Shown: positions 1 through 64,000 of the stretch, piece by piece | How positions within the stretch are numbered: position 1 is the first letter of the stretch | Layout: each line of letters starts with the position of its first letter | Assembly (NCBI RefSeq): GCF_029227855.1 | Contig: NZ_CP074358.1 | Reading direction: 5' to 3' (one strand) | Length of the DNA stretch: 64,000 bases | Origin: Escherichia coli | GTDB lineage: Bacteria > Pseudomonadota > Gammaproteobacteria > Enterobacterales > Enterobacteriaceae | The notes under the pieces: generated by a model | Seen by the model: the letters and a program-made list of their open reading frames with translations, nothing else | Database searches by the model: none | What the model was told of the DNA's origin: nothing | Program-made: the position numbers and the translations under genes

Positions 1-2
1 GA

Positions 3-170
3 CGCGGGAAAGTACTTGTACTCAGGAAGGGAGATATCGAAATCCCTTCAGATCTTGCCGGGGTTCTCTATACCGAGCTTGATGAGCATGGTGGATGGAA
101 ACGCAAACTGCTGAGTGAGCTTGCGTATGCCGGTGTTCCTTTTGACAAGGATAAAGCATTAAGCGCCTGA
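3..170 (+). CDS. 3' end of an unidentified gene (55 codons in window, stop TGA 168-170)
   Basis: Open frame 3 entering from upstream of the window; ends just before a hairpin shared with the convergent gene; no motif recognised. Confidence 0.3.
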   Translation, partial: RGKVLVLRKGDIEIPSDLAGVLYTELDEHGGWKRKLLSELAYAGVPFDKDKALSA

Positions 171-185
171 TCTCCTTCATTTAGT

Positions 186-217
186 AAGAAAAAGGCCGCT
201 AAGCGGCCTTAATTTTT
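186..217. terminator. Bidirectional rho-independent terminator between convergent genes
   Basis: ggccgc-taa-gcggcc hairpin flanked by an A-run upstream and a T-run downstream (aaaaaggccgctaagcggccttaattttt). Confidence 0.6.
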
Positions 218-219
218 GG

Positions 220-2445
220 TCAGTCGTCATTTTCCAGCGCTGTTTTGAGCGCTTCCTGCTCCGGAGTCAGCTCGTTGCCGGACAGCATAACCTTCAACTT
301 CTCTTCGACTGCTGGCCAGTCATCAAAGAACGGACTGACCTGGTCACGCGCAATCCGGCGATATGCCCCTCGGTGGGAGCTGAAGACACTGGTCTGTAAT
401 CGTATCAACAGGTTAACAAGGCCTTCATCAGTGGTAGTAACTTCTCTGACCCATTGCTTCACGGTTTCACCTGAACTCATGTCTCTCCAGGCGTAGAGAT
501 ACCCGAGAAGAGACTTGCGCAGGAGAAGCTGTTGCTGAAGTTCTGGTTGATTCATACGTTCCGCAAACCTGTCACGCAACCGTTCCGTAATATCGCGACT
601 GAAAAGAGCATCTGAAGGCGAAGGTACTGCATTCTGAGCAAGTCCATGTTCCCAGATAAGATCCCGCATAAAATCGGCTATCCAGAACGGCGAAGCACCC
701 GTAACGATCAGTTTTTCCATAAGCGTGATCGTTCTGGTCTCATCAATATCCTGCATATGCTTCAGCAGATGCCGTACAACCTCATTAATGGCCATTTCAC
801 GCAGGGAAAACCATGGGTTACGGATACTGAAGCGAGTGCTCACCTCATCGGTGTGCTCGAAGAAAAAATGAACCAGTCCTGCGCACTCTTCGAAATTACG
901 TTCTCTTATCAGGCCTGGAGTCAGTCTGCTCAGTATATGTTCAAACCAGGTTCCGGACAGACTGCCCACACTGTTGATTTTTGAGAGCAGCAATTCAGAA
1001 AGCTGCTGCTGTTTTTCCGATACGCCAGCCTGTTCAAAAAGCTGTCTGAAGAATTCAGGTGGCAGAACATTCTGTGGTGAGGAGAAGGCAAAATAATATC
1101 GCCAGTGCGTCAGGCTGCTGAGTCGTTTACCGGTCGTCTGGATATGACGAAAATCCTCACTGACGGGCTCAAAAAGATTCAGATATTCATCATTATGTCC
1201 ACTGATACCTGGGATCCAGTCTGCAAGTGTCAGAAACGAGTCTGCATTTGATGCCCTGAACGTCTTCATACATCTGATAAGCCCCTCCCGGAAGTCTGCT
1301 TTCTCTCCGTCAGAAAGCATACCCTGACCGGTTTCAATCACGGACCGTTCTGTCAGGTAATGCTCTGTCCAGTCATACAGAGCCGGGTTTGTCACCCGTA
1401 TAAGCTGAAGCAGGCACAAATCAGGGAAATAAACAAAATCCCGCATCCCCGGATAAAGAAAAATCAGGGAATTAATGGCCTGATGGATTTCCCGTGGCGT
1501 CGAAAGTGCGGCACCATAGGTATCAGTCACCGCGATGAGATCCCTTACCATTCCAGAGTCTGGCGGTTGATTATTAATTTGCTGATATAGAGCCTCAGCC
1601 CGCTGGCGAAATTCATTACGTAAATCAAAGGCTTCAGGTCGGGGTAATTTAAAACTAAGCTGAATGATTTTCTGGAGATAACGGCTGCCATCTTCGATAT
1701 TCAGCGCATGTTCAACGGCATGAGTGATAATCTGCCTGTCATAACAGAGAATATGGGTAAAGCGGGGCAGATCGGCTACTGCACGCACAAGCCTGAACAC
1801 TTCCGCCACCTGGGATGGCTCCAGTCGGTCCAGATCATCCATGACAACAATGAACTTCAGATCCAGACTCACCAGTTGTCCTGCAATTTCAGCCCGAAGC
1901 TTTGTCGTGGTTTTCTGATCAACAGCCAGACGGCTGTCTGAAAATACCTTTATTCCGCCTGCTATCCAGTTAATAATGCTGGAAAACTGTCCGATATATT
2001 GAACCAGTGGAAGGACGCGCGATGAAGTATCCTGAGCATACTCAATCACTTTTTGAGCTTCCGGTGACAACAGATATTTACGCCAGAGCTTTTTGAAGCC
2101 CTTCGGGGGATAGCGTATTTCCATTTCCTGCTGGATAACCGTGGCAACCGGAAGAAAGAGCGCTTCAACCGGACTGCCGCCACTCAGCCAGGGAGAAATA
2201 TGCAGCACATGTGTGTGAGCATCTTTTTTCAGGGCAAGGTTTCTCAGGATCAGATTAAGGAGGCTTGTTTTACCCGATCCCCATGCACCTTCTATTCCGA
2301 CAACATTTGAAGCCTCCAGAGGAAGAGTAAGGATGGAACGGGATATATTTTCTGCGATATTACCGAAACCGTATCGATCCTCAGGTACATCTTCAACTGC
2401 CGCATCAAGCCCTTTCTGGTTCCACAGCTGCCTCAGTATCTTCAT
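220..2445 (-). CDS. pifA: KAP-family P-loop NTPase, 741 aa; probable PifA (phage T7 exclusion / abortive infection protein of F-like plasmids)
   Basis: Walker A GAWGSGKTS near N-terminus, Walker B-like hhhhDDLDR, size typical of KAP NTPases; PifA is a founding member of the KAP family; start 1 nt after upstream gene stop (TAATATG). Confidence 0.7.
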   Translation of the reverse strand: MKILRQLWNQKGLDAAVEDVPEDRYGFGNIAENISRSILTLPLEASNVVGIEGAWGSGKTSLLNLILRNLALKKDAHTHVLHISPWLSGGSPVEALFLPVATVIQQEMEIRYPPKGFKKLWRKYLLSPEAQKVIEYAQDTSSRVLPLVQYIGQFSSIINWIAGGIKVFSDSRLAVDQKTTTKLRAEIAGQLVSLDLKFIVVMDDLDRLEPSQVAEVFRLVRAVADLPRFTHILCYDRQIITHAVEHALNIEDGSRYLQKIIQLSFKLPRPEAFDLRNEFRQRAEALYQQINNQPPDSGMVRDLIAVTDTYGAALSTPREIHQAINSLIFLYPGMRDFVYFPDLCLLQLIRVTNPALYDWTEHYLTERSVIETGQGMLSDGEKADFREGLIRCMKTFRASNADSFLTLADWIPGISGHNDEYLNLFEPVSEDFRHIQTTGKRLSSLTHWRYYFAFSSPQNVLPPEFFRQLFEQAGVSEKQQQLSELLLSKINSVGSLSGTWFEHILSRLTPGLIRERNFEECAGLVHFFFEHTDEVSTRFSIRNPWFSLREMAINEVVRHLLKHMQDIDETRTITLMEKLIVTGASPFWIADFMRDLIWEHGLAQNAVPSPSDALFSRDITERLRDRFAERMNQPELQQQLLLRKSLLGYLYAWRDMSSGETVKQWVREVTTTDEGLVNLLIRLQTSVFSSHRGAYRRIARDQVSPFFDDWPAVEEKLKVMLSGNELTPEQEALKTALENDD

Positions 2446-2446
2446 A

Positions 2447-3538
2447 TTACAGATCTCCGTACAGGCAGCGCAGCCCGGTCAGGGCCTCCGCCAGCGGGCC
2501 TTCTTGACACCGCGTGGCGAGCTCCCGGACCAGCGTCTCAAAGGCCTCCGCCGGCATAAAAATCCGCAGGCCGTCTATCCCGAAGAAGCCCTCCGGCGTG
2601 ACGTTTCCGGGCGGGGAGAACATCACTCGCTCCCCCTGGTGACCGTGCGTCAGGGCTTCCGGATGCCGGGCATACAGCGTGAACAGGCCCAGCAGTTCGG
2701 ATAACGCTTCCCAGCCGTACGGCACCACGAAGTCCTGGCCGGTGATCAGCAGGTGCAGACGGGGTGTGGTGTACCAGGCCCCCGGGCGTTCTCCGGGGTG
2801 CTGGCCGTCAACGCGGATCTCCAGGCGCAGCGTGCCGGCCTCAATGGTTTCCGTGACGGCAGAAATAACCGGGCGCAGCTCCTGTGCCAGCGTTCTTGCC
2901 TGTTCTGTGTTCCAGTCCAGGCCGCGCAGCATCAACGGGAAAACAGCTTTCAGCCGCGGCAGGGTGAAGATTTCTGCCAGCACCGCGTCCGGCACCTCCG
3001 CCAGGCCAAAACAGTCGCTCTCGAGCGGACGCAGGAGGTGTTCGGCATACATCTGATCCACCACGGGGCGCAGCGCTGCCCGGAAGGCTTCAAACTCTTC
3101 CGTCCAGTTTTTCCCGGCCAGGCGGAAAATCCCCTTCAGGTAGTGACCGTCCACAGGGCGATCGTGCTCCACCTGCCAGGCCAGCAGGTTGCCAGTGATG
3201 TCCAGCAGCGTGTCCAGGGCCGGGAGTGTGGCCAGCCTATTATGCCCGCGCAGGAAGGCCTCCCTGACGTGAACCAGGACAAAGCGCAGTTCGTCGCGGG
3301 AGAGCGCTGACGTGCCGAAGGTCTGGCCCAGAATGATATGCCGGTACAGCTGCCGGACCGTGGCCTCCGGATCGGCAATGAGCTGAAAATACCCGTCACC
3401 GGGCGCGACCGTTTTCAGGCCGTCATCGAGGAAGCGTTCGGCTAGGGCGTTGACCGAAGTATTTTCCCGACCGGCACGCGTTTTCAGCGCCTCGATAAGT
3501 TTTTTGTGAAAACGCAGGTTAAGCTGGCTTAGCATCAT
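2447..3538 (-). CDS. pifC: 363 aa protein with N-terminal ribbon-helix-helix/Arc-like motif; probable PifC (RepC) autoregulator of the pif operon
   Basis: N-terminus LNLRFHKKLIEALKTRAGRENTSVNALAERFLDDGL resembles RHH DNA-binding domain; ~40 kDa; immediately upstream of and coupled to the KAP NTPase gene. Confidence 0.55.
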   Translation of the reverse strand: MMLSQLNLRFHKKLIEALKTRAGRENTSVNALAERFLDDGLKTVAPGDGYFQLIADPEATVRQLYRHIILGQTFGTSALSRDELRFVLVHVREAFLRGHNRLATLPALDTLLDITGNLLAWQVEHDRPVDGHYLKGIFRLAGKNWTEEFEAFRAALRPVVDQMYAEHLLRPLESDCFGLAEVPDAVLAEIFTLPRLKAVFPLMLRGLDWNTEQARTLAQELRPVISAVTETIEAGTLRLEIRVDGQHPGERPGAWYTTPRLHLLITGQDFVVPYGWEALSELLGLFTLYARHPEALTHGHQGERVMFSPPGNVTPEGFFGIDGLRIFMPAEAFETLVRELATRCQEGPLAEALTGLRCLYGDL

Positions 3539-3565
3539 CGATCCTTTAATGTTTGTTTTGTTCTT

Positions 3566-3582
3566 AATGCTAACCTAGCATT
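3566..3582. promoter_or_regulatory. Perfect palindrome aatgcta-acc-tagcatt in AT-rich region upstream of pifC; candidate operator (pifO-like)
   Basis: Inverted repeat read directly from sequence ~35 bp upstream of the pifC start on the - strand. Confidence 0.35.
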
Positions 3583-4220
3583 TTATTATTAGCTATTAAT
3601 CAGTTTTTTAGTTTTTGAAAATTGTGATGCTTCTAAAATTACTAAAATTGAGGATTTTAATGCTACAACAATGCCTGCCTCTTCTTATTTCTCCGGAGAT
3701 CCGAAAACCCCAAGTTCAGGATCTTCCTCTCCCCCCACACAACGCCACCTCCTGTAAGCACAATATGTGGTGCCGGATTCAGCTACTGATGACACTATAT
3801 GTTGTGTCATCTCCCTGACCTGTGATGCGTCGCGCAGGGGCGGAAAACAGCGATATGATGATTTCCTCAGCGTGGTACACTTCCGGAAACCCGTCAATAA
3901 CAGAAAAATCGGATCTGCCTGAAATGGGCATCCGGTAATTTAATGGCGTGGTTATATGCCTGCTTATTATCTGACAGGTGATGATTTATTTAGGGGAAAA
4001 TAATTCATGCTGACAGAGTGTTGTGCTGCCATGCGTAATAACTCTGAGCGACTGTTGCTTCCGGTATCAGTTGAGTGAGGATTTTCAGACCACCACGTTT
4101 TACTGACCAGTAAAAATTTTTTTTGCCCGCAAGGCTGACAAGTGACTTCTTTTAGAATTTCGGCATCCACAACCAATGGCAGGAAGCCCGATGCAAAAAT
4201 TTTTAAGGAGAGCTCTTTTA

Positions 4221-4460
4221 ATGAAAATTGCTCAGCAATTACTGGAAGCCGTTCTGCAATTTATGAATGCATCTGCAATGACTCAGGTGCTGACGTTGCT
4301 ATTCCTGGCTCTGATAATACAGGTACTGAAAACATTAATTACGGCGTGGATAGTAAGAAAACCATCTTCAGGAGAGATGGTTTTAGACCGGAAACCTGAC
4401 TCTGCCGGGCGTAAGGATCACTGCAGGCAGCTGTCTCAACAAAGGAAAAAACATGGCTGA
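4221..4460 (+). CDS. Small predicted membrane protein (79 aa), unknown function
   Basis: ATG 4221 preceded by aaggag; hydrophobic segment VLTLLFLALIIQVLKTLITAWIV; stop overlaps next start (ATGGCTGA). Confidence 0.35.
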   Translation: MKIAQQLLEAVLQFMNASAMTQVLTLLFLALIIQVLKTLITAWIVRKPSSGEMVLDRKPDSAGRKDHCRQLSQQRKKHG

Positions 4461-4742
4461 CTGGTTTATTGCAACTGAAGGTGTGAAGGTGGTGAAAGAT
4501 AGTGCCAGCCTGTGGCCGCAGATCATCACGGCGGTTTTGTCTGCCGGTACTGCATTTGGTGGTGTGTGGTACGGGCAGTGGCGGATAACACAGCGAGAGG
4601 AGGAAGCTGCAACAGCGAAGCTGGTCAGCGAACGTCTCTTTATTGCCACGGAGCTGGTTTTTCTGCTGGAGAGGTTTGCGCAGCGTTGTGCTCCAGCAGC
4701 AACAGCAACTGTGGAGCACGATCAGGATGGCAGAGGAGAAGC
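4453..4742 (+). pseudogene. Membrane-protein gene truncated by the IS3 insertion (about 96 native codons retained)
   Basis: Strong RBS aaaggaaaaaacATG; hydrophobic segment LWPQIITAVLSAGTAFGGVWYG; reading frame runs into the IS3 left inverted repeat and stops inside it. Confidence 0.4.
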
Positions 4743-4798
4743 TGATCTTACCCAGCAATAGTGGACACGCGGCTAAGTGAGTAAACTCTCAGTCAGAG

Positions 4799-5107
4799 GT
4801 GACTCACATGACAAAAACAGTATCAACCAGTAAAAAACCCCGTAAACAGCATTCGCCTGAATTTCGCAGTGAAGCCCTGAAGCTTGCTGAACGCATCGGT
4901 GTTACTGCCGCAGCCCGTGAACTCAGCCTGTATGAATCACAACTCTACAACTGGCGCAGTAAACAGCAAAATCAGCAGACGTCTTCTGAACGTGAACTGG
5001 AGATGTCTACCGAGATTGCACGTCTCAAACGCCAGCTGGCAGAACGGGATGAAGAGCTGGCTATCCTCCAAAAGGCCGCGACATACTTCGCGAAGCGCCT
5101 GAAATGA
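4799..5107 (+). CDS. IS3 OrfA (transposase N-terminal HTH part)
   Basis: 102 aa, helix-turn-helix and leucine-zipper-like C-terminus ([19 protein letters not shown]); inside the IS3 ends. Confidence 0.9.
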
Positions 5108-5970
5108 AGTATGTCTTTATTGAAAAACATCAGGCTGAGTTCAGCATCAAAGCAATGTGCCGCGTGCTCCGGGTGGCCCGCAGCGGCTGGTATACGTGGT
5201 GTCAGCGGCGGACAAGGATAAGCACGCGTCAGCAGTTCCGCCAACACTGCGACAGCGTTGTCCTCGCGGCTTTTACCCGGTCAAAACAGCGTTACGGTGC
5301 CCCACGCCTGACGGATGAACTGCGTGCTCAGGGTTACCCCTTTAACGTAAAAACCGTGGCGGCAAGCCTGCGCCGTCAGGGACTGAGGGCAAAGGCCTCC
5401 CGGAAGTTCAGCCCGGTCAGCTACCGCGCACACGGCCTGCCTGTGTCAGAAAATCTGTTGGAGCAGGATTTTTACGCCAGTGGCCCGAACCAGAAGTGGG
5501 CAGGAGACATCACGTACTTACGTACAGATGAAGGCTGGCTGTATCTGGCAGTGGTCATTGACCTGTGGTCACGTGCCGTTATTGGCTGGTCAATGTCGCC
5601 ACGCATGACGGCGCAACTGGCCTGCGATGCCCTGCAGATGGCGCTGTGGCGGCGTAAGAGGCCCCGGAACGTTATCGTTCACACGGACCGTGGAGGCCAG
5701 TACTGTTCAGCAGATTATCAGGCGCAACTGAAGCGGCATAATCTGCGTGGAAGTATGAGCGCAAAAGGTTGCTGCTACGATAATGCCTGCGTGGAAAGCT
5801 TCTTTCATTCGCTGAAAGTGGAATGTATCCATGGAGAACACTTTATCAGCCGGGAAATAATGCGGGCAACGGTGTTTAATTATATCGAATGTGATTACAA
5901 TCGGTGGCGGCGGCACAGTTGGTGTGGCGGCCTCAGTCCGGAACAATTTGAAAACAAGAACCTCGCTTAG
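5104..5970 (+). CDS. IS3 OrfB (transposase catalytic DDE part; expressed as OrfAB fusion by -1 frameshift)
   Basis: 288 aa with DDE/rve integrase core (WAGDITYL..., HTDRGGQY..., E in SFFHSLKVE). Confidence 0.9.
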
Positions 5971-6223
5971 GCCTGTGTCCATATTACGTGGGTAGGATCA
6001 GTTTGCATAAAAACGCAGCTATGTTGGGAGTAAAAGCACTGCGGTTATCACGAGAACTGAGAATGTTATGTGGCCTCCCTCTGCACGGCCTTTCCGATAC
6101 ACTATCGCCAACGAGGTTGGTATTGTTGAAAGCCAGAGGTAAAACACTCCAAAAGGAGTACGAAATGGTAAAGAAGTCTAAAAAGACCGAGCAAGAGATT
6201 GAGGATTTCATAAAGGGGACATC

Positions 6224-7015
6224 ATGAGTGGCCCACAATTGCTTTCCCTGCCTGGTTCTTTTTTAACGCCTCCGGCAACATTACCTGTTGCCATTGATTA
6301 CCCGGCTGCGCTGGCACTACGTCAGATGGCACTTGTGCAGGGCGAATTACCAAAATATCTGTTGGCGCCGGAGATCAGCGCCCTGCTCCGCTATGTACCG
6401 GATCTGCACCGCAAAATGTTGCTGGCCACCCTGTGGAACACGGGCGCACGTATAAACGAAGCGCTGGCGCTGACGCGGGGAGATTTTTCACTGGCGCCGC
6501 CATATCCGTTCGTACAGCTGGCCACGCTCAAACAACGGACTGAAAAAGCGACCAGAACGGCAGGCCGTGTCCCTGCTGGCAGTCAGGTGCATCGCCTGGT
6601 TCCCCTGTCCGATACACAATACGTCAGCCAACTGCAGATGATGGTGGCCACGCTGAAAATCCCACTGGAGCGCAGAAACAAACGAACCGGAAGAATGGAG
6701 AAGGCGCGCATCTGGGAAATCACCGACCGCACAGTTCGCACCTGGCTGAATGAAGCTGTAGAGGCCGCTGCGGCCGACGGCGTGACGTTCTCTGTTCCGG
6801 TTACCCCACATACTTTCCGCCATTCCTACGCGATGCATATGCTGTATGCTGGTATTCCGCTGAAGGTGCTGCAGAGCCTGATGGGGCACAAGTCGATTAG
6901 TTCGACAGATGTGTACACGAAGGTGTTTGCGCTGGATGTGGCTGCACGGCACCGGGTGCAGTTTTCGATGCCTGAGTCCGATGCTGTCACAATGCTGAAA
7001 AACAGACACGCATAA
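6224..7015 (+). CDS. resD: Tyrosine site-specific recombinase, ResD-like plasmid multimer resolvase
   Basis: C-terminal catalytic region with HTFRHSYAMHM...LMGHKSISSTDVYTKV (R..H..R..Y tyrosine recombinase signature). Confidence 0.8.
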   Translation: MSGPQLLSLPGSFLTPPATLPVAIDYPAALALRQMALVQGELPKYLLAPEISALLRYVPDLHRKMLLATLWNTGARINEALALTRGDFSLAPPYPFVQLATLKQRTEKATRTAGRVPAGSQVHRLVPLSDTQYVSQLQMMVATLKIPLERRNKRTGRMEKARIWEITDRTVRTWLNEAVEAAAADGVTFSVPVTPHTFRHSYAMHMLYAGIPLKVLQSLMGHKSISSTDVYTKVFALDVAARHRVQFSMPESDAVTMLKNRHA

Positions 7016-7152
7016 GTCACAAATCATAATTATGAATTGTGATTTATTCTATAAAAGAAGAGACCACTGCAATATGTGATCTCTTGTATGCAAGGGTGCT
7101 TAAACAGTGTGAATTCACAAGTGTGATTTCATAAGTAATAACTTCTTGATTA

Positions 7153-7428
7153 TTACGTTAGTGTTTTTAAGTATTGCTCAAGGGCTACTCTGACGATGGC
7201 ACTTACATTTTTTGGATCTTTACCATTGCGTTTATTCCTCAATGCCAGATCTTCTATTGTGACAAGCATGCTTTCACCAAGAGAGATTGTCGTCCGACAT
7301 TGTTTTTCTGGTTCGGGTTTTTCCGGCGCGCCGTATGGTTTATCCGCAAGGCGCTGAGCCAGAGCCTCTGCTTGTTCTACCGTAACTGCAGCTCTGTTTA
7401 ATGCTTGCTGGCTGGGTTTCTTCACCAT
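7153..7428 (-). CDS. Small centromere-binding protein of a type Ib partition system (ParG / small-ParB-like, 91 aa)
   Basis: Immediately downstream of and overlapping the ParA gene; RHH-like C-terminus (TTISLGESMLVTIEDLALRN...). Confidence 0.6.
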   Translation of the reverse strand: MVKKPSQQALNRAAVTVEQAEALAQRLADKPYGAPEKPEPEKQCRTTISLGESMLVTIEDLALRNKRNGKDPKNVSAIVRVALEQYLKTLT

Positions 7429-8066
7429 GGGCCAAATACCTCATTCATTAAATGTTCAATTTCTGCTCTGGCTGCTGTATTGTTCGTTTCTACTACACCG
7501 GTGCCGTTGCTCATGCAATCGCGATAGACTTTTCTGAAACAAATAACTGAATCCAGGACTTGAATTGTTGGGAATTCTTCAAGATATTCAAGGAATTCTT
7601 TTCTCTCATTTCCCCTCAAAACCGGATTGGTTGTTGCCATACTTTGTAAACAATAAACCTTAAGTTCCGGGTTAAGGTTACGCATTGCGTCTATCTGTTG
7701 TTCTAGTTCTGTAAGAGTATCCAGATCTGGTTGAGAACACTGTAGTGGCGCAATTATTTGATGTGCGACAACTCCACTCGTTATGAATTCCTTTGAGTTT
7801 CTTCCTGCGACATCCACTATTACATCATCGAACTTTTCATTCAGAGCCTGTAGTGTTTGTGTCAGGTTATCAAATTTCTCAACAAGGGTTATTGCTGGTA
7901 ACAGTCCTGCAGCTTCTCGTTCTGCATGATGTTTTGCGGCTGTTCGTTGTAGATCTCCGTTTAACAGGCAGACTTCCCTTCCTTTATTTGCGAGAGCAAT
8001 AGCCAGGTTTGATGCAATGGTAGTTTTCCCTGAACCACCTTTGTTCCCACCAACTACAGTAATCAT
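7422..8066 (-). CDS. parA: ParA-family partition ATPase (small, ParF-like, about 214 aa)
   Basis: Deviant Walker A GGNKGGSGKTT; start moved to MITVVGG (ATG at 8066 with gagg RBS) rather than the longer ORF-track start. Confidence 0.85.
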   Translation of the reverse strand: MITVVGGNKGGSGKTTIASNLAIALANKGREVCLLNGDLQRTAAKHHAEREAAGLLPAITLVEKFDNLTQTLQALNEKFDDVIVDVAGRNSKEFITSGVVAHQIIAPLQCSQPDLDTLTELEQQIDAMRNLNPELKVYCLQSMATTNPVLRGNERKEFLEYLEEFPTIQVLDSVICFRKVYRDCMSNGTGVVETNNTAARAEIEHLMNEVFGPW

Positions 8067-8084
8067 TGCAACCTCATAAATGTG

Positions 8085-8290
8085 ATGTGTGAAGTATGAT
8101 GATATTTTGACACGGTAACCTGATGTGTCAATATGCATTCATATTTATGAAGTATGAAATATGAAGTGTGTCATATGATGTAATAAATATTACTTGTGTT
8201 TTGTGATTTCATAACTATGATAGTTCTCAAATTGAGTATTACCTTGCAACCAGAAACAGTTATTTACTCAGATTGAGTATTTAAGGGGCT
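8085..8290. repeat. Iteron-rich intergenic region between divergent par operons (candidate shared centromere/promoter region)
   Basis: Repeated atgaagt(a/g)tg and tgtgatttcataa motifs between the divergent parA and parM starts. Confidence 0.5.
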
Positions 8291-8294
8291 ATAG

Positions 8295-9266
8295 ATGAAC
8301 GTATACTGCGATGATGGTTCAACAACAATCAAGTTGGCATGGAATGACAATGGGAAAATCTGTAAGTCGTTGTCGCAAAACTCATTTCGTCATGGATGGA
8401 AGGTTGACGGGTTAGGGATTCGCCAGACATTTAACTATGAACTGGATGGTAAAAAATACACGTATGATGAAGTTAGCAACCAATCTATTCTTACGACTCA
8501 TATTGAGTATCAATATACGGATGTTAACCTGTTAGCTGTGCATCACGCTTTACTGAATAGTGGATTAGCGCCTCAGCCTGTATCATTGACTGTGACTTTA
8601 CCTATCAGTGAGTTCTACACGAAAGAGTGTCAAAAAAATGAACTCAACATTCAGCGTAAAATTGAGAATTTAATGAGGCCGATTCGTCTTAATAAAGGCG
8701 ATGTTTTCACCATTGAACACGTTGATGTGATGCCTGAATCATTGCCAGCTGTGTTTTCTCGTCTGGTCATGGATAAAGTTGGTCAGTTCGAAAAATCGCT
8801 GGTAGTTGATATTGGCGGCACTACGCTTGATGTTGGTGTTATCGTTGGTCAATTTGACTCTGTAAGTGCCATTCATGGTAATTCTGGCATTGGTGTGTCT
8901 TCAGTTACGAAAGCTGCAATGAGTGCATTGCGCATGGCATCCAGTGATACCAGTTTCCTCGTTGCAGATGAATTGATTAAACGTCGTAATGATCCGGATT
9001 TTGTTCGGCAGGTTATAAATGACGAAACAAAAACTGATCTGGTCCTTAATACCATTGAGGGGGCTATTGCCAGTCTGGGGGAGCAAGTAGTCAATGAGCT
9101 CGGTGATTTTCATCATGTGAATCGTGTTTATGTTGTCGGTGGTGGGGCCCCGTTGATCTATGGTTCGATAAAAACGGCATGGCACCATCTTGGGCAAAAA
9201 GTAGTGATGATGGAGTCGCCACAGACAGCACTGGTTGAAGCTATCGCGGCTTTCAAAGAGGAGTAA
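8295..9266 (+). CDS. parM: Actin-like partition ATPase ParM/StbA
   Basis: N-terminal DDGSTTIKLAW and DIGGTTLD motifs of ParM/actin fold; 323 aa. Confidence 0.9.
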   Translation: MNVYCDDGSTTIKLAWNDNGKICKSLSQNSFRHGWKVDGLGIRQTFNYELDGKKYTYDEVSNQSILTTHIEYQYTDVNLLAVHHALLNSGLAPQPVSLTVTLPISEFYTKECQKNELNIQRKIENLMRPIRLNKGDVFTIEHVDVMPESLPAVFSRLVMDKVGQFEKSLVVDIGGTTLDVGVIVGQFDSVSAIHGNSGIGVSSVTKAAMSALRMASSDTSFLVADELIKRRNDPDFVRQVINDETKTDLVLNTIEGAIASLGEQVVNELGDFHHVNRVYVVGGGAPLIYGSIKTAWHHLGQKVVMMESPQTALVEAIAAFKEE

Positions 9267-9270
9267 TATT

Positions 9271-9663
9271 GTGGACGATGAACGGAAAAGGAAAAAATTC
9301 ACACTTTATCTGCATCCGGAAAAAGCTGCAGACTTTCAAACTTTGGAAGCGATAGAGTCCGTTCCGCGTTCTGAGCGTGGTGAGCTGTTCCGGAATGCAT
9401 TTATTTCTGGAATGGCGTTACACCAACTTGATCCTCGCCTGCCTGTATTGCTGACTGCCATTTTGAGCGAGGAGTTTTCAGCAGATCAGGTTGTAACCTT
9501 ACTCAGTCAGACGACTGGATGGAAGCCTTCTCAGGCCGATATCAGAGCTGTGTTGACTGAACTCGGTGCTTTGCAATCTGCTGAAAAAATGCCTCCTTCT
9601 GCTACTGATTCGGTGCAGGAGGCAATGAATGATGTGCGCCTTAAAATGCAAAAATTATTCTGA
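9271..9663 (+). CDS. parR: ParR/StbB centromere-binding adaptor
   Basis: Small basic ORF directly after parM; in-frame GTG at 9271 chosen just after the parM stop (ORF-track ATG at 9235 would overlap parM by 32 nt). Confidence 0.65.
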   Translation: MDDERKRKKFTLYLHPEKAADFQTLEAIESVPRSERGELFRNAFISGMALHQLDPRLPVLLTAILSEEFSADQVVTLLSQTTGWKPSQADIRAVLTELGALQSAEKMPPSATDSVQEAMNDVRLKMQKLF

Positions 9664-9674
9664 TATATCAGAAT
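9657..9674. repeat. Perfect 18-bp palindrome attctgatatatcagaat containing the stop codons of both convergent genes (parR and impB)
   Basis: Read directly; TGA at 9661-9663 (+) and TGA at 9670-9668 (-) are symmetric within the palindrome. Confidence 0.8.
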
Positions 9675-10939
9675 GAAGCAATGGGGATCTCAGTCCATTG
9701 TGTTGTATACGAAGGCGAGAGCATTTCCCGTTTCATTTGCCATTCAGGGGCGGTTCCTCGCCCCGCAAACCACACTTTCCCTTTTCCCGACTGGTTCAGT
9801 TCATCGAGTGTTTTCATTAACTTTTCACTGTTTTTACGGGGCTGGATTTCATCAAATAATCCCGGCTGCGCTATACCCGATGGTGTGAAATCAGCCAGCA
9901 TGACTCCTGCCTTCATATAGCGGTACCCTTCACGCCAGACATGGTTTAAGGCTCTGCATGCGGCGGCAATAATGTCCCGGCTGTCCTGTGTGGGCAATGG
10001 AAGCTTTTCCACAGCGGCATTGCTGTAACAGGGTTCTTTTACTGCAAAGGGGGATGTCCGTACAAATGTCGTCACCTGCCGGCAATACTGACGCTCCCCA
10101 CGTAGTTTCTCTGCGGCCCGCTCTGCATACTGAACAACAGCCTGGTGCATGGCATCTTTGTCTGTGATTCGTTCACCAAAACTGCGACTACAGACAATCT
10201 GCTGTTTTGCCGGTGGTGCTTCTTCCAGGGATATGCAGGACTCGCCGTTGAGTTCGCGTACCGTACGCTCAAGAATGACGCTGAAGTTTTTCCGGATGAA
10301 TGCCGTGTTAGCCTGCGCCAGCTGCAGTGCTGTGTTAATACCCAGCGCATTCAGCTTTTCCGTCAGTCTGCGTCCTACTCCCCAGACCTCACCAACTGGC
10401 TGCAGCCCCAGTAGCTTCAAGGTCCGATTACGGTTTTCTGCCGTCAGCGCGACCACTCCGGAAAACTGTGGCCATTGCTTTGTTGCCCACTGTGCACTTT
10501 TAGCCAGCGTTTTTGTAGGCGCAATGCCCACCCCCATGGTGAGTCCTGTCCAGCTCTTTACCTGTTCCCTGAGCTGATGACCAAAAAACTCCGGAGAGAT
10601 GCAATGATTTATCCCCCGCAAATCAATAAACATTTCATCAATTGAGTAGGGCTCAACTGCGGGAGAAAGCGACTCCAGAACAGCCATGACCCGTTGGCTC
10701 ATGCTGTGGTACAGCGCATAATTGCTGGAAAATACATGTATTTTCTTCTCCAGGCGCATCTGTCTCACCTGAAACCAGGGCTGCCCCATTCTGATGCCAA
10801 GGGCTTTTGCCTCCGGGCTGCGCGCGATCACACAGCCATCGTTATTGCTGAGTACGATGACCGGTTCGTTGCGAAGGTCCGGGCGGAAAACTTTTTCACA
10901 TGAGGCGTAGAAACTGTTGATATCAGCCAGTGCAAACAT
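9668..10939 (-). CDS. impB: Y-family error-prone DNA polymerase catalytic subunit (UmuC/MucB/ImpB family)
   Basis: N-terminus MFALADINSFYASCE...VIVLSNNDGCVIARS, typical UmuC/DinB fold; 423 aa. Confidence 0.9.
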   Translation of the reverse strand: MFALADINSFYASCEKVFRPDLRNEPVIVLSNNDGCVIARSPEAKALGIRMGQPWFQVRQMRLEKKIHVFSSNYALYHSMSQRVMAVLESLSPAVEPYSIDEMFIDLRGINHCISPEFFGHQLREQVKSWTGLTMGVGIAPTKTLAKSAQWATKQWPQFSGVVALTAENRNRTLKLLGLQPVGEVWGVGRRLTEKLNALGINTALQLAQANTAFIRKNFSVILERTVRELNGESCISLEEAPPAKQQIVCSRSFGERITDKDAMHQAVVQYAERAAEKLRGERQYCRQVTTFVRTSPFAVKEPCYSNAAVEKLPLPTQDSRDIIAAACRALNHVWREGYRYMKAGVMLADFTPSGIAQPGLFDEIQPRKNSEKLMKTLDELNQSGKGKVWFAGRGTAPEWQMKREMLSPSYTTQWTEIPIASF

Positions 10940-11376
10940 CAGCGTAACTCCCGCGTCCTGTGTATCACGTGAGTGACAACACCAAAAATACAGATGTTTT
11001 CCGGATACAGTGTGCGGAATTCCGGGCTGTCTGAAACCGGCTCCAGTGCCGGGCGTGGGCGCAACAGCAGTCGTTTGACGGTGAACTCACCGTCGATCTC
11101 AGCGATAACGATGTCCCCGTGTTGTGGTTTTTCGGCCCTGTCCACTACCAGCAGATCACCATTCTGCACGCCAGCCTGGTTCATCGATTCACCGCTGGCG
11201 CGCAGAAAGAAGGTGGCTGCAGGTCTGCTGATGCAATAGCTGTTCAGATCCAGTTCCTGCTCAGCATAATCAGTGGCAGGCGAAGGAAAACCGGCCTGGC
11301 AACGATCGGCAAACAACGGTCGCACGTAACTGTCATCGCCTGAAGGGTCAGCCGGACGGTGATAAACGGTACTCAT
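10939..11376 (-). CDS. impA: UmuD/MucA/ImpA-like LexA-type S24 peptidase accessory subunit
   Basis: 145 aa; S24 self-cleaving peptidase motifs (…AGFPSPA… SM… VVDR… GDIVIAEIDGEFTVKRL). Confidence 0.9.
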   Translation of the reverse strand: MSTVYHRPADPSGDDSYVRPLFADRCQAGFPSPATDYAEQELDLNSYCISRPAATFFLRASGESMNQAGVQNGDLLVVDRAEKPQHGDIVIAEIDGEFTVKRLLLRPRPALEPVSDSPEFRTLYPENICIFGVVTHVIHRTRELR

Positions 11377-11621
11377 GCTGCAGGCAGCCAGCTGTCGTCC
11401 TGCCAGATTTCTTCCAGCAGAGACAGGATACGTTCTTTATCCTTGTCGTTGCGGGCTCCTGTGACAGATACAGACGGGGCGCTGCCCTGGTCAATACGCA
11501 GCCAGATTTCCGGGTAGTGTGGTTTCAGACGTTGTTCGATTTCATTCTGTAGCGCCTGAAGTGTGCCTGATTTGAGGTTTTTTGTGCTCTGGCGGTCGAA
11601 AAGAATTTCAATGCGGATCAT
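11373..11621 (-). CDS. impC: ImpC-like small protein, first gene of impCAB operon (82 aa)
   Basis: Start moved to MIRIEILFDR (ATG 11621, ggaga RBS); overlaps impA start; position and size match ImpC. Confidence 0.7.
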   Translation of the reverse strand: MIRIEILFDRQSTKNLKSGTLQALQNEIEQRLKPHYPEIWLRIDQGSAPSVSVTGARNDKDKERILSLLEEIWQDDSWLPAA

Positions 11622-11644
11622 GTTCTCATCTCCCTTTTCTTTTG

Positions 11645-11660
11645 CTGTATGTATATACAG
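11645..11660. promoter_or_regulatory. LexA (SOS) box CTGTATGTATATACAG upstream of impC
   Basis: Matches CTGT-N8-ACAG consensus, about 25 bp upstream of impC start. Confidence 0.75.
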
Positions 11661-12012
11661 TATTCTAATAACTGAATTCACACAGTCAAATGTCCTTATT
11701 GTGACTAAAAAACGCTCAGCTCTCTGAGTGTGTGCCTGTATGCCTGCTGTGGACTGCTGTGTCCAGCTTATCCACAGCATTATGCGCACGGTTCTGTGGA
11801 CAAAATACCTGGTTACCCAGGCCGTGCCGGCACGTTAACCGGGCTGCATCCGATGCAAGTGTGTCGCTGTTGCCGGCCTCCTCACCCGGTCACGTTTCGT
11901 CGTTCCTCCTCCACGCGCTGCGGCTTCGGGGCCGCACCTGCATTCGTATGCGGTCGCCCGGTTACAGGTGCGGCACGGCCTGATGGAGGCCGCATGTAAG
12001 AGGAGAATTCCC

Positions 12013-12939
12013 ATGCCAAACTGGTGCGCCAATCGTATGTATTTTTCTGCCGAACCGGCACAGATTGCTGAGATTAAACGACTGGCCAGCGGTGCCGTCA
12101 CACCGTTTTATCGCCGCGCCACAAATGAAGGTATTCAGTTGTTTCTGGCCGGAAGTGCCGGACTTCTGCAAACCACTGAAGATGTGCGGTTTGAACCATG
12201 CCCCGGACTGAGCGCTGCCGGACGTGGCGTTGTATCGACGGAAAATATTGCGTTCACCCGCTGGCTGACACTCCTGCAGGACAGTGTACTGCTGGATGAG
12301 CAAAACTGCCTGATGCTGCATGAACTCTGGCTGCAGAGCGGTACTGGACAGCGTCGCTGGGAAGGATTACCGGATGATGCCAGGGAAACCATCACTGTGC
12401 ATTTCACCGCAAAAAGAGGTGACTGGTGTGACATCTGGGGTAACGAGGATATATCGGTGTGGTGGAACCGTCTGTGTGACAACGTACTGCCGGAAAAAAC
12501 CATGCCGTTTGACCTGTTGACGGTTCTGCCGACCCGCCTGGATGTTGAAGTAAATGGCTTTAACGGTGGTGTTCTGAACGGTGTTCCTTCTGCATATCAC
12601 TGGTATACAGAACGGTATGGCGTGAAGTGGCCTTGTGGGTATGACCTGAATATCAGCAGTCAGGGAGAAAACTTCATTCAGGTTGATTTCGACACGCCGT
12701 GGTGTCAGCCGGAAAGCGACGTTATTGCAGAATTAAGCCGCCGTTTCAGCTGCACGCTGGAGCACTGGTTTGCCGAACAGGGCTGTGATTTCTGTGGCTG
12801 GCAGTTGTATGAGCGCGGAGAGCTCGTTGATGTGCTGTGGGGGGAACTGGAATGGTCTTCCCCGACAGATGACGATGAGCTGCCGGAAGTCACCGGACCT
12901 GCGTGGATAGTCGACAATGTGGCGCATTATGGCGGATGA
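12013..12939 (+). CDS. Conserved hypothetical protein (308 aa), Cys/Trp-rich, first + strand gene of the leading-region block
   Basis: ATG 12013 with aggaga RBS; followed by hairpin terminator; no catalytic motif recognised. Confidence 0.55.
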   Translation: MPNWCANRMYFSAEPAQIAEIKRLASGAVTPFYRRATNEGIQLFLAGSAGLLQTTEDVRFEPCPGLSAAGRGVVSTENIAFTRWLTLLQDSVLLDEQNCLMLHELWLQSGTGQRRWEGLPDDARETITVHFTAKRGDWCDIWGNEDISVWWNRLCDNVLPEKTMPFDLLTVLPTRLDVEVNGFNGGVLNGVPSAYHWYTERYGVKWPCGYDLNISSQGENFIQVDFDTPWCQPESDVIAELSRRFSCTLEHWFAEQGCDFCGWQLYERGELVDVLWGELEWSSPTDDDELPEVTGPAWIVDNVAHYGG

Positions 12940-12952
12940 AGTATGACGGAGA

Positions 12953-12978
12953 CGGGCGGGCAACCGCCCGTTTCTTTT
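12953..12978 (+). terminator. Rho-independent terminator-like hairpin
   Basis: cgggcggg-caac-cgcccg followed by tttctttt. Confidence 0.55.
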
Positions 12979-13323
12979 CCGGTAAAGGATGTCGCCGTGC
13001 TCCTCTTTTTACTGCGCCGGCTGACGCGGCGCGGCATAAACGCTGCCTGTGGTCAGTGTCCCGCGTCCGGTGGGTACGGGACGGGCGCTTTTACCGCTCC
13101 CGGCTGGCGTCGGTGACAGTGTACGCCAGCCTGTCGCCCTTTTCTGATGAGCGCCCTTCAAGCCGCTTTCGCGGCATAGCCTTGCCGTCAAAAAGACGAC
13201 GGCTGCGGTATTCCACGGTCGGCCTGACCCGTTACCGGACGCGGTGAACAGCCCACAGGCAGCGGGGAACGGGCACCACAGGGGTGCCCTCCCGGTGCCT
13301 TCTGTAAGAGAAGGAGTGTTGTT

Positions 13324-14007
13324 ATGTCCCGTTTTGTCCTCGGTAACTGCATCGATGTTATGGCCCGTATTCCTGATAACGCCATTGATTTCATACTGAC
13401 TGACCCGCCATATCTCGTCGGTTTCCGTGACCGTTCCGGGCGCACCATCGCCGGTGATAAAACCGACGAATGGCTGCAACCGGCCTGTAATGAAATGTAC
13501 CGCGTGCTGAAAAAAGATGCGCTGATGGTGAGCTTCTATGGCTGGAACCGCGTCGATCGCTTTATGGCCGCCTGGAAAAATGCGGGATTCAGCGTGGTTG
13601 GCCACCTGGTATTTACCAAAACCTACACATCGAAGGCCGCATATGTGGGCTATCGCCACGAATGCGCTTACATCCTGGCAAAAGGGCGTCCGGCGCTGCC
13701 TCAGAAGCCATTGCCCGACGTGCTGGGCTGGAAATATTCAGGCAACCGCCATCACCCGACGGAAAAGCCTGTTACCAGCCTGCAACCACTGATTGAGAGC
13801 TTCACACACCCGAACGCGATTGTGCTGGACCCGTTTGCAGGCAGCGGCTCAACCTGTGTGGCTGCCCTTCAGTCCAGACGCCGGTATATCGGTATCGAGC
13901 TGCTTGAACAGTATCACCGTGCCGGACAGCAACGACTGGCCGCCGTGCAACGGGCCATGCAGCAGGGGGCCGCGAATAATAACTGGTTTGAACCGGAGGC
14001 TGCGTAA
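13324..14007 (+). CDS. Orphan DNA methyltransferase (N6-adenine/N4-cytosine type, beta-class motif order)
   Basis: DPPY motif IV (ILTDPPYLVGF) precedes motif I (FAGSGSTCVAA); RBS agaaggag; no restriction endonuclease partner nearby. Confidence 0.85.
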   Translation: MSRFVLGNCIDVMARIPDNAIDFILTDPPYLVGFRDRSGRTIAGDKTDEWLQPACNEMYRVLKKDALMVSFYGWNRVDRFMAAWKNAGFSVVGHLVFTKTYTSKAAYVGYRHECAYILAKGRPALPQKPLPDVLGWKYSGNRHHPTEKPVTSLQPLIESFTHPNAIVLDPFAGSGSTCVAALQSRRRYIGIELLEQYHRAGQQRLAAVQRAMQQGAANNNWFEPEAA

Positions 14008-14229
14008 ATGAACTATGCCGGACACGAAAACCTTCGTGCTGAAGTGGCGGAGGTGGCCAATGCCATGTGTGACCTTCGGGCCAGGCTGAACGATATGGAG
14101 CATCGCTGTCGCTTTGATTCCGATGTGCTCGTTGAACGCCTGGCACGCCAGACGCTGTATCGCGCCAATCGCCTGTTCATGGAGGCATATACCGAAATTC
14201 TTGAACTGGATGCGTGCTTCAAAGATTAA
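14008..14229 (+). CDS. Small hypothetical protein (73 aa), translationally coupled to the methyltransferase
   Basis: ATG directly abuts the upstream TAA stop. Confidence 0.45.
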   Translation: MNYAGHENLRAEVAEVANAMCDLRARLNDMEHRCRFDSDVLVERLARQTLYRANRLFMEAYTEILELDACFKD

Positions 14230-14241
14230 GGGGGAGACGAA

Positions 14242-14676
14242 ATGTACGGAACATGCAAAACGCTCTGCCGGGAGCTGGCAGCAAAGTATCCGGGAGACAC
14301 GCCGCTGATGCTGCTTATCTGGTCCCCGGAAGAGATTCAGGCCCTCGCTGACGGAATGGATATTTCCCTGTCCGATCATGAAATCAGGACTGTCCTGGCG
14401 CGCCTGGAGGACATCCCGGAAGACCAGCGGACTGAATCCGGTATTTCTTCCGCCGCTGCGATGGAGATTATCAGCAACGTGAGCGAAAACCGCCAGGTGA
14501 CCGTCTCTGCTGAACTGCTGGCGTCCCTGATTCAGACTGCTGAACAGGCACTGTGGAAACGTGAATGGGCCGCCCGGGATCATGGCCTCGCCGTCCCGGA
14601 ATGCGTCACCCGCCGTCAGGCGGTGATTAATCAGGCCCGCACCCTGCTGAAAAACAACACACACGAAAACGACTGA
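14242..14676 (+). CDS. DUF1380-like leading-region protein (paralog of 16394-16816)
   Basis: Shares acidic helical pattern and RQVTV(S/P)A motif with the 16394 ORF; family assignment from memory. Confidence 0.55.
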
Positions 14677-15293
14677 TGTTATCGCCGCCTGCCCTGCGGG
14701 CGGCGATACAGGGAGAACGCTTAATCATGAACGAAAACTGCACGCTGAACGCACTGATTTGTCGTCACGCCCGCAACCTGCTGCTGGCGCAGGGCTGGCC
14801 GGAGGAGACGGATGTTGATCAGCGAGATCCACAGAACTATCCGGGCTGGATCAGCATTTACGTGCGGCTGGATGCGCCCCGGCTGGCGACGTTACTCGTC
14901 AACCGCCACGATTGCGTACTGCCGCCGGTCCTGGCTTCCGCCATGCAAAAACTGACCGGAACCGGGGCGGAGCTGGTACTGTCCGGCAGTCAGTGGCAGT
15001 CGCTGCCGGTACTTCCGGCAGACGGAACGCAGGTGTCTTTCCCGTATGCCGGCGAATGGCTGATCGAAGACGAAATCAGGGCTGTACTTGCGGCGGTGCG
15101 CGATGCGGTACGCAGTGTCAGTTGCCGGGTGGCAGAAGATGCACGGCGTATCCGGGCGGCGCTGACCACCACCGGTCAGACGTTGCTGACCCGCCAGACG
15201 CGCCGCTTTCGTCTGGTTGTGAAGGAAAGCGATTACCCCTGCTGGCTTGATGAAGATGACGAAAATCTGCCGTGGTGCTCGATGCCATTCTGA
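14676..15293 (+). CDS. Hypothetical protein (205 aa if coupled start TGATG at 14676; 188 aa if ATG 14727)
   Basis: Start overlaps upstream stop; alternative ATG at 14727 has gggaga RBS. Confidence 0.45.
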
Positions 15294-15505
15294 ACCGTGG
15301 CGCACGTTTTTCCTCTGTGGAAATGTACCTGGTCTGTGAGTGTGTGGAGCATATCCTGGCCAGTGGTCTGGTCTGTGATGTGCTGCGTATACCAGATGAA
15401 CCGTCCCGTCGCTGGTTTGACCGGGATATTCTGCGGGAGGTTGTTCTGGAGGCACGGGATGAAATCCGCAGCATGGCGGATGCACTGGCGAAAATCCGGA
15501 AATGA
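15272..15505 (+). CDS. Small hypothetical protein (77 aa, GTG start)
   Basis: Overlaps end of upstream ORF by 22 nt; followed by hairpin ggcgg-ggaaaaatct-ccgcc with T-rich tail. Confidence 0.3.
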
Positions 15506-15921
15506 TGACGCTGGCGGGGAAAAATCTCCGCCTTTTCCAGCCGGTCCTCGGACAGAGCACAAAGGAAGTCGCCGCCGGGTCCGCTTTACCCGGCCATGCA
15601 GGGCATGGCCTTGTGGTTTTTCAGTTATGTGGCCTCAGCGTCGTGTGCGGGCTGTGCCGTGCCTCCATCTTAGCCGGGCTGGCGTTGATGCAAGGGTACG
15701 CTTCGCCGCTGCGGTCACCCGGTCCCTCCTTCCCGTCTGCCGTGATTTTCCGGTCGTTCACCCGCTCAGATTTCGCGGTCTCACCCTGCAACTCCCGTCA
15801 GCCGTGTGCGTCAGGCTGCGGCTTCCCTTGCGCCCCTGCATCCCCGCCTGTTCGCCCGGCTTTTATGGAGGCACGGCACCGCCCGGTGTCGCGGAATATG
15901 TGAACAACAGAGGAAAACATC

Positions 15922-16347
15922 ATGCAATATGCGAAACCTGTCACTCTGAATGTTGAAGAGTGCGACCGTCTCTCCTTTCTGCCGTATCTGTTTGGCAACG
16001 ATTTTCTGTATGCCGAGGCGTATGTGTACGCGCTGGCGCAAAAAATGATGCCGGAATATCAGGGAGGCTTCTGGCACTTCATCCGCCTGCCGGACGGTGG
16101 CGGTTACATGATGCCGGATGGCGACCGTTTCCACATGGTGAACGGTGCAAACTGGTTTGACCGTACCGTGAGTGCTGATGCCGCAGGCATCATCCTGACC
16201 TCCCTTGTGATTAACCGCCAGTTGTGGCTGTACCACGACAGCGGGGATGCAGGACTGACCCAGCTTTACCGGATGCGCGATGCGCAGTTGTGGCGTCACA
16301 TCGAATTTCACCCCGAATGCAACGCGATTTACGCGGCTCTGGACTGA
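15922..16347 (+). CDS. klcA: Antirestriction protein, KlcA/ArdB family
   Basis: [31 protein letters not shown] and [12 protein letters not shown] match recalled KlcA/ArdB pattern; 141 aa. Confidence 0.8.
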
Positions 16348-16393
16348 TTAACGGACGGGGCGGCAATGCCGCCCCTGTAAAGGAGACGAGAAC

Positions 16394-16816
16394 ATGTACT
16401 GTACTGTTAAAGAAATTATCCGCGAAGTGCTGGATACAGACGTGCCGGACAGTGAATGCGTTTTTGCCGTAGTGCTGACCCGTGGGGATGTGCGTCACAT
16501 AGCCCAGGACTGGAGTCTGACAGACGATGAGCTGGAAACCGTCATGCAGCGGCTGGACGATGCCTTTGAATATGGTGCGGATGTCAGCGTTGTTCACGGC
16601 GTTGTTCGTGAACTGATGGAAGAAAAGCGCGCCAGCCGTCAGGTGACAGTCCCGGCGGTGATGCTGGAAAAAGTGATGGCGCTGGCAGGCAGTGAAATGA
16701 AGCGCCTGTATGCCGTCGGGAGTGAGAACGGGGGCGACGGTGACGCATTCGTCAGGGAGGAACGCGAAGCAATGGACGTTGTGTTACAGGCGCTGGACGG
16801 GGAGACGATGTCATGA
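16394..16816 (+). CDS. DUF1380-like leading-region protein (140 aa)
   Basis: Acidic protein immediately after klcA, paralogous to 14242 ORF. Confidence 0.55.
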   Translation: MYCTVKEIIREVLDTDVPDSECVFAVVLTRGDVRHIAQDWSLTDDELETVMQRLDDAFEYGADVSVVHGVVRELMEEKRASRQVTVPAVMLEKVMALAGSEMKRLYAVGSENGGDGDAFVREEREAMDVVLQALDGETMS

Positions 16817-17004
16817 ATATCAGCACAGAAACCCGCGAAATTCTGCGTAATTACAGGGCCGTGATTAATGCGCGGCGTCGTGAAATGGGGCAGAAACCGC
16901 TCACCACCGCGCAGATTGTTGATGAAATCTGCGATTTTGTGGCGAATCAGCAGGCGGTTTTCCTGGGCGGTCACTACATCTTACAGGGTAGCAGAAACAG
17001 GTGA
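16813..17004 (+). CDS. Small hypothetical protein (63 aa), coupled (ATGA overlap)
   Basis: Start overlaps stop of upstream ORF. Confidence 0.4.
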   Translation: MNISTETREILRNYRAVINARRREMGQKPLTTAQIVDEICDFVANQQAVFLGGHYILQGSRNR

Positions 17005-17169
17005 TACAGGGGCAGGCGGTGGAGGCCGCCTGTCAGTCCGCGCGAAAACCCCTGGCAGGCTGACGCCTGCCGGAAGGGAAGCGGACCACGCTGGCGCGTC
17101 GCCCGTTACCCTTCCCGTCTGTGATGTGTCTGACTCAGGAGTGTTTCTTTCTTATGTTATGGAACTGTT

Positions 17170-17625
17170 CCTGATGTTGTTGTTCCTTTATCTGCTGCTC
17201 TGATTCTGACTACTGCAGTGTTGTTCTGTCTGCCGGGCGCACCTTCGGCTCCCGGCATCCCGGCAAAAGGCCGCCGGGATGTAAGGGGCAACGCCGTTTC
17301 GCGCACGCGCTCTCCGTCGTTGCGGCGGGTCCCTGCTCATTGCCTGCCGGTGCCACACACCCGTATGAGTCCCTGTCGCCGGGGGCTGATACAGCCACAA
17401 CCTGCCGCACTGACTGTCCAGGGTAAATGAACAGCCCACAAAATTTTTTACCCAAAACCCGGTAAAAAATTTTGCGTTCTGCCCAGGACAGGTGCGTCAG
17501 GCCGTGGCAGTGATGCCCCTTGCGGCGAAGGTTCTCAAACGGGTGAAGTTCATACCACAGGGAATACAGCAGCAGGTTCCCGCGAAACGTCAAAACCGCG
17601 GCTCCCGAAACTCAACGGGTGATGT
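17170..17625. repeat. Frpo/ssi-like structured non-coding repeat, copy A (short form)
   Basis: Shares 5' block ctgattctgactactgcagtgttg...cgggcgcaccttcggctcccggc and 3' block with copies B and C; lacks ~190 bp internal block; hairpin 17437-17476. Confidence 0.6.
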
Positions 17626-17853
17626 TCTTTAAAAATCAGGATTTATTTCAGGCTCCGGCAATACGCATTTATGTGTTCTGTCAGTCATCCGGCTGGCAGG
17701 TAATGAGAACGCAGGAACAGAAGGAGGAAAACACCGGAGAACGTCAGACGCAGATATGAAAAAAGCAGGTCAGGGACCTGCTTAATCCACACCGCAGAGA
17801 CTGCACGAACAGTCTTTACGGTTTCATTAATTAACGTCATAAGAGGCTAAATT

Positions 17854-18084
17854 ATGACAGTAAGTATTGTTTCACCTTCCGCAGCGGCTGTAAAGCCCCG
17901 CCGTCATCCCCGTTGCAGACGCGAAGACATCCCCGCGCCGGAAATTGACCCCGTGCTGAAAGCCTTCGGGCGACACATTGCCCGGAGTTTTCACCGGGGG
18001 CGTGGTGTACACATCCCCGCCATGAAAAACACGGCCTTCGGGCAGGTGCTCCGCACACTCGAACTGAAACGCGCTTTTAACTGA
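17854..18084 (+). CDS. Small basic hypothetical protein (76 aa)
   Basis: First ORF after repeat copy A; RBS agagg about 10 nt upstream. Confidence 0.35.
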   Translation: MTVSIVSPSAAAVKPRRHPRCRREDIPAPEIDPVLKAFGRHIARSFHRGRGVHIPAMKNTAFGQVLRTLELKRAFN

Positions 18085-18135
18085 TGAGGTGAGCCGCCCC
18101 GCGAGGGGCGGCAACAGACGGAAGGAGAACATTTT

Positions 18136-19497
18136 ATGACATTAGCAGCAATCACCATGACCGCCCCGGAAGCCGCCAGCCCTGTGCAGATGTACCGCGC
18201 GACCTACTCACCGGATGACAACAAACTGCGCCTGTATGCCGTGTCACGTCTTGACTCGGAGACGTATAAAAAAGTGCATGATGCCGGTTTCCGCTGGGCA
18301 CCAAAACAGGCGCTGTTTGTCGCGCCAGCCTGGACACCGGGCCGGGAAGACGTGCTCCTCTCACTTGCCGGAGAGATTGAGGATGAAGACAGCACGCTCG
18401 CTGAACGTCAGGAAGCACGGGCGGAGCGGTTTACCGGATACAGCGGAAAGCGGGCCAGTGAATCCGCACAGGCACTTGATGAAGTGGAAAGACTGGCCGC
18501 GATGATCCCGCCCGGTCAGCCCATTCTTGTGGGGCATCACAGCGAACGCCGCACCCGTCGTGATGCGCAGCGTATTGAAAACGGCATGAAACGAGCCGTG
18601 ATGCTCTTTGAACGTGCGGAATACTGGGAAGAGCGGGCGCGGTCGGCACTGCTTCACGCGAAGTATAAAGAACGTCCGGACGTTCGCTGGCGTCGTATCA
18701 AAAAAATCGAAGCTGATTTGCGCAAGGCTGAAAAGACCATCGCGCAGTCGCAGAAATATCTGACGATGTGGCGGGCTGAATCGCTGGATCTGAATATGGC
18801 AAAACTCATCAGCAGTCATGACCATATCAGCGCCTGTTTCCCGCTGGATACGTATCCGCGCCCGGCAGAAAAAAGCCAGTATGAAGGAAGTCGATCGTTA
18901 TGGTCGGCCCTGGATGATGACATCATCACCACGGAGCAGGCCCGCGAAATTGCGATCCGCTGTCATGAACGGCAGATTCAGCATCAACAACGCTGGGTTA
19001 ACCACTATCAGAACCGCCTGATCTATGAGCGTGCCATGCTGGACGAAAGCGGCGGCGTGGTTACCCGGACACAGGATTTTGAGCCGGGCGGACAGGTTTT
19101 CAGCCGGGGCGAGTGGCTGACCATCATCCGTGTGAACAAAAGCAACGGGGCGGTGAGTTCAGTCACAACGCCAAATTACAGTTTTCTCGGGTACAGCGGC
19201 ACGATGAAAGTGACGCCCGATCGCATCACGGACTACAAAGCACCATCGGCAGAAGAGGCTGCCGTCGCCAGTCAGGCCGCGAAGCGTCCGCCGGTAGTCA
19301 ACTATCCGGGGGAAGGTTTCCGGGAAATGACAAAGGCACAGTGGGCCGCCCTGCCCCGGGACTGTAAGGCCGTGCGCAGTGTGGCAGAAGCAGAAGACCA
19401 CGGGGCATACCGGTACCGCCGCACAATGGACAATAATTTCCGCCTGGTGAATGTGTATATCACCGACATGAAAATCACGGAAATCCCACAGAAATAA
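18136..19497 (+). CDS. Conserved hypothetical protein, 453 aa (DUF3560-like large leading-region protein)
   Basis: Long ORF with RBS ggaaggaga; charged helical middle region; family assignment from memory only. Confidence 0.65.
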   Translation: MTLAAITMTAPEAASPVQMYRATYSPDDNKLRLYAVSRLDSETYKKVHDAGFRWAPKQALFVAPAWTPGREDVLLSLAGEIEDEDSTLAERQEARAERFTGYSGKRASESAQALDEVERLAAMIPPGQPILVGHHSERRTRRDAQRIENGMKRAVMLFERAEYWEERARSALLHAKYKERPDVRWRRIKKIEADLRKAEKTIAQSQKYLTMWRAESLDLNMAKLISSHDHISACFPLDTYPRPAEKSQYEGSRSLWSALDDDIITTEQAREIAIRCHERQIQHQQRWVNHYQNRLIYERAMLDESGGVVTRTQDFEPGGQVFSRGEWLTIIRVNKSNGAVSSVTTPNYSFLGYSGTMKVTPDRITDYKAPSAEEAAVASQAAKRPPVVNYPGEGFREMTKAQWAALPRDCKAVRSVAEAEDHGAYRYRRTMDNNFRLVNVYITDMKITEIPQK

Positions 19498-19544
19498 GGT
19501 ATATCCCCCCGGGAAAATCCCCGGAGGATGACGGAGATAATGAT

Positions 19545-20108
19545 ATGCACAGTCAGTTAAGAGAACGTATCCGGCTGATGCGCGCAAGGCTGGATAACGC
19601 CGCGCCGGTTGCTGAAATCCGGGCTGAATCTCAGCTTTTTGTGACTCCTGCCCCGGTCTGTGATCGCCTGGTGATGCTGGCGGAGATCAGCAACCGTGAT
19701 CACATTCTGGAACCCTCTGCCGGCACCGGGGCCATACTGCGGGCGATTCGGGATACCGCGCCGGGGGCCATGTGTGATGCGGTGGAAATCAACAGCGGGC
19801 TGGTCCGGTATCTGCGGGAAAATTTTAACGGTGTCAGGGTTCAGTGTGGCGACTTCATGGAATGGCAGCCAGTGCAGTATTACAGCCGGGTTATCATGAA
19901 TCCGCCGTTCAGCCACGGGCAGGATATCCGGCATATCCTGCGGGCCTTTTCCCTGTTGCGTCCGGGTGGCGTGCTGGTCGCCGTCTGTCTCAACGGACCA
20001 CGCCAGCAGGAGAAGCTGTTACCGTTTTCTGACGTCCGCGAGGAGCTGCCGCGCGGCACGTTTGCTTATACCGATGTCCCGACGATGATTATTCGTCTGC
20101 GTGCCTGA
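19545..20108 (+). CDS. Small SAM-dependent methyltransferase-like protein (187 aa), candidate second orphan methyltransferase
   Basis: Motif I EPSAGTGA and NPPF motif; RBS ggagg. Confidence 0.65.
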   Translation: MHSQLRERIRLMRARLDNAAPVAEIRAESQLFVTPAPVCDRLVMLAEISNRDHILEPSAGTGAILRAIRDTAPGAMCDAVEINSGLVRYLRENFNGVRVQCGDFMEWQPVQYYSRVIMNPPFSHGQDIRHILRAFSLLRPGGVLVAVCLNGPRQQEKLLPFSDVREELPRGTFAYTDVPTMIIRLRA

Positions 20109-20264
20109 TGACACAGGGCCGGCGGGAGGATAAATGCCTGTCTGCCCGCGCCGGGAAAAAACGCGCGCCGGTGGCGCTGAAAGGGGCCGCGCTCACGCGC
20201 CGCCCCTTTCATTACGCGGACGTTCTGATGGGGGCTTCTGTTTCTTCATGCCTGTCATTTGTCT

Positions 20265-20965
20265 GTTACTGATGATGTTGTTGTTCCTGCTACTGCTACT
20301 GCTACTGCTACTGCTACTGCTACTGTTCTTCTTTTTCCTGCTGCTCTGATTCTGACTACTGCAGTGTTGTCCTGTCTGCCGGGCGCACCTTCGGCTCCCG
20401 GCTGCCTGGCGGCATCCGGTCGTCAGGCCCGACTCCGACAGGCAGCTGCTGGCGCACCTGCCAGTCTCCGCCGAACCCGCTGGCGCGGTTTCGGGCTGTC
20501 GCTACGGTCCGATGCGTGAAAACCCCGGGCTTGCAGCGACCGTTCCGGTCGCGCCACCCTTGTCGCGCCGTGGCCTGCGCTCCTGGCATCCCGGCAAAAG
20601 GCCGCCGGGATGTAAGGGGCAACGCCGTTTCGCAAACCGCGCTTCACGTCGTTGCGGCGGGTCCCTGCCCGTTGTTCTGTCCGGTGCCATTCACCTGTTT
20701 AAGCCCCTGTCGCCGGGGGCAAAGACAGCCACAACCGTCTCCGCCAGTCCAGGGGTGAAATGTACATCCCGCAAAACTTTTTGCCCAAAAGCAGGCAAAA
20801 ACTTTTGCGGTCTGCCCCCGGACAGTCGTTTCCGTCCGTGGCAGTGATGCCCCTTGCGGCGAAGGTTCTCAAAAAGGTGATGGTGAATACCGGAGGGAAC
20901 AAAAGGCAGGTCCCCGCAAAACGTCAAAACCGCGGCTCCCGAAACTCAAAAGATGATGGGGGCTG
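20265..20965. repeat. Frpo/ssi-like structured non-coding repeat, copy B (long form), immediately upstream of ssb
   Basis: Near-identical to copy C over ~620 bp; hairpin ccgcaaaactttttgcc-caaaagca-ggcaaaaacttttgcgg at 20769-20810. Confidence 0.6.
20287..20325. repeat. Hexanucleotide microsatellite (CTGCTA)x6.5
   Basis: Six perfect tandem ctgcta units plus ctg, at the 5' edge of repeat copy B; absent from copies A and C. Confidence 0.9.
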
Positions 20966-20991
20966 AAAACATCAACAGAAGGAGGCACATC

Positions 20992-21827
<836 letters not shown>

Positions 21828-21892
21828 GAGAGGTGCCGGACGGGGACACGTCCGGCAGACAATCATTATTACCGTTTTGGGAGGTACTAACT

Positions 21893-23851
21893 ATGTCAGT
21901 TACAGAGTCTAAGGCAAAAACGGAGCGTAAATCCAGCCGTAAACCTGCAAAAACGCAGGAAACAGTCCTGTCTGCCCTGCTGGCGCAGACGGAGGAAGTG
22001 AGCGTGCCGCTGGCCTCACTGATTAAATCACCGCTGAATGTGCGCACGGTGCCGTATTCTGTGGAGTCCGTCAGCGAACTGGCTGAGTCCATTAAGGGCG
22101 TTGGCCTGTTGCAGAATCTGGTCGTGCATACCCTGCCTGGTGACCGTTACGGTGTCGCCGCAGGTGGTCGCCGACTGGCTGCACTCAACATGCTGGCAGA
22201 GCGTGGCATCCTTACGGCTGACTGGCCTGTACGCGTGAAGGTCATTCCGCAGGAACTGGCGACTGCCGCATCAATGACTGAAAACGGTCATCGTCGGGAT
22301 ATGCACCCTGCCGAACAGATTGCCGGATTCCGCGCAATGGCGCAGGAAGGCAAAACACCTGCGCAGACTGGCGACCTGCTGGGCTATTCACCCCGCCACG
22401 TCCAGCGAATGCTGAAACTGGCAGACCTTGCACCCGTCATCCTTGATGCGCTGGCAGAAGACCGCATCACCACCGAACACTGTCAGGCGCTGGCGCTGGA
22501 GAACGACACCGCGCGTCAGGTGCAGGTGTTTGAAGCCGCCTGCCAGTCAGGATGGGGCGGTAAACCGGATGTGCGGGTTATCCGCAACCTGATTACCGAA
22601 AGTGAAGTGGCGGTGGCTGGGAACAGTAAATTCCGCTTCGTGGGGGCTGATGCCTTCTCGCCAGACGAACTGCGCACCGATTTGTTCAGCGACGACGAGG
22701 GTGGCTATGTGGACTGCGTGGCGCTCGATGCCGCCCTGCTGGAAAAACTCCAGGCTGTCGCAGAGTTCCTTCGGGAAGCCGAAGGCTGGGGATGGTGTGC
22801 CGGACGCATGGAGCCTGTAGATGAGTGCCGTGAGGATGCCGGAACATACCGCTGTCTGCCGGAGCCGGAAGCGGTGCTGACGGAGGCGGAAGAAGAACGT
22901 CTGAACGAACTGATGGCTCGTTACGACGCGCTGGAAAACCAGTGTGAGGAATCTGACCTGCTGGAAGCAGAAATGAAGCTGATGCGCTGCATGGCGAAGG
23001 TCAGAGCGTGGACGCCGGAGATGCGTGCCGGAGGTGGAGTGGTGGTGTCCTGGCGTTATGGCAACGTGTGTGTCCAGCGTGGTGTGCAGTTGCGCAGTGA
23101 GGATGACGTGGCTGACGACGCTGACCGCACGGAACAGGTGCAGGAGAAAGCGTCAGTGGGGGGAATCAGTCTGCCACTGCTGACGAAAATGTCTTCCGAA
23201 CGCACGCTGGCAGTCCAGGCGGCGCTTATGCAGCAACCGGACAAATCTCTGGCACTGCTGGCATGGACGCTCTGCCTGAATGTGTTTGGCAGCGGAGCGT
23301 ACAGTAAACCGGCACAAATCAGCCTGGAATGTAAACATTATTCGCTGACCAGCGATGCGCCGTCAGGGAAGGAAGGTGTCGCATTCATGGCGCTGATGGC
23401 AGAAAAAGCCCGTCTTGCTGCCCTGTTACCGGAGGGATGGTCACGGGACATGACGACCTTCCTGTCACTCAGTCAGGAGGTGCTGTTATCCCTGCTCAGT
23501 TTCTGCACCGCATGCAGCCTTAACGGTGTCCAGACCCGTGAGTGTGGTCACACGTCACGCAGTCCGCTTGACTCGCTGGAAAGCGCTATCGGATTCCACA
23601 TGCGCGACTGGTGGCAGCCGACAAAAGCAAACTTCTTCGGACACCTGAAAAAGCCGCAGATTATCACAGCCCTGAATGAGGCAGGACTGTCCGGTGCCGC
23701 ACGGGACGCGGAGAAGATGAAGAAAGGTGATGCGGCTGAACATGCAGAGCACCATAAGAAAGACAACCGCTGGGTTCCAGGCTGGATGTGTGCACCACAT
23801 CCACAGACAGATGCCACTGAACGCACCGATAACCTGGCTGATGCCGCCTGA
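21893..23851 (+). CDS. ParB-like nuclease-domain protein (652 aa) of the leading region
   Basis: N-terminal ParB/Srx box (GLLQNLVV...GGRRLAAL); RBS gggagg; start moved to MSVTESKAK. Confidence 0.8.
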   Translation: MSVTESKAKTERKSSRKPAKTQETVLSALLAQTEEVSVPLASLIKSPLNVRTVPYSVESVSELAESIKGVGLLQNLVVHTLPGDRYGVAAGGRRLAALNMLAERGILTADWPVRVKVIPQELATAASMTENGHRRDMHPAEQIAGFRAMAQEGKTPAQTGDLLGYSPRHVQRMLKLADLAPVILDALAEDRITTEHCQALALENDTARQVQVFEAACQSGWGGKPDVRVIRNLITESEVAVAGNSKFRFVGADAFSPDELRTDLFSDDEGGYVDCVALDAALLEKLQAVAEFLREAEGWGWCAGRMEPVDECREDAGTYRCLPEPEAVLTEAEEERLNELMARYDALENQCEESDLLEAEMKLMRCMAKVRAWTPEMRAGGGVVVSWRYGNVCVQRGVQLRSEDDVADDADRTEQVQEKASVGGISLPLLTKMSSERTLAVQAALMQQPDKSLALLAWTLCLNVFGSGAYSKPAQISLECKHYSLTSDAPSGKEGVAFMALMAEKARLAALLPEGWSRDMTTFLSLSQEVLLSLLSFCTACSLNGVQTRECGHTSRSPLDSLESAIGFHMRDWWQPTKANFFGHLKKPQIITALNEAGLSGAARDAEKMKKGDAAEHAEHHKKDNRWVPGWMCAPHPQTDATERTDNLADAA

Positions 23852-23905
23852 TGAACAACCACACCGCCCCGCCGGAGACGGGGCGGCAGCAAGGGAGATA
23901 TCGTG

Positions 23906-24340
23906 ATGAAAACTGAACTGACCCTGAATGCCCTGCAGTCCATGAACGCACAGGAATATGAAGATATCCGTGCTGCGGGAAGCGATATGCGCCGTAATCT
24001 CACTCACGAGGTGATGCGTGAAGTGGACGCACCGGCTAACTGGATGATGAATGGCGAGTATGGCAGTGAGTTCGGGGGCTTTTTCCCCGTCCAGGTTCGT
24101 TTCACGCCAGCCCACGAACGTTTCCACCTGGCGTTATGTTCACCGGGCGATGTCTCTCAGGTCTGGGTGCTGGTTCTGGTGAATGCCGGTGGTGAGCCGT
24201 TTGCGGTGGTTCAGGTACAGCGGCGGTTTGCACCGGAAGCCGTCAGCCATTCACTGGCACTGGCGGCGTCACTGGACGCGCAGGGGTACAGCGTCAGTGA
24301 CATCATCCATATCCTGATGGCGGAAGGAGGTCAGGCATGA
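23906..24340 (+). CDS. psiB: Plasmid SOS inhibition protein B
   Basis: 144 aa matching recalled PsiB ([25 protein letters not shown]...). Confidence 0.9.
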
Positions 24341-25056
24341 GCGCACGTTCACAGGCACTGGTTCCTCTCAGCACAGAGCAACAGGCCGCATGGCGGGCGG
24401 TGGCGGAGACCGAAAAACGCCGCCATCAGGGTAACACGCTGGCTGAATATCCGTATGCGGGGGCGTTTTTCCGCTGTCTGAACGGAAGCCGCAGGATATC
24501 GCTGTCTGACCTGCGATTTTTCATGCCGTCCCTGACCGCAGAAGAACTGCACGGCAACCGTCTTCAGTGGCTGTATGCCATCGATGTGCTGATTGAAACA
24601 CAGGGCGAGGTCTGCCTCCTTCCCCTTCCCGGTGATGCAGCAGAGCGCTTGTTCCCGTCGGTGCGGTTTCGTGTCAGGGAACGCAGTCGCCATAAATCCG
24701 CGCTGGTCATGCAGAAGTACAGCCGCCAGCAGGCGAGGGAGGCAGAGCAGAAAGCCCGTGCGTACCAGGCGCTGGTCGCTCAGGCTGAAATCGAACTGGC
24801 ATTCCATTCGCCGGAAACAGTCGGAAGCTGGCATGCACGCTGGAGTGACCGGGTGGCAGAGCATGACCTGGAAACCCTGTTCTGGCAGTGGGGCGAGCGT
24901 TTTCCGTCACTGGCCGGAATGGAACGCTGGCAGTGGCAGGATATGCCATTCTGGCAGGTCATCGCAGAGGCTGGTATGGCGGCAAGGGTGGTTGGTCATG
25001 CTGTTCGTGAGATGGAGCGGTGGATGGTGCCGAACAAACTCCGGGAGGCAGCGTGA
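24337..25056 (+). CDS. psiA: Plasmid SOS inhibition protein A
   Basis: 239 aa, coupled to psiB (ATGA overlap), matches recalled PsiA. Confidence 0.9.
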
Positions 25057-25249
25057 TGCGGCAACAATCACACGGATTTCCCGTGAACGGTCTGAATGAG
25101 CGGATTATTTTCAGGGAAAGTGAGTGTGGTCAGCGTGCAGGTATATGGGCTATGATGTGCCCGGCGCTTGAGGCTTTCTGCCTCATGACGTGAAGGTGGT
25201 TTGTTGCCGTGTTGTGTGGCAGAAAGAAGATAGCCCCGTAGTAAGTTAA

Positions 25250-25320
25250 TTTTCATTAACCACCACGAGGCATCCCTATGTCTAGTCCACATCAGGATAG
25301 CCTCTTACCGCGCTTTGCGC
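25250..25320 (-). ncRNA. sok: Candidate Sok-like antisense RNA of the hok/mok locus (approximate coordinates)
   Basis: Inferred from hok/sok architecture; region antisense to the mok translation-initiation region. Confidence 0.35.
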
Positions 25321-25490
25321 AAGGAGAAGAAGGCCATGAAACTACCACGAAGTTCCCTTGTCTGGTGTGTGTTGATCGTGTGTCTCACACTGTTGATATT
25401 CACTTATCTGACACGAAAATCGCTGTGCGAGATTCGTTACAGAGACGGACACAGGGAGGTGGCGGCTTTCATGGCTTACGAATCCGGTAA
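25278..25490 (+). CDS. mok: Mok-like overlapping reading frame (modulator of hok translation)
   Basis: 70-codon ORF overlapping hok in another frame, as in hok/sok loci. Confidence 0.5.
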
Positions 25491-25494
25491 GTAG
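25336..25494 (+). CDS. hok: Hok-family membrane toxin (52 aa)
   Basis: [52 protein letters not shown]; not in the ORF track because <60 aa; RBS aggagaag. Confidence 0.9.
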
Positions 25495-25744
25495 CAACCT
25501 GGAGGCGGGCGCAGGCCCGCCTTTTCAGGACTGATGCTGGTCTGACTACTGAAGCGCCTTTATAAAGGGGCTGCTGGTTCGCCGGTAGCCCCTTTCTCCT
25601 TGCTGATGTTGTACGGGCATGAACAACCTGACTTCAGGAAGGTCGTTTCCCTTCAGGAACGGGGATGAACGCGCGCCTGCGGCGCCCGTTCTTTTCCCCC
25701 GCCTTCTCTGGTTATGGCCTGTCAGAAATCACATCACCTTCCCT

Positions 25745-26395
25745 GTGATTATTCTCTTTTTCTTCCTGCTCTGATTCTGACTACTGCAGTGTTGTCCTGT
25801 CTGCCGGGCGCACCTTCGGCTCCCGGCTGCCTGGCGGCATCCGGTCGTCAGGCCCGACTCCGACAGGCAGCTGCTGGCGCACCTGCCAGTCTCCGCCGAA
25901 CCCGCTGGCGCGGTTTCGGGCTGTCGCTACGGTCCGATGCGTGAAAACCCCGGGCTTGCAGCGACCGTTCCGGTCGCGCCGCCTCTGTCGCGCCGTGGCC
26001 TGCGCTCCTGGCATCCCGGCAAAAGGCCGCCGGGATGTAAGGGGCAACGCCGTTTCGCAAACCGCGCTTCACGTCGTTGCGGCGGGTCCCTGCCCGTTGT
26101 TCTGTCCGGTGCCATTCACCTGTTTAAGCCCCTGTCGCCGGGGGCTGATACAGCCACAACCTGCCGCACTGACTGTCCAGGGTAAATGAACAGCCCGCAA
26201 AACTTTTTGCCCAGAAGCAGGCAAAAACTTTTGCGGTCTGCCCCCGGACAGTCGTTTCCGGCCGTGGCAGTGATGCCCCATGCGGCGAAGGTTCTCAAAC
26301 AGGTGATGGTGAATACCGGAGGGAACAAAAGGCAGGTCCCCGCAAAACGTCAAAACCGCGGCTCCCGAAACTCAACAGATGATGGGGGCTGAAAA
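25745..26395. repeat. Frpo/ssi-like structured non-coding repeat, copy C (long form)
   Basis: Near-identical to copy B; hairpin 26195-26236; 3' part resembles copy A (ctgatacagccacaacctgccgcactgactgtccagggtaaatgaacagccc). Confidence 0.6.
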
Positions 26396-26416
26396 CCAGA
26401 GAGAGGAGAAAGCAGG

Positions 26417-26704
26417 ATGAGTACCCGAAATATCCAAGTTAACACCGCGTCGTACACGCTTCTTGTTGCCGGGAAGAAAAAAAACACCGGGGAAGAGTGG
26501 GACGTCCTGGAATTCAGCAGCCTGACTGAGCTGAAAAAATATCGCAAAAGCCACCCGGAAAAGATGGCCTTCAGTTATAGCTACGCGCTCAGTCAGGGTG
26601 TGGATAAGCAGTTCCGCCATATCAACATTGCGGAAGCCGATCACTTCAAACAGTTCCTGCGTCAGATTAAGCGTGCCGGCCTCGATATCCGGGCGATCTG
26701 CTGA
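26417..26704 (+). CDS. Small conserved leading-region protein (95 aa)
   Basis: ATG 26417 with aggagaaagcagg RBS directly after repeat copy C. Confidence 0.55.
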   Translation: MSTRNIQVNTASYTLLVAGKKKNTGEEWDVLEFSSLTELKKYRKSHPEKMAFSYSYALSQGVDKQFRHINIAEADHFKQFLRQIKRAGLDIRAIC

Positions 26705-26823
26705 CCGGATGTGATGAATACCCCTCCTGATTGTTGCAATCTTGTTAATGGAGATCGGGGGGGGATGATATTAAGCGGAAAAATTTTTTATTAAATTTAT
26801 TCTTTCATAAAGGAGTAGCTGTT

Positions 26824-27588
26824 ATGCGATTAGCTTCCCGTTTTGGTCGGTATAATTCCATCCGCCGTGAACGTCCTTTAACGGATGATGAATTAATGCA
26901 GTTCGTGCCTTCGGTATTTTCCGGTGATAAACCTGAGTCCCGGAGTGAACGTTATACGTATATTCCAACAATCAATATCATCAATAAGTTACGTGATGAA
27001 GGTTTCCAGCCATTCTTTGCCTGTCAGAGTCGGGTTCGTGATTTGGGACGTCGCGAATACAGTAAACATATGTTACGTCTTCGCAGGGAAGGGCATATTA
27101 ACGGACAGGAAGTTCCTGAAATTATCCTGCTTAATTCACATGATGGTTCATCCAGTTATCAGATGATCCCCGGAATTTTTCGTTTTGTCTGCACAAATGG
27201 CCTGGTGTGCGGAAATAATTTTGGCGAAATCCGCGTTCCACATAAAGGTGATATTGTCGGGCAGGTTATCGAGGGAGCGTATGAAGTGCTCGGTGTCTTT
27301 GATAAGGTCACTGATAATATGGAGGCGATGAAAGAAATTCATCTTAACAGTGACGAGCAACATTTATTTGGCAGAGCTGCACTGATGGTCAGGTATGAAG
27401 ATGAAAATAAAACGCCAGTGACACCTGAACAGATAATTATTCCCCGTCGTCGGGAAGACAAACAGAACGATCTCTGGACAACCTGGCAGCGGGTTCAGGA
27501 GAATATGATAAAAGGTGGATTATCGGGGCGAAGTGCCTCCGGAAAAATACCAGGACAAGAGCCATTACAGGTATTGATGGTGATATAA
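26824..27588 (+). CDS. Conserved leading-region protein (254 aa), oriT-proximal
   Basis: RBS aaaggag; no catalytic motif recognised. Confidence 0.6.
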   Translation: MRLASRFGRYNSIRRERPLTDDELMQFVPSVFSGDKPESRSERYTYIPTINIINKLRDEGFQPFFACQSRVRDLGRREYSKHMLRLRREGHINGQEVPEIILLNSHDGSSSYQMIPGIFRFVCTNGLVCGNNFGEIRVPHKGDIVGQVIEGAYEVLGVFDKVTDNMEAMKEIHLNSDEQHLFGRAALMVRYEDENKTPVTPEQIIIPRRREDKQNDLWTTWQRVQENMIKGGLSGRSASGKIPGQEPLQVLMVI

Positions 27589-27940
27589 GAATCAACAAGG
27601 CGTTATGGGTGATTGCCGAACAGTTCAGAAAGTGGAAGTCATGATAATATAAGTAAAGCCCCGAAAAAATTTTCGGGGCTTTACTTATATTATCATTTTT
27701 CGGCATTGCTGTGTCGTCTGATATACCTCAATTTCATCAACCGGCTTTCCGGTTGTCTGTAAATATTGTGCCCGCGAAAAATGGTCTGGCAGGAGGCTGC
27801 GCAGTTACCGGGTATATATAAGATGGGTTCCCGCTTCGCGGGGCTTCGGCCAGTCAGTATTGTCACTCATATGATATTTTTGTGTGTGGCCTTCCATGCC
27901 GCTTTTGCGGCATAACCGGTATCTGACAATGTCTGTAAGA

Positions 27941-28450
27941 TTAATTGTTCTGCACGCTGTTAATTTCCGGAAGTGATTTCTTCGTGGCCGGAAGCCGGAT
28001 ACCTTTACTGCTTTTTATCCCGGTATAAATCCGGTAAACATCTGATGCGTAGGCAAGACGTCTCTGGTTCTGGCGTTCGGTTTTCCTGAATCCGGCATTG
28101 TATGCACCAACGGCCTCCCAGGTGACGCCCCATTTTTTAAATGCTATTGCCAGATAATAAGCACCGGTATAAATGTTCATGCAGGGATCTGTTGTCAGAT
28201 GTTCTGGCTTAATTCCGTAGCGGGCCAGTTCGTTAAAATGCTGGGAATCTACCTGCATCAGTCCGCTGCCATATCCCGTTACCGGATTAATACCGATGGC
28301 ATTAACCCGGTAACGGGATTCTTGCCATGATATTGCTCTCAGTAAATCAGGATCTATTTTGTAATCCCGGCCTGCAAGATCAAAGCAATCAGTGGCCTGG
28401 CAGATCTCATTTATAAACATCAGGCAGATGGCTAACATCCATTTTTTCAT
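27941..28450 (-). CDS. Lytic transglycosylase (F plasmid gene X / orf169 / P19 family), 169 aa
   Basis: Signal peptide [19 protein letters not shown]; SLT motifs ISWQESRY and GLMQV; start moved to MKKW (ATG 28450). Confidence 0.85.
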
Positions 28451-28499
28451 TTTTCCACCTCTGGTGACTTTATCCGTAAATAATTTAACCCACTCCACA

Positions 28500-28860
28500 A
28501 AAAGGCTCAACAGGTTGGTGGTTCTCACCACCAAAAGCACCACACCCCACGCAAAAACAAGTTTTTGCTGATTTTTCTTTATAAATAGAGAGTTATGAAA
28601 AATTAGTTTCTCTTACTCTCTTTATGATATTTAAAAAAGCGGTGTCGGCGCGGCTACAACAACGCGCCGACACCGCTTTGTAGGGGTGGTGCTGACTATT
28701 TTTATAAAAAACATTATTTTATATTAGGGGTGCTGCTAGCGGCGCGGTGTGTTTTTTTATAGGATACCGCTAGGGGCGCTGCTAGCGGTGCGTCCCTGTT
28801 TGCATTATGAATTTTAGTGTTTCGAAATTAACTTTATTTTATGTTCAAAAAAGGTAATCT
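28500..28860. other. oriT: Origin of transfer (oriT) with F-type nic region and inverted/direct repeats
   Basis: Bottom strand carries ttgcgtggggtgtggtgcttttggtggtgagaacc (F-like nic sequence, nick near 28540/28541); 14-bp inverted repeat gcggtgtcggcgcg/cgcgccgacaccgc at 28639-28676; direct repeats gctgctagcgg(c/t)gcg. Confidence 0.75.
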
Positions 28861-28863
28861 CTA

Positions 28864-29247
28864 ATGGCTAAGGTGAACCTGTATATCAGCAATGATGCCT
28901 ATGAAAAAATAAATGCGATTATTGAGAAGCGTCGACAGGAAGGGGCAAGGGAAAAAGATGTCAGTTTTTCAGCAACAGCTTCAATGCTTCTTGAACTGGG
29001 GCTTCGTGTACATGAGGCTCAGATGGAGCGTAAAGAGTCTGCATTTAATCAGACTGAGTTTAATAAATTGCTTCTTGAATGCGTTGTAAAAACACAATCA
29101 TCAGTAGCGAAAATTTTGGGTATTGAGTCTCTCAGTCCTCATGTCTCCGGAAATCCAAAGTTTGAATATGCCAATATGGTTGAAGATATCAGGGAGAAGG
29201 TATCATCTGAGATGGAACGATTTTTTCCAAAAAATGATGATGAATAA
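28864..29247 (+). CDS. traM: TraM relaxosome accessory protein
   Basis: 127 aa matching recalled F TraM (MAKVNLYISNDAYEKINAIIEKRRQEGAREKDVSFSATASMLLELGL...). Confidence 0.95.
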   Translation: MAKVNLYISNDAYEKINAIIEKRRQEGAREKDVSFSATASMLLELGLRVHEAQMERKESAFNQTEFNKLLLECVVKTQSSVAKILGIESLSPHVSGNPKFEYANMVEDIREKVSSEMERFFPKNDDE

Positions 29248-29354
29248 AAGAAATTTGACTTCGTTCAAATATCAGAGTTTTTATGATTTAAAAAGGTGAC
29301 AGTACGAAAGATAATTAGTATATTAATTACGTGGTTAATGCCACGTTAAAATTT

Positions 29355-29435
29355 GAATTTGAAAATCGCCGATGCAGGGAGTTCTCTCCTCCCTGCATCG
29401 ACTGTCCATAGAATCCTTTGTGAGGAGGTTCCTAT
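29355..29435 (-). ncRNA. finP: FinP antisense RNA (approximate), complementary to the traJ leader
   Basis: 12-bp perfect hairpin cgatgcagggag-ttctctc-ctccctgcatcg at 29370-29400 in the traJ 5' UTR; architecture of FinOP systems. Confidence 0.5.
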
Positions 29436-30123
29436 GTATCCGATGGATCGTATTCAACAAAAACATGCTCGTCAAATAGATCTGCTGGAAAATCTGACGG
29501 CAGTTATTCAGGATTATCCAAATCCAGCCTGTATCAGGGACGAAACTGGAAAATTTATTTTTTGCAATACGCTGTTTCATGAGTCATTTCTTACACAAGA
29601 TCAAAGTGCTGAAAAATGGCTTCTGTCGCAGAGAGATTTTTGTGAATTGATCTCTGTCACAGAGATGGAAGCATACAGGAATGAGCATACGCATCTTAAT
29701 CTTGTAGAGGATGTTTTTATTCAGAACAGATTCTGGACAATATCTGTCCAGTCATTTCTTAATGGACACAGAAATATCATTCTGTGGCAATTTTATGATG
29801 CTGCTCATGTTCGTCATAAAGACAGTTATAATCAAAAAACGATTGTCAGTGATGATATCAGAAATATAATCAGAAGAATGAGTGATGATTCTTCTGTATC
29901 ATCATATGTAAATGATGTCTTTTACTTATATAGCACCGGAATCAGTCATAATGCTATAGCAAGAATATTAAACATATCCATCTCCACATCAAAGAAACAC
30001 GCGTCTCTGATATGCGACTACTTCTCTGTTTCTAATAAAGATGAGTTAATCATCTTACTCTACAATAAAAAGTTTATTCATTATTTGTACGAGAAGGCTA
30101 TGTGTATCATAAATACGCGTTAA
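29434..30123 (+). CDS. traJ: TraJ transfer activator (229 aa)
   Basis: ATG 29434 with gaggagg RBS; AT-rich gene; position between traM and traY. Confidence 0.85.
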   Translation: MYPMDRIQQKHARQIDLLENLTAVIQDYPNPACIRDETGKFIFCNTLFHESFLTQDQSAEKWLLSQRDFCELISVTEMEAYRNEHTHLNLVEDVFIQNRFWTISVQSFLNGHRNIILWQFYDAAHVRHKDSYNQKTIVSDDIRNIIRRMSDDSSVSSYVNDVFYLYSTGISHNAIARILNISISTSKKHASLICDYFSVSNKDELIILLYNKKFIHYLYEKAMCIINTR

Positions 30124-30221
30124 TAAAGTGTTAATAAAATATAGGCTTTCCGTCTATTTACCTTTTCTGATTATTCTGCAAACATAAGTAGTAACCAGAA
30201 GATAAACAGCGGGAGGTGTTA

Positions 30222-30617
30222 TTGAAAAGATTTGGTACACGTTCTGCAACAGGTAAGATGGTAAAACTAAAATTACCTGTAGATGTGGAAAGTCTATTAA
30301 TTGAGGCAAGTAACAGAAGCGGAAGAAGTCGATCGTTTGAGGCAGTAATAAGACTTAAAGATCATCTTCACCGCTATCCAAAGTTTAACAGGGCAGGGAA
30401 TATCTATGGTAAGTCGCTGGTTAAGTATCTGACAATGCGTCTGGATGATGAAACTAACCAGCTACTTATTGCAGCCAAAAATCGTAGTGGATGGTGTAAA
30501 ACAGATGAGGCTGCAGACAGAGTTATTGATCATTTGATCAAGTTTCCTGATTTTTATAACTCGGAGATATTCAGGGAGGCAGATAAAGAGGAAGATATAA
30601 CATTTAATACACTCTAG
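30222..30617 (+). CDS. traY: TraY oriT-binding RHH protein (131 aa, TTG start)
   Basis: MKRFGTRSATGKMVKLKLPVDVESLLIEASNRSGRSRSFEAVIRL (tandem RHH); gggagg RBS 5 nt upstream of TTG. Confidence 0.85.
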   Translation: MKRFGTRSATGKMVKLKLPVDVESLLIEASNRSGRSRSFEAVIRLKDHLHRYPKFNRAGNIYGKSLVKYLTMRLDDETNQLLIAAKNRSGWCKTDEAADRVIDHLIKFPDFYNSEIFREADKEEDITFNTL

Positions 30618-30649
30618 TTTTATTCATTTATCCGAAATTGAGGTAACTT

Positions 30650-31009
30650 ATGAATGCTGTTTTAAGTGTTCAGGGTGCTTCTGCGCCCGTCAAAAAGAAG
30701 TCGTTTTTTTCTAAATTCACTCGTCTGAATATGCTTCGCCTGGCTCGCGCTGTGATCCCGGCTGCTGTTCTGATGATGTTCTTCCCGCAACTGGCAATGG
30801 CAGCACAGGGCCAGGACCTGATGGCAAGCGGTAACACCACGGTTAAGGCGACCTTCGGTAAGGACTCCAGTGTTGTTAAATGGGTCGTTCTGGCTGAAGT
30901 TCTGGTCGGTGCGGTCATGTACATGATGACCAAAAACGTCAAGTTCCTGGCCGGTTTTGCCATCATCTCTGTATTTATTGCTGTGGGTATGGCCGTCGTT
31001 GGCCTCTGA
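30650..31009 (+). CDS. traA: Propilin TraA (F-pilin precursor)
   Basis: Long leader then mature pilin ...[65 protein letters not shown]. Confidence 0.95.
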
Positions 31010-31023
31010 CAGGAAATAAAACG

Positions 31024-31335
31024 ATGTCGGGAGACGAGAATAAACTTAAGAAATATCGTTTCCCGGAAACACTGACCAACCAGAGCCGCTGGTTTGGCCT
31101 GCCACTGGATGAACTGATCCCCGCAGCAATCTGTATTGGCTGGGGTATCACAACATCGAAATATCTGTTCGGTATTGGTGCAGCGGTTCTGGTTTATTTC
31201 GGGATTAAAAAACTGAAAAAAGGGCGGGGCAGTTCCTGGTTACGTGACCTGATTTACTGGTATATGCCAACAGCCCTGCTGCGCGGTATTTTTCATAATG
31301 TTCCCGATTCGTGTTTCCGGCAGTGGATTAAATAG
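31024..31335 (+). CDS. traL: TraL pilus assembly protein
   Basis: Small membrane protein following traA in F order. Confidence 0.85.
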
Positions 31336-31356
31336 AACTGATACCAGGATTGTTAT

Positions 31357-31923
31357 ATGGAACACGGTGCCCGTTTAAGTACCAGTCGTGTAATGGCCAT
31401 CGCCTTTATATTTATGTCAGTGCTTATTGTTCTCAGCCTCTCTGTTAACGTCATTCAGGGGGTGAATAACTACCGTCTTCAGAATGAGCAACGCACTGCG
31501 GTGACGCCAATGGCATTTAATGCCCCCTTTGCCGTGTCACAGAATAGTGCCGATACCTCTTATTTACAGCAGATGGCGCTGTCATTTATTGCCCTCCGTC
31601 TGAATGTTTCATCAGAAACTGTCGATGCCTCACATCAGGCGCTTCTGCAATATATTCGTCCGGGGGCACAGAACCAGATGAAAGTTATTCTGGCCGAAGA
31701 AGCCCAGCGTATTAAAAACGATAACGTGAATTCTGCTTTTTTCCAGACCAGTGTCCGTGTCTGGCCTCAGTATGGCCGTGTGGAAATTCGTGGAGTGCTT
31801 AAAACCTGGATTGGTGATTCAAAACCTTTCACTGATATCAAACATTACATCCTTATTCTGAAGCGGGAAAACGGGGTGACCTGGCTGGATAATTTCGGGG
31901 AAACAGACGATGAGAAAAAATAA
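31357..31923 (+). CDS. traE: TraE pilus assembly protein
   Basis: 188 aa with N-terminal TM; F gene order. Confidence 0.9.
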
Positions 31924-32638
31924 TACAGCAATAATATTCGGCGGCCTGTTTTTTTCCTGCAACGTGATGGCCGGAGCCGGTACGCTGGCCCCCACAGTGG
32001 TGCCAATGGTGAACGGTGGTCAGGCCAGTATTGCCATCAGTAATACCAGCCCGAATCTGTTTACCGTTCCCGGTGACCGGATTATCGCCGTGAACAGTCT
32101 GGATGGTGCCCTGACCAATAATGAGCAGACTGCTTCCGGCGGTGTGGTGGTGGCCACCGTCAACAAAAAGCCCTTTACGTTCATTCTGGAAACTGAGCGG
32201 GGTCTGAACCTTTCCATTCAGGCCGTTCCCCGTGAAGGCGCGGGGCGTACCATTCAGCTGGTCAGTGACCTGCGCGGAACCGGAGAAGAAGCCGGCGCGT
32301 GGGAAACGTCCACGCCTTACGAATCCCTGCTTGTGACCATCAGCCAGGCTGTCCGTGGCGGAAAATTACCTGCAGGCTGGTATCAGGTTCCTGTGACAAA
32401 GGAAACCCTGAAGGCCCCTGCGGGTCTGTCTTCAGTGGCAGATGCAGTATGGATGGGGAATCACCTGAAGATGGTCCGCTTTACCGTGGAAAATAAAACG
32501 CTGTCTGCCCTGAATATCCGGGAAAGTGATTTCTGGCAGCCGGGAACCCGTGCCGTGATGTTCAGCCAGCCTGCCAGCCAGTTACTGGCAGGTGCGCGCA
32601 TGGATGTGTATGTCATCCGTGACGGGGAGGGCAACTGA
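31910..32638 (+). CDS. traK: TraK secretin-like T4SS protein
   Basis: 242 aa, signal peptide; F gene order. Confidence 0.9.
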
Positions 32639-34065
32639 TGGCCAGTATCAATACCATTGTGAAACGCAAGCAGTACCTGTGGCTGGGGATTGTGGTTGTC
32701 GGTGCAGCCTCCGCGATTGGTGGTGCGCTGTATCTGTCTGATGTGGACATGTCCGGTAACGGTGAAACCGTGGCTGAACAGGAGCCTGTGCCGGATATGA
32801 CCGGTGTGGTGGATACGACCTTTGATGACAAGGTGCGTCAGCATGCCACCACCGAGATGCAGGTGACGGCAGCGCAGATGCAGAAGCAGTATGAGGAAAT
32901 CCGTCGTGAGCTGGATGTTCTGAACAAACAGCGCGGTGATGACCAGCGTCGTATTGAAAAGCTGGGACAGGACAATGCCGCCCTGGCAGAGCAGGTAAAA
33001 GCCCTGGGTGCTAATCCCGTCACGGCGACCGGTGAGCCTGTACCGCAGATGCCTGCCTCACCGCCCGGCCCGGAAGGCGAACCACAGCCAGGAAACACCC
33101 CCGTATCCTTCCCGCCGCAGGGCAGCGTTGCTGTTCCACCGCCGACGGCGTTTTATCCCGGGAATGGTGTCACGCCACCACCACAGGTGACGTACCAGTC
33201 TGTGCCGGTGCCTAACCGGATACAGCGTAAGGTGTTTACCCGTAATGAGGGAAAACAGGGACCATCACTGCCGTACATTCCGTCAGGAAGTTTTGCGAAA
33301 GCCATGCTGATTGAAGGGGCGGATGCCAATGCCTCTGTCACCGGTAATGAATCCACGGTGCCGATGCAGCTGCGTATCACCGGCCTGGTGGAAATGCCGA
33401 ACAGCAAGACGTATGACGCAACGGGATGTTTTGTGGGTCTGGAAGCCTGGGGGGATGTGTCCAGTGAGCGTGCCATTGTACGCACCCGCAATATCAGTTG
33501 CCTGAAGGACGGCAAAACTATTGATATGCCGATTAAGGGGCATGTCAGCTTCCGGGGTAAAAACGGTATCAAGGGCGAAGTGGTGATGCGTAACGGCAAA
33601 ATCCTCGGCTGGGCATGGGGCGCGGGATTTGTTGACGGTATCGGTCAGGGAATGGAGCGCGCCTCCCAGCCGGCTGTCGGGCTGGGTGCCACAGCCGCTT
33701 ACGGGGCTGGTGATGTCCTGAAAATGGGTATCGGTGGCGGCGCATCGAAAGCCGCACAGACGCTCAGTGACTACTACATCAAACGTGCCGAACAGTATCA
33801 CCCGGTGATACCGATTGGTGCGGGCAACGAAGTGACCGTGGTGTTCCAGGACGGCTTCCAGCTGAAAACCGTGGAAGAGATGGCGCTGGAACGCACGCAG
33901 AGCAGAGCGGAAGAAGACAATCCGGAAAGTCCGGTTCCTGTTCCGCCATCGGCTGAAAGTCATCTTAACGGCTTTAATACTGACCAGATGCTGAAGCAGC
34001 TGGGCAACCTGAATCCGCAGCAGTTTATGTCCGGCAGCCAGGGAGGGGGCAACGATGGCAAATAA
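32638..34065 (+). CDS. traB: TraB (VirB10-like) T4SS protein
   Basis: 475 aa, N-terminal TM, coiled coil and Pro-rich linker, C-terminal VirB10-like domain. Confidence 0.9.
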   Translation: MASINTIVKRKQYLWLGIVVVGAASAIGGALYLSDVDMSGNGETVAEQEPVPDMTGVVDTTFDDKVRQHATTEMQVTAAQMQKQYEEIRRELDVLNKQRGDDQRRIEKLGQDNAALAEQVKALGANPVTATGEPVPQMPASPPGPEGEPQPGNTPVSFPPQGSVAVPPPTAFYPGNGVTPPPQVTYQSVPVPNRIQRKVFTRNEGKQGPSLPYIPSGSFAKAMLIEGADANASVTGNESTVPMQLRITGLVEMPNSKTYDATGCFVGLEAWGDVSSERAIVRTRNISCLKDGKTIDMPIKGHVSFRGKNGIKGEVVMRNGKILGWAWGAGFVDGIGQGMERASQPAVGLGATAAYGAGDVLKMGIGGGASKAAQTLSDYYIKRAEQYHPVIPIGAGNEVTVVFQDGFQLKTVEEMALERTQSRAEEDNPESPVPVPPSAESHLNGFNTDQMLKQLGNLNPQQFMSGSQGGGNDGK

Positions 34066-34645
34066 TATGTCGTCCCGTCAGGCGTGCCATGCCGCCCGGT
34101 ATGTTGTCGCCCGGGTTCTGCGAGGACTGTTCTGGTGTCTGAAGTACACCGTCATTCTGCCACTGGCCACAATGGCCCTGATGGCTCTGTTTGTTTTATG
34201 GAAGGACAACACCACGCCGGGGAAATTACTGGTTAAGGAGATTAACTTCGTAAGACAAACAGCACCTGCCGGACAGTTCCCGGTCAGTGAATGCTGGTTT
34301 TCTTCCTCTGATTCTTCAGGCAGATCAGAAATACAGGATATCTGCCATTACCGCGCGGCTGATGCTGCAGATTATGTCAGGGAGACTGACCGGTCACTGA
34401 TGCAACTGGTCACCGCATTATGGGCAACACTGGCACTGATGTATGTCTCGCTGGCAGCGATCACCGGGAAATATCCGGTGCGACCCGGAAAAATGAAATG
34501 TATCCGGGTGGTAACCGCAGATGAACATCTGAAGGAAGTTTATACGGAAGACGCTTCCCTGCCGGGAAAAATCAGGAAATGCCCTGCTTATCTTCCTGAT
34601 GACAGAACAAACAGAAACAACGGAGATAAAAATGAACATGCGTAA
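34055..34645 (+). CDS. traP: TraP
   Basis: 196 aa membrane protein in F position. Confidence 0.8.
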   Translation: MANNMSSRQACHAARYVVARVLRGLFWCLKYTVILPLATMALMALFVLWKDNTTPGKLLVKEINFVRQTAPAGQFPVSECWFSSSDSSGRSEIQDICHYRAADAADYVRETDRSLMQLVTALWATLALMYVSLAAITGKYPVRPGKMKCIRVVTADEHLKEVYTEDASLPGKIRKCPAYLPDDRTNRNNGDKNEHA

Positions 34646-34829
34646 TATTAATGTTATTACAGCCCTCTCTGTGCCAGGTAAAACCGTGTCAGATGATTTT
34701 ATGCATGCTGTTCTCTGTAACTGCGCCACAAGAATCGTACTTCCTGCACCGGAGAAATTCGGTTCTGAGTCATTGCCGGACAATTTTAATATGACTGCTG
34801 TCGGTGTGATGAAGAATTCAGAAATATAA
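34632..34829 (+). CDS. trbD: TrbD (65 aa)
   Basis: Start moved to MNMRNINV (ATG 34632); F order. Confidence 0.65.
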   Translation: MNMRNINVITALSVPGKTVSDDFMHAVLCNCATRIVLPAPEKFGSESLPDNFNMTAVGVMKNSEI

Positions 34830-34840
34830 GGAACCCTTCG

Positions 34841-35092
34841 ATGAATAAGCTGGTTTCTGATGGCAGCGTCAAAAAAATAAATTATCCGGTGCTGTATGAG
34901 TCCGGAATAACACCTCCGTTATGTGAAGTCAGTGCACCAGAACCTGATGCGGGGGGAAAACGCATTGTGGCATATGTTTATAAATCATCACGGAGTACGG
35001 TTTTTGAAAATCCTGACATTGTAAAAACCTGTACGGTCAGGGATTTGAAGAAGGATTTTGTGAACTGCGATGAGAAAGGTGAGGGACAATGA
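34841..35092 (+). CDS. trbG: TrbG (83 aa)
   Basis: Size and position as in F. Confidence 0.7.
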   Translation: MNKLVSDGSVKKINYPVLYESGITPPLCEVSAPEPDAGGKRIVAYVYKSSRSTVFENPDIVKTCTVRDLKKDFVNCDEKGEGQ

Positions 35093-35604
35093 AACAGATT
35101 TCTTTATTTATTCCTCTGCTGGGGACCTTATTACTTTCCGGCTGTGCCGGAACCAGTACGGAATTTGAGTGTAACGCCACCACATCCGATACCTGTATGA
35201 CGATGGAGCAGGCCAATGAGAAGGCCAAAAAACTGGAGCAGTCCTCAGAAGCAAAGCCGGTTGCGGCATCACTGCCGCGCCTGGCTGAAGGGAACTTCCG
35301 GACAATGCCGGTGCAGACCGTCACCGCGACCACTCCGTCCGGCAGCAGACCTGCGGTGACAGCACATCTGGAGCAGAAACTGCTGGTACCACGCCCGCTG
35401 TTTACCGCTGCCCGGGAAGTGAAAACGGTTGTTCCGGTCAGTTCAGTTACGCCGGTAACACCTCCTCGTCCGCTAAGAACGGGTGAGCAGACGGCAGCAT
35501 TATGGATAGCGCCTTATATTGATAACCAGGATGTTTATCATCAGCCATCCAGCGTGTTTTTTGTTATTAAACCGTCTGCGTGGGGAAAACCACGTATTAA
35601 TTAA
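35089..35604 (+). CDS. traV: TraV outer-membrane lipoprotein
   Basis: Lipobox LLLSGCAG; 171 aa. Confidence 0.9.
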   Translation: MKQISLFIPLLGTLLLSGCAGTSTEFECNATTSDTCMTMEQANEKAKKLEQSSEAKPVAASLPRLAEGNFRTMPVQTVTATTPSGSRPAVTAHLEQKLLVPRPLFTAAREVKTVVPVSSVTPVTPPRPLRTGEQTAALWIAPYIDNQDVYHQPSSVFFVIKPSAWGKPRIN

Positions 35605-35738
35605 CTGGCCCTGAAGTTGTATATCAGCCGGCAATGCCGGCGGGCTTTCTGTATTCAAAATCTGCCTGTAAAACGAGTGCCCTGTGCGTGAAAAGGGATG
35701 GGCGGTAGCGTGTCAGAACATGTCGGGAGGAATATTCC

Positions 35739-35960
35739 GTGAGTGATGAAGCCGATGAAGCATATTCAGTGACAGAACAACTGACCATGACAGGAATAAA
35801 CCGGATACGCCAGAAAATAAATGCTCATGGTATTCCTGTTTATCTCTGTGAAGCATGCGGAAATCCTATTCCGGAAGCCCGGCGGAAAATATTTCCCGGT
35901 GTGACGTTGTGCGTTGAATGTCAGGCGTATCAGGAAAGACAGAGAAAACATTATGCATAA
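35739..35960 (+). CDS. traR: TraR (DksA/TraR zinc-finger family)
   Basis: C4 zinc finger CEACGNPIPE...CVECQ; 73 aa. Confidence 0.9.
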   Translation: MSDEADEAYSVTEQLTMTGINRIRQKINAHGIPVYLCEACGNPIPEARRKIFPGVTLCVECQAYQERQRKHYA

Positions 35961-36119
35961 GTCAGTCGCAGAACATAGTGATTTAATTCCGGATGAACAT
36001 GAGTGGATATTCAGAAAACAGAAATCTTTGTATATGCGCCGGGAAATGGCGCGTTAATTACAGGTATTCCCTTCATGGCTACCGCATTTCTCGCTTTATT
36101 TTTCAACTAAGGAATTCAT

Positions 36120-38747
36120 GTGAATAACCCACTTGAGGCCGTCACTCAGGCGGTTAACTCCCTCGTCACAGCACTGAAACTGCCTGACGAATCCGCAAAG
36201 GCCAATGAAGTTCTGGGCGAAATGAGCTTCCCGCAGTTCAGCCGTCTGCTGCCGTACCGTGATTACAACCAGGAATCCGGTCTGTTCATGAATGACACCA
36301 CGATGGGCTTTATGCTGGAAGCCATCCCCATCAATGGGGCGAATGAGTCCATTGTGGAGGCCCTCGATCACATGCTGCGCACCAAACTGCCGCGCGGTAT
36401 TCCGTTGTGTATCCATCTGATGTCCAGTCAGCTGGTTGGTGACAGGATTGAATACGGGCTGCGTGAGTTCTCCTGGTCAGGTGAACAGGCTGAACGGTTT
36501 AACGCCATTACCCGGGCCTATTATATGAAAGCGGCAGCGACACAGTTTCCGCTGCCGGAGGGGATGAATCTGCCCCTGACCCTGCGCCATTACCGGGTGT
36601 TTATCTCGTACTGTTCTCCTTCGAAGAAAAAAAGCCGGGCCGACATTCTGGAAATGGAAAACCTGGTGAAAATCATCCGGGCGTCGTTACAGGGGGCCAG
36701 TATCACCACACAGACGGTGGATGCACAGGCCTTTATCGATATTGTCGGGGAGATGATTAACCATAACCCGGACTCCCTGTACCCGAAAAGACGTCAGCTG
36801 GACCCGTATTCTGATCTGAATTATCAGTGTGTGGAGGACAGTTTTGATCTGAAAGTCCGGGCTGATTACCTGACGCTGGGCCTGCGTGAGAACGGCAGGA
36901 ACAGCACGGCCCGCATCCTGAATTTCCATCTGGCCCGTAACCCGGAAATCGCCTTCCTGTGGAACGTGGCCGACAACTACAGCAACCTGCTGAACCCGGA
37001 ACTGTCCATCTCCTGTCCGTTCATCCTGACGCTGACTCTGGTGGTGGAAGACCAGGTGAAAACCCACAGCGAAGCCAACCTGAAGTACATGGACCTGGAG
37101 AAAAAGTCGAAGACCTCCTATGCCAAATGGTTTCCGTCCGTGGAGAAAGAGGCGAAGGAGTGGGGGGAACTGCGTCAGCGGCTGGGCTCCGGTCAGTCCT
37201 CCGTGGTGTCCTACTTCCTCAACATCACAGCATTCTGCAAGGACAATAATGAAACGGCGCTGGAAGTGGAGCAGGACATCCTGAACAGCTTTCGTAAAAA
37301 CGGTTTTGAGCTGATTTCACCGCGCTTTAACCACATGCGCAATTTCCTGACCTGCCTGCCCTTTATGGCCGGGAAAGGGCTGTTTAAACAGCTGAAAGAG
37401 GCCGGAGTGGTTCAGCGCGCAGAGAGCTTTAATGTTGCCAACCTGATGCCGTTAGTGGCGGATAACCCCCTGACACCGGCAGGTCTGCTGGCACCCACCT
37501 ACCGTAACCAGCTGGCGTTTATCGATATTTTCTTCCGGGGGATGAATAACACCAACTACAACATGGCGGTCTGTGGCACCTCCGGGGCCGGTAAAACCGG
37601 GCTGATACAGCCACTTATCCGCAGCGTGCTGGACTCCGGAGGCTTTGCCGTGGTGTTCGACATGGGGGATGGATACAAGTCCCTGTGTGAGAACATGGGC
37701 GGGGTGTATCTGGACGGTGAAACCCTGCGTTTTAACCCGTTTGCGAACATCACCGATATTGACCAGTCAGCGGAGCGTGTCCGTGACCAGTTGTCAGTGA
37801 TGGCCAGCCCCAACGGTAACCTGGATGAAGTGCATGAAGGTCTGCTGTTGCAGGCGGTCAGAGCCTCCTGGCTGGCCAAAGAGAACAGAGCACGTATTGA
37901 TGACGTGGTGGATTTCCTGAAAAACGCCAGTGACAGCGAGCAGTATGCCGAGTCACCGACTATCCGCAGCCGTCTGGACGAAATGATTGTGCTGCTTGAC
38001 CAGTACACTGCCAACGGCACTTACGGCCAGTATTTTAACTCTGATGAGCCGTCCCTGCGGGATGACGCAAAAATGGTGGTGCTGGAGCTGGGCGGACTGG
38101 AAGACCGTCCGTCACTGCTGGTTGCGGTGATGTTCTCCCTGATTATCTACATCGAGAACAGGATGTACCGCACGCCGCGTAACCTCAAGAAACTGAACGT
38201 TATTGATGAAGGCTGGCGTCTGCTGGACTTCAAAAATCACAAGGTCGGTGAATTTATTGAGAAAGGCTACCGTACGGCCCGCCGTCATACCGGTGCCTAT
38301 ATCACCATCACACAGAACATCGTCGACTTTGACTCTGATAAGGCCTCCAGTGCTGCCCGCGCGGCATGGGGTAACTCCTCCTACAAAATTATCCTCAAAC
38401 AGAGTGCGAAGGAGTTCGCGAAATACAACCAACTGTATCCGGACCAGTTCCTGCCACTGCAGCGCGACATGATTGGTAAGTTTGGTGCGGCCAAAGACCA
38501 GTGGTTCAGTTCCTTCCTGCTGCAGGTGGAAAACCATTCCTCCTGGCACCGTCTGTTTGTGGACCCGTTAAGCCGCGCCATGTACAGCTCTGACGGCCCG
38601 GATTTTGAGTTTGTGCAGCAGAAGCGTAAAGAGGGGCTGAGTATTCATGAGGCGGTGTGGCAGCTGGCGTGGAAGAAGTCAGGGCCGGAGATGGCTTCGC
38701 TGGAAGCCTGGCTGGAAGAACATGAGAAATACAGGAGTGTTGCATGA
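36120..38747 (+). CDS. traC: TraC (VirB4-like) T4SS ATPase
   Basis: 875 aa; Walker A CGTSGAGKTG; GTG start. Confidence 0.95.
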   Translation: MNNPLEAVTQAVNSLVTALKLPDESAKANEVLGEMSFPQFSRLLPYRDYNQESGLFMNDTTMGFMLEAIPINGANESIVEALDHMLRTKLPRGIPLCIHLMSSQLVGDRIEYGLREFSWSGEQAERFNAITRAYYMKAAATQFPLPEGMNLPLTLRHYRVFISYCSPSKKKSRADILEMENLVKIIRASLQGASITTQTVDAQAFIDIVGEMINHNPDSLYPKRRQLDPYSDLNYQCVEDSFDLKVRADYLTLGLRENGRNSTARILNFHLARNPEIAFLWNVADNYSNLLNPELSISCPFILTLTLVVEDQVKTHSEANLKYMDLEKKSKTSYAKWFPSVEKEAKEWGELRQRLGSGQSSVVSYFLNITAFCKDNNETALEVEQDILNSFRKNGFELISPRFNHMRNFLTCLPFMAGKGLFKQLKEAGVVQRAESFNVANLMPLVADNPLTPAGLLAPTYRNQLAFIDIFFRGMNNTNYNMAVCGTSGAGKTGLIQPLIRSVLDSGGFAVVFDMGDGYKSLCENMGGVYLDGETLRFNPFANITDIDQSAERVRDQLSVMASPNGNLDEVHEGLLLQAVRASWLAKENRARIDDVVDFLKNASDSEQYAESPTIRSRLDEMIVLLDQYTANGTYGQYFNSDEPSLRDDAKMVVLELGGLEDRPSLLVAVMFSLIIYIENRMYRTPRNLKKLNVIDEGWRLLDFKNHKVGEFIEKGYRTARRHTGAYITITQNIVDFDSDKASSAARAAWGNSSYKIILKQSAKEFAKYNQLYPDQFLPLQRDMIGKFGAAKDQWFSSFLLQVENHSSWHRLFVDPLSRAMYSSDGPDFEFVQQKRKEGLSIHEAVWQLAWKKSGPEMASLEAWLEEHEKYRSVA

Positions 38748-39130
38748 GTTCAACGCAGAAACCCGCCGACGTCACGGCAGAACGACGCAGCCACTGGTGG
38801 TGGAAGGTGCCGGGATGCCTGGCAATGGTGTTACTGAACGCAGCCGTCAGTTACGGCATTGTCAGACTGAACGCACCGGTGACTGTCGCCTTCAACATGA
38901 AACAGACCGTGGATGCGTTTTTTGACAGCGCCAGTCAGAAACAACTGTCAGAAGCGCAGTCAAAAGCCCTTTCAGCGCGTTTTAACACGGCACTGGAAGC
39001 CAGCCTGCAGGCGTGGCAGCAGAAACACCACGCGGTCATTCTGGTGTCGCCTGCTGTGGTACAGGGGGCACCGGATATCACCCGGGAAATCCAGCAGGAT
39101 ATTGCCCGGCGAATGAGGGCGGAACCATGA
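38744..39130 (+). CDS. trbI: TrbI
   Basis: 128 aa, N-terminal TM; F order. Confidence 0.85.
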   Translation: MSSTQKPADVTAERRSHWWWKVPGCLAMVLLNAAVSYGIVRLNAPVTVAFNMKQTVDAFFDSASQKQLSEAQSKALSARFNTALEASLQAWQQKHHAVILVSPAVVQGAPDITREIQQDIARRMRAEP

Positions 39131-39759
39131 GATGCCGGGGGCTGATTGCCCTGCTGATATGGGGGCAGAGTGTGGCCGCCGCCGATCTTGGTACCTGGGG
39201 CGATCTGTGGCCGGTAAAGGAGCCGGACATGCTGACGGTGATCATGCAGCGCCTGACGGCACTGGAGCAGTCCGGTGAGATGGGCCGGAAAATGGATGCC
39301 TTTAAGGAGCGGGTGATCCGCAACAGTCTGCGGCCCCCTGCCGTGCCCGGTATCGGACGCACGGAGAAATACGGTAGCCGGTTGTTTGACCCGTCCGTCA
39401 GACTGACTGCGGATATCCGGGATAACGAAGGGCGGGGGGTTGCCCGTCAGGGTGAAGTGATGAATCCGCTGCAGTATGTTCCTTTTAACCAGACGCTGTA
39501 TTTCATCAATGGCGATGATCCGGCGCAGGTGGCCTGGATGAAACGCCAGACGCCGCCCACACTGGAGAGCAAAATTATCCTCGTGCAGGGCAGTATCCCG
39601 GAGATGCAGAAGTCTCTGGACAGCCGTGTTTACTTTGACCAGAACGGTGTGCTCTGCCAGCGCCTCGGCATTGATCAGGTCCCGGCACGGGTGAGCGCCG
39701 TTCCCGGCGATCGCTTCCTGAAGGTGGAATTTATTCCGGCAGAGGAGGGCAGAAAATGA
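39127..39759 (+). CDS. traW: TraW pilus assembly protein (210 aa)
   Basis: Start moved to MRCRGLIALLIWGQSVAA (signal peptide), ATG 39127 overlapping trbI stop. Confidence 0.85.
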   Translation: MRCRGLIALLIWGQSVAAADLGTWGDLWPVKEPDMLTVIMQRLTALEQSGEMGRKMDAFKERVIRNSLRPPAVPGIGRTEKYGSRLFDPSVRLTADIRDNEGRGVARQGEVMNPLQYVPFNQTLYFINGDDPAQVAWMKRQTPPTLESKIILVQGSIPEMQKSLDSRVYFDQNGVLCQRLGIDQVPARVSAVPGDRFLKVEFIPAEEGRK

Positions 39760-40748
39760 AGCGAAGCCTGTGGCTGCTGATGTTATTCCTTCTCGCCGGT
39801 CATGTCCCTGCAGCGTCTGCGGATTCTGCCTGTGAGGGGCGTTTTGTAAACCCGATCACGGATATCTGCTGGAGCTGTATTTTCCCGCTCTCGCTGGGCA
39901 GTATCAAAGTCAGTCAGGGTAAGGTCCCCGACACGGCGAACCCGTCGATGCCCATTCAGATTTGTCCGGCACCGCCGCCGCTGTTCAGGCGTATCGGGCT
40001 GGCCATTGGTTACTGGGAGCCGATGGCGCTGACGGACGTCACCCGATCACCGGGATGCATGGTTAACCTGGGCTTCAGCCTGCCGGCTTTTGGTAAAACG
40101 GCACAGGGAACGGCGAAAAAGGATGAGAAGCAGGTGAACGGGGCGTTCTATCACGTTCACTGGTACAAATACCCGCTGACGTACTGGCTTAACATCATCA
40201 CATCGCTGGGCTGTCTGGAAGGTGGTGACCTGGATATCGCTTATCTTTCTGAAATCGACCCCACCTGGACGGACAGCAGCCTGACCACCATTCTCAATCC
40301 GGAAGCTGTCATCTTTGCCAATCCGATAGCACAGGGGGCCTGTGCAGCAGATGCCATTGCCAGCGCCTTTAATATGCCTCTCGATGTTCTGTTCTGGTGT
40401 GCCGGTTCGCAGGGCAGTATGTACCCGTTCAATGGCTGGGTGAGTAATGAGTCCAGTCCGTTGCAGTCTTCCCTGCTGGTCAGTGAACGCATGGCGTTCA
40501 AGCTGCACCGTCAGGGCATGATTATGGAAACCATCGGGAAAAATAACGCCGTCTGTAATGAATATCCGTCCCCAATCCTGCCCAAAGAACGCTGGCGTTA
40601 CCAGATGGTGAATATGTACCCGGACAGCGGACAGTGCCACCCGTTCGGGCGCAGTGTGACCCGCTGGGAAACCGGGAAAAATCCGCCCAATACAAAGAAA
40701 AACTTCGGCTACCTGATGTGGCGTAAACGTAACTGTGTCTTCCTGTGA
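39756..40748 (+). CDS. traU: TraU
   Basis: 330 aa with signal peptide; F order. Confidence 0.9.
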   Translation: MKRSLWLLMLFLLAGHVPAASADSACEGRFVNPITDICWSCIFPLSLGSIKVSQGKVPDTANPSMPIQICPAPPPLFRRIGLAIGYWEPMALTDVTRSPGCMVNLGFSLPAFGKTAQGTAKKDEKQVNGAFYHVHWYKYPLTYWLNIITSLGCLEGGDLDIAYLSEIDPTWTDSSLTTILNPEAVIFANPIAQGACAADAIASAFNMPLDVLFWCAGSQGSMYPFNGWVSNESSPLQSSLLVSERMAFKLHRQGMIMETIGKNNAVCNEYPSPILPKERWRYQMVNMYPDSGQCHPFGRSVTRWETGKNPPNTKKNFGYLMWRKRNCVFL

Positions 40749-40753
40749 GGTGA

Positions 40754-41395
40754 ATGATGAAGCTGAGTATGAAATCTCTGGCAGCACTGCTGATGATGCT
40801 GAACGGGGCGGTTATGGCGTCAGAAAACGTGAACACTCCTGAAAACCGCCAGTTCCTGAAGCAGCAGGAAAATTTAAGCAGACAACTGCGTGAAAAACCT
40901 GACCATCAGCTGAAAGCCTGGGCGGAGAAGCAGGTGCTGGAAAACCCCCTTCAGCGTTCAGATAACCATTTCCTGGATGAGCTGGTTCGTAAACAGCAGG
41001 CTTCGCAGGACGGGAAACCCCGGCAGGGTGCTCTGTATTTTGTGTCGTTTTCCATTCCCGAAGAGGGGCTGAAACGAATGCTGGGCGAAACCCGGCACTA
41101 CGGTATACCCGCCACACTGCGGGGCATGGTGAACAATGACCTGAAGACCACCGCTGAAGCCGTGCTGTCCCTGGTGAAAGACGGCGCGACTGATGGTGTT
41201 CAGATCGACCCGACGCTGTTTTCACAGTACGGCATTCGCAGTGTACCGGCACTGGTGGTGTTCTGCAGTCAGGGATACGACATCATCCGGGGAAACCTGC
41301 GGGTCGGCCAGGCGCTGGAGAAAGTGGCCGCCACGGGTGACTGCCGGCAGGTGGCTCATGATTTACTGGCAGGGAAAGGAGATTCCGGGAAATGA
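40754..41395 (+). CDS. trbC: TrbC
   Basis: Signal peptide, about 212 aa; F order. Confidence 0.85.
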   Translation: MMKLSMKSLAALLMMLNGAVMASENVNTPENRQFLKQQENLSRQLREKPDHQLKAWAEKQVLENPLQRSDNHFLDELVRKQQASQDGKPRQGALYFVSFSIPEEGLKRMLGETRHYGIPATLRGMVNNDLKTTAEAVLSLVKDGATDGVQIDPTLFSQYGIRSVPALVVFCSQGYDIIRGNLRVGQALEKVAATGDCRQVAHDLLAGKGDSGK

Positions 41396-43200
41396 AACGT
41401 ATTTTACCTCTGATACTGGCTCTGGTTGCCGGCATGGCACAGGCTGACAGCAACAGTGATTACCGGGCCGGCTCTGATTTTGCTCACCAGATCAAAGGAC
41501 AGGGAAGCAGCAGTATTCAGGGCTTTAAGCCACAGGAGAGTATCCCCGGCTATAACGCGAATCCGGACGAGACAAAATATTACGGTGGCGTGACTGCCGG
41601 CGGGGATGGCGGCCTGAAAAATGACGGCACCACGGAATGGGCGACCGGTGAAACCGGAAAAACCATCACAGAGTCATTCATGAACAAGCCGAAAGACATT
41701 CTTTCACCGGATGCACCGTTTATCCAGACCGGCAGGGATGTGGTGAACCGGGCTGACAGCATTGTGGGAAACACCGGGCAGCAGTGCAGTGCGCAGGAGA
41801 TTAGCCGGAGTGAATACACGAATTACACCTGTGAGCGGGATTTACAGGTGGAGCAGTACTGCACACGAACTGCCCGTATGGAGCTGCAGGGGAGTACCAC
41901 ATGGGAAACCCGGACGCTGGAGTATGAAATGAGTCAGCTACCTGCACGTGAAGTGAATGGTCAGTATGTTGTCTCCATTACCTCTCCCGTTACCGGTGAA
42001 ATTGTCGATGCGCATTACAGCTGGAGTCGTACTTACCTACAAAAGAGTGTACCTATGACAATTACAGTACTGGGAACACCACTGAGCTGGAATGCCAAAT
42101 ACTCAGCAGATGCCTCATTTACACCAGTACAGAAAACACTGACTGCCGGTGTGGCTTTTACGTCATCTCACCCCGTCCGGGTCGGGAATACAAAATTCAG
42201 ACGTCATACGGCAATGAAGCTGCGTCTGGTTGTCAGGGTAAAAAAAGCCTCGTACACCCCGTATGTTGTCTGGTCTGAAAGCTGCCCGTTCAGCAAGGAG
42301 CTGGGGAAACTGACAAAAACAGAATGTACGGAGGCTGGCGGGAACAGGACGCTGGTGAAAGACGGTCAGTCATACAGTATGTACCAGAGCTGCTGGGCAT
42401 ACCGGGACACGTATGTCACACAGTCAGCAGACAAGGGAACCTGTCAGACCTACACCGACAATCCAGCCTGTACCCTGGTGTCACACCAGTGCGCCTTTTA
42501 CTCCGAAGAAGGTGCCTGTCTGCATGAATATGCCACGTACTCCTGTGAGTCAAAAACATCCGGGAAAGTGATGGTCTGCGGGGGAGACGTCTTCTGTCTC
42601 GATGGCGAATGCGATAAGGCTCAGAGCGGGAAGAGTAATGATTTTGCCGAAGCAGTTTCTCAGCTGGCAGCACTGGCCGCTGCAGGTAAGGATGTTGCGG
42701 CGCTGAACGGGGTGGATGTCCGTGCTTTCACCGGTCAGGCGAAATTTTGTAAGAAGGCTGCAGCCGGATACAGCAACTGCTGTAAGGACAGCGGCTGGGG
42801 ACAGGATATCGGGCTGGCCAAATGCAGCAGTGATGAAAAAGCCCTGGCTAAAGCAAAATCAAACAAACTGACCGTCAGTGTCGGAGAGTTCTGTTCGAAG
42901 AAAGTGCTGGGTGTCTGTCTGGAGAAAAAACGCAGCTACTGTCAGTTTGATTCGAAGCTGGCGCAGATAGTCCAGCAGCAGGGGCGCAACGGTCAGCTGA
43001 GTATCAGTTTTGGCAGTGCGAAGCATCCTGACTGTCGGGGGATTACGGTTGATGAGCTGCAGAAAATTCAGTTCGACAGACTGGATTTCACTAACTTCTA
43101 CGAAGACCTGATGAATAACCAGAAAATCCCGGACAGTGGTGTTCTGACGCAGAAAGTGAAAGAGCAGATTGCTGACCAGCTGAAACAGGCAGGACAGTAA
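41392..43200 (+). CDS. traN: TraN mating-pair stabilisation outer-membrane protein
   Basis: 602 aa, signal peptide, Cys-rich C-terminal half. Confidence 0.95.
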   Translation: MKRILPLILALVAGMAQADSNSDYRAGSDFAHQIKGQGSSSIQGFKPQESIPGYNANPDETKYYGGVTAGGDGGLKNDGTTEWATGETGKTITESFMNKPKDILSPDAPFIQTGRDVVNRADSIVGNTGQQCSAQEISRSEYTNYTCERDLQVEQYCTRTARMELQGSTTWETRTLEYEMSQLPAREVNGQYVVSITSPVTGEIVDAHYSWSRTYLQKSVPMTITVLGTPLSWNAKYSADASFTPVQKTLTAGVAFTSSHPVRVGNTKFRRHTAMKLRLVVRVKKASYTPYVVWSESCPFSKELGKLTKTECTEAGGNRTLVKDGQSYSMYQSCWAYRDTYVTQSADKGTCQTYTDNPACTLVSHQCAFYSEEGACLHEYATYSCESKTSGKVMVCGGDVFCLDGECDKAQSGKSNDFAEAVSQLAALAAAGKDVAALNGVDVRAFTGQAKFCKKAAAGYSNCCKDSGWGQDIGLAKCSSDEKALAKAKSNKLTVSVGEFCSKKVLGVCLEKKRSYCQFDSKLAQIVQQQGRNGQLSISFGSAKHPDCRGITVDELQKIQFDRLDFTNFYEDLMNNQKIPDSGVLTQKVKEQIADQLKQAGQ

Positions 43201-43223
43201 GGTAGGGAAAATAACCGGGGAAA

Positions 43224-43484
43224 ATGATGAAAGTCATATTCACGTCGAACCGTTTTATTGATTTTCTTATCCGGCTTTTGATTACAGCGATTGTCATTTC
43301 CCCAGTAATTATCTGGTCGTGGGATACGGTAAAAGAAACCACTGCAGGTGAGATACTTGCTGCTGCTTTCGTTATTTTTTACTCCGGTGTGCTCCTGTTT
43401 ATTCTGTATTTTTGTTTTTCTGCCCTGACTGACCTGCAGAAACCTGATGAAAGAAAAAGTGATGAAAGGAATGAAGATGAATAA
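43224..43484 (+). CDS. trbE: TrbE
   Basis: 86 aa membrane protein; F order. Confidence 0.75.
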   Translation: MMKVIFTSNRFIDFLIRLLITAIVISPVIIWSWDTVKETTAGEILAAAFVIFYSGVLLFILYFCFSALTDLQKPDERKSDERNEDE

Positions 43485-44220
43485 AGCATTACTGCCGCTG
43501 TTACTCTGCTGCTTTATTTTTCCGGCGTCAGGAAAAGATGCAGGCTGGCAGTGGTATAACGAGAAAATAAATCCGAAGGAAAAAGAAAATAAACCAGTAC
43601 CTGCAGCCCCCCGTCAGGAGCCGGACATTATGCAGAAACTGGCCGCACTGCAGACGGCAACAAAGCGGGCGCTGTACGAAGCTATTCTGTATCCCGGCGT
43701 GGATAATTTTGTGAAATATTTCCGGCTGCAGAATTACTGGACTCAGCAGGCCGGGTTTTTCACCATGAGCGCCAAAAAAGCCATGCTGGCGCATCCCGAA
43801 CTGGACTATAACCTGCAGTACAGCCATTACAACGGCACGGTCCGGAACCAGCTGGCGGCAGACCAGGTGCAGCAGCGACAGGCCATTGCGAAACTGGCTG
43901 AACACTACGGCATCATGTTCTTTTACCGGGGGCAGGACCCCATCGACGGGCAGCTGGCGCAGGTCATTAATGGCTTCAGGGATACCTATGGTCTGAGTGT
44001 TATTCCCGTTTCCGTGGATGGCGTGATTAATCCGCTGTTGCCGGATTCCCGGACTGACCAGGGGCAGGCGCAGCGCCTCGGCGTGAAATATTTCCCGGCC
44101 ATGATGCTGGTTGACCCGAAACAGGGCAGTGTTCGTCCGTTATCATACGGTTTTATTTCGCAGGACGACCTGGCAAAACAATTCCTGAACGTTTCTGAAG
44201 ATTTTAAACCCAATTTTTAA
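43477..44220 (+). CDS. traF: TraF (thioredoxin-fold pilus assembly protein), 247 aa
   Basis: Start moved to MNKALLPLLLCCFIFPASG signal peptide. Confidence 0.9.
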   Translation: MNKALLPLLLCCFIFPASGKDAGWQWYNEKINPKEKENKPVPAAPRQEPDIMQKLAALQTATKRALYEAILYPGVDNFVKYFRLQNYWTQQAGFFTMSAKKAMLAHPELDYNLQYSHYNGTVRNQLAADQVQQRQAIAKLAEHYGIMFFYRGQDPIDGQLAQVINGFRDTYGLSVIPVSVDGVINPLLPDSRTDQGQAQRLGVKYFPAMMLVDPKQGSVRPLSYGFISQDDLAKQFLNVSEDFKPNF

Positions 44221-44235
44221 TCGCGGATTTGATTT

Positions 44236-44583
44236 ATGAGTGAAGATTATTTGAAAATGTTTACAGGTGTTGTTCTGTTAATATTTGTCATTATTGCCGG
44301 TTATTTCTTTTCTGAGCGTAATGACAGGAAAATGTTTCTCCTGAGCTCACTGGTTTTCCTTGTTATTAATATCGCGTGTTTATATGTGCTGACTGCCAGT
44401 CTCTGGTTTCTGTGTGGTGCAATTATGAATCAGGGCGCAGCAATGGTTGTTCCAATGGTTATTGGCTCATTACCGAACGTTACGAGCTTCGACGGGTTCA
44501 GAAGAATATTTATCTGTATTATGTTGTCATCAGTATGGTCCGGAGTGATGTGGTTTTTTATAAGGGGGCTTATGACAGGCTAA
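44236..44583 (+). CDS. trbA: TrbA
   Basis: 115 aa polytopic membrane protein; F order. Confidence 0.75.
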   Translation: MSEDYLKMFTGVVLLIFVIIAGYFFSERNDRKMFLLSSLVFLVINIACLYVLTASLWFLCGAIMNQGAAMVVPMVIGSLPNVTSFDGFRRIFICIMLSSVWSGVMWFFIRGLMTG

Positions 44584-44701
44584 GTCATATAAAACGGTAA
44601 TAAAAACCATACAAAATAATGAGGTTGATCTGATTAATATCACACAAACGCGAATATTACAGACATAAATACTCTCATGTAAATAATAACCGGAGTTTAA
44701 C

Positions 44702-44986
44702 ATGATAAGTAAACGTAGATTCTCTTTACCCCGGCTTGATATTACGGGAATGTGGGTATTTTCCCTGGGTGTCTGGTTTCATATCGTCGCCCGTCTTGTT
44801 TACAGCAAACCCTGGATGGCTTTTTTTCTGGCGGAGTTGATTGCGGCCATCCTTGTGCTGTTCGGCGCATACCAGGTGCTGGATGCATGGATTGCCCGTG
44901 TCAGCCGGGAAGAGCGTGAGGCACTGGAAGCCAGGCAACAGGCCATGATGGAAGGGCAGCAGGAGGGCAGACATGTCTCTCATTAA
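44702..44986 (+). CDS. traQ: TraQ pilin chaperone
   Basis: 94 aa, TM segment; F order. Confidence 0.85.
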   Translation: MISKRRFSLPRLDITGMWVFSLGVWFHIVARLVYSKPWMAFFLAELIAAILVLFGAYQVLDAWIARVSREEREALEARQQAMMEGQQEGRHVSH

Positions 44987-45518
44987 ATCACTGTTGTTCA
45001 CCCTGTTGCTGGCAGCCGCTGCCGTGCAGGCCTCCACCCGGGATGAAATTGAACGACTCTGGAATCCGCAGGGCATGGCCGCGCAGCCTGCACAACCGGC
45101 AGCAGGCACGTCAGCCAGGACAGAAAAGCCAGCCCCCCGCTGGTTCCGCCTCAGCAACGGCAGGCAGGTTAACCTGGCCGACTGGAAGGTGGTGCTGTTT
45201 ATGCAGGGGCATTGCCCTTACTGTCACCAGTTTGACCCGGTACTGAAACAGCTGGCACAGCAGTACGGCTTTTTCGTTTTTCCCTACACCCTGGATGGTC
45301 AGGGGGATACCGCCTTTCCGGAGGCATTGCCGGTGCCACCGGACGTGATGCAGACCTTCTTCCCGAATATCCCAGTGGCCACACCGACCACCTTCCTGGT
45401 CAACGTCAACACGCTTGAGGCATTACCGCTTTTACAGGGGGCAACGGATGCTGCCGGTTTTATGGCGCGGATGGATACCGTTCTGCAGATGTACGGAGGG
45501 AAAAAAGGTGCGAAATAA
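44973..45518 (+). CDS. trbB: TrbB thioredoxin-like disulfide isomerase
   Basis: CPYC active-site motif; signal peptide. Confidence 0.9.
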   Translation: MSLIKSLLFTLLLAAAAVQASTRDEIERLWNPQGMAAQPAQPAAGTSARTEKPAPRWFRLSNGRQVNLADWKVVLFMQGHCPYCHQFDPVLKQLAQQYGFFVFPYTLDGQGDTAFPEALPVPPDVMQTFFPNIPVATPTTFLVNVNTLEALPLLQGATDAAGFMARMDTVLQMYGGKKGAK

Positions 45519-45810
45519 GCAGGTGGTGTTACTCATTGCCGGAATATCCGGCATCGCGACGGGAATAATCGTCAGCCTGAATATCCCCTTTATCCATCAG
45601 GGGCTTTTTTATCCCGCCAGCCCTGTAGAAATTGTCGTTTCGCTGTGCCTTACCTTTTCTGTTTCTGTTGTGTTTTTTGTGGGGGCAATTGTGGGATGGA
45701 TTTCGGTGTCTGAAATATATTACAGCCGCAGGACTGGACGGAAATATCGGGATATTCCTGCTGAAATGTCGTATGCGCCGGGAGAACAAATTAAGGGAGG
45801 GCAAGAATGA
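45508..45810 (+). CDS. trbJ: TrbJ (about 100 aa, GTG start overlapping trbB end)
   Basis: Small membrane protein between trbB and traH; start uncertain. Confidence 0.55.
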   Translation: MRNKQVVLLIAGISGIATGIIVSLNIPFIHQGLFYPASPVEIVVSLCLTFSVSVVFFVGAIVGWISVSEIYYSRRTGRKYRDIPAEMSYAPGEQIKGGQE

Positions 45811-47183
45811 TGCCACGCATTAAACCTCTTCTGGTTCTTTGTGCTGCTTTACTGACGGTCACACCCGCAGCGTCAGCGGATGTGAACAGCGACATGAATC
45901 AGTTCTTTAACAAGCTGGGCTTCGCCTCCAATACCACACAGCCGGGCGTCTGGCAGGGGCAGGCCGCCGGTTATGCTTACGGTGGCTCCCTGTATGCCCG
46001 TACTCAGGTCAAAAATGTTCAGCTGATTTCCATGACGCTGCCGGATATCAATGCCGGATGTGGCGGCATCGACGCCTATCTCGGCTCGTTCAGTTTTATT
46101 AATGGCGAGCAGCTGCAGCGTTTTGTTAAGCAGATTATGAGCAATGCTGCCGGTTACTTTTTTGACCTTGCCCTGCAGACAACGGTGCCGGAAATCAAAA
46201 CCGCAAAAGACTTCCTGCAGAAAATGGCAAGCGACATTAACAGTATGAACCTCAGTTCCTGCCAGGCTGCACAGGGGATTATCGGCGGGCTTTTTCCCCG
46301 GACGCAGGTGTCCCAGCAGAAAGTCTGTCAGGACATTGCCGGTGAGAGCAATATTTTTGCTGACTGGGCGGCTTCCCGGCAGGGATGTACCGTTGGCGGG
46401 AAATCTGACAGTGTCAGGGATAAAGCCAGCGACAAGGATAAGGAGCGGGTGACCAAAAACATCAACATCATGTGGAATGCGCTTTCCAAAAACAGAATGT
46501 TTGACGGCAACAAAGAGCTGAAAGAATTTGTGATGACGCTGACCGGCTCACTGGTGTTTGGTCCCAACGGCGAAATCACACCGCTGTCAGCCAGAACCAC
46601 TGACCGCTCAATTATCCGGGCCATGATGGAAGGCGGCACAGCAAAAATTTATCACTGCAACGATTCTGATAAATGCCTGAAAGTGGTGGCAGAGACACCG
46701 GTGACCATCAGCCGGGATAATGCACTGAAGTCTCAGATTACTAAACTTCTGGCCAGCATTCAGAACAAGGCGGTCAGTGACACGCCTCTGGATGACAAGG
46801 AAAAAGGCTTTATTTCCAGTACCACCATCCCCGTCTTCAAATACCTGGTTGACCCGCAGATGCTCGGTGTTTCCAACAGTATGATTTACCAGCTGACGGA
46901 CTATATCGGTTACGACATCCTGCTGCAGTACATTCAGGAGCTGATACAGCAGGCCCGGGCGATGGTGGCCACAGGAAATTATGACGAAGCAGTTATCGAA
47001 CATATTAACGACAACATGAATGATGCCACCCGGCAGATTGCGGCGTTTCAGTCACAGGTGCAGGTACAGCAGGATGCGCTGCTGGTTGTCGATCGTCAGA
47101 TGAGCTACATGCGTCAGCAGCTTTCCGCCCGCATGCTCAGTCGTTACCAGAACAACTATCACTTCGGAGGGAGCACGCTGTGA
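45807..47183 (+). CDS. traH: TraH
   Basis: 458 aa, signal peptide; F order. Confidence 0.95.
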   Translation: MMPRIKPLLVLCAALLTVTPAASADVNSDMNQFFNKLGFASNTTQPGVWQGQAAGYAYGGSLYARTQVKNVQLISMTLPDINAGCGGIDAYLGSFSFINGEQLQRFVKQIMSNAAGYFFDLALQTTVPEIKTAKDFLQKMASDINSMNLSSCQAAQGIIGGLFPRTQVSQQKVCQDIAGESNIFADWAASRQGCTVGGKSDSVRDKASDKDKERVTKNINIMWNALSKNRMFDGNKELKEFVMTLTGSLVFGPNGEITPLSARTTDRSIIRAMMEGGTAKIYHCNDSDKCLKVVAETPVTISRDNALKSQITKLLASIQNKAVSDTPLDDKEKGFISSTTIPVFKYLVDPQMLGVSNSMIYQLTDYIGYDILLQYIQELIQQARAMVATGNYDEAVIEHINDNMNDATRQIAAFQSQVQVQQDALLVVDRQMSYMRQQLSARMLSRYQNNYHFGGSTL

Positions 47184-50002
47184 ATGAAGTTTATGTGATT
47201 GCCGGTGGTGAGTGGTTGCGGAATAACCTGAACGCCATTGCCGCCTTTATGGGAACCAGGACGTGGGATTCCATTGAAAAAATTGCGCTCACATTGTCTG
47301 TTCTCGCGGTGGCCGTGATGTGGGTACAGCGGCACAACGTGATGGATTTGCTGGGCTGGGTGGCCGTGTTTGTGCTTATCAGCCTGCTGGTTAATGTCCG
47401 CACATCGGTGCAGATTATTGATAACAGTGACCTGGTCAAAGTTCACCGGGTGGATAATGTACCGGTCGGACTGGCGATGCCACTTTCACTGACGACCCGT
47501 ATCGGGCATGCAATGGTGGCCAGTTACGAGATGATCTTCACGCAACCGGACAGTGTCACCTACAGCAAAACGGGGATGCTGTTTGGCGCAGAACTGGTAT
47601 CAAAAAGCACCGACTTTTTGTCCCGCAATCCGGAAATCGCCAATCTTTTCCAGGATTATGTGCAGAACTGCGTGATGGGGGATATTTACCTGAACCACAA
47701 ATACACGCTGGAGGAGCTGATGGCCTCCGCTGATCCCTACACGCTGATTTTTTCCCGCCCCAGTCCGCTACGGGGCGTTTATGACAGCAATAATAATTTC
47801 GTGACCTGTAAGGACGCGTCGGTTTCGCTGAAAGACAAGCTGAATCTGGATACACAGAGTGGCGGAAAAACCTGGCATTATTATGCCCAGCAGCTATTTG
47901 GTGGACGCCCTGATCCGAACCTGTTGTTCAGTACGCTGATTGGCGACAGTTACAGTTACTTCTATGGCTCAAGTAAATCAGCCAGCCAGATCATCCGCCA
48001 GAATGTCACCATCAATGCGCTGAAGGAGGGGATCACCAGTTATGCCGCGCGTAATGGTGATTCAGCCAGCCTGGTGAATCTGGCCACCACGTCATCGATG
48101 GAGAAGCAACGTCTGGCACATGTCTCCATCGGTCATGTGGCGATGCGGACACTGCCCATGACGCAGACCATCCTGACGGGGATCGCCATCGGTATTTTCC
48201 CGCTTCTGGTACTGGCGGTTGTCTTCAACAAACTGACGCTATCCGTCCTGAAAGGCTATGTGTTTGCCCTGATGTGGTTGCAGTCATGGCCAATGTTGTA
48301 CGCCATTCTGAACAGCGCCATGACATTTTATGCGAAGCAGAATGGTGCACCGGTGGTGCTCTCGGAAATTTCACAGATACAGCTGAAATACTCCGATCTG
48401 GCTTCCACTGCCGGGTATCTTTCCATGATGATCCCGCCATTATCCTGGATGATGGTCAGGGGACTCGGGGCCGGATTTTCCAGTGTGTACAGCCATTTCG
48501 CTTCCTCTGCTATCAGCCCGACTGCCAGTGCGGCAGGTAGTGTGGTTGACGGTAATTACTCCTACGGCAACATGCAGACGGAAAACGTGAACGGCTTCAG
48601 CTGGAGCACCAACAGCACCACGTCGTTTGGTCAGATGATGTACCAGACCGGCAGTGGCGCAACCGCCACACAGACCCGTGACGGTAATATGGTGATGGAT
48701 GCGAGCGGGGCGATGTCCCGTTTACCGGTCGGTATCAATGCAACGCGTCAGATTGCGGCGGCACAACAGGAAATGGCCCGGGAGGCGTCGAACAGAGCAG
48801 AAAGCGCCCTGCATGGGTTCAGCAGCAGTATTGCCAGTGCCTGGAACTCGCTCAGTCAGTTTGGTTCTAACCGGGGGAGCAGTGATTCTGTCACCGGTGG
48901 TGCTGACAGCACGATGAGCGCACAGGACTCCATGATGGCCAGCCGTATGCGCAGCGCAGTGGAAAGCTATGCGAAGGCGCATAATATCAGTAATGAGCAG
49001 GCGACAAGAGAACTGGCATCAAGAAGTACGAGAGGTTCTGCGGGGATGTATGGCGATGCTCATGCTGAATGGGGGGTTAAACCTAAAATTCTTGGTGTTG
49101 GTGGTGGCGTAGGTGTTAGAGGTGGTGGTCGGGCAAGTATTGACTGGAGTGATGAGGATGCGCATCAGGCCAGCAGTGGTTCACGGGCCAGCCATGATGC
49201 TCGCCATGATATCGATGCCAGGGCTACACAAGACTTTAAAGAGGCCAGCGATTACTTTACCAGTCGCAAGGTCAGTGAATCCGGCAGCCATACGGACAAT
49301 AATGCCGATTCCCGTGTGGACCAGCTGTCTGCAGCCCTGAACTCAGCAAAACAGAGTTACGACCAGTACACGACGAATATGACCCGCAGCCATGAATATG
49401 CTGAAATGGCATCCCGTACTGAAAGCATGAGTGGGCAGATGAGTGAAGACCTGTCGCAACAGTTTGCACAGTATGTGATGAAACACGCGCCGCAGGATGC
49501 CGAAGCTATTCTGACAAACACCAGTTCACCGGAGATTGCAGAACGCCGTCGGGCTATGGCGTGGTCTTTCGTTCAGGAACAGGTGCAGCCTGGTGTTGAT
49601 AATGCCTGGCGTGAATCCCGTGGGGACATCGGTAAAGGAATGGAGAGCGTACCTTCGGGGGGGGGCAGCCAGGATATTATTGCTGATTATCAGGGGCATC
49701 AGGCCATTATTGAGCAAAGAACGCAGGACAGTAATATCCGTAATGATGTAAAACATCAGGTTGATAATATGGTCACAGAATACCGAGGCAATATCGGAGA
49801 TACTCAGAGCAGCATACGTGGCGAAGAAAATATTGTAGGAAGACAGTATTCTGAACTACAAAATCACCATAAAACAGAGGCATTATCTCAGAATAATAAA
49901 TATAATGAAGAAAAATCGGGTCAGGAAAGAATGCCCGGGGCTGACAGTCCACAGGAACTGATGAAAAGAGCAAAGGAGTATCAGGATAAGCACAAGCAAT
50001 AA
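47180..50002 (+). CDS. traG: TraG (F-type, VirB6-like N-terminal domain plus mating-pair stabilisation/entry-exclusion C-terminal domain)
   Basis: 940 aa; polytopic N-terminal half, hydrophilic C-terminal half. Confidence 0.95.
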   Translation: MNEVYVIAGGEWLRNNLNAIAAFMGTRTWDSIEKIALTLSVLAVAVMWVQRHNVMDLLGWVAVFVLISLLVNVRTSVQIIDNSDLVKVHRVDNVPVGLAMPLSLTTRIGHAMVASYEMIFTQPDSVTYSKTGMLFGAELVSKSTDFLSRNPEIANLFQDYVQNCVMGDIYLNHKYTLEELMASADPYTLIFSRPSPLRGVYDSNNNFVTCKDASVSLKDKLNLDTQSGGKTWHYYAQQLFGGRPDPNLLFSTLIGDSYSYFYGSSKSASQIIRQNVTINALKEGITSYAARNGDSASLVNLATTSSMEKQRLAHVSIGHVAMRTLPMTQTILTGIAIGIFPLLVLAVVFNKLTLSVLKGYVFALMWLQSWPMLYAILNSAMTFYAKQNGAPVVLSEISQIQLKYSDLASTAGYLSMMIPPLSWMMVRGLGAGFSSVYSHFASSAISPTASAAGSVVDGNYSYGNMQTENVNGFSWSTNSTTSFGQMMYQTGSGATATQTRDGNMVMDASGAMSRLPVGINATRQIAAAQQEMAREASNRAESALHGFSSSIASAWNSLSQFGSNRGSSDSVTGGADSTMSAQDSMMASRMRSAVESYAKAHNISNEQATRELASRSTRGSAGMYGDAHAEWGVKPKILGVGGGVGVRGGGRASIDWSDEDAHQASSGSRASHDARHDIDARATQDFKEASDYFTSRKVSESGSHTDNNADSRVDQLSAALNSAKQSYDQYTTNMTRSHEYAEMASRTESMSGQMSEDLSQQFAQYVMKHAPQDAEAILTNTSSPEIAERRRAMAWSFVQEQVQPGVDNAWRESRGDIGKGMESVPSGGGSQDIIADYQGHQAIIEQRTQDSNIRNDVKHQVDNMVTEYRGNIGDTQSSIRGEENIVGRQYSELQNHHKTEALSQNNKYNEEKSGQERMPGADSPQELMKRAKEYQDKHKQ

Positions 50003-50022
50003 TATTGTATGGGGAGATGATA

Positions 50023-50520
50023 ATGAAAAATTTAGCTCATATTGCTCTGGTGACGGTGATACAGCTCATTGCCTGTTATCTGGCTGATTGGGGGAGTGCC
50101 GAAACAGTTTTTATCCTGTGCTTTATTGTACTATGGCAGGGATTGTTTATATGGTTATTTTCTCAAATACGAAAAAAACGGCATGTGTCGGATGAGTTTA
50201 AATTCAGTAAAGGCGTTTGGTATATACTGATGCCAGTATCTTCCTTACTCTCTCCGTTATTAAGCCTGATGGTTTTTATCATTGGTACACTATACGAATT
50301 AAGGCGAATTAGTGGTTGTGTAAGTGTAAGAGAATGGATGCAATCTCAGGTAAATGAACAAACTAATGAAGATTTGCATCTGGATTTTGATGATGTGAAT
50401 TTTGATTATGTGGATTTTTATCGTACTAATCCGGCAACAGGATTAGCTATGCATGGAGGATTTGATTCAGCAGGAAATACTTTTGGGACTTGTTGGCAGG
50501 ACTATGATGACAGGCGATAA
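50023..50520 (+). CDS. traS: TraS entry-exclusion inner-membrane protein
   Basis: AT-rich hydrophobic ORF between traG and traT; ATG 50023 with ggggag RBS. Confidence 0.7.
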
Positions 50521-50551
50521 GAAAACTGTGGTTTGTAATAAAGGTAATTTG

Positions 50552-51283
50552 ATGAAAACAAAAAAATTGATGATGGTTGCACTGGTCAGTTCCACTCTGG
50601 CCCTTTCAGGGTGTGGTGCGATGAGCACAGCAATCAAGAAGCGTAACCTTGAGGTGAAGACTCAGATGAGTGAGACCATCTGGCTTGAACCCGCCAGCGA
50701 ACGCACGGTATTTCTGCAGATCAAAAACACGTCTGATAAAGACATGAGTGGGCTGCAGGGCAAAATTGCTGATGCTGTGAAAGCAAAAGGATATCAGGTG
50801 GTGACTTCTCCGGATAAAGCCTACTACTGGATTCAGGCGAATGTGCTGAAGGCCGATAAGATGGATCTGCGGGAATCTCAGGGATGGCTGAACCATGGTT
50901 ATGAAGGCGCAGCAGTTGGTGCAGCGTTAGGTGCCGGTATCACCGGATATAATTCCAGTTCTGCCGGTGCCACACTCGGTGTGGGCCTTGCTGCCGGTCT
51001 GGTGGGTATGGCTGCAGATGCGATGGTGGAAGATGTGAACTATACCATGATCACGGATGTGCAGATTGCAGAGCGTACTAAGGCAACGGTGACAACGGAC
51101 AATGTTGCCGCCCTGCGTCAGGGCACATCAGGTGCGAAAATTCAGACCAGTACTGAAACAGGTAACCAGCATAAATACCAGACCCGTGTGGTCTCAAATG
51201 CGAACAAGGTTAACCTGAAATTTGAAGAGGCGAAGCCTGTTCTCGAAGACCAGCTGGCCAAATCAATCGCAAATATTCTCTGA
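50552..51283 (+). CDS. traT: TraT surface-exclusion / serum-resistance lipoprotein (243 aa)
   Basis: Lipobox LALSGCGA; start moved to [14 protein letters not shown]. Confidence 0.95.
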
Positions 51284-51290
51284 TTATCTT

Positions 51291-51317
51291 CCGGAGGCTG
51301 GTCTGACCGGCCTCCTG
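51291..51317 (+). terminator. Hairpin after traT (possible partial terminator)
   Basis: ggaggctggtc-t-gaccggcctcc stem; no strong T-run. Confidence 0.4.
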
Positions 51318-51535
51318 ACTGACGCCTCGCTTTGCTCGTTGTCCAACCCCGGAAAGAAATAAAATAAATTTTATTTCTCCCCGGCGTTTCCGAAATAAAT
51401 ATGAAAACACTGAGCGGTTGTGCAAATTCTTTGTGCGACCGTGAAGTGTTGCCGGCGAAGCCGGAATTTAACGGTTATTAATTTTTTCATCATTAATAAT
51501 CAGTCCGACTGACTTTCTTTCTTCGGAATATCATC

Positions 51536-53725
51536 ATGAGTTTTAACGCAAAGGATATGACCCAGGGCGGTCAGATTGCGTCCATGCGTATCCGCATGTT
51601 CAGCCAGATCGCCAATATCATGCTTTACTGCCTGTTTATTTTTTTCTGGATACTCGTTGGTCTGGTTTTATGGGTAAAAATAAGCTGGCAGACGTTTGTG
51701 AACGGCTGTATTTACTGGTGGTGTACCACGCTGGAAGGCATGCGGGATTTAATCAAGTCCCAGCCGGTCTATGAGATCCAGTATTACGGCAAAACCTTCC
51801 GGATGAATGCTGCTCAGGTACTGCATGATAAATATATGATCTGGTGCGGAGAGCAGCTATGGTCCGCATCCGTTCTGGCCACAGTTGTGGCACTGGTTAT
51901 TTGCCTGATTACCTTCTTTGTTGTCTCCTGGATTCTGGGGCGTCAGGGTAAACAACAGAGCGAAAATGAAGTCACAGGTGGTCGTCAGCTGACAGACAAT
52001 CCGAAAGACGTTGCCCGGATGCTGAAAAAAGACGGCAAGGACTCCGATATCCGGATTGGCGACCTGCCGATTATCCGGGATTCTGAAATCCAGAACTTCT
52101 GTCTGCACGGCACGGTCGGGGCCGGTAAGTCGGAAGTTATCCGTCGTCTGGCCAACTACGCCCGTCAGCGCGGTGATATGGTGGTGATTTATGACCGTTC
52201 AGGGGAATTTGTTAAAAGTTACTATGATCCCTCCATCGATAAGATCCTGAATCCGCTGGATGCCCGCTGTGCCGCCTGGGATTTATGGAAGGAGTGTCTG
52301 ACACAGCCGGATTTTGATAATACGGCAAATACCCTGATCCCGATGGGCACAAAAGAGGACCCGTTCTGGCAGGGTTCAGGACGTACCATTTTTGCGGAAG
52401 CGGCGTACCTGATGCGTAATGACCCCAACCGCAGCTACAGCAAACTGGTGGACACACTGCTTTCCATCAAAATCGAAAAACTGCGTACCTTCCTGCGTAA
52501 TTCACCGGCGGCCAACCTGGTGGAAGAGAAAATTGAGAAAACGGCGATTTCCATCCGTGCTGTGCTGACCAACTACGTGAAAGCCATCCGTTACCTGCAG
52601 GGGATTGAGCATAACGGTGAGTCTTTTACCATCCGTGACTGGATGCGGGGTGTCCGGGAAGATCAGAAAAACGGCTGGCTGTTTATCTCGTCGAATGCCG
52701 ACACCCATGCCTCCCTGAAGCCGGTGATCTCCATGTGGCTGTCCATTGCCATTCGTGGTCTGCTGGCAATGGGAGAAAACCGTAACCGTCGTGTGTGGTT
52801 TTTCTGTGATGAGCTACCCACGTTACACAAACTGCCGGACCTGGTGGAGATCCTGCCGGAAGCCCGTAAGTTCGGTGGCTGTTATGTGTTTGGTATCCAG
52901 TCCTATGCCCAGCTGGAAGATATCTACGGTGAGAAAGCGGCTGCCACGCTGTTTGACGTCATGAACACCCGTGCCTTTTTCCGTTCTCCCAGCCATAAGA
53001 TTGCAGAGTTCGCTGCCGGTGAGATTGGTGAGAAAGAGCACCTGAAAGCCAGCGAGCAGTACTCCTACGGTGCTGATCCGGTACGTGACGGGGTATCGAC
53101 CGGTAAGGATATGGAGCGCCAGACGCTGGTCAGTTATTCCGACATTCAGTCTCTGCCGGATTTGACCTGTTATGTCACCCTGCCCGGACCGTATCCGGCA
53201 GTAAAACTCTCACTGAAATATCAGGCACGTCCGAAGGTTGCCCCTGAGTTTATTCCGCGTGACATCAACCCGGAAATGGAGAACCGCCTGAGCGCCGTAC
53301 TTGCCGCAAGGGAAGCAGAAGGTCGTCAGATGGCCAGCCTCTTCGAACCGGATGTGCCGGAAGTTGTTTCCGGAGAAGACGTGACTCAGGCTGAACAGCC
53401 GCAACAGCCGCAACAGCCGCAACAGCCGCAACAGCCGCAACAGCCGGTGTCTCCTGCCATCAACGATAAGAAGTCAGATTCAGGTGTGAATGTTCCGGCA
53501 GGGGGGATCGAGCAGGAGCTGAAAATGAAACCGGAAGAAGAGATGGAACAGCAACTGCCACCCGGGATCAGTGAATCCGGTGAAGTGGTGGATATGGCCG
53601 CTTATGAGGCATGGCAACAGGAAAATCATCCGGACATCCAGCAGCAGATGCAGCGTCGTGAAGAGGTGAACATTAATGTGCACCGGGAGCGCGGGGAGGA
53701 TGTTGAGCCGGGAGATGATTTCTGA
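51536..53725 (+). CDS. traD: TraD type IV coupling protein
   Basis: 729 aa; N-terminal TM segments, Walker [10 protein letters not shown]-terminal (QQP)n tail. Confidence 0.95.
53393..53446 (+). repeat. 9-bp tandem repeat (caacagccg x6, first unit gaacagccg) encoding the TraD QQP tail
   Basis: Read directly from sequence; translates to [18 protein letters not shown]. Confidence 0.9.
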
Positions 53726-56700
53726 TGATGAGTATCGCGCAGGTCAGATCGGCCGGAAGTGCCGGTAACTATTATACCGACAAGGATAATTACTATGTGC
53801 TGGGCAGCATGGGAGAACGCTGGGCCGGCAGGGGGGCTGAACAGCTGGGACTGCAGGGCAGTGTCGATAAGGATGTTTTTACCCGTCTTCTGGAGGGAAG
53901 GCTGCCGGACGGAGCGGATCTAAGCCGCATGCAGGATGGCAGTAACAGGCATCGTCCCGGCTACGACCTGACCTTCTCCGCCCCCAAAAGTGTCTCCATG
54001 ATGGCCATGTTAGGTGGCGATAAGCGCCTGATTGATGCACATAACCAGGCCGTGAACTTTGCTGTTCGTCAGGTGGAGGCGCTGGCCTCCACACGGGTGA
54101 TGACGGACGGACAGTCAGAAACGGTGCTGACCGGTAATCTGGTGATGGCACTGTTTAACCACGACACCAGTCGCGATCAGGAACCACAGTTACACACGCA
54201 TGCGGTGGTGGCTAATGTCACGCAGCATAACGGTGAGTGGAAGACACTGAGCAGTGACAAAGTGGGGAAAACGGGGTTCATTGAGAATGTGTACGCTAAT
54301 CAGATTGCCTTTGGCAGGCTCTATCGGGAAAAACTGAAAGAGCAGGTTGAGGCGCTGGGCTATGAAACCGAAGTGGTGGGTAAGCACGGTATGTGGGAGA
54401 TGCCGGGCGTACCGGTGGAGGCCTTTTCCGGACGCTCACAGGCTATCCGAGAGGCCGTCGGGGAAGATGCCTCGCTGAAATCCCGGGATGTGGCGGCACT
54501 GGATACGCGAAAATCCAAACAGCACGTCGATCCTGAAGTCAGAATGGCTGAATGGATGCAGACGCTGAAGGAAACCGGGTTCGACATCCGGGCATATCGT
54601 GACGCGGCGGATCAGCGTGCGGAGACCCGCACGCAGGCGCCCGGGGCTGTTTCACTGGAGGGGCCGGATGTGCAGCAGGCGGTGACACAGGCGATTGCCG
54701 GATTAAGTGAACGAAAAGTGCAGTTTACGTACACGGACGTGCTGGCCAGAACAGTCGGCATACTGCCGCCGGAAAATGGTGTGATTGAACGGGCACGCGC
54801 CGGTATCGATGAGGCCATCAGCCGTGAGCAGCTCATCCCCCTCGATCGTGAGAAGGGGCTGTTCACGTCCGGGATTCATGTGCTCGATGAGCTGTCAGTC
54901 CGGGCACTCAGTCGTGACATCATGAAACAGAACCGGGTGACCGTACATCCGGAGAAAAGTGTCCCCCGGACGGCCGGTTACAGCGATGCGGTCAGTGTTT
55001 TGGCACAGGATCGCCCGTCGCTGGCTATTGTGTCCGGGCAGGGCGGTGCAGCCGGGCAGCGTGAGCGGGTGGCGGAGCTGGTCATGATGGCCCGGGAGCA
55101 GGGGCGGGAGGTGCAGATTATCGCCGCTGACCGTCGCTCGCAGATGAACCTGAAGCAGGATGAACGGCTGTCCGGTGAGCTGATAACCGGACGTCGTCAG
55201 CTGCAGGAGGGCATGGCCTTCACGCCGGGCAATACTGTTATCGTTGACCAGGGCGAAAAACTCTCCCTGAAAGAGACGTTAACCCTGCTGGACGGTGCTG
55301 CACGTCATAACGTACAGGTCCTGATAACCGACAGCGGGCAGCGAACCGGTACAGGCAGTGCACTGATGGCCATGAAAGATGCCGGGGTGAACACATATCG
55401 CTGGCAGGGGGGAGAACAGCGGCCGGCCACCATCATCAGTGAACCGGACCGTAATGTCCGCTATGCCCGGCTGGCAGGAGATTTTGCGGCCAGCGTGAAA
55501 GCCGGAGAAGAGAACGTGGCACAGGTCAGCGGGGTACGGGAACAGGCCATACTGACACAGGCCATTCGCAGTGAGCTGAAAACACAGGGCGTGCTCGGAC
55601 GCCCGGAGGTAACCATGACCGCCCTGTCGCCGGTCTGGCTGGACAGCCGGAGCCGTTATCTGCGGGATATGTACCGTCCGGGGATGGTGATGGAGCAGTG
55701 GAACCCGGAGACACGCAGTCATGACCGCTATGTTATCGACCGGGTGACGGCGCAGAGTCACAGCCTGACCCTGCGGGATGCGCAGGGTGAAACGCAGGTG
55801 GTGCGTATTTCCTCCCTGGACAGCAGCTGGTCGCTGTTCCGGCCGGAAAAAATGCCGGTGGCAGACGGCGAGCGACTGAGGGTGACAGGGAAAATTCCCG
55901 GACTCCGCGTCTCCGGCGGTGACCGCCTGCAGGTGGCATCCGTCAGTGAAGATGCGATGACGGTTGTTGTGCCGGGGCGGGCTGAACCGGCCTCCCTGCC
56001 TGTGAGCGATTCACCATTCATGGCACTGAAGCTGGAGAACGGCTGGGTGGAAACGCCAGGGCATTCCGTCAGCGACAGTGCGACGGTTTTTGCCTCCGTC
56101 ACACAGATGGCAATGGACAATGCCACCCTGAACGGTCTGGCCCGCAGTGGTCGTGATGTCCGGCTGTATTCCTCACTGGATGAAACCCGTACTGCGGAAA
56201 AACTTGCCCGCCATCCCTCCTTTACGGTGGTTTCTGAGCAGATAAAGGCGCGTGCCGGTGAGACATTGCTGGAAACCGCTATCAGTCTGCAGAAAGCCGG
56301 ACTTCACACGCCGGCACAGCAGGCCATTCATCTGGCCCTTTCTGTGGTGGAAAGTAAAAACCTGGCCTTCAGCATGGTGGACCTGCTGACAGAGGCGAAG
56401 TCGTTTGCTGCAGAAGGAACCAGTTTTGTTGACCTGGGACGGGAAATCAATACGCAGATAAAACGCGGTGATTTACTGCATGTGGATGTGGCAAAAGGCT
56501 ATGGCACAGACCTGCTGGTTTCCCGTGCGTCGTATGAGGCAGAAAAGAGCATTCTTCGCCATATTCTCGAAGGTAAGGAGGCGGTCACGCCGCTGATGGA
56601 GAGAGTACCTGGCGAACTCATGGAGAAACTGACATCAGGACAGCGTGCCGCCACCCGCATGATACTGGAAACGTCCGACCGTTTCACGGTGGTGCAGGGC

Positions 56701-58995
56701 TATGCCGGTGTGGGTAAGACCACACAGTTCCGGGCGGTGATGTCAGCCGTGAACATGCTGCCGGAGAGAGAGCGTCCCCGTGTCGTTGGGCTGGGGCCCA
56801 CGCACCGTGCGGTCGGGGAGATGCGCAGTGCCGGCGTGGATGCGCAGACACTGGCGTCTTTTCTGCATGACACGCAGCTGCAGCAGCGCAGCGGAGAAAC
56901 GCCGGATTTCAGCAACACGCTGTTCCTGCTTGATGAGAGCTCAATGGTGGGCAATACCGACATGGCACGGGCATACGCCCTGATTGCGGCCGGTGGCGGT
57001 CGTGCTGTGGCCAGCGGCGACACGGACCAGCTGCAGGCCATCGCGCCCGGTCAGCCTTTCCGTCTCCAGCAGACGCGCAGTGCTGTCGATGTGGCCATCA
57101 TGAAGGAGATTGTGCGTCAGACGCCGGAACTGCGGGAGGCGGTATACAGCCTGATTAACCGGGATGTGGAAAGGGCACTGTCCGGGCTTGAGAGTGTGAA
57201 ACCGTCTCAGGTGCCACGTCAGGAGGGCGCATGGGCACCGGAGCACTCCGTGACGGAGTTCAGTCACAGCCAGGAAGCGAAACTGGCAGAAGCGCAGCAG
57301 AAGTCGATGCTGAAAGGCGAGGCTTTCCCGGATGTCCCCATGACACTGTATGAAGCCATTGTCCGCGACTATACCGGCAGGACACCGAAAGCACGGGAGC
57401 AGACGCTTATTGTCACGCACCTGAATGAGGACCGGCGCGTGCTGAACAGCATGATTCATGATGCACGGGAAAAGGCCGGTGAGCTGGGGCAGGAGCAGGT
57501 CATGGTGCCTGTCCTGAACACAGCGAATATACGCGACGGGGAGTTGCGTCGTCTCTCCACCTGGGAGACACATCGGGACGCACTTGCCCTGGTGGATAAT
57601 GTGTATCACCGGATTGCCGGTATCAGCAAGGATGACGGGCTGATAACCCTGCAGGATGCGGAAGGTAACACGCGGCTGATTTCGCCCCGGGAGGCGGTGG
57701 CTGAAGGCGTCACACTGTACACTCCGGACACCATCCGGGTGGGAACCGGTGACCGGATGCGCTTCACGAAGAGTGACCGGGAGCGCGGTTATGTGGCCAA
57801 CAGCGTCTGGACGGTGACAGCGGTTTCCGGTGACAGTGTCACGCTGTCGGACGGACAGCAGACCCGGGTGATTCGCCCCGGTCAGGAGCGGGCAGAGCAA
57901 CATATTGACCTGGCCTATGCCATCACCGCCCACGGTGCGCAGGGGGCAAGTGAAACCTTTGCCATTGCGCTTGAAGGCACGGAAGGTAACCGGAAACAGA
58001 TGGCCGGCTTTGAGTCAGCCTACGTGGCCCTGTCGCGTATGAAGCAGCATGTGCAGGTGTATACCGATAACCGTCAGGGCTGGACGGATGCCATTAACAA
58101 TGCCGTACAGAAAGGAACTGCCCACGATGTGCTTGAGCCGAAATCGGACCGGGAGGTCATGAATGCAGAGCGGCTGTTCAGTACGGCGCGGGAGCTGCGG
58201 GACGTGGCGGCCGGCCGTGCCGTTCTCCGTCAGGCAGGGCTGGCCGGGGGAGACAGTCCTGCACGGTTTATTGCACCCGGGCGCAAATATCCGCAGCCGT
58301 ATGTGGCACTGCCGGCTTTTGACCGTAACGGCAAGTCAGCAGGTATCTGGCTGAACCCGCTGACCACGGATGACGGAAATGGGCTGCGGGGCTTCAGTGG
58401 TGAAGGCCGGGTGAAAGGCAGCGGGGATGCGCAGTTCGTGACCCTGCAGGGCAGCCGTAACGGAGAGAGCCTGCTGGCTGATAATATGCAGGATGGTGTC
58501 CGGATTGCCCGTGATAATCCTGACAGCGGTGTGGTGGTAAGAATCGCCGGTGAAGGTCGTCCGTGGAATCCCGGTACCATCACCGGTGGTCGCGTGTGGG
58601 GGGATATCCCGGACAACAGCGTTCAGCCGGGAGCCGGAAATGGCGAACCGGTCACGGCAGAGGTACTGGCACAGCGGCAGGCTGAAGAGGCCATCCGCCG
58701 TGAAACGGAACGCCGTGCGGATGAAATTGTCCGTAAAATGGCAGAGAACAAACCTGACCTGCCGGACGGCAAAACAGAGCAGGCTGTCAGGGATATTGCC
58801 GGGCTGGAGCGTGACCGATCTGCCATATCTGAACGGGAAGCCGCGCTGCCGGAGAGTGTACTGCGTGAACCACAACGGGTGCGGGAAGCGGTCCGGGAGG
58901 TCGCCCGGGAAAATCTGCTGCAGGAGCGACTGCAGCAGATGGAGCGGGATATGGTTCGTGACCTGCAGAAAGAGAAAACCCTGGGCGGAGACTGA
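53725..58995 (+). CDS. traI: TraI relaxase-helicase (MobF family)
   Basis: 1756 aa; N-terminal relaxase (HTH...H.H motifs), two helicase regions with Walker A GYAGVGKTT; start overlaps traD stop (TGATG). Confidence 0.97.
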   Translation: MMSIAQVRSAGSAGNYYTDKDNYYVLGSMGERWAGRGAEQLGLQGSVDKDVFTRLLEGRLPDGADLSRMQDGSNRHRPGYDLTFSAPKSVSMMAMLGGDKRLIDAHNQAVNFAVRQVEALASTRVMTDGQSETVLTGNLVMALFNHDTSRDQEPQLHTHAVVANVTQHNGEWKTLSSDKVGKTGFIENVYANQIAFGRLYREKLKEQVEALGYETEVVGKHGMWEMPGVPVEAFSGRSQAIREAVGEDASLKSRDVAALDTRKSKQHVDPEVRMAEWMQTLKETGFDIRAYRDAADQRAETRTQAPGAVSLEGPDVQQAVTQAIAGLSERKVQFTYTDVLARTVGILPPENGVIERARAGIDEAISREQLIPLDREKGLFTSGIHVLDELSVRALSRDIMKQNRVTVHPEKSVPRTAGYSDAVSVLAQDRPSLAIVSGQGGAAGQRERVAELVMMAREQGREVQIIAADRRSQMNLKQDERLSGELITGRRQLQEGMAFTPGNTVIVDQGEKLSLKETLTLLDGAARHNVQVLITDSGQRTGTGSALMAMKDAGVNTYRWQGGEQRPATIISEPDRNVRYARLAGDFAASVKAGEENVAQVSGVREQAILTQAIRSELKTQGVLGRPEVTMTALSPVWLDSRSRYLRDMYRPGMVMEQWNPETRSHDRYVIDRVTAQSHSLTLRDAQGETQVVRISSLDSSWSLFRPEKMPVADGERLRVTGKIPGLRVSGGDRLQVASVSEDAMTVVVPGRAEPASLPVSDSPFMALKLENGWVETPGHSVSDSATVFASVTQMAMDNATLNGLARSGRDVRLYSSLDETRTAEKLARHPSFTVVSEQIKARAGETLLETAISLQKAGLHTPAQQAIHLALSVVESKNLAFSMVDLLTEAKSFAAEGTSFVDLGREINTQIKRGDLLHVDVAKGYGTDLLVSRASYEAEKSILRHILEGKEAVTPLMERVPGELMEKLTSGQRAATRMILETSDRFTVVQGYAGVGKTTQFRAVMSAVNMLPERERPRVVGLGPTHRAVGEMRSAGVDAQTLASFLHDTQLQQRSGETPDFSNTLFLLDESSMVGNTDMARAYALIAAGGGRAVASGDTDQLQAIAPGQPFRLQQTRSAVDVAIMKEIVRQTPELREAVYSLINRDVERALSGLESVKPSQVPRQEGAWAPEHSVTEFSHSQEAKLAEAQQKSMLKGEAFPDVPMTLYEAIVRDYTGRTPKAREQTLIVTHLNEDRRVLNSMIHDAREKAGELGQEQVMVPVLNTANIRDGELRRLSTWETHRDALALVDNVYHRIAGISKDDGLITLQDAEGNTRLISPREAVAEGVTLYTPDTIRVGTGDRMRFTKSDRERGYVANSVWTVTAVSGDSVTLSDGQQTRVIRPGQERAEQHIDLAYAITAHGAQGASETFAIALEGTEGNRKQMAGFESAYVALSRMKQHVQVYTDNRQGWTDAINNAVQKGTAHDVLEPKSDREVMNAERLFSTARELRDVAAGRAVLRQAGLAGGDSPARFIAPGRKYPQPYVALPAFDRNGKSAGIWLNPLTTDDGNGLRGFSGEGRVKGSGDAQFVTLQGSRNGESLLADNMQDGVRIARDNPDSGVVVRIAGEGRPWNPGTITGGRVWGDIPDNSVQPGAGNGEPVTAEVLAQRQAEEAIRRETERRADEIVRKMAENKPDLPDGKTEQAVRDIAGLERDRSAISEREAALPESVLREPQRVREAVREVARENLLQERLQQMERDMVRDLQKEKTLGGD

Positions 58996-59014
58996 TACAG
59001 GAAGATAAACGCTG

Positions 59015-59761
59015 ATGACAACGGATAACACGAACACAACACGTAATGATTCACTGGCTGCCCGGACCGATACTTGGTTGCAGTCGTTGCTGGTCTGGTC
59101 ACCCGGACAGCGGGATATCATCAAAACGGTGGCACTGGTGCTGATGGTTCTGGACCATGCAAACCGCATTCTACATCTGGACCTGTCGTGAATGTTTCTG
59201 GTCGGGCGTGGGGCCTTTCCGCTGTTTGCCCTGGTGTGGGGGCTGAATCTGTCCCGTCATACGCATATCCGGCAGGAGGCCATTAACCGGCTGTGGGGAT
59301 GGGCGGTGATTGCCCAGTTCGCATATTATCTGGCCGGCTTTCCCTGGTATGAGGGGAATATCCTGTTTGCCTTTGCAGTTGCGGCACAGGTGCTGACATG
59401 GTGTGAAACGCGCACCTGGTGGCGTTCCGCAGAGACCATGTTGCTTCTGGCAATGTGGTTACCTTTCTCCGGCACCAGTTACGGCATTGCCGGGCAGCTG
59501 ATGCTGGCAGTCAACCACAGGCTGTACCGGGCGGAAGACAGAATGGAACGTCTGGCGCTGGTCGCCTGCCTGCTGGCTGTTATTCCGGCGCTTAACCTTG
59601 CCACCAGTGATGCAGCGGCGGTGGCCGGCCTTGTGATGACGGTGCTGACCGTTGGTCTGGTGTCGTGTGCAGGAAAATCATTACCCCGTTTCTGGCCCGG
59701 GGATTTTTTCCCGACGTTCTATGCCTGTCATCTGGCTGTGCTGGGCGTTCTGGCGCTGTGA
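59015..59761 (+). pseudogene. traX: traX (F-pilin acetylase) interrupted by an in-frame TGA at codon 59 (59189-59191)
   Basis: 58-codon ORF from ATG 59015 and the 189-codon ORF 59192-59761 are contiguous in one frame, separated by a single TGA; together they give a TraX-sized polytopic membrane protein. Confidence 0.7.
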
Positions 59762-59815
59762 CGGGTGTGGTATCTTTGGCCGCAAGAGGATGATTCGTCA
59801 GAGGCAGAACACAGC

Positions 59816-60376
59816 ATGACAGAGCAGAAGCGACCGGTACTGACACTGAAGCGGAAGACAGAGGGAACAGCGCCTGTCCGCAGCCGGAAAACCATCATCA
59901 ATGTCACCACGCCACCAAAATGGAAGGTGAAAAAGCAGAAGCTGGCGGAGAAAGCGGCTCGGGAGGCAGAGCTGGCGGCAAAAAAAGCGCAGGCCAGACA
60001 GGCGCTGTCCATTTATCTGAACCTGCCCACACTGGATGAAGCCGTGAACACCCTGAAGCCCTGGTGGCCGGGATTATTTGACGGTGACACCCCCCGGCTT
60101 CTGGCCTGCGGTATCCGGGACGTGTTACTGGAAGACGTGGCGCAGCGGAATATCCCGCTCTCGCATAAAAAACTGCGCAGGGCGCTGAAGGCCATCACCC
60201 GTTCAGAAAGCTATCTGTGTGCCATGAAAGCCGGTGCCTGCCGGTATGACACGGAAGGGTATGTGACGGAGCATATTTCTCAGGAGGAGGAAGCGTATGC
60301 GGCAGAGCGTCTGGATAAAATCCGTCGCCAGAACCGGATAAAGGCAGAACTTCAGGCCGTGCTTGATGAGAAATAA
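59816..60376 (+). CDS. finO: FinO fertility-inhibition RNA chaperone (186 aa), apparently intact
   Basis: [17 protein letters not shown]...; uninterrupted reading frame; hairpin gcctcc-N10-ggaggc after stop. Confidence 0.9.
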
Positions 60377-61233
60377 AAAAAAGCCTCCATCAGAGAGAGG
60401 AGGCAGGGAAATAAGGCTTAAAAGGAAATAACTTCCGTACCCGAAAGGAAGCCAGTCCACTGAATTATTTACCACAATAATACTGACGACTAAAAGGGAG
60501 GGGCAGAAAAATGAATGGATTCAGAAACAGTTCACGGAACGGTCAGGTCTGGCGCTGGCAGCGTGCCGGAAGCCGGGCCGTTATTCTGGAGGTCAGTGGA
60601 CGCTGGATGGATGCGGCAGAAGCATGGCGACGGGCTGCCGGTGTTGCGCCCCGGACAGACTGGCGGCAGTTTGCCCGAAAAAGGGCTGCACACTGCCACC
60701 GGCGCTGCCGGGGAAGGGTGTAACGAAAAAAGCAGCCTTCATTACTCCTGGAGTCAGAAGGCTGAATAATGCATGAGATTTACTTTTTTAATCTCCGGTC
60801 GGGTAGTATGACCGGACAACTCTGAGTAGCACAGAGTTTTTTTCCGTATTAAGTCGTGATTTTATATTTTGTGATTTATTTCACAAAATAAGGTGTTATT
60901 CAATGTGTGCTGCAATATTCAGGATGCCTGAAATACAGGTGCCATTTATTTGATATGGAGAATAACATGAGGGAATATATTCCACTGGTATTATTTATCT
61001 TTTCATAGCCGGTATTGTCTGCAGATATTTATGGGCAGGTTGTTCGTGTACTGGGCCAGCAGGAAAGTCTGTGCAGAAGCTTACGGTTTGAATAAGTTGA
61101 ACCCCATAAGACTCTGATTAATATAATTTGTGGCACACAGATACTTGCGGGAAAAGTGTTTCGCACTGAATCTTAACTGGAAATGTAAACTATTTTTAAC
61201 ACCCCCAAAATCCTTTTGGGGAACAACTCATGC

Positions 61234-61551
61234 TTACAATTTCTGCCCCATACATTTTCTCCAGGCACTCCCCTCATTACCATTGTCGAGGAACGTAGAG
61301 GTTGCATATGGAATGCCTCTGATTTTTGTTGATGTGAATGGGCCATCAGACGTCGAAGTTGTACGGAGTTTTGATGTTAGTACGTATTTACCACTTATGC
61401 CTTTCTCTGCCAGAGCTCTTGATTTTATGATAACTAAATCTGCACATTTCTCTGCGGCTACATATTGCGGGTCTTTTTCAACCTTTCCAGCACATGCAGT
61501 TATCGTTAAAACGGTAGCGGCGGCTAACAACTTACCTGGTTTCATCTTCAT
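61234..61551 (-). CDS. Putative lipoprotein (105 aa), unknown function
   Basis: Signal peptide with lipobox LTITACAG; modest RBS. Confidence 0.45.
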   Translation of the reverse strand: MKMKPGKLLAAATVLTITACAGKVEKDPQYVAAEKCADLVIIKSRALAEKGISGKYVLTSKLRTTSTSDGPFTSTKIRGIPYATSTFLDNGNEGSAWRKCMGQKL

Positions 61552-61888
61552 ACCTTATTGGGTGTATTAAAAACAGTAGGCTGCCAAAGTCTTAAACAAG
61601 TTTCAATTCTCCATGACTGCTCAACATCAGACAGAGGGAATTCCCATTCTGGACCAGCGGGAGCATACGAACAATAATTTACGGTTTCGCGCTATAGCTG
61701 GCTCAAGTTAGGTTGGACCCTGAATCTCCAGACAACCAATATCTGATCGCGCCAGTGGTGGCAGTTATTAAGCAACAGGGAATGTAGTATTATCGCGGCG
61801 GGTGTCTGAGCCTTTCTGGTTCAGGCAAGACGCAGGTACCAGAAATGCGAAGACCCCACTTGTTAATCCATTAACTCGTGAGGTCTGC

Positions 61889-62095
61889 ATGAAGTACCTT
61901 AACACTACTGATTGTAGCCTCTTCCTTGCAGAGAGGTCAAAGTTTATGACGAAATATGCCCTTATCGGGTTGCTCGCCGTGTGCGCCACGGTGTTGTGTT
62001 TTTCACTGATATTCAGGGAACGGTTATGTGAGCTGAATATTCACAGAGGAAATACAGTGGTGCAGGTAACTCTGGCCTACGAAGCACGGAAGTAA
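61889..62095 (+). CDS. srnB: SrnB/Hok-family membrane toxin (68-aa frame; Hok-like core from internal Met at 61946)
   Basis: MKYLNTTDCSLFLAERSKFMTKYALIGLLAVCATVLCFSLIFRERLCELNIHRGNTVVQVTLAYEARK; hairpin cggggac-ggaa-gtccccg downstream at ~62104-62128. Confidence 0.85.
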   Translation: MKYLNTTDCSLFLAERSKFMTKYALIGLLAVCATVLCFSLIFRERLCELNIHRGNTVVQVTLAYEARK

Positions 62096-62378
62096 GCTGC
62101 CGGGCGGGGACGGAAGTCCCCGCTTTCCGGAAGTGTGAGGTATTTCAGGGGCAGACACCCTATATACCAGAAACAGCCGGTCCCGCCCGGGGCCGGCACC
62201 CTGGCTAAGGCATTTCCAGCTTTTCAGTCATTTCATTATCAAAATCACATTAAACGGTCGTAATCAGACATGATTTGTGCGCCAACACAGATCATCGTCA
62301 CAACTTTCAAGTCGCTGATTTCAAAAAACTGTAGTATTCTCTGCGAAACGATCCCTGTTTGAGAATTGAGGAGGCGAG

Positions 62379-62636
62379 ATGTCGCAGACAGAAAATGCAG
62401 TGACTTCCTCATCAGGCACCAAGCGTACATACCGGAAAGGTAACCCTGTTCCGGCCAGAGAGAGGCAAAGAGCTTCTCTGGCTCGCAGAAGCAACACTCA
62501 TAAGGCTTTTCATGCGGTTATTCAGGCCCGGTTAAAAGACAGGCTGAGTGAACTGGCGGATGAGGAAGGTATTACTCAGGCGCAGATGCTTGAAAAACTG
62601 ATTGAATCAGAGCTGAAACGCAGAGCGACTTCGTAA
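62379..62636 (+). CDS. repA2: RepA2/CopB copy-number repressor of IncFII replicons
   Basis: 85 aa, [11 protein letters not shown]... with GITQAQ helix; gaggagg RBS. Confidence 0.85.
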
Positions 62637-62714
62637 ATATTCACATTCTTGCTTATCTCAGGAGTGAGTGGTAGATTGCTGATCGTTTAAGGAATTTTGT
62701 GGCTGGCCACGCCG

Positions 62715-62810
62715 TAAGGTGGCAGGGAACTGGTTCTGATGTGGATTTACAGGAGCCAGAAAAGTGAAAACCCCGATAATCTTCTCTAACTTTGGCGAGT
62801 CCAGAAAGAT
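62715..62810 (-). ncRNA. copA: CopA-like antisense RNA (approximate), targeting the repA1 leader (CopT)
   Basis: Located between copB and tap; sense strand carries tttggcg loop motif as in CopT; coordinates inferred. Confidence 0.4.
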
Positions 62811-62869
62811 TACCGGGGCTAACAAGAAACTGCATAGAAGCTGTTGCTCTATGCGGGGAGTATAGTTAT

Positions 62870-62944
62870 ATGCCCGGAAAAGTTCAAGACTTCTTTCTGT
62901 GCTCACTCCTTCTGTGCAACATAAGTGCAGGATGGTGTGACTGA
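62870..62944 (+). CDS. tap: Tap/RepA6 leader peptide (24 aa) translationally coupled to repA1
   Basis: [24 protein letters not shown]; stop TGA overlaps repA1 GTG start. Confidence 0.75.
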
Positions 62945-63794
62945 TCTTCAACAAACGTATTACCGCCAGGTAAAGAACCCGAATCCGGTGTTTACACCCC
63001 GTGAAGGAGCAGGAACGCTGCCGTTCTGCGAAAAACTCATGGAAAAGGCGGTGGACTTCACCTCCCGTTTTGATTTCGCCATTCATGTGGCGCATGCCCG
63101 TTCGCGTGGTCTGCGTCGGCGCATGCCACCGGTACTGCGTCGCCGGGCCATTGATGCGCTGCTGCAGGGGCTGTGTTTTCACTATGACCCGCTGGCCAAC
63201 CGCGTCCAGTGCTCCATCACCACGCTGGCCATTGAGTGCGGACTGGCGACGGAGTCTGCTGCCGGAACACTTTCCATCACCCGTGCCACCCGTGCCCTGA
63301 CGTTCCTGTCAGAGCTGGGATTGATTACCTATCAGACGGAATATGACCCGCTTATTGGCTGCTATATTCCGACCGACATCACGTTCACACCGGCGCTGTT
63401 TGCCGCTCTCGATATCTCAGAAGAGGCGGTGGCTTCCGCACGCCGCAGCCGTGTGGAATGGGAAAACAGACAGCGCAAAAAGCAGGGGCTGGATACCCTA
63501 GGTATGGATGAACTGATTGCGAAAGCCTGGCGTTTTGTGCGTGAGCGTTTCCGCAGTTACCAGACAGAGCTTAAGTCCCGGGGAATAAAGCGTGCCCGTG
63601 CGCGTCGTGATGCGAACAGGGAACGCCAGGATATCGTCACCCTGGTGAAACGACAGCTGACACGTGAAATCTCGGAAGGACGCTTCACTGCCAATCGTGA
63701 GGCGGTAAAACGCGAAGTGGAGCGTCGTGTGAAGGAGCGCATGATTCTGTCACGTAACCGTAATTACAGCCGGCTGGCCACAGCCTCCCCCTGA
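62937..63794 (+). CDS. repA1: RepA1 replication initiator of IncFII (RepFIIA) replicon
   Basis: GTG start at 62937; [39 protein letters not shown]... matches recalled RepA1. Confidence 0.9.
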
Positions 63795-63969
63795 ACCTGA
63801 CCTCCTCTGAATAATCCGGCCCGCGCCGGAGGCTTCCGCACGTCTGAAGCCCGATAGTGCACAAAAAAACAGCACCACATACAAAAAACAACCTCATCAT
63901 CCACCTTCAGGTGCATCCGGTTCCCCCTGTTTTTAATACAAAATACGCCTCAGCTATGGGGAATTTTGC

Positions 63970-63978
63970 TTATCCACA
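63970..63978 (+). promoter_or_regulatory. DnaA box TTATCCACA at the start of the vegetative origin downstream of repA1
   Basis: Exact consensus DnaA box about 175 bp after the repA1 stop; origin continues beyond window. Confidence 0.6.
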
Positions 63979-64000
63979 TTTAACTGCAAGGGACTTCCCC

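What the first reader, a model, noticed from the sequence alone, without database searches (positions are those of the whole stretch)
15540..15920. ~380 bp GC-rich untranslated region upstream of klcA with local hairpins: a possible fourth, divergent ssDNA-structured element
After the terminator-like hairpin at ~15515-15540 there is a long non-coding, GC-rich stretch with inverted repeats (for example ggccatgc-aggg-catggcc). No convincing ORF with an RBS is present. It does not align by eye with copies A-C, but it occupies the same position relative to a downstream gene (klcA). A second GC-rich gap at 12980-13320 precedes the methyltransferase.
Basis: seen in the sequence. Interest (0 to 1): 0.4.

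Follow-up and report, generated by a model that had tools for sequence, protein, structure and literature searches.

The report
Known single-stranded-DNA promoter upstream of klcA

Summary
Window 15506-15921 is a non-coding, 60-67% GC gap between a frameshifted yffB homologue and klcA, in the leading region of an IncF plasmid.

On the transferred (minus) strand it folds into a 238-nt stem-loop, 15648-15885 (-70.5 kcal/mol, z = -7.2).

The arm that serves as the non-template strand carries TTGCAT-15 nt-TAAGAT. The -10 hexamer sits on a 3x3 mismatch bubble and points toward klcA.

The region is 95% identical to the pESBL sequences 5' of klcA and ardA, and 94% identical to the F sequence between yffB and yfgB. 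Those are the published "class 2" ssDNA promoter (Wen et al., NAR 2025; 5' RACE), "ssp2" (a replication roadblock resolved by UvrD; 2026 preprint) and "Frpo3". It has no detectable sequence similarity to the three Frpo-type copies in the window.

The second gap, 12940-13323, is 98% identical to the pESBL sequence immediately 5' of M.EcoGIX, most likely the published class 3 promoter.

Verdict: interpretation supported; the element is already known; interest is low.

One side lead: a shorter hairpin with a class-2-like core lies upstream of the DUF1281 gene (11807-11990). I could not find it among the published promoters.

The parts
15513..15538 (+). Hairpin GGCGGGGA-AAAA-TCTCCGCC followed by TTTTCC, just after the stop of the upstream (yffB-like) ORF. 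Terminator-like. Not part of the repeated module.
   Evidence: Plus-strand fold. Sequence read. Absent from the pESBL ardA copy. Not listed by the terminator scan because the tail has only 4 T.
15562..15903 (+). Conserved class 2 module. This is the unit shared at about 96% identity with both the klcA and ardA upstream regions of pESBL. It contains the terminator-like hairpin, the big stem-loop and most of the 5' UTR.
   Evidence: blastn: 15560-15910 against L002:13958-14300, 95.6% over 343 nt. Alignment A1.
15592..15620 (+). Intrinsic-terminator-like site: GGCCATGC-AGG-GCATGGCC then TTGTGGTTTTT. Probably ends transcripts coming from the upstream operon before the promoter hairpin (inferred).
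   Evidence: Terminator scan hit with 8 pairs, 6 of them G-C, and a 3-nt loop. Inverted repeat I13. Conserved in all 7 aligned homologues.
15648..15885 (-). The ssDNA-promoter stem-loop on the transferred strand, 238 nt and 67% GC. From base to tip: a 5+15-bp almost perfect basal stem, the -10 bubble, an 8-bp stem, an irregular spacer, the -35 helix, then a 108-nt branched apical domain.
   Evidence: Folds (z -7.17). The same architecture appears in 12 homologues. The T strand is more stable than its complement in all 12.
15688..15693 (-). -35-like hexamer TTGCAT on the non-template (3') arm of the hairpin. It pairs with the template arm ATGCAG, including one G:T wobble.
   Evidence: Pair table. 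Hairpin drawings. Assigning this hexamer as the -35 is my inference.
15667..15672 (-). -10-like hexamer TAAGAT on the non-template arm, 15 nt from the -35-like hexamer. The A at position 2 and T at position 6 are retained. The central three bases face AAA on the template arm and are unpaired.
   Evidence: Pair table. The hexamer is TAAGAT or TACGAT in all 12 homologues.
15861..15866 (+). Template-arm side of the -10 region. It reads TTTTAT on the plus strand. In duplex DNA the corresponding pair of hexamers is CTGCAT-19 nt-TTTTAT, a poor promoter.
   Evidence: Sequence. No sigma-70-like site was found anywhere in 12800-16500 on either strand.
15873..15921 (+). Predicted 5' UTR of klcA. The start site is predicted at about A15873 (+/- 3), 7 nt past the -10. 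GAGG at 15910-15913 lies 8 nt before the ATG.
   Evidence: Inferred from the geometry of the hexamers. 5' RACE was done on the pESBL homologue, not on this plasmid, and the mapped position is in a supplement I could not read.
15922..16347 (+). klcA / ardB-type anti-restriction gene, the first gene driven by the element.
   Evidence: Pfam PF03230 Antirestrict, E 1.9e-26. 98% identical to F YfgB.
16394..17004 (+). Probable rest of the operon: a DUF1380-family gene (16394-16816) and a 63-aa ORF (16813-17004). It ends just before Frpo-type copy A.
   Evidence: ORF list. The same gene order is annotated in pESBL and F. Copy A begins at about 17164.
12940..13323 (-). A strongly folded T-strand element immediately 5' of the methyltransferase, probably the published class 3 / ssp3 ssDNA promoter.
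   Evidence: -109.7 kcal/mol, z -7.75. 98.4% identical to pESBL L002:4399-4782 and 95.3% to F. The methyltransferase is confirmed by NF010253. Equating it with 'class 3' is an inference from the paper's wording '5' of M.EcoGIX'.

Best explanation
Window 15648-15885 is a class 2 single-stranded-DNA promoter (ssp2 / Frpo3), here serving klcA.

Proposed mechanism:
1. During conjugation the minus strand of the window enters the recipient 5' end first from the nick at 28.5 kb. klcA therefore arrives just before its promoter.
2. While that strand is still single, the inverted repeat snaps back into a 238-nt hairpin.
3. The lower stem imitates duplex promoter DNA. The 3' arm supplies the non-template strand (TTGCAT, 15 nt, TAAGAT). 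The 5' arm is the template.
4. The middle of the -10 hexamer is already unpaired, which should ease open-complex formation.
5. Host sigma-70 RNA polymerase starts at about 15873, unwinds the 21-bp basal stem and runs out of the hairpin into klcA, the DUF1380 gene and a small ORF.
6. Once the complementary strand is made, the hairpin is erased. The duplex reads CTGCAT-19-TTTTAT, and the promoter goes silent.

By homology with F ssp2, the same hairpin also stalls the polymerase that makes the complementary strand. That polymerase arrives from the low-coordinate side, so the stall is expected at about 15647. UvrD later removes the block, and the delay prolongs the single-stranded, transcribing state of everything between the hairpin and oriT.

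Shown here: sequence identity, strand assignment, structure, hexamers, absence of coding potential and absence of a duplex promoter. Taken from the literature on near-identical sequences: start site, zygotic induction, roadblock and UvrD dependence. Inferred: the exact hexamer assignment, the start site and the stall position in this plasmid.
For: Which strand is transferred:
- The F-type nick sequence GTGGGGTGTGGTGCTTT (recalled from memory) occurs once, exactly, on the minus strand at 28534-28550.
- traJ/FinP lie at 29.3 kb.
- The minus strand is therefore the transferred strand and the template for the plus-strand leading genes.

Structure:
- Hairpin z -7.17. The whole gap gives z -3.97.
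- All 12 homologues from IncFII, IncFIA, F, IncI1, IncK2/Z, IncI-gamma/K1 and IncFIB plasmids fold to the same architecture, at -70 to -82 kcal/mol.
- In all 12 the T strand is 3.7-11.4 kcal/mol more stable than its complement, as it is for the Frpo copies.

Natural variation:
- A second allele, present in at least 1,090 PLSDB records at 99% identity or more, replaces the spacer and the -10 surroundings on both arms but keeps them paired.
- It keeps TTGCAw and TAnGAT. This is two-sided change that preserves the helix.

Identity to characterised elements:
- 95.2% to pESBL 5' of klcA, 95.6% to pESBL 5' of ardA, 93.8% to F.
- The primers used to map ssp2 in F lie at L003:7084-7103 and 7175-7197, directly upstream of the homologous F segment.

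Literature:
- Class 2 promoters with 5' RACE start sites, early induction, and longer induction in a uvrD mutant (PMC12672017).
- ssp2 roadblock and the effect of its deletion on yfgB-dependent anti-restriction.
- Frpo3.

Negative controls:
- No duplex sigma-70 promoter in 12800-16500.
- No Rfam family.
- No conserved ORF.
Against: - Nothing was measured on this plasmid. Function rests on 94-95% identity to the tested sequences.
- The hexamer spacing is odd: 15 nt on the non-template arm in this allele, 20 in the second allele, and 15 on both arms with no bulge in a third, apparently recombinant allele (L007). My -35 assignment may therefore be wrong, or the -35 may matter little next to a pre-melted -10.
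- I could not read the supplementary figure that shows the boxes and start site assigned by the authors.
- Folding alone does not separate the strands sharply; the plus strand still gives z -6.0.
- A coarse sliding scan of the T strand (240-nt windows, step 60, 15 shuffles) did not flag this hairpin because no window contained it whole. It also gave many z <= -3.5 windows elsewhere, 50 of 334, so that scan is not discriminating.
Confidence: 0.9

Rival explanations
1. The hairpin's selected role is mainly structural. It is a programmed roadblock to complementary-strand synthesis, or a priming (ssi) site, and promoter activity is secondary.
For: - In F, deleting ssp2 speeds conversion of downstream loci (94 s against 162 s).
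- The stalled 3' end maps to the end of the stem, and rifampicin does not remove the delay.
- The basal stem here is 20 of 21 bp paired and GC-rich on the side the polymerase meets first.
- Frpo-type transcripts are known to prime DNA synthesis.
Against: - The two roles are not exclusive. The same papers show that the element drives yfgB/klcA expression.
- Replacing ssp2 with ssp3 rescues transfer against a type II restriction system, so promoter activity is needed in its own right.
- Early, rifampicin-sensitive conversion events are rare just downstream of ssp2 (about 4%, against 24-48% after ssp1 promoters). This argues against a priming role.
- TAnGAT and TTGCAw are conserved across alleles whose spacers differ. 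A pure roadblock would not need them.
Confidence: 0.25
2. It is a diverged fourth copy of the Frpo / ssi (class 1) repeat family represented by copies A-C in the window.
For: - Same position relative to a downstream leading-region gene.
- Same strand logic.
- Similar composition profile: GC-rich, with negative AT skew in the upstream half.
- Same kind of long T-strand hairpin.
Against: - No blastn match above chance to 17164-17636, 20310-20970 or 25735-26396 at word size 7.
- Local-alignment scores against the three Frpo hairpins are within shuffle range (z 2.9, -0.3, -0.7), whereas the same test detects the DUF1281-upstream hairpin at z 9.6.
- The authors who defined the classes also report no homology.
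Confidence: 0.04
3. The region acts at the RNA level. It would be a long structured leader, attenuator or terminator for transcripts reading through from a duplex promoter further upstream.
For: - A good intrinsic-terminator-like hairpin lies at 15592-15620, and another hairpin with a T run at 15513-15538.
- The plus-strand sequence also folds well.
Against: - The terminator-like sites lie upstream of the big hairpin and would stop read-through before it. That fits a separate transcription unit.
- No duplex promoter candidate exists in 12800-16500.
- 5' RACE on the near-identical pESBL element is reported to match the prediction for the ssDNA promoter.
- No Rfam cis-regulatory family matches.
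Confidence: 0.05
4. It encodes a small GC-rich protein (ORF 15502-15903, 133 aa), or it is the remnant of a mobile element with terminal inverted repeats.
For: - The ORF exists with an ATG, and some deposited annotations place a 'hypothetical protein' under the match.
- The 32-nt inverted repeat and the presence of two copies per IncI plasmid resemble a small mobile element.
Against: - The reading frames are not conserved. Indels of 1, 2, 4 and 12 nt separate close homologues, and the long frames collapse to 63-79 aa in three of them.
- Two overlapping open frames on one strand are expected at 65% GC.
- The duplicated unit extends about 85 nt beyond the inverted repeat on one side and into the 5' UTR on the other, with no matching ends.
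Confidence: 0.02

Closest known systems
Class 2 ssDNA promoter = ssp2 = Frpo3. These are the pESBL promoters of klcA and ardA, and the F plasmid promoter of yfgB/ardB. Sources: Wen et al. NAR 2025, PMC12672017; bioRxiv 10.64898/2026.01.09.698686; bioRxiv 10.1101/2025.04.03.647016.
   Same: - 94-96% nucleotide identity over the whole 343-416 nt.
- Same flanking genes, yffB-like upstream and klcA/ardB downstream.
- Same T-strand hairpin architecture.
- Same leading-region position and orientation.
   Different: - The host replicon differs: this is an IncFII-type plasmid with CopA and FinP RNAs.
- A few substitutions leave two A/G mismatches in the spacer helix that are paired in F.
- The upstream yffB homologue carries a frameshift here.
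- None of these touches the hexamers or the basal stem.
Class 1 ssDNA promoters: Frpo1 and Frpo2 of F, and ssi1-3 of ColIb-P9 (Masai and Arai 1997; Bates 1999; Couturier 2023, PMC9849209). In this window they are copies A-C, with hairpins at 17325-17583, 20627-20945 and 26053-26370.
   Same: - Works the same way: a long imperfect hairpin on the transferred strand that rebuilds a sigma-70 promoter pointing at plus-strand leading genes, active only before complementary-strand synthesis.
- The T strand is more stable than its complement.
   Different: - No detectable sequence similarity.
- The class 2 hairpin is shorter (238 nt against 259-319 nt) and more GC-rich, with a near-perfect basal stem.
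- Class 1 promoters are reported to be stronger and to prime complementary-strand synthesis, while ssp2 blocks it.
Class 3 ssDNA promoter / ssp3, the promoter of the M.EcoGIX ssDNA methyltransferase.
   Same: - Same plasmid region, strand and logic.
- Present in this window at 12940-13323 with 98.4% identity to pESBL.
- Reported to have a strength similar to ssp2.
   Different: - Sequence unrelated or barely related (local alignment z 2.8, 6 of 300 shuffles reach it).
- Branched fold with two inner hairpins.
- Reported to lack roadblock activity.
Hairpin upstream of the DUF1281 gene in the same leading regions (window 11807-11990). I did not find it named in the papers I could read.
   Same: - Shares the class 2 promoter core. 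TTGCAT-15-TAACGT compares with TTGCAT-15-TAAGAT, followed in both by GGCACGGC.
- It has an internal loop inside the -10 and an apical GACCGGGTGA motif.
- Same strand and orientation, 23 nt upstream of an ATG with a GAGGAG ribosome-binding site.
   Different: - Only 184 nt, with a much smaller apical domain.
- About 73% identity over 74 nt only.
- The T-strand advantage in folding energy is small (1.6 kcal/mol).
- There is no experimental evidence that I know of.

Membership tests
Class 2 ssDNA promoter (ssp2 / Frpo3) | Sequence homology to the reference elements: pESBL 5' of klcA and ardA, and F between yffB and yfgB. | tested here: met
   95.2%, 95.6% and 93.8% identity over 343-418 nt. The published ssp2 mapping primers lie directly upstream of the F homologue.
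Class 2 ssDNA promoter (ssp2 / Frpo3) | Lies in the leading region, on the transferred strand, upstream of and co-oriented with an anti-restriction gene. | tested here: met
   The nick motif is on the minus strand at 28534-28550. klcA is on the plus strand at 15922, PF03230.
Class 2 ssDNA promoter (ssp2 / Frpo3) | The transferred strand folds into one large, stable stem-loop. | tested here: met
   -70.5 kcal/mol, z -7.17. The same fold appears in 12 homologues. The T strand is favoured over its complement in all of them.
Class 2 ssDNA promoter (ssp2 / Frpo3) | The stem rebuilds -35 and -10 boxes oriented toward the gene. | tested here: inconclusive
   TTGCAT and TAAGAT are on the correct arm and in the correct orientation, with a bubble in the -10. 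The spacing is 15 nt (20 nt, or 15 on both arms, in other alleles), and I could not see the authors' own assignment.
Class 2 ssDNA promoter (ssp2 / Frpo3) | Transcription start inside the hairpin, and strong transient induction in new transconjugants. | not testable with these tools
   Reported for pESBL and F. No expression data exist for this plasmid.
Class 2 ssDNA promoter (ssp2 / Frpo3) | Inactive once the DNA is double-stranded. | not testable with these tools
   Indirect only. No sigma-70-like site was found in duplex form in 12800-16500. The duplex reads CTGCAT-19-TTTTAT.
Class 2 ssDNA promoter (ssp2 / Frpo3) | Stalls complementary-strand synthesis at the base of the stem, with the stall relieved by UvrD. 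| not testable with these tools
   Shown for F ssp2. Here only the near-perfect GC-rich basal stem can be seen.
Class 1 Frpo / ssi family | Sequence similarity to Frpo1/2 or ssi1-3, which is the criterion used to detect family members (BLAST, E < 1e-6, in PMC11541004). | tested here: not met
   No match to the three Frpo-type copies in the window. Alignment scores are within shuffle range.
Class 1 Frpo / ssi family | A hairpin on the transferred strand carrying promoter hexamers and pointing at leading genes. | tested here: met
   This shows it works like an Frpo, not that it belongs to that sequence family.
Rho-independent terminator (15592-15620 only) | A GC-rich stem of at least 5 bp, a short loop, and a T-rich tail on the sense strand. 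| tested here: met
   8-bp stem with 6 G-C pairs, a 3-nt loop and the tail TTGTGGTTTT. Whether it actually terminates was not tested.

The most novel reading that the evidence does not exclude
Two things in my data are not in the papers I could read.

(1) A seventh candidate ssDNA promoter.
- It is a compact 184-nt T-strand hairpin at 11807-11990, immediately upstream of the DUF1281 gene.
- Its core is significantly similar to class 2: TTGCAT-15-TAACGT with a bubble in the -10, and a local alignment score with z 9.6.
- It is conserved in pESBL, F and an IncK2/Z plasmid.
- It would be the oriT-distal boundary promoter of the zygotically induced block.

(2) The class 2 promoter circulates as at least three alleles.
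- They differ in which arm carries the 4-5-nt spacer bulge and in how far the -10 is pre-melted.
- This could tune promoter strength or roadblock strength between plasmid lineages.
Probability: 0.3. Interest if true: 0.4.

Novelty: already known. Interest (0 to 1): 0.18.

Why it matters
The element lets the plasmid express an anti-restriction protein within seconds of entering a new host, before it has a second DNA strand. By stalling second-strand synthesis it also lengthens that window for every gene between it and oriT. It is therefore part of the machinery that lets resistance plasmids of the IncF and IncI groups establish in restriction-proficient strains. It is present in well over 5,000 sequenced plasmids.

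For the scan, the result is mainly a validation. A tool-free reader picked out, from sequence alone, an element that three groups published only in 2025-2026. For annotation, the 'hypothetical protein' calls laid over this region, and over the class 3 region, in many records are almost certainly spurious.

Tried and rejected
- **Rfam.** The gathering-threshold search of the whole window and the E-value search of 11600-16400 found nothing in the region; the only hits were two noise-level matches elsewhere.
- **Similarity to Frpo copies A-C.** blastn at word size 7 and Smith-Waterman with shuffles found none. I therefore dropped the 'diverged copy' reading.
- **Coding potential.** Long open frames exist but are not conserved.
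- **Duplex promoter scan.** Zero sites.
- **Sliding T-strand fold scan** (240 nt, step 60, 15 shuffles). It was meant to show the element as a local peak. It failed because no window held the 238-nt hairpin whole, and the background was noisy (15% of windows at z <= -3.5). I rely on the direct fold instead.
- **Supplement of PMC12672017.** I tried to read it for the authors' -35, -10 and +1 assignments; it is not held. No preprint version was found.
- **Bulge idea.** I considered that a spacer bulge compensates for the short 15-nt spacing. One natural allele (L007) has 15 nt on both arms and no bulge, so I do not press this.
- **NCBIfam.** It has no model for KlcA, the DUF1380 protein or the DUF1281 protein. 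Pfam was used for KlcA.
- **The count of structure pairs.** Not run. MAFFT misaligns the non-template arm across the allele boundary, which would have produced false broken pairs. I compared per-sequence folds instead.
- **Scans of genome contigs and metagenome contigs.** Not spent. The element's identity was already settled, and more distant relatives would not change the verdict.
Full report
**Setting**

The window is an IncF-type conjugative plasmid.
- Rfam finds the traJ leader and FinP at 29.3 kb, CopA at 62.8 kb, two hok/sok loci, and the antisense RNAs described for pHK01.
- The F-type nick sequence GTGGGGTGTGGTGCTTT (recalled from my own knowledge of F/R100 oriT) occurs once, exactly, on the minus strand at 28534-28550.
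- The strand carrying that motif is transferred 5' to 3' starting at the nick. The minus strand is therefore the transferred (T) strand, and the DNA at lower coordinates is the leading region.
- All leading genes around the finding are on the plus strand, so the T strand is their template.
On the T strand they fold into 259-319-nt hairpins. They are Frpo / ssi-type (class 1) ssDNA promoters.

**The observation**

The gap runs from the stop of the last upstream ORF (15505) to the klcA ATG (15922).
- GC is 0.60-0.65 with negative GC and AT skew, the same signature as the upstream halves of copies A-C.
- The main feature is a 32-nt inverted repeat, 15648-15679 / 15854-15885, that closes a 238-nt stem-loop.
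- As single-stranded DNA the minus strand of 15645-15888 folds at -70.5 kcal/mol, against -47.7 +/- 3.2 for shuffles (z -7.17, 0 of 200). The plus strand gives -62.5 kcal/mol (z -6.02).

**Not coding, not a known RNA, no duplex promoter**

- A 133-aa ATG ORF and another long open frame cross the gap. Close homologues differ by indels of 1, 2, 4 and 12 nt, and in three plasmid types the longest frames shrink to 63-79 aa.
- No Rfam family matches.
- A sigma-70 consensus scan finds no site on either strand anywhere in 12800-16500.

**Anatomy of the hairpin**

Reading the T strand 5' to 3', the 5' arm (15885 down to about 15818) is the template and the 3' arm (about 15709 down to 15648) is the non-template strand. 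From the base upward:
1. A 5-bp plus 15-bp stem with a single mismatch.
2. A 3x3 internal loop.
3. An 8-bp stem.
4. An irregular stretch with four to five extra bases on the template arm.
5. A 10-bp helix.
6. Two short helices.
7. A 108-nt branched apical domain.

The non-template arm reads TTGCAT (15693..15688), then 15 nt, then TAAGAT (15672..15667). The internal loop falls on the three central bases of TAAGAT, while its A at position 2 and T at position 6 are kept.

This promoter points toward the base of the stem, and so toward klcA. A start 7 nt past the hexamer would be A15873. That gives a 49-nt leader with GAGG 8 nt before the ATG.

In duplex form the same place reads CTGCAT-19-TTTTAT. 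The hexamer and start-site assignments are my inference.

**Identity with published elements**

The hits come from Escherichia, Klebsiella, Salmonella and Shigella, and klcA is annotated as 'antirestriction protein'.

I fetched pESBL-EA11 (NC_018659.1) and F (NC_002483.1). The gap is:
- 95.2% identical to the pESBL sequence 5' of klcA;
- 95.6% identical over 343 nt to the pESBL sequence 5' of ardA;
- 93.8% identical to the F sequence between yffB and yfgB.

KlcA here is 98% identical to F YfgB and carries Pfam PF03230.

Three reports cover these sequences.
- **Wen et al. (PMC12672017).** They removed donor cells and sequenced RNA from early transconjugants. They found six induced operons in pESBL and predicted a large hairpin upstream of each. 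They mapped all six starts by 5' RACE. They named the klcA and ardA promoters 'class 2' and the M.EcoGIX promoter 'class 3', both conserved in F and both without homology to Frpo.
- **A 2026 preprint (10.64898/2026.01.09.698686).** It renames the F element ssp2. It shows that complementary-strand synthesis stalls at the end of the stem, that deleting ssp2 removes the delay, that UvrD resolves it, and that the delay roughly doubles expression from a downstream ssDNA promoter. It also shows that ssp2 is needed against restriction systems. Its mapping primers match F at L003:7084-7103 and 7175-7197, directly upstream of the segment homologous to the finding.
- **A third group (10.1101/2025.04.03.647016).** They found the same F element from codon-usage patterns and called it Frpo3.

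The element is therefore already known.

**Is it a diverged Frpo?**

No, by sequence.
- blastn at word size 7 finds only chance matches to copies A-C.
- Local-alignment scores against their hairpins give z 2.9, -0.3 and -0.7.

It works like an Frpo but is a separate family, as the published classification says.

**Natural variation as a test of structure**

I compared twelve homologues from seven replicon types.
- All fold to the same architecture at -70 to -82 kcal/mol.
- In all twelve the T strand is 3.7-11.4 kcal/mol more stable than its complement. The Frpo copies show the same bias, at 6.6-15.9 kcal/mol.
- A second allele is present in at least 1,090 records at 99% identity or more. It rewrites the spacer and the -10 surroundings on both arms yet keeps them paired. 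Its non-template arm reads TTGCAA-20-TACGAT, and the extra bases now sit on the non-template arm.
- A third allele (L007) looks like a recombinant of the two. It has 15 nt on both arms, no bulge, and a nearly fully paired TAAGAT.

These two-sided replacements that preserve pairing support selection for the hairpin. The variable spacing means the -35 assignment should be treated with caution.

**The module around the hairpin**

The unit shared by the klcA and ardA copies is 15562-15903. Upstream of the stem-loop it contains a conserved hairpin, GGCCATGC-AGG-GCATGGCC, followed by TTGTGGTTTTT. The scan tool lists this as terminator-like.

I infer that the module is terminator plus ssDNA promoter plus leader, and that this keeps the induced operons separate. 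That step is not tested.

**The second gap**

Window 12940-13323 folds at -109.7 kcal/mol (z -7.75). It is 98.4% identical to the pESBL sequence immediately 5' of M.EcoGIX and 95.3% identical to F. The downstream gene is a PRK13699-type methyltransferase.

It is most likely the published class 3 / ssp3 promoter. That equation rests on the paper's phrase '5' of M.EcoGIX'.

**A side lead**

blastn gave a weak match between the non-template arm of the class 2 hairpin and 11821-11891.
- That region folds on the T strand into a 184-nt hairpin, 11807-11990 (z -4.88 for 11700-11990).
- Its non-template arm reads TTGCAT-15-TAACGT with a 2x3 loop inside the -10. It ends 23 nt before the ATG of the DUF1281 gene, which has a GAGGAG ribosome-binding site.
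- Its local-alignment score against the class 2 hairpin is 43, against 19.1 +/- 2.5 for shuffles (0 of 300).
- It is almost invariant in pESBL, F and an IncK2/Z plasmid.

The six published pESBL promoters are three of class 1, two of class 2 and one of class 3, so this may be an unreported relative. Alternatively, it may itself be the published 'M.EcoGIX' promoter, if that operon starts at the DUF1281 gene. I could not decide between these without the paper's figures.

**Verdict**

The element is the class 2 / ssp2 / Frpo3 ssDNA promoter of klcA, already characterised in near-identical form in pESBL and F. Interest is low. The residual novelty lies in the DUF1281-upstream hairpin and in the allelic architectures of the promoter stem.

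Noticed in passing
window 11807-11990 (minus strand), upstream of the DUF1281 gene (ATG at 12013): A 184-nt T-strand hairpin whose non-template arm reads TTGCAT-15-TAACGT, with an internal loop in the -10. It is significantly similar to the class 2 promoter core (score 43 against 19.1 +/- 2.5 for shuffles) and conserved in pESBL, F and an IncK2/Z plasmid. It is a possible additional ssDNA promoter that I did not find in the published set.
   Followed up: partly
It is 98.4% identical to the pESBL sequence 5' of the M.EcoGIX methyltransferase, so it is probably the class 3 / ssp3 ssDNA promoter. Many records annotate a 'hypothetical protein' over it.
   Followed up: partly
window 14676-15505 (plus strand), frameshift near 15270: The yffB homologue is split into two ORFs (14676-15293 and 15272-15505) by a 1-nt deletion relative to F and pESBL, where it is a single 258-aa gene. 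This is either a pseudogene or a sequencing error.
   Followed up: yes
class 2 homologues L004, L005, L009 (type II) and L007 (type III), against the window (type I): The class 2 promoter stem exists in at least three alleles. They differ in spacer sequence, in which arm carries the 4-5-nt bulge, and in how much of the -10 is unpaired. The type II allele is in at least 1,090 PLSDB records.
   Followed up: partly
window 16357-16375 (plus strand): A perfect 8-bp GC hairpin, GGGGCGGC-AAT-GCCGCCCC, lies between klcA and the DUF1380 gene, with no T run after it. It may be an intercistronic RNA stabiliser or processing site.
   Followed up: no
window 27480-27840 and 28440-28800 (minus strand): Two AT-rich stretches near oriT fold far better than shuffles on the T strand (z down to -9.4 and -9.3 in 240-nt windows). 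The second contains the nick site; the first is unexplained.
   Followed up: no
window 17760-17859 (minus strand): The Rfam AS-pc01 antisense RNA (described for pHK01) lies directly downstream of Frpo-type copy A, antisense to the transcript that copy A would start.
   Followed up: no
L005 (NZ_CP033633.1, IncK2/Z), locus 1483-3216: In this plasmid the DUF1281 gene is followed directly by the class 2 element and klcA. The methyltransferase block and the class 3 element are absent. This suggests that promoter-gene modules are gained and lost as units.
   Followed up: no

What the first reader, a model, noticed from the sequence alone, without database searches (positions are those of the whole stretch)
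17437..17476. Hairpin conserved across repeat copies with a compensatory base-pair change
Copies B (20769-20810) and C (26195-26236) carry ccgcaaaactttttgcc-loop-ggcaaaaacttttgcgg. Copy A carries cacaaaattttttacc-loop-ggtaaaaaattttgcg at the same place. The G:C pair in B/C (...tttttGcc / ggCaaaaa...) is an A:T pair in A (...ttttttAcc / ggTaaaaaa...), so the stem is kept while the sequence changes. Covariation of this kind points to selection on structure rather than on coding.
Basis: seen in the sequence. Interest (0 to 1): 0.55.

Follow-up and report, generated by a model that had tools for sequence, protein, structure and literature searches.

The report
Tip of a single-stranded DNA promoter

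Summary
All three copies (17437-17476, 20769-20810, 26195-26236) carry a 16-17 bp A/T-rich stem with an 8-nt loop. The G:C pair of copies B and C is an A:T pair in copy A.

The hairpin is not a free-standing element. It caps a ~320-nt imperfect hairpin (A 17296-17611, B 20627-20945, C 26052-26371) that is homologous to F plasmid ssiD/Frpo and ColIb-P9 ssi1-3. These are the class-1 single-stranded-DNA promoters of plasmid leading regions, which drive zygotic induction of ssb, psiB and neighbouring genes.

A wider alignment supports selection on pairing. Among 20 distinct sequences, 7 of 17 pairs changed on both sides, and 0 of 500 shuffles reached that. Wobble asymmetry (32 G·T against 1 A·C) and stability (55 of 55 elements) place the selection on the transferred (window minus) DNA strand, not on sense RNA.

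The A/T tracts never vary, so sequence is constrained as well as pairing. The stem resembles an UP element and sits a fixed distance upstream of a -35-like TGGACA. A subfamily replaces it with a GC mini-hairpin.

Verdict: real, functional, already known. The specific role of the cap is inferred, not shown.

The parts
17437..17476 (-). Apical hairpin of copy A: 16-bp stem and 8-nt loop. On the minus strand it reads CGCAAAATTTTTTACC-GGGTTTTG-GGTAAAAAATTTTGTG.
   Evidence: DNA fold -13.0 kcal/mol, z -4.6; covariance-model hit of 76.2 bits.
20769..20810 (-). Apical hairpin of copy B: 17 stem positions with a central G·G mismatch, 8-nt loop.
   Evidence: -18.2 kcal/mol, z -6.0; covariance-model hit of 74.8 bits.
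26195..26236 (-). Apical hairpin of copy C. Same stem as copy B, with one loop base different.
   Evidence: -21.7 kcal/mol, z -6.7; covariance-model hit of 74.3 bits.
17296..17611 (-). Long imperfect hairpin of copy A, a class-1 ssDNA promoter. It lies upstream of the 76-aa ORF (17854-18084), the DUF3560 gene (18136-19497) and a SAM methyltransferase (19545-20108). F itself lacks this third copy.
   Evidence: dG about -95 to -115 kcal/mol, z -8.7; nhmmer match to F ssiD, 178 bits; gene names taken from the homologous locus L001.
20627..20945 (-). Long imperfect hairpin of copy B, equivalent to Frpo2/ssp1b. It lies upstream of ssb (20992-21531), a ParB-like gene, psiB (23906-24340) and psiA.
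   Evidence: z -8.6; nhmmer match of 324 bits; F plasmid layout; Couturier 2023.
26052..26371 (-). Long imperfect hairpin of copy C, equivalent to Frpo1/ssiD/ssp1a. It lies upstream of the 95-aa ygeA-like ORF (26417-26704) and the DUF932 ygeB-like ORF (26824-27588).
   Evidence: dG -108 kcal/mol; nhmmer match of 283 bits; F layout.
20756..20764 (-). Conserved unpaired bulge on the 3' side of the cap, TACATTTCA on the minus strand. The equivalents are 17424-17431 in copy A and 26183-26189 in copy C. The family motif is YATWTM(A), followed by a CCC(C) clamp.
   Evidence: Folds. The bulge is kept even where the A/T-rich cap is replaced by a GC mini-hairpin.
20746..20751 (-). -35-like hexamer TGGACT on the 3' arm, immediately after the clamp. 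The equivalents are TGGACA at 17415-17420 in copy A and at 26174-26179 in copy C. Its assignment as the -35 is inferred.
   Evidence: TGGAC[ATG] occurs in 15 of 27 distinct elements and TTG/TTC variants in the rest, always 19-21 nt (24 in one variant) after the A/T tract.
20722..20727 (-). Internal loop with a -10-like hexamer, TGTCTT on the minus strand. The equivalent is TGTATC at 17388-17393 in copy A and at 26147-26152 in copy C. It lies about 18 helical steps below the -35-like hexamer. It is a weak match and its assignment is inferred.
   Evidence: Stem drawings. The homologous position reads TACGAC, TACAGA, TACGTC or TAAAAG in other subfamilies.
28534..28550 (-). oriT nick-site motif GTGGGGTGTGGTGCTTT. 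It marks the minus strand as the transferred strand and gives the order of entry as copy C, then B, then A.
   Evidence: a single exact match, on the minus strand only. The motif is recalled from the F oriT literature. traJ 5' UTR and FinP lie at 29329-29440.
20587..20612 (-). Small separate hairpin CATCCCGGC-AAAAGGCC-GCCGGGATG next to the base of each long hairpin. It also occurs at 17256-17281 and 26012-26037. It belongs to the repeat unit; its role is unknown.
   Evidence: (repeat family D5, 98-100% identity).

Best explanation
The hairpin is the apical cap of a class-1 single-stranded-DNA promoter (Frpo / ssi / ssp1).

**How the element works.** During conjugation the window's minus strand enters the recipient 5' to 3' as single-stranded DNA. 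Each ~320-nt repeat folds back on itself. The resulting imperfect duplex is recognised by host sigma-70 RNA polymerase, which transcribes the downstream leading-region genes from the incoming strand. Copy A drives the DUF3560/methyltransferase operon, copy B drives ssb-psiB-psiA, and copy C drives ygeA/ygeB. Synthesis of the complementary strand then erases the fold and switches the promoter off. These steps are shown in the literature for F and ColIb-P9 homologues. Here they are inferred by homology and context.

**What the cap does (inferred).**
1. It closes and registers the long mismatched stem. Its two arms lie only 8 nt apart, so it can form first and the stem can zip down from it.
2. 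Its A/T tracts form the only A/T-rich duplex of the element. They lie upstream of a -35-like TGGACA on the 3' arm, and most plausibly act like an UP element for a promoter that fires away from the loop, using the 5' arm as template.

The compensatory G:C to A:T change is what selection for pairing in the single-stranded DNA would produce.
For: **Identity**
- nhmmer matches to F ssiD (D90178) of 178-324 bits on the minus strand for all three copies (reference sequences from Samuel 2024 Supplementary Table 2).
- At least 5000 plasmid records carry the element, at up to 100% identity.

**Context**
- The nick-site motif lies on the minus strand at 28534-28550.
- The downstream genes are on the plus strand and match the F layout.
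- Published work shows Frpo1 and Frpo2 are needed for early expression, maps transcription start sites for class-1 elements and shows priming of the complementary strand.

**Structure**
- The whole element folds at -95 to -118 kcal/mol, z about -8.6.
- The consensus fold of 24 elements has 54 long-range pairs, 8 of them compensatory.
- In the cap, 90.7% of cells are paired and 7 of 17 pairs change on both sides; 0 of 500 shuffles reach that. A MAFFT-only alignment confirms it.

**Which strand folds**
- 415 Watson-Crick pairs, 32 G·T and 1 A·C on the minus strand across 31 distinct caps.
- The minus strand is more stable than its complement in 55 of 55 elements, by 14.4 kcal/mol on average; G·T pairs number 429 against 202.

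**Role of the cap**
- The pairs that never vary all lie within the A/T tracts.
- The 3' arm matches the UP consensus AAAWWTWTTTT at 9-10 of 11 positions in 27 of 27 distinct elements (consensus from PMC2412878).
- The distance from the tract to the -35-like hexamer is 19-21 nt, which is 11-12 nt once the bulge is excluded. That puts the tract near -47 to -57.
- The functional Frpo-acrIIA4 construct of Samuel 2024 keeps only the upper stem. In it TTGAGA and TTGACG are unpaired, while the cap, the bulge and TGGACA are folded.
Against: - No canonical sigma-70 promoter is found by a consensus scan.
- The -10-like hexamer below TGGACA is weak, with G at -11 in F-type copies.
- In the old ssiD sequence the best position-weight-matrix match is TTGAGA-17-CATACT on the 5' arm, pointing towards the loop. 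That may be the published promoter; the papers I could read show box positions only in figures.
- A subfamily replaces the A/T-rich cap with a 5-bp GC mini-hairpin and still sits upstream of ssb. The A/T stem is therefore not essential.
- The covariation counts come from related sequences, some aligned by a model fitted to the structure. Copies within a plasmid also recombine, so the number of independent events is smaller than the number of cells counted.
- The UP resemblance is largely a matter of composition for any A5-N-T5 palindrome.
Confidence: 0.85

Rival explanations
1. The cap is itself the core promoter. A -35-like TGG(G)CA sits at the junction of the loop and the 3' arm. The 17-nt 3' arm serves as the spacer. 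The single-stranded bulge is a pre-opened -10 (TACATT in copy B), and transcription starts near CCCTGGAC and runs down the 5' arm.
For: - For copy B this is the best sigma-70 match in the element: TGGGCA-17-TACATT at 7.8 bits. ColIb ssi2 and a Salmonella element give weaker equivalents.
- The stem length of 16-17 bp equals the optimal spacer length.
- The bulge is the most widely conserved feature of the family.
- The cap and bulge are retained in the functional truncated construct.
Against: - Copies A and C read TTCATT at that register, with no A at -11. The other register, YATWTM, lacks T at -7.
- Elements with the GC mini-hairpin have no room for a -35 placed 17 nt upstream, yet they keep the bulge.
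- Half of the proposed -35 would lie in the unpaired loop.
Confidence: 0.15
2. The promoter is TTGAGA-17-CATCAC on the 5' arm and fires towards the loop. The hairpin is then an early transcribed region and the turning point for RNA polymerase, kept A/T-rich so that it melts easily or so that it sets a primer end.
For: - This is the best match in the 1990 ssiD sequence: TTGAGA-17-CATACT at 10.1 bits.
- TTTGAGA is invariant across 24 elements, while its partner on the 3' arm varies.
- Frpo transcripts prime DNA synthesis.
Against: - In the construct that worked in vivo, TTGAGA has no complementary partner and is single-stranded.
- The modern sequence reads CATCAC, scoring 3.4 bits.
- ColIb-type and Salmonella-type elements have no equivalent boxes on the 5' arm.
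- A promoter that unwinds itself on each round fits poorly with class-1 elements being the strongest ssDNA promoters.
Confidence: 0.12
3. The selected structure is an RNA hairpin in the plus-sense leader of the ssb, ygeA or DUF3560 transcripts, acting for example on stability or attenuation.
For: The palindrome also folds on the plus strand. Read-through transcripts from upstream would contain it.
Against: - The 32 G·T wobbles on the minus strand would be C·A mismatches in plus-sense RNA, while only 1 A·C occurs on the minus strand.
- The plus strand is less stable in 55 of 55 elements.
- There is no Rfam match at this position, no T-run, and no terminator call.
Confidence: 0.04
4. The two arms are tandem copies of a 15-bp palindrome, GCAAAAAGTTTTTGC, that binds a dimeric protein on double-stranded DNA. 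The binding protein could be a nucleoid protein or a plasmid regulator that silences the region after conversion. Hairpin potential would then be a by-product.
For: - Each arm is itself nearly palindromic.
- The A/T tracts never vary.
- The same G sits at the centre of both arms, giving a conserved G·G mismatch in 14 of 31 distinct caps.
Against: - Changes between the arms are compensatory rather than parallel: G-C, G·T and A-T all occur at one pair, and GC or AU at another. Two independent binding sites would not require this.
- The strand asymmetry of wobbles is not expected for a duplex site.
- No candidate protein was tested.
Confidence: 0.05
5. The hairpin is a chance palindrome or a by-product of repeat homogenisation, or it lies within a real small protein-coding gene (the 68-aa ORFs that pipelines annotate across copies B and C).
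For: - Annotation pipelines call 'hypothetical protein' across the element in many plasmids.
- The copies recombine: copy C is a mosaic of A-like and B-like segments.
Against: - Shuffle z-scores are -4.3 to -6.7, and the covariation reaches 0 of 500 shuffles.
- The ORF ends after 12 codons in copy A, and 1-nt indels separate the copies and subfamilies.
Confidence: 0.02

Closest known systems
F plasmid Frpo (ssiD), Frpo1 and Frpo2 (ssp1a/ssp1b): Masai & Arai 1997; Couturier et al. 2023
   Same: - Homologous sequence (178-324 bits).
- The same place and orientation in the leading region, upstream of ssb and of ygeA.
- The same long hairpin on the transferred strand.
- The apical stem of copies B and C is almost the same as in F Frpo1, and that of copy A is identical to F Frpo2.
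   Different: - This plasmid has a third copy (A) in front of a DUF3560/methyltransferase operon that F lacks.
- Copy C is a recombinant of A-like and B-like segments.
- No functional data exist for this particular plasmid.
ColIb-P9 / IncI1 ssi1, ssi2 and ssi3 (Bates 1999; Nasim 2004; class 1 of Wen et al. 2025)
   Same: - The same architecture: long stem, G/C clamp, A/T-rich cap, 3'-side bulge, TGGACA.
- The cap is the best-conserved segment between the F-type and I1-type elements.
   Different: The arms below the cap have diverged strongly. The I1-type lacks the TTGAGA and TTGACG motifs of the F-type 5' arm and has a T·T mismatch near the loop.
Class-2 and class-3 ssDNA promoters (ssp2 / 'Frpo3')
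   Same: - Leading-region hairpins on the transferred strand, with a small cap, a YATATA-type bulge and a -10-like sequence in an internal loop on the 3' arm.
- One such hairpin lies in this window at about 15600-15900.
   Different: There is no detectable sequence homology to class 1 along the arms. The A/T-rich duplex lies below the bulge rather than in the cap.
UP element of sigma-70 promoters (for example rrnB P1): consensus AAAWWTWTTTTNNNAAA, subsites centred near -52 and -42
   Same: - A-tract/T-tract sequence matching 9-10 of 11 consensus positions (consensus from PMC2412878).
- It lies upstream of a -35-like hexamer at about the distal-subsite distance if the bulge is extrahelical.
- It is dispensable in some family members, as an accessory element would be.
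- Samuel et al. 2024 used an UP element as a search criterion for Frpo-like candidates.
   Different: - It is formed by intramolecular pairing of single-stranded DNA and carries a central G·G mismatch in many copies.
- Dependence on the alpha C-terminal domain is untested.
- The -35 assignment is inferred.
RNA-polymerase-dependent single-strand origins: filamentous-phage minus-strand origin and sso of rolling-circle plasmids (recalled from the literature, not tested here)
   Same: Folded single-stranded DNA that mimics a promoter and is read by host RNA polymerase. The transcripts can prime complementary-strand synthesis.
   Different: Those elements make short primers and are not known to drive operon expression. 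No sequence relationship was examined.

Membership tests
Class-1 ssDNA promoter (Frpo / ssi / ssp1) | Sequence homology to F ssiD/Frpo or ColIb-P9 ssi1-3 | tested here: met
   nhmmer gives 178, 324 and 283 bits for copies A, B and C against D90178, on the minus strand. The cap model also hits the F, I1 and Klebsiella-type loci.
Class-1 ssDNA promoter (Frpo / ssi / ssp1) | Lies in the leading region next to oriT, upstream of early genes, with the transferred strand as the template for those genes | tested here: met
   The nick motif is on the minus strand at 28534-28550. ssb, psiB, psiA, ygeA-like and DUF3560 genes are on the plus strand directly downstream.
Class-1 ssDNA promoter (Frpo / ssi / ssp1) | The transferred strand folds into a long, stable, imperfect stem-loop of about 300-330 nt | tested here: met
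   dG is -95 to -118 kcal/mol with z about -8.6. Compensatory pairs occur along the stem. The transferred strand is more stable than its complement in 55 of 55 elements.
Class-1 ssDNA promoter (Frpo / ssi / ssp1) | -35 and -10 boxes reconstituted as duplex within the stem | tested here: inconclusive
   A strict consensus scan finds none. Three candidate placements emerge from position-weight-matrix and comparative analysis. A published truncated construct favours the 3' arm. The published box positions appear only in figures that I could not read.
Class-1 ssDNA promoter (Frpo / ssi / ssp1) | Transcription by sigma-70 RNA polymerase from single-stranded but not double-stranded DNA; zygotic induction; priming of the complementary strand | not testable with these tools
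   Shown for F and IncI1 homologues in the literature, not for this plasmid.
UP element | A/T-rich sequence matching AAAWWTWTTTT(NNNAAA) | tested here: met
   9-10 of 11 positions match in 27 of 27 distinct caps. An A5-N-T5 palindrome matches largely by composition.
UP element | Located at about -40 to -60, directly upstream of the -35 hexamer | tested here: inconclusive
   The tract ends 19-21 nt before the -35-like hexamer, or 11-12 nt if the 8-9 nt bulge is looped out, which puts it at about -47 to -57. This depends on the unproven -35 assignment and on the geometry of the bulge.
UP element | Stimulation that depends on the alpha-subunit C-terminal domain | not testable with these tools
   Needs in vitro transcription with alpha-CTD-deleted RNA polymerase.
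Cis-regulatory RNA hairpin or intrinsic terminator | Pairing conserved in the RNA sense; for a terminator, a G+C-rich stem followed by a U-run | tested here: not met
   The 32 wobbles would be C·A mismatches in the plus-sense RNA. There is no Rfam family at this position, no terminator call and no T-run.

The most novel reading that the evidence does not exclude
The A/T-tract cap may be a discrete, exchangeable upstream module of single-stranded-DNA promoters rather than a mere closing hairpin. Several features point that way:
- its sequence is constrained beyond pairing, because the A and T tracts never vary;
- a G·G mismatch is kept at its centre in about half of the variants;
- its spacing to the bulge and to the -35-like hexamer is fixed at 19-21 nt;
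- natural swaps to a GC mini-hairpin occur within the same plasmid.

Together these suggest that it tunes promoter strength or timing among the leading-region operons, through alpha-CTD (UP-like) contacts or another DNA-binding factor that recognises the hairpin duplex.
Probability: 0.3. Interest if true: 0.4.

Novelty: already known. Interest (0 to 1): 0.2.

Why it matters
Frpo/ssi promoters let a conjugative plasmid express anti-SOS, SSB and anti-restriction functions in the seconds before its DNA becomes double-stranded. They are therefore central to how resistance plasmids establish in new hosts.

This finding does not add a new element. The analysis shows three things:
- pairing in the cap, and along the whole stem, is under selection specifically on the transferred DNA strand;
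- the cap sequence is constrained beyond pairing;
- the cap is modular.

If the cap sets promoter strength, it would explain why one plasmid carries several non-identical copies. It would also offer a small, defined target for tuning or blocking early plasmid gene expression.

Tried and rejected
1. **Rfam scan of the window.** It found only known plasmid RNAs (FinP, traJ 5' UTR, sok, CopA, AS-pc01 and others) and nothing at the hairpin.
2. **Consensus promoter and terminator scans.** No promoter was called, and no terminator at the hairpin.
3. **Looking up the published -35, -10 and start-site positions.** Masai & Arai 1997 and Bates 1999 are not held. Nasim 2004 did not surface in the full-text searches. 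The papers that are held show the boxes only in figures.
4. **PsiB-anchored scan of the species-representative genome collection.** It returned only 4 loci, two of them apparently contaminant contigs labelled Streptomyces and Oscillibacter, so I sampled plasmid records instead.
5. **BLAST searches of the plasmid collection.** They saturate at 5000 records, so divergent relatives had to be reached with divergent seed sequences.
6. **MAFFT alignment of 27 caps.** It slipped register in the A/T runs. I replaced it with a hand-checked 9-sequence MAFFT seed plus a covariance-model alignment.
7. **The model alignment of all hits.** It mixed both strands because the element is palindromic. I filtered it by strand in a script and by E-value.
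8. **A start codon as the meaning of the bulge motif.** Its complement often reads GGGG-N4-ATG. I rejected this because several elements read TAT rather than CAT there.
9. **A 5'-arm promoter pointing towards the loop.** I downgraded it after folding the published working construct.
Full report
**What is in the sequence.**
- Copy A: 17437-17452 pairs with 17461-17476 around an 8-nt loop.
- Copy B: 20769-20785 pairs with 20794-20810.
- Copy C: 26195-26211 pairs with 26220-26236.

The G:C pair next to the loop-proximal CC/GG in B and C is A:T in A. There are two further differences. The central C·C mismatch of B and C is a T-A pair in A. One pair near the base of stem A is A·C on the plus strand but G·T on the minus strand.

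Folded as DNA, each hairpin is much more stable than dinucleotide shuffles (z -4.3 to -6.7). The minus-strand version is the more stable in all three.

**It is the tip of something larger.** The hairpins lie in three direct repeats (alignment). The energies are -95 to -118 kcal/mol and z is about -8.6. The element even matches its own reverse complement. The long stems span 17296-17611 (A), 20627-20945 (B) and 26052-26371 (C).

**Context.**
- The window is an F-like plasmid. The traJ leader and FinP lie at 29329-29440, and sok and CopA are also present.
- The F-type nick-site motif GTGGGGTGTGGTGCTTT (recalled from the literature) occurs once, on the minus strand at 28534-28550.
- The minus strand is therefore the transferred strand. 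The region to the left is the leading region, and copies C, B and A enter in that order.
- The genes directly downstream lie on the plus strand, so the transferred strand is their template.
  - After A: a 76-aa ORF, a DUF3560 gene and a methyltransferase.
  - After B: ssb, a ParB-like gene, psiB and psiA.
  - After C: ygeA-like and DUF932/ygeB-like ORFs.

**Identity.** Supplementary Table 2 of Samuel et al. 2024 lists F ssiD and ColIb-P9 ssi1-3 in transferred-strand orientation. The three copies match ssiD at 178-324 bits on the minus strand. In F, the copy upstream of ygeA/B is Frpo1 and the copy upstream of ssb is Frpo2. Deleting them abolishes early expression in transconjugants (Couturier 2023).

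Wen et al. 2025 class these elements with ssi1-3 as 'class 1' ssDNA promoters and mapped their start sites. Fraikin et al. 2026 call them ssp1 and show that their transcripts prime complementary-strand synthesis.

More than 5000 plasmid records carry the element, and some are 100% identical to copy B. Copy A is a third copy that F lacks. It is common in IncFII, Klebsiella and Edwardsiella plasmids, upstream of the DUF3560 operon.

I collected elements from 22 plasmid and contig loci: E. coli, Salmonella, Klebsiella, Enterobacter, Citrobacter, Raoultella, Serratia, Edwardsiella, Pantoea and a Pectobacteriaceae isolate. To these I added the published reference sequences.

A hand-checked MAFFT alignment of nine diverse caps gives these figures:
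- 90% of cells paired;
- 6 of 17 pairs with changes on both sides;
- 0 of 500 shuffles reaching any of the five measures;
- 0-3 such pairs when the register is slid.

A covariance-model alignment of 25 transferred-strand hits (20 distinct) gives 90.7% of cells paired, 7 of 17 pairs changed on both sides, and 0 of 500 shuffles reaching four of the five measures.

The neighbouring outer pair shows G-C, G·T and A-T, which is a full path through a wobble intermediate.

Along the whole stem, the consensus fold of 24 elements has 54 long-range pairs. Eight are compensatory, for example GC 12 against AU 11, and GC 10, CG 7 and UA 5.

Two caveats apply. The sequences are related, and copies recombine: copy C is a mosaic, A-like on its upper 3' arm and B-like elsewhere. 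The counts are therefore cells, not independent events.

**Which molecule folds.**
- In 31 distinct caps read on the transferred strand there are 415 Watson-Crick cells, 32 G·T and only 1 A·C. On the plus strand, or in plus-sense RNA, those 32 would be C·A mismatches.
- The transferred strand of the whole element is more stable than its complement in 55 of 55 distinct elements, by 14.4 kcal/mol on average. It has 429 G·T pairs against 202.
- Several G·T pairs in the long stem are invariant.

Pairing is therefore selected on the single-stranded transferred DNA. This argues against an RNA leader structure.

**Anatomy around the cap.** All class-1 elements share the same plan:
1. a long stem ending in a G-run/C-run clamp;
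2. a cap hairpin;
3. an unpaired 7-10 nt bulge on the 3' side with the motif YATWTM(A);
4. after the clamp, a -35-like hexamer, which is TGGAC[ATG] in 15 of 27 distinct elements and a TTG or TTC variant in the others.

The central position is a G·G mismatch in 14 of the 31 distinct caps, T-A in 12 and G-C in 4.

A subfamily replaces the whole A/T-rich cap with CGCGG-TTTA-CCGCG while keeping the bulge and the arms. Both kinds occur in one Klebsiella plasmid, and the GC-capped one sits upstream of ssb. The A/T-rich cap is therefore modular and not essential.

**Where the promoter is.** The papers I could read do not state the box positions in text. Three placements are compatible with the sequence.
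- **(i) 5' arm, pointing to the loop.** TTGAGA-17-CATCAC. It reads CATACT in the 1990 sequence, where it is the best match at 10.1 bits.
- **(ii) 3' arm, pointing away from the loop.** TGGACA, then about 18 helical steps, then a weak -10-like hexamer in an internal loop.
- **(iii) The cap itself.** The cap provides the -35 and spacer, and the bulge is an open -10 (best match in copy B, 7.8 bits).

The working Frpo-acrIIA4 construct of Samuel et al. keeps the complete 5' arm but only about 97 nt of the 3' arm. When it is folded, TTGAGA and TTGACG are single-stranded, whereas the cap, the bulge, TGGACA and the internal loop are folded.

That disfavours placement (i). It also makes the cap the only A/T-rich duplex in the construct, and those authors searched for Frpo-like elements by -35, -10 and an A/T-rich UP element.

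Other subfamilies have better -10-like hexamers at the homologous 3'-arm position: TACGAC, TACAGA and TACGTC. A class-2 relative has an unpaired TGcTAAAAG there.

I therefore favour placement (ii). This remains an inference.

**Likely role of the hairpin.**
- *First role.* The hairpin closes the element. Its arms are 8 nt apart, and both are inside the recipient before the long 3' arm arrives. It can therefore form first and set the register of a stem that is full of mismatches and bulges.
- *Second role.* Its 3' arm matches the UP-element consensus AAAWWTWTTTT (PMC2412878) at 9-10 of 11 positions in all 27 distinct elements. The tract ends 19-21 nt before the -35-like hexamer, or 11-12 nt if the bulge is looped out. 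That centres the tract near -52, where the distal UP subsite lies.

The UP reading is a resemblance, not a test. The match is partly compositional, and the geometry depends on the assumed -35 and on the bulge being extrahelical.

**Rivals considered.** I rejected an RNA structure, a terminator, a coding ORF and chance, for the reasons above. A protein site on double-stranded DNA, with each arm a near-palindrome GCAAAAAGTTTTTGC, is not excluded as an additional role. It does not explain the compensation between arms or the wobble asymmetry.

**Verdict.** The structure is the apical part of a well-known element that has been characterised experimentally, and the plasmid is an ordinary member of a family found in thousands of records. 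What may go beyond the papers I could read is modest:
- quantitative covariation and strand-asymmetry evidence;
- sequence constraint on the A/T tracts;
- the fixed spacing to the bulge and the -35-like hexamer;
- the natural swap of the cap for a GC mini-hairpin.

Noticed in passing
L001 14233-15900; L003 18238-19905; L016 11073-12740; L017 28239-28397: Group II intron reverse-transcriptase/maturase (ltrA) genes sit directly beside Frpo/ssi hairpins in several unrelated plasmids. This suggests that these introns target the leading-region hairpins or the single-stranded entry intermediate.
   Followed up: no
window 15600-15900 (minus strand): A second kind of long hairpin lies upstream of the antirestriction ORF at 15922-16347 (dG -85 kcal/mol, z -3.9). 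It resembles the 'Frpo' 4' candidate of Samuel 2024 and the class-2/ssp2/'Frpo3' promoter. A TAAGAT sequence sits in an internal loop on its 3' arm.
   Followed up: partly
window 13000-13300: This is the strongest other fold in the leading region: -93.6 kcal/mol per 300 nt, against a mean of -49.6. It lies just upstream of the DNA methylase ORF at 13324-14007. It may be a class-3-type ssDNA promoter, but both strands fold about equally well.
   Followed up: no
window 17424-17431, 20756-20764, 26183-26189, and all related loci: A conserved unpaired bulge, YATWTM(A), lies on the 3' side of the cap. It is the most widely conserved feature of the family and is kept even in elements with a GC mini-hairpin cap and in class-2 relatives. 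Its complement often reads like a Shine-Dalgarno sequence plus ATG, but several elements have TAT instead of CAT there. Its function is unexplained.
   Followed up: partly
window 20760-20966 and 26186-26392 (plus strand); L023 1168-1374, 2793-2999, 8566-8772; L001 20237-20377: Annotation pipelines-68 aa 'hypothetical proteins' inside the promoter hairpins. The frame is broken in copy A and between subfamilies, so these are probably spurious gene calls across thousands of plasmid records.
   Followed up: partly
window 26106-26243 compared with 17347-17484 and 20681-20818: Copy C is a mosaic. Its upper 3' arm is 89% identical to copy A but only about 61% identical to copy B over the same 138 nt. 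Its cap and 5' arm are 97% identical to B. This points to recombination or gene conversion between copies that lie 3-9 kb apart.
   Followed up: no
window 20330-20629 and 25755-26054: Copies B and C share a further ~300-nt G+C-rich repeat (98% identity) beyond the base of the long hairpin. Copy A has only part of it. It also folds strongly on the minus strand. Its role is unknown.
   Followed up: no
window 17256-17281, 20587-20612, 26012-26037: A small, nearly invariant hairpin, CATCCCGGC-AAAAGGCC-GCCGGGATG, flanks the base of each long hairpin. Counterparts occur in the Klebsiella-type, insect-type and Salmonella-type elements.
   Followed up: no
L005 (contig labelled uncultured Oscillibacter) and L006 (contig labelled Streptomyces morookaense): These short contigs encode a PsiB 94% identical to the E. 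coli plasmid protein. They are almost certainly enterobacterial plasmid contamination in those assemblies.
   Followed up: no
window 17760-17859 (minus strand): There is an Rfam AS-pc01 match (antisense to pHK01_035, 98.9 bits) between copy A and the 76-aa ORF, ending in a terminator-like hairpin at 17763-17783. An antisense RNA would thus sit immediately downstream of an ssDNA promoter.
   Followed up: no

Follow-up and report, generated by a model that had tools for sequence, protein, structure and literature searches.

A conserved leading-region cassette of F-like plasmids that may encode a two-part adenine methylase

Three plus-strand open reading frames (ORFs) in the 64-kb stretch of DNA analyzed here (the window) are genuine genes, conserved among F-like conjugative plasmids and entering the recipient early: a 76-aa ORF (ydaB-like; 17854–18084), ydbA (18136–19497), which encodes a 453-aa DUF3560 protein, and ydcA (19545–20108), which encodes a 187-aa protein assigned to the catalytic domains of gamma-class (TaqI/EcoKI-like) amino-methyltransferases. 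Judging from their sequences, YdbA and YdcA probably act together as a transient DNA adenine methylase. The explanation that best accounts for the block as a whole, and which we consider about evenly balanced between right and wrong, is an expression cassette driven by an Frpo-type element, gated by the antisense RNA AS-pc01 and making a two-part protective adenine methylase.

Each ORF is preceded on the plus strand by a Shine-Dalgarno sequence: AAGAGG (17841–17846) for the 76-aa ORF, GGAAGGAG (18120–18127) for ydbA, and GGAG (19533–19536) for ydcA. At least 5000 PLSDB plasmids match the region 17000–21600, 3800 of them across at least 80% of its length, and the 76-aa frame is kept at that length in at least 5000 plasmids. 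Compared with the Klebsiella and Paramixta homologs, substitutions at codon positions 1/2/3 number 81/69/242 in ydbA and 57/44/100 in ydcA; in the 76-aa ORF, whose homologs are 78–80% identical at the nucleotide level, they number 10/11/30 and 9/10/27, with zero indels. This excess at the third position, together with the wide recurrence in PLSDB, indicates that the three ORFs predicted here originally are not chance ORFs. No paralogs of the three proteins are found elsewhere within the window. Between the 76-aa ORF and ydbA, a G+C-rich hairpin without a T-run (GCCGCCCC-GCGA-GGGGCGGC; 18093–18112, plus strand) can be read from the sequence, and homology with a Klebsiella oxytoca locus runs from the 76-aa ORF through this hairpin (17866–18117) and ends there. 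Separately, CRISPR spacers of Klebsiella target exactly these genes, so hosts do encounter the region.

The block is less anonymous than the original prediction supposed when it called it uncharacterized. Plasmid annotations already use the names ydbA and ydcA, one UniRef entry names the 76-aa protein YdaB, and families 28 and 26 of Samuel et al. (2024) are almost certainly the counterparts of the two larger genes; these families are enriched in the leading region, as the 11th and 12th ORFs counted from oriT. Both families are described there as leading-region-enriched and uncharacterized, and the methyltransferase family is labeled adenine-specific DNA methyltransferase.

The window represents a leading region of the IncF type. 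It contains an exact match to the F-type nic of oriT (GTGGGGTGT/GGTGCTTT; 28534–28550, minus strand; 0.01 expected by chance), 8.4–10.7 kb from the gene block, and the location of nic on the minus strand means that this strand is transferred and serves as the template for the plus-strand genes. An Frpo-type repeat is present in three copies: copy A (about 17164–17636 as a repeat, and 17205–17640 on the minus strand as an Frpo-type element), a candidate single-stranded DNA (ssDNA) promoter that would read into the plus-strand genes; copy B (20310–20970, minus strand), which lies upstream of ssb and forms the downstream border of the cassette, with a start-to-start spacing of 3334 nt from copy A; and a third copy (about 25735–26396). 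When copy A is folded as its minus strand, it gives a long, imperfect hairpin (dG −115.3 kcal/mol, z −8.07), and none of 100 shuffled sequences does as well. Copy A shares 93% identity with the Frpo element that lies ahead of ssb in the F plasmid; no sigma-70-like promoter is found on the plus strand in 17000–20400. The leading-region slot, the orientation and the Frpo-like element upstream, all proposed originally, are thus supported by nic, by the strand and by the copy A hairpin. Early transcription has been demonstrated for elements other than copy A, namely Frpo1 and Frpo2 of F as well as ssi1–3 of IncI1 plasmids, and published expression data cover pESBL and also F, a plasmid that lacks the cassette. 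The classic F plasmid still transfers well, so the cassette is dispensable in laboratory matings. A clean A-by-B deletion as the origin of the F arrangement can be set aside, as the F element is a mosaic with no clean junction.

On its sequence features, YdcA is an amino-methyltransferase with a TaqI/EcoKI-like gamma-class catalytic domain. Its fold is the seven-stranded Rossmann fold of class I methyltransferases, with motif I (E56-PSAGTG-A63) preceding the NPPF motif (N119-PPF-122), the two elements on which a methyltransferase had initially been proposed. Both are invariant or nearly so in 79 fusion relatives (described below), where G513, G515, N572, P573, and P574 are invariant. Additionally, the segment F32-V-T34-P35 aligns with ETP of M.TaqI, with T487 and P488 at least 90% conserved. 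The TP motif, which caps the N-terminal helix, is together with motif I and NPPF a trait of EcoKI/TaqI-like adenine methyltransferases (Iyer et al. 2017, PMC5512222).

Profile searches match YdcA to MTS, RrnaAD, and TaqI, and in sequence identity the DNA enzyme M.TaqI ranks first. In profile and fold searches, rRNA adenine methyltransferases (Dim1, KsgA, Erm, and METTL5) score about as well as DNA enzymes, and homology therefore does not settle the substrate polymer of YdcA. It is conceivable, though we think it improbable, that YdbA and YdcA instead methylate RNA (rRNA, tRNA, or mRNA adenine N6) or protein and transiently reprogram the host after entry. Against an RNA target, every RNA-methyltransferase model stays far under its family cut-off (33.8 bits against 212 for Erm, and 29.1 against 171 for KsgA), and the top identity belongs to a DNA enzyme. 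The same domain type occurs in phage and plasmid polyvalent proteins of the DNA adenine methyltransferase clade, and fused homologs accompany ssb, radC, and antirestriction genes. The original prediction had named an unmistakable relationship to housekeeping RNA methyltransferases, combined with no effect in restriction or defense assays, as the result that would count against an anti-defense role. We do not find such a relationship: the Erm and KsgA models overall reach 30–34 bits against cut-offs of 171–320, and membership of YdcA in the housekeeping or resistance rRNA methyltransferase families (KsgA/RsmA and Erm) is rejected on these sub-threshold scores. PADLOC, which holds only defense-system proteins, matches YdcA exclusively to DNA methyltransferases, and PHROG families annotated as DNA methyltransferase, as well as giant phage proteins, contain the YdcA-type domain. 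To our knowledge, no extra methylation motif assigned to ydcA is known in methylomes of IncF-carrying E. coli, which is compatible with transient expression and equally with a non-DNA target.

The nearest functional precedent for the preferred reading, a protective DNA methylase, comes from M.EcoGIX and M.BceJIII, leading-region orphan DNA methyltransferases specific for single strands (Fomenkov et al. 2020, PMC7736820). M.EcoGIX has measured activity at SAY sites on ssDNA and sets a precedent for leading-region enzymes that protect ssDNA by methylating it (PMC7736820). [quoted passage not shown] Both M.EcoGIX and, as predicted, YdcA are adenine amino-methyltransferases proposed to give entering DNA transient protection. 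The two are, however, not homologous: M.EcoGIX is a beta-class enzyme (N6_N4_Mtase), whereas YdcA is gamma-class and TaqI-like, with 187 aa and a DUF3560 partner. The M.EcoGIX homolog of the window is a separate gene (13324–14007; PRK13699, 496 bits), so that ydcA is indeed a second, distinct methyltransferase gene, as had been supposed.

The same comparison lends some weight to a DNA methyltransferase with an epigenetic or replicative role, in strand marking, the timing of complementary-strand synthesis, or control of leading-region expression. Fomenkov et al. describe an interplay between M.EcoGIX and replication, with a dependence on PolI and effects on copy number (PMC7736820), the block adjoins an ssDNA promoter and primer elements, and an enzyme without a recognition domain might not methylate the particular sites whose modification would defeat a given restriction system. 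We regard this role as unlikely, slightly more so than an RNA or protein target: low-specificity methylation would protect broadly too, orphan methyltransferases of phages and of pESBL are documented as protective, and the cassette has no evident partner for sensing hemimethylation.

The chain of YdcA stops where the catalytic domain stops. It has no target-recognition domain and no HsdS is present, whereas M.TaqI carries a C-terminal target-recognition domain; the N- and C-terminal domains of EcoKI HsdM are missing as well, and there is no cognate nuclease. Type I HsdM–HsdS enzymes follow the logic that is proposed here, in which a recognition-less gamma-class catalytic unit relies on a separate subunit, and HsdS and the YdbA model both combine globular domains with long antiparallel helices. 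YdbA is a candidate stand-in for the missing target-recognition domain. Similar catalytic domains are also found in DarB-type proteins (Iyer et al. 2017, PMC5512222): YdcA matches internal parts of giant phage proteins with E values of 1e-21 to 1e-32, examples being phrog_15406 ("DNA methyltransferase") and a 3066-aa Vibrio podophage protein, from which the YdbA module and DUF3560 are absent. In the DarB-type arrangement the domain is flanked within the giant protein by LPD36 on its N-terminal and an SNF2 helicase on its C-terminal side and the protein is injected, whereas YdcA stands alone without either and is, as far as is known, made in the recipient. The best PADLOC match of YdcA is to Mad2 of MADS (PDLC04134; E 1.2e-20, aa 28–185), a 492-aa component of a multigene defense system; here the other mad genes are absent, and YdbA matches no PADLOC model.

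In YdbA, Pfam finds DUF3560 (PF12083; aa 89–206, E 1.6e-36) and nothing else, in agreement with the initial reading that the 453-aa protein has no recognizable catalytic motif. The protein is basic (pI 8.85, and 10.2 for its DUF3560 part), with a conserved loop, G127-QPILVGHHS-136, and many conserved arginines. AlphaFold2 predicts, with high confidence (pLDDT 94, pTM 0.82), a small N-terminal alpha/beta domain, then a long bundle of helices, and beta-rich domains at the C-terminal end. Sequence search against solved structures gives no match at E values up to 1, Foldseek against AFDB50 returns DUF3560 family members only, NCBIfam and PADLOC give no match, and PHROGs matches are limited to families of unknown function. 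When the profile of the fusion alignment is compared with the PDB, the methyltransferase part alone is matched. For YdbA, the HMM and structure searches suggested at the outset gave DUF3560 and a confident predicted fold with no informative structural match beyond its own family.

In 98 of 147 distant representatives (50% clustering), a YdbA-like module sits N-terminal to a YdcA-type domain within one chain; the C-terminal domain of these fused representatives is 34–48% identical to YdcA, and both modules are full length in 82. Pfam recognizes DUF3560 in every member of a 105-member alignment and MTS in 55 to 76. With a fused relative as the tblastn query, each of the 5000 best PLSDB records has the two halves side by side and in the same orientation. 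Split ydbA/ydcA neighbors also occur on Klebsiella, Paramixta, and Pantoea plasmids, and fused homologs adjoin ssb, DUF932, kleA, and radC on MOBF/MPF_F plasmids of Betaproteobacteria. The prevalence of the fusion indicates that ydbA and ydcA are the split version of one protein, which makes a free-standing decoy unlikely, and we infer that YdbA is the non-catalytic partner module of the methyltransferase. A physical YdbA–YdcA complex would be expected on the same grounds; AlphaFold2 modeling of the concatenated proteins with the natural-fusion alignment gives good domains (pTM 0.63, compared with 0.82 for YdbA alone) and predicts no rigid interface between them. An independent anti-defense effector or decoy beside an unrelated methyltransferase, which could be read into a fold without informative match outside its own family, into the loop GQPILVGHHS as a possible binding or catalytic site, and into the few YdbA-like genes that lack an intact methyltransferase neighbor, is highly improbable given that covalent fusion is the majority architecture, the two genes lie side by side throughout at least 5000 plasmids, YdbA is basic, unlike the acidic DNA mimics, and no PADLOC, NCBIfam, or anti-defense family matches it. 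The view of the 453-aa protein as an independent unknown is accordingly not sustained, since most relatives carry it fused to the same methyltransferase domain. The anti-defense proposal survives in part: protective methylation is the most plausible role, and the decoy of ArdA or Ocr type is rejected, with YdbA being basic rather than acidic and fused in relatives; no ArdA/Ocr family match is found in Pfam, NCBIfam, or PADLOC.

At the upstream end of the block, the start of the 76-aa ORF is crossed by the cis-antisense RNA AS-pc01 (17760–17859, minus strand; Rfam RF02875), which the original prediction had missed. The match reaches 98.9 bits, above the gathering score of 79, and spans model positions 1–99 of 99. 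Upstream of it lies a sigma-70-like promoter (17894–17866, minus strand; TTTACA-17-AACAAT with TG), and a terminator-like hairpin with a T-run (17783–17763, minus strand) lies toward its end. The 5′ stem-loop of AS-pc01 is complementary to the Shine-Dalgarno sequence and start codon of the 76-aa ORF. The RNA recurs at the equal relative place in a Klebsiella locus (94.8 bits), in comparison with which stems 2 and 3 show compensatory changes. In being a short, structured, terminator-ended antisense RNA, AS-pc01 resembles the cis-antisense RNAs of IncF plasmids that cover the ribosome-binding site of a leader ORF (CopA on tap/repA, FinP on traJ, and Sok on mok/hok), and it would likewise pair, through its 5′ hairpin, with the start region of a small ORF ahead of larger genes. 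By analogy with these systems, AS-pc01 may have a regulatory role and couple translation of the small ORF to ydbA and ydcA. The 76-aa protein itself is very basic (pI 11.8, 15 K+R) and shows a partial match to Pfam HU-CCDC81_euk_1 (aa 26–62, model positions 19–55 of 89; E 8.7e-4), possibly representing a partial HU/IHF-like DNA-binding fold. Type I toxins are hydrophobic and this product is not; a type I toxin–antitoxin pair of the ORF and AS-pc01 was therefore rejected, the protein being highly basic with no hydrophobic stretch.

Taken as a two-part protective methylase, the block would form one expression cassette, running from the Frpo-type ssDNA promoter A through the AS-pc01-gated ydaB-like gene to ydbA and ydcA. 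YdcA would be the minimal TaqI/EcoKI-type N6-adenine catalytic half of one enzyme, and substrate binding or targeting would come from YdbA, a helical protein, basic and rich in arginine, that is flanked by globular domains. On conjugation, the minus strand would arrive single-stranded and the Frpo hairpin would form on it, allowing host RNA polymerase to transcribe the cassette, and the enzyme would methylate adenines of the incoming plasmid ahead of restriction enzymes. Synthesis of the complementary strand would then abolish the hairpin promoter. The template of AS-pc01 is the plus strand, meaning that its transcription has to await synthesis of the complementary strand; the RNA could then block translation of the small ORF, probably damping the whole cassette. 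The DNA substrate, early expression from copy A, and the anti-restriction purpose are what we infer from the combined context. Going further, and only tentatively, DUF3560 could be a new class of targeting partner, in which YdbA binds single-stranded or newly converted DNA non-specifically and YdcA hypermethylates it under a two-key strand control. A hypermethylated entering strand would be shielded from a wide range of restriction systems simultaneously, and the two keys, the Frpo hairpin as an on-switch while the strand is single and AS-pc01 as an off-switch after conversion, would confine activity to a zygotic window.

The IncF-type resistance and virulence plasmids that carry the cassette number in the thousands and come from E. 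coli, Klebsiella, Salmonella, and Shigella, and its two probable corresponding families are among the 30 largest leading-region-enriched families. Once ydbA and ydcA are seen as the two parts of a single enzyme, one concrete hypothesis takes the place of two unknowns. If it is correct, DUF3560, which is present in several bacterial phyla, would gain a role, plasmid establishment biology would gain a second, mechanistically different protective methylase, and the enzyme might offer a possible target for limiting plasmid spread.

The three plus-strand ORFs lie exactly where the original prediction had placed them, at 17854-18084 (76 aa, ydaB-like), 18136-19497 (ydbA, 453 aa), and 19545-20108 (ydcA, 187 aa), each preceded by a plausible ribosome-binding site. 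RefSeq labels them, in gene order, hypothetical protein, DUF3560 domain-containing protein, and class I SAM-dependent methyltransferase, with the names ydbA and ydcA used for the two larger genes in some plasmid records. All three evolve as coding sequence: relative to Klebsiella homologs, substitutions at codon positions 1/2/3 number 10/11/30 and 9/10/27 in the small ORF (no indels), 81/69/242 in ydbA, and 57/44/100 in ydcA. Window positions 17000-21600 have matches in at least 5000 PLSDB plasmids, the majority of them conjugative (MOBF/MPF_F) and from Escherichia, Klebsiella, Salmonella, and Shigella. Between the E. coli-type sequence (18136-20108) and a Klebsiella-type plasmid (L010), YdcA is 59% and YdbA 75% identical, and the values against a Paramixta locus (L005) are 58% and 68%; in both comparisons the catalytic half has evolved faster than its partner. 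Between ydcA and the repeat copy that precedes ssb (copy B), there is a stretch of low complexity (20134-20349) in which CTG, CTT, and CTA trinucleotides abound; it yields a spurious poly-Leu/Phe ORF.

The SAM-binding motif I (EPSAGTGA) and NPPF motif previously noted in YdcA are present, and T34-P35, E56-PSAGTG-A63, E81, D103-F104, and N119-PPF-122 vary little or not at all among 79 relatives. Clear homology to housekeeping RNA methyltransferases, which the original prediction had named as evidence against a role in anti-defense, was not found: the NCBIfam matches (Erm, KsgA, and PrmC) each fall far below the family cut-off, and those in Pfam (MTS, Methyltransf_25, and RrnaAD) are weak. Among solved structures, M.TaqI gives the top sequence match (E 3e-6), through its catalytic domain, in an alignment that covers the N-terminal TP motif of YdcA. 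An EcoKI/TaqI-like adenine methyltransferase clade with features as in YdcA occurs in phage and plasmid polyvalent proteins (Iyer et al. 2017, PMC5512222), and YdcA also matches Mad2, the methylase of MADS, as well as domains located within giant phage proteins. These similarities support the classification of YdcA as a putative adenine-N6-type amino-methyltransferase. Homology alone does not separate DNA from rRNA enzymes, but the genetic context tips the balance somewhat toward DNA as the substrate. Although YdcA has its catalytic domain in common with M.TaqI, its chain ends where that domain ends and thus contains no target-recognition domain. A 3066-aa podophage protein of Vibrio phage 252E42.2 (L013, 1-9201) carries a YdcA-type methyltransferase domain (34% identity), and no YdbA-like module was found in it.

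Most relatives carry YdbA and YdcA as a single fused protein. When 1.84 billion cluster representatives were searched exhaustively, 3907 relatives were recovered, those at 40-55% identity being mostly 620-700 aa long. Among the best 147 of these 3907, BLAST with YdbA and YdcA identified, in 98, a YdbA-like module together with a C-terminal domain that shares 34-48% identity with YdcA; both parts are full length in 82 of the 98 fusions, typically joined by a linker of 27-130 residues. Pfam detects DUF3560 in all 105 members of the alignment and MTS in 55-76. In Alicycliphilus and Denitratisoma, the fused gene is carried by conjugative MOBF/MPF_F plasmids and adjoins ssb, DUF932, kleA, and radC; plasmids of Acidovorax, Comamonas, Burkholderia, and Pseudomonas also carry fused genes, and AFDB matches add Deltaproteobacteria, Acidobacteria, and Planctomycetes to the range of the family. 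The halves are separate in Enterobacterales yet always neighbors, and a fused query found both, co-oriented, in every one of the best 5000 PLSDB records. Because they are fused in most relatives and adjacent when split, the products are expected to act together, following the classic fusion/fission argument, and it is very probable that YdbA and YdcA work as a unit. The link is strong, not absolute: for a few YdbA-like genes the methyltransferase is disrupted or lacking. Downstream of a YdbA-like gene on a wastewater metagenome contig (L015, 4512-5430), the N-terminal third of a broken methyltransferase gene lies on the plus strand and the rest is inverted on the minus strand.

DUF3560 (aa 89-206) is the sole family match of YdbA. 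From the 105-sequence alignment, AlphaFold2 confidently predicts (pLDDT 94, pTM 0.82) a small alpha/beta domain at the N-terminus (aa 20-85), very long helices packed as a bundle in the middle (aa 88-312), and beta-rich domains at the C-terminus (aa 320-445). Conserved positions cluster in the loop that tips a helical hairpin (G127-QPILVGHHS-136), among numerous helix arginines, and at R286/W287/H290/R294/E298. The protein is basic (pI 8.85 overall, 10.2 for the DUF3560 part). On a Pantoea-type plasmid contig (L003, 6416-8591), two in-frame stops split the YdbA module into three, ahead of the methyltransferase gene, with cuts on predicted domain borders (HMM positions 4-68, 70-256, and 260-424); this could represent a pseudogene, domain-wise fission, or readthrough.

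The gene order matches that of an IncF leading region: an M.EcoGIX-type methylase, a KlcA-type antirestriction gene, DUF1380, the ydaB-ydbA-ydcA block, ssb, and DUF905, followed by ParB-like yfjB, psiB, hok/sok (sok at 25162-25338), oriT, and traM. The F nic sequence lies on the minus strand at 28534-28550, 8.4-10.7 kb from the block; hence, it is the minus strand that is transferred, 5' to 3' in the direction of decreasing coordinates, and that serves as template for the plus-strand genes. With the M.EcoGIX-type beta-class enzyme (13324-14007; NCBIfam PRK13699, 496 bits; PADLOC Type II MTase model, E 2e-141) besides ydcA, two unrelated adenine methyltransferases share one leading region. The Frpo-like element proposed upstream of the block is borne out as one of three copies of a repeat (~17164-17636, 20310-20970, and 25735-26396). 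The copy preceding the cassette (copy A) shares 93% identity with the element that lies ahead of ssb in F, and the fold of its minus strand is a long, imperfect hairpin (dG -115 kcal/mol; z -8.1 versus shuffles) with the same architecture as published for Frpo and class 1 ssDNA promoters. No sigma-70-like promoter was found on the plus strand across 17000-20400. The cassette is absent from the classic F plasmid (L002, NC_002483; 9987-10640 versus window 17160-20970), where the Frpo element ahead of ssb combines a copy A-type center with copy B-type flanks. This mosaic suggests loss or gain of the cassette via recombination or gene conversion between repeats. On Alicycliphilus plasmid pALIDE201 (L017), ~1 kb without annotated genes (7895-8890) lies upstream of a fused DUF3560-methyltransferase gene; its minus strand (folding z -5.35 versus shuffles) contains a ~250-nt hairpin, which may be an unrelated element resembling an ssDNA promoter.

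With a pI of 11.8, the 76-aa protein is strongly basic; part of it matches, marginally, an HU-type domain (E 8.7e-4). Over the start of its gene runs the minus-strand cis-antisense RNA AS-pc01 (RF02875, "antisense to pHK01_035"; 17760-17859; 98.9 bits against an Rfam threshold of 79), the first stem-loop of which is complementary to the Shine-Dalgarno sequence (17841-17846) and start codon (17854). The same strand also carries an extended -10 promoter of sigma-70-like type (17894-17866) and a hairpin with a T-run (17783-17763), and the RNA is kept in the Klebsiella homolog (94.8 bits), two stems showing compensatory changes. As AS-pc01 is minus-strand sequence, only the plus strand can template it, and this strand is absent before complementary-strand synthesis. 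AS-pc01 would help silence the cassette once the plasmid is established. A small-ORF homolog (79% identical) with a following hairpin precedes a different gene, an HsdM-like 277-aa "N-6 DNA methylase," near oriT of K. oxytoca pCAV1752-278 (L011, 3501-4611), where homology is limited to window positions 17866-18117; the small ORF therefore acts like a leader that can be placed before different methylase genes.

Two leading-region-enriched families of Samuel et al. 2024 resemble these genes: family 28 (DUF3560/"YdbA," 1913 members, median ORF position 12 from oriT, "uncharacterized") and family 26 ("adenine-specific DNA-methyltransferase," 1957 members, position 11), 401 members of which are labeled 23S rRNA dimethyltransferase. 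We assign ydbA to the former and ydcA to the latter by name, family size, and adjacent position, not accession. No published test of either gene was found in the literature searched, and recent F-based expression studies do not cover the cassette, which classic F lacks. Published type I-E CRISPR spacers of Klebsiella (in PMC6965323, among others) are directed at the Frpo-type repeat and at both the DUF3560 and the methyltransferase genes. Spacers from that study map to orthologous positions 17307-17338, 18670-18701, 19150-19181, and 19902-19933; the repeat-targeting spacer has 2 mismatches to copy A, and those against ydbA and ydcA have 7-8 to the E. coli-type sequence, one falling on the NPPF codons.

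Of the roles originally proposed, a decoy is unlikely, whereas protective methylation is plausible. YdbA and YdcA would form a two-part adenine methyltransferase without a recognition domain, and the cassette would be expressed zygotically from the Frpo-type promoter; we regard this model as a whole as evenly poised. The cassette belongs with the leading-region orphan methyltransferases, as a variant.

Follow-up and report, generated by a model that had tools for sequence, protein, structure and literature searches.

A (CTGCTA)n hexanucleotide array beside a Frpo2-type repeat in an F-like plasmid leading region is the orthologue of the typing locus VNTR-37 and very probably neutral

Does a perfect run of CTGCTA hexamers at the border of a plasmid repeat serve some purpose, for instance as part of a peptide, a promoter or a protein-binding site, or is it simply a tract whose length drifts? 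The question arises from a 64,000-nt stretch of Escherichia coli DNA (contig NZ_CP074358.1 of assembly GCF_029227855.1), which we call the window and which carries three related repeats, copies A, B and C (Table 1). An initial annotation of the window, made from its letters alone, pointed to tandem CTGCTA hexamers at the 5′ edge of copy B, proposed that they give rise to a poly-Leu pseudo-ORF and that their number would vary between plasmids, and called any effect on the adjacent element speculative.

The array is real and lies exactly where it had been placed. Tandem Repeats Finder reports a period of 6, 6.5 copies, 100% matches, 0 indels and a score of 78, and the raw sequence agrees. Given the base composition of the window, about 1e-15 arrays with 33 consecutive period-6 matches would be expected by chance per 64 kb. 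What reads (CTGCTA)n on the plus strand is (TAGCAG)n on the minus strand, the one transferred during conjugation (see below). By the same program, a single further perfect array of the window, a 9-mer (53394-53446), reaches a similar score. This second slippage-prone array, a perfect (AACAGCCGC)5.9 tandem repeat, is contained in a 729-aa ORF (51536-53725), which we take to be TraD; it keeps the reading frame of a genuine gene and specifies a run of residues close to the C-terminus.

To the left of the hexamers stand runs of triplets that vary among plasmids, as (ATG)1-2 and (TTG)0-4, and these triplets form a single compound microsatellite with the hexamers. The T-rich border on the right, TTCTTCTTTTTCCTGCTGCTCTGA, is common to copies A and C and holds the TGA that closes the poly-Leu frame. 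The array itself had been described as absent from the equivalent positions of copies A and C, which a three-way alignment bears out: copy A reads CTGATGTTGTTGTTCCTTTATCTGCTGCTCTGATTCTG there, and copy C has an unrelated pyrimidine-rich sequence. In alignment, CTGATGTTGTTGTTCCTTTATCTGCTGCTCTGA in copy A stands against CTGATGATGTTGTTGTTC(CTGCTA)6CTGTTCTTCTTTTTCCTGCTGCTCTGA in copy B. The placement at the 5′ edge of copy B also stands, with one refinement. Because the sequence adjoining the array on its left, CTGATG(ATG)TTGTTGTTCC, is present in copy A as well, the array lies within the pyrimidine-rich 5′ arm of the repeat unit and not strictly outside it.

Table 1. Features of the window around the hexamer array (positions in the window; a dot marks features without strand)
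Feature	Position	Strand	Basis
Repeat copy A; tract not expanded, 185 nt deleted internally compared with B and C	17164..17636	+	Repeat families, alignment
Class I SAM-dependent methyltransferase, last gene of the upstream operon	19545..20108	+	ORF, Pfam MTS/Methyltransf_25, RefSeq relative
71-aa poly-Leu ORF, 'hypothetical protein' in RefSeq relatives, judged spurious	20134..20349	+	ORF, annotation, variants, Pfam
G+C-rich inverted repeat, 15-nt arms, 93% complementary	20178..20211	+	Inverted-repeat search
Site homologous to the VNTR-37 forward primer, 2 mismatches	20199..20225	+	Primer mapping
86-aa TTG-start ORF reading the tract as (Ala-Thr)n, RefSeq-annotated in relatives, judged spurious	20259..20519	+	ORF, Pfam, codon positions
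Adjoining triplet runs (ATG)2(TTG)2TTC	20272..20286	.	Left-flank variants
(CTGCTA)6.5 hexanucleotide VNTR, orthologue of VNTR-37/O157-37	20287..20325	.	Tandem Repeats Finder, sequence, allele series, primer mapping
T-rich right border TTCTTCTTTTTCCTGCTGCTCTGA	20326..20349	.	Alignment, variants, fold
Repeat copy B, homologue of the F Frpo2 ssDNA promoter region upstream of ssb	20330..20970	+	Alignment, F comparison
Predicted Frpo-like stem-loop of the transferred strand, 319 nt, apex near 20790	20627..20945	-	DNA folding
Plasmid ssb, first gene downstream of copy B	20953..21531	+	ORF, annotation
Repeat copy C, Frpo1 homologue downstream of hok/sok, without hexamer array	25735..26396	+	Alignment, F comparison

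These features belong to the leading region of an F-like conjugative plasmid. About 2 kb around the tract have matches of 90-99.7% identity in thousands of IncF plasmids from Escherichia, Klebsiella, Salmonella and Shigella. The gene order, taken from the ORFs of the window and from the RefSeq annotation of a 99.7% identical plasmid, is DUF3560 protein, SAM methyltransferase, tract, ssb, ParB-like gene, psiB, psiA and hok/sok, with traM and traJ following later; the DUF3560 gene (18136-19497) is the upstream neighbour of the methyltransferase gene in a leading-region operon. The genes point towards oriT and, as is established for the transfer of F, the transferred strand is therefore the minus strand of the window. 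A G+C-rich inverted repeat stands 70 nt past the methyltransferase stop codon, with the array about 75 nt further to the right, and is a putative terminator or 3′ stem of the methyltransferase operon. Copies A and C likewise have an analogous hairpin ahead of their pyrimidine tracts. Just downstream of copy A, and upstream of a small ORF (17854-18084), the window also has an Rfam match to AS-pc01, 'Antisense to pHK01_035' (17760-17859, minus strand), which scores 98.9 bits against a gathering score of 79.

By sequence comparison, copies A, B and C are homologues of the Frpo single-stranded-DNA promoters, with B corresponding to Frpo2 and C to Frpo1. These assignments derive from a direct comparison with plasmid F (NC_002483), together with the definitions of the F Frpo elements by Couturier et al. 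(2023; PMC9849209), in which Frpo2 lies upstream of ssb. The 185 nt that copy A lacks, and that B and C have, correspond to the 20407-20591 region of copy B. In plasmid F, the left flank of copy A is joined directly to Frpo2 and the DUF3560-methyltransferase module is absent, an arrangement that, compared with that of the window, fits recombination between repeats that adds or removes gene modules.

The locus is widespread. A 186-nt query across the tract is covered to at least 80% by 1,673 PLSDB records and by 1,464 of 5,426 complete E. coli genomes, and additional records have the left flank and the array joined to another right flank. Two types of right flank occur. The window has CTGATTCTGACTACTGCAG, whereas F, pEK516 and pO157 have CTGATTACTGTCTGTTTTG, and each type is found with many values of n, the number of hexamers.

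It had been anticipated that the tract would differ in length between plasmids, and that one and the same unit number in all of them would speak against this; the expectation is borne out, as plasmids and metagenomes together yielded perfect arrays of 1-13 units. Ten complete plasmids with near-identical flanks carry 1, 2, 3, 5, 6, 7, 8, 9, 10 and 11 units, all in perfect arrays. The 119 complete instances from metagenomes, likewise all perfect, range from 2 to 13 units (23 with n=2, 15 with n=3, 22 with n=4, 21 with n=5, 15 with n=6, 12 with n=7, 6 with n=8, 2 with n=9, and one each with n=10, n=12 and n=13), numbers that come from a scan keyed on the right junction, which by construction needs n of at least 2, and from short-read assemblies, in which long alleles may be under-represented. 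Identical flanks of 2 x 250 nt define 6 groups comprising 16 of the instances, and within each group no two have an equal n; array length therefore evolves faster than point substitutions build up. Furthermore, full-length BLAST matches to the 186-nt query, drawn as evenly spaced samples of the rankings, measure 159-216 nt and always differ by multiples of 3. Steps of 6 correspond to hexamers, and steps of 3 to (ATG)1-2 and, in some sequences, to (TTG)0-4. Within the compound tract, all observed indels have lengths divisible by 3.

Two metagenome contigs contain two array-bearing copies each, at 806 and 10216 with n=4 and n=2 (contig L026), and at 1345 and 8303 of the reverse complement with n=2 in both (contig L079). 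The second copy follows the equivalent of copy C and includes the hairpin and the left flank, and so the duplicated unit reaches further left in some plasmids than it does in the window.

A hexanucleotide repeat between a methyltransferase gene and ssb is also found on pO157, where it has served in strain typing. The MLVA locus concerned, VNTR-37 (O157-37), reportedly goes back to Keys et al. 2005 and Hyytia-Trees et al. 2006. Literature searches, whether with the repeat sequence or on tandem repeats of IncF leading regions, returned nothing relevant; pO157-type plasmids were among the sequence hits, and the link was made through pO157 and the primers. The reference was the Sakai plasmid (NC_002128), of which 50 kb were examined. 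These 50 kb hold exactly two perfect microsatellites, (TGCTAC)7.3 and (ACCTCAC)10, and the former sits between the 564-nt methyltransferase gene pO157p47 and ssb. The published VNTR-37 primers (PMC3321953, PMC8461963) match the Sakai plasmid with 0 mismatches and bracket (TGCTAC)7.3 in a 184-bp amplicon. The other microsatellite, a perfect (ACCTCAC)10.1 at 24349-24419 of the pO157 sequence, fits VNTR-36/Vhec7 as a candidate by its 7-bp unit and plasmid location.

The tract of the window is the orthologue of VNTR-37, and the locus is already a known one. The unit TGCTAC is CTGCTA in another register, and both arrays lie in the leading region between a SAM methyltransferase gene and ssb, have the same left flank, and change by whole units (3-17 published, 1-13 here). 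However, the plasmid of the window is not pO157. Its right flank is CTGATTCTGACTACTGCAG, whereas that of pO157 is CTGATTACTGTCTGTTTTG, and its first unit is CTGCTA, compared with ATGCTA in pO157. The forward primer has a homologous site in the window (Table 1), but no site for the reverse primer was found there at up to 8 substitutions, because the right flank is of the other type. The assignment accordingly rests on the agreement of left flank and gene order, not on amplifiability. The published description of VNTR-37 gives a 6-bp unit, 3-17 repeats, 11 alleles and a diversity index of 0.82, and puts the locus on pO157 'inside ORF L7083' (PMC3321953). Serial passage yielded a mutation rate of about 8.5e-5 per generation (PMC3777172), and the marker has been used in all three of the studies cited here for it (PMC3321953, PMC3777172, PMC8461963).

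We consider it highly probable that the array is a neutral, hypervariable hexanucleotide VNTR of the slipped-strand kind in a non-coding, pyrimidine-rich IncF spacer, at the same locus as VNTR-37; its neutrality we infer from signals that are absent, as set out below. Copy number would shift when whole 6-nt units mispair through strand slippage in replication. The MutS-dependent mismatch repair of E. coli handles loops of up to about 4 nt, and the 6-nt loops would presumably escape it. Changes in unit number would then pass without detectable consequence for gene products or for the predicted promoter structure. Other 6-bp MLVA loci of E. coli (TR1-TR7, O157-3 and O157-10) are likewise perfect hexamer arrays, many of them intergenic or in hypothetical ORFs, and mutate through slipped-strand mispairing at rates of about 4e-5 to 2e-3 per generation (PMC3777172). 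Those loci are chromosomal, whereas the array of the window is carried by conjugative IncF plasmids and therefore spreads across E. coli, Klebsiella, Salmonella and Shigella.

The position of the array next to a putative promoter could nevertheless suggest a role for its length. Single-stranded-DNA promoters of the Frpo/ssi class 1 were reportedly described by Masai and Arai in 1997. As with the elements of this class in F and ColIb-P9 (PMC9849209, PMC12672017), the Frpo2-type repeat that the tract borders lies upstream of ssb and has a large predicted hairpin. The 319-nt hairpin fold on the minus strand has a z of -9.7 relative to shuffles, and further branches are predicted at 20366-20623 and 20338-20364. 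The whole folded module would extend over 20327-20956 of the minus strand, closed by predicted pairing of 20327-20335 with 20948-20956, all these folds being predictions for DNA free of SSB and RNA polymerase. The array lies 2 nt outside the base of the predicted module and is predicted to be essentially unpaired; in isolation, the tract folds at just -2.4 kcal/mol on the transferred strand. In silico, a 335-nt hairpin domain adopts the same dot-bracket structure with 0, 2, 4, 6, 9, 13 and 20 units, so the early caution about effects on the adjacent element was justified. Unlike the sequence of a Frpo/ssi element, which takes part in a long stem-loop that restores the -35 and -10 boxes, the tract stands outside the hairpin and the module base at 20327, is predicted unpaired, is missing from Frpo1 and Frpo2 of F, and is unneeded for the predicted structure, which it leaves unaffected.

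Two further observations concern this module. A 68-aa ORF, annotated as 'hypothetical protein' in RefSeq relatives, lies wholly inside the predicted hairpins of copies B and C (20760-20966 and 26186-26392). It has no Pfam match and may be an annotation artefact of the structured repeat. In addition, an imperfect inverted repeat of 23 nt (74% complementary) has one arm in the left flank of the array (20257-20279) and the other in the ribosome-binding region of ssb (AACATCAACAGAAGGAGGCACAT; 20968-20990), and is probably due to chance.

What the Frpo-type copies examined (A, B and C, and Frpo1 and Frpo2 of F) have in common at this edge is a pyrimidine-rich tract of 60-120 nt with a pyrimidine fraction of 0.67-0.93, each preceded by a G+C-rich hairpin. 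The sequences of these tracts differ between copies and plasmids, that of F Frpo2 being (TTC/CTC)-rich and made up almost entirely of pyrimidines. The array thus represents an expansion inside a generally repeat-prone spacer, and some constraint may act on the pyrimidine-rich spacer in its entirety. The tracts are at 17140-17200, 20231-20350 and 25716-25775 in the window, and at 9945-10065 and 15334-15454 in plasmid F.

Among the alternatives to neutrality, a functional spacer is the least improbable, although we still regard it as very unlikely. The tract would form a purine-rich unstructured stretch on the transferred strand and a pyrimidine-rich one on read-through RNA, and its length would adjust how SSB or RNA polymerase is loaded, how well the single-stranded-DNA promoter is insulated from upstream sequence, or Rho-dependent termination. 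The recurrence of a pyrimidine-rich tract after a G+C-rich hairpin at every Frpo-type edge examined would agree with such a role, as would the closeness of the VNTR to the predicted module base and its predicted unpaired state. However, n takes values between 1 and 13 freely, none of them preferred, and differs between identical flanks, which argues against selection on length. Moreover, the predicted promoter hairpin folds independently of n, copies A and C are the same type of repeat without an array, and deletion of Frpo2 in F had no measurable effect on conjugation frequency (PMC9849209). As judged from its letters, the CUGCUA unit also lacks the YC dinucleotide that Rho binds. Loading of Rho by the array itself was rejected on this ground, and is retained only as part of this unlikely functional-spacer reading. 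Priming by DnaG at CTG was also rejected, by reasoning only: the triplets are on the non-transferred strand and are irrelevant to complementary-strand synthesis in the recipient.

A second alternative is that the tract encodes something. The ORF track of the window reads it as a run of leucines within a 71-aa ORF, and a second annotated ORF reads it as (Ala-Thr)n (Table 1). Under this alternative, the tract would be the core of a real hydrophobic micro-protein of variable length (16-40 aa), M(M)LLF(LL)nLFFFFLLL, or of a longer poly-Leu ORF, namely L7083 of pO157 (EDL933); it would be made by read-through from the methyltransferase operon, and the number of units would set the length of a membrane helix. 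Several findings accord with this. All 113 instances scored have an in-frame ATG at most 15 nt before the array, and in 108 of them the frame ends at the same TGA. All length changes of the compound tract keep the frame, as those of a coding region also would, and copy A holds a comparable mini-ORF, MELFLMLLFLYLLL, with the same TGA. RefSeq annotates the ORF, and the published location of VNTR-37 within L7083 points the same way.

However, the frame is preserved inside the tract automatically, because its units are of 3 and 6 nt, and the other properties expected of a coding repeat, such as a conserved ORF, start signals and codon-position bias, were not observed. No Shine-Dalgarno sequence precedes the conserved ATG(ATG) that adjoins the array. 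The N-terminal part of the long ORF is in different frames in different plasmids, owing to a 1-nt indel (GGGAAAAAAC(C)GCG), and the first in-frame ATG of the poly-Leu frame is 15 to 324 nt upstream, depending on the plasmid. Several plasmids have no annotation at the tract, or have a minus-strand ORF there instead. The peptide that would start at the conserved ATG has zero polar residues, and Leu-to-Pro, Leu-to-Trp and stop-loss variants are present among the 113 instances compared. In the sequence that follows the array, variable sites favour no codon position in either flank type (15/51, 11/47 and 11/49 in one; 37/69, 28/68 and 35/69 in the other), and some indels there have lengths not divisible by three. 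A Pfam scan of both annotated ORFs found nothing, and the G+C-rich hairpin, a likely terminator, stands between the tract and the upstream gene. We therefore judge the annotated poly-Leu and Ala-Thr ORFs to be spurious, and consider a genuine micro-protein very unlikely. The array as the source of a poly-Leu 'pseudo-ORF', as the initial annotation had put it, was an apt description: the N-terminal frame is not conserved, Pfam gives no match, and there is no third-position bias.

A search for promoter-like (sigma-70-like) sites in 19900-21100 found none. Of the Rfam families, just sok and AS-pc01 score above their gathering thresholds, both elsewhere in the window, and the tract is covered by none. 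These results bear on a comparison with the contingency loci of Haemophilus, Neisseria and Campylobacter, which likewise consist of perfect short tandem repeats with a high slippage rate. The array of the window differs from them in that its unit is a multiple of 3 and gives no frame switch, it does not lie between promoter hexamers, and no credible gene includes it. A phase-variation or contingency repeat was thus rejected, since a 6-nt unit keeps the frame, 19900-21100 has no promoter-like site and the ORFs have no coding signal.

Finally, it is extremely unlikely that the hexamers are an iteron-like candidate binding array for a plasmid or host protein, such as a ParB-like protein of the leading region: regular head-to-tail copies of a motif do stand beside a regulatory element, with a parB-like gene 1.5 kb downstream, but the units abut without spacers, an allele with n=1 is found in a plasmid that MOB-suite types as conjugative, F is without the motif and has no CTGCTA runs elsewhere in the region examined, and to our knowledge no protein-binding consensus matches the hexamer array.

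The best-supported conclusion is thus that the finding is real but ordinary: a neutral VNTR that is useful for typing and has no demonstrated function. We give very little credence to the idea that array length is non-neutral, whether by setting the length of a hydrophobic micro-peptide made early in the recipient or by tuning the handling, during plasmid establishment, of the purine-rich single-stranded stretch beside the Frpo2 module. If it were true, slippage would provide plasmid populations with a heritable and rapidly reversible range of establishment phenotypes.

With the neutral VNTR as the preferred reading, the analysis adds to what was known of the marker its placement at the edge of a Frpo2-type module, its wide distribution over IncF plasmids other than pO157, the second type of right flank, on which the standard reverse primer fails, and the recognition that the RefSeq 'hypothetical proteins' at the locus are probably repeat artefacts. 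The last point has a practical side, as each allele gives rise to a distinct RefSeq 'hypothetical protein' (at least 14 WP_ accessions and 3 GenBank protein ids among 10 plasmids), and protein databases are inflated by what is likely an artefact of the repeat. For those who engineer or delete Frpo2-type elements, the border of the element is length-polymorphic. More generally, a typing marker of E. coli O157 that has been in use for about twenty years belongs to the leading region of IncF plasmids. About one in four complete E. coli genomes has it, as do plasmids of Klebsiella, Salmonella and Shigella, and given primers redesigned for the alternative right flank, this fast-evolving locus could be used to track resistance plasmids.
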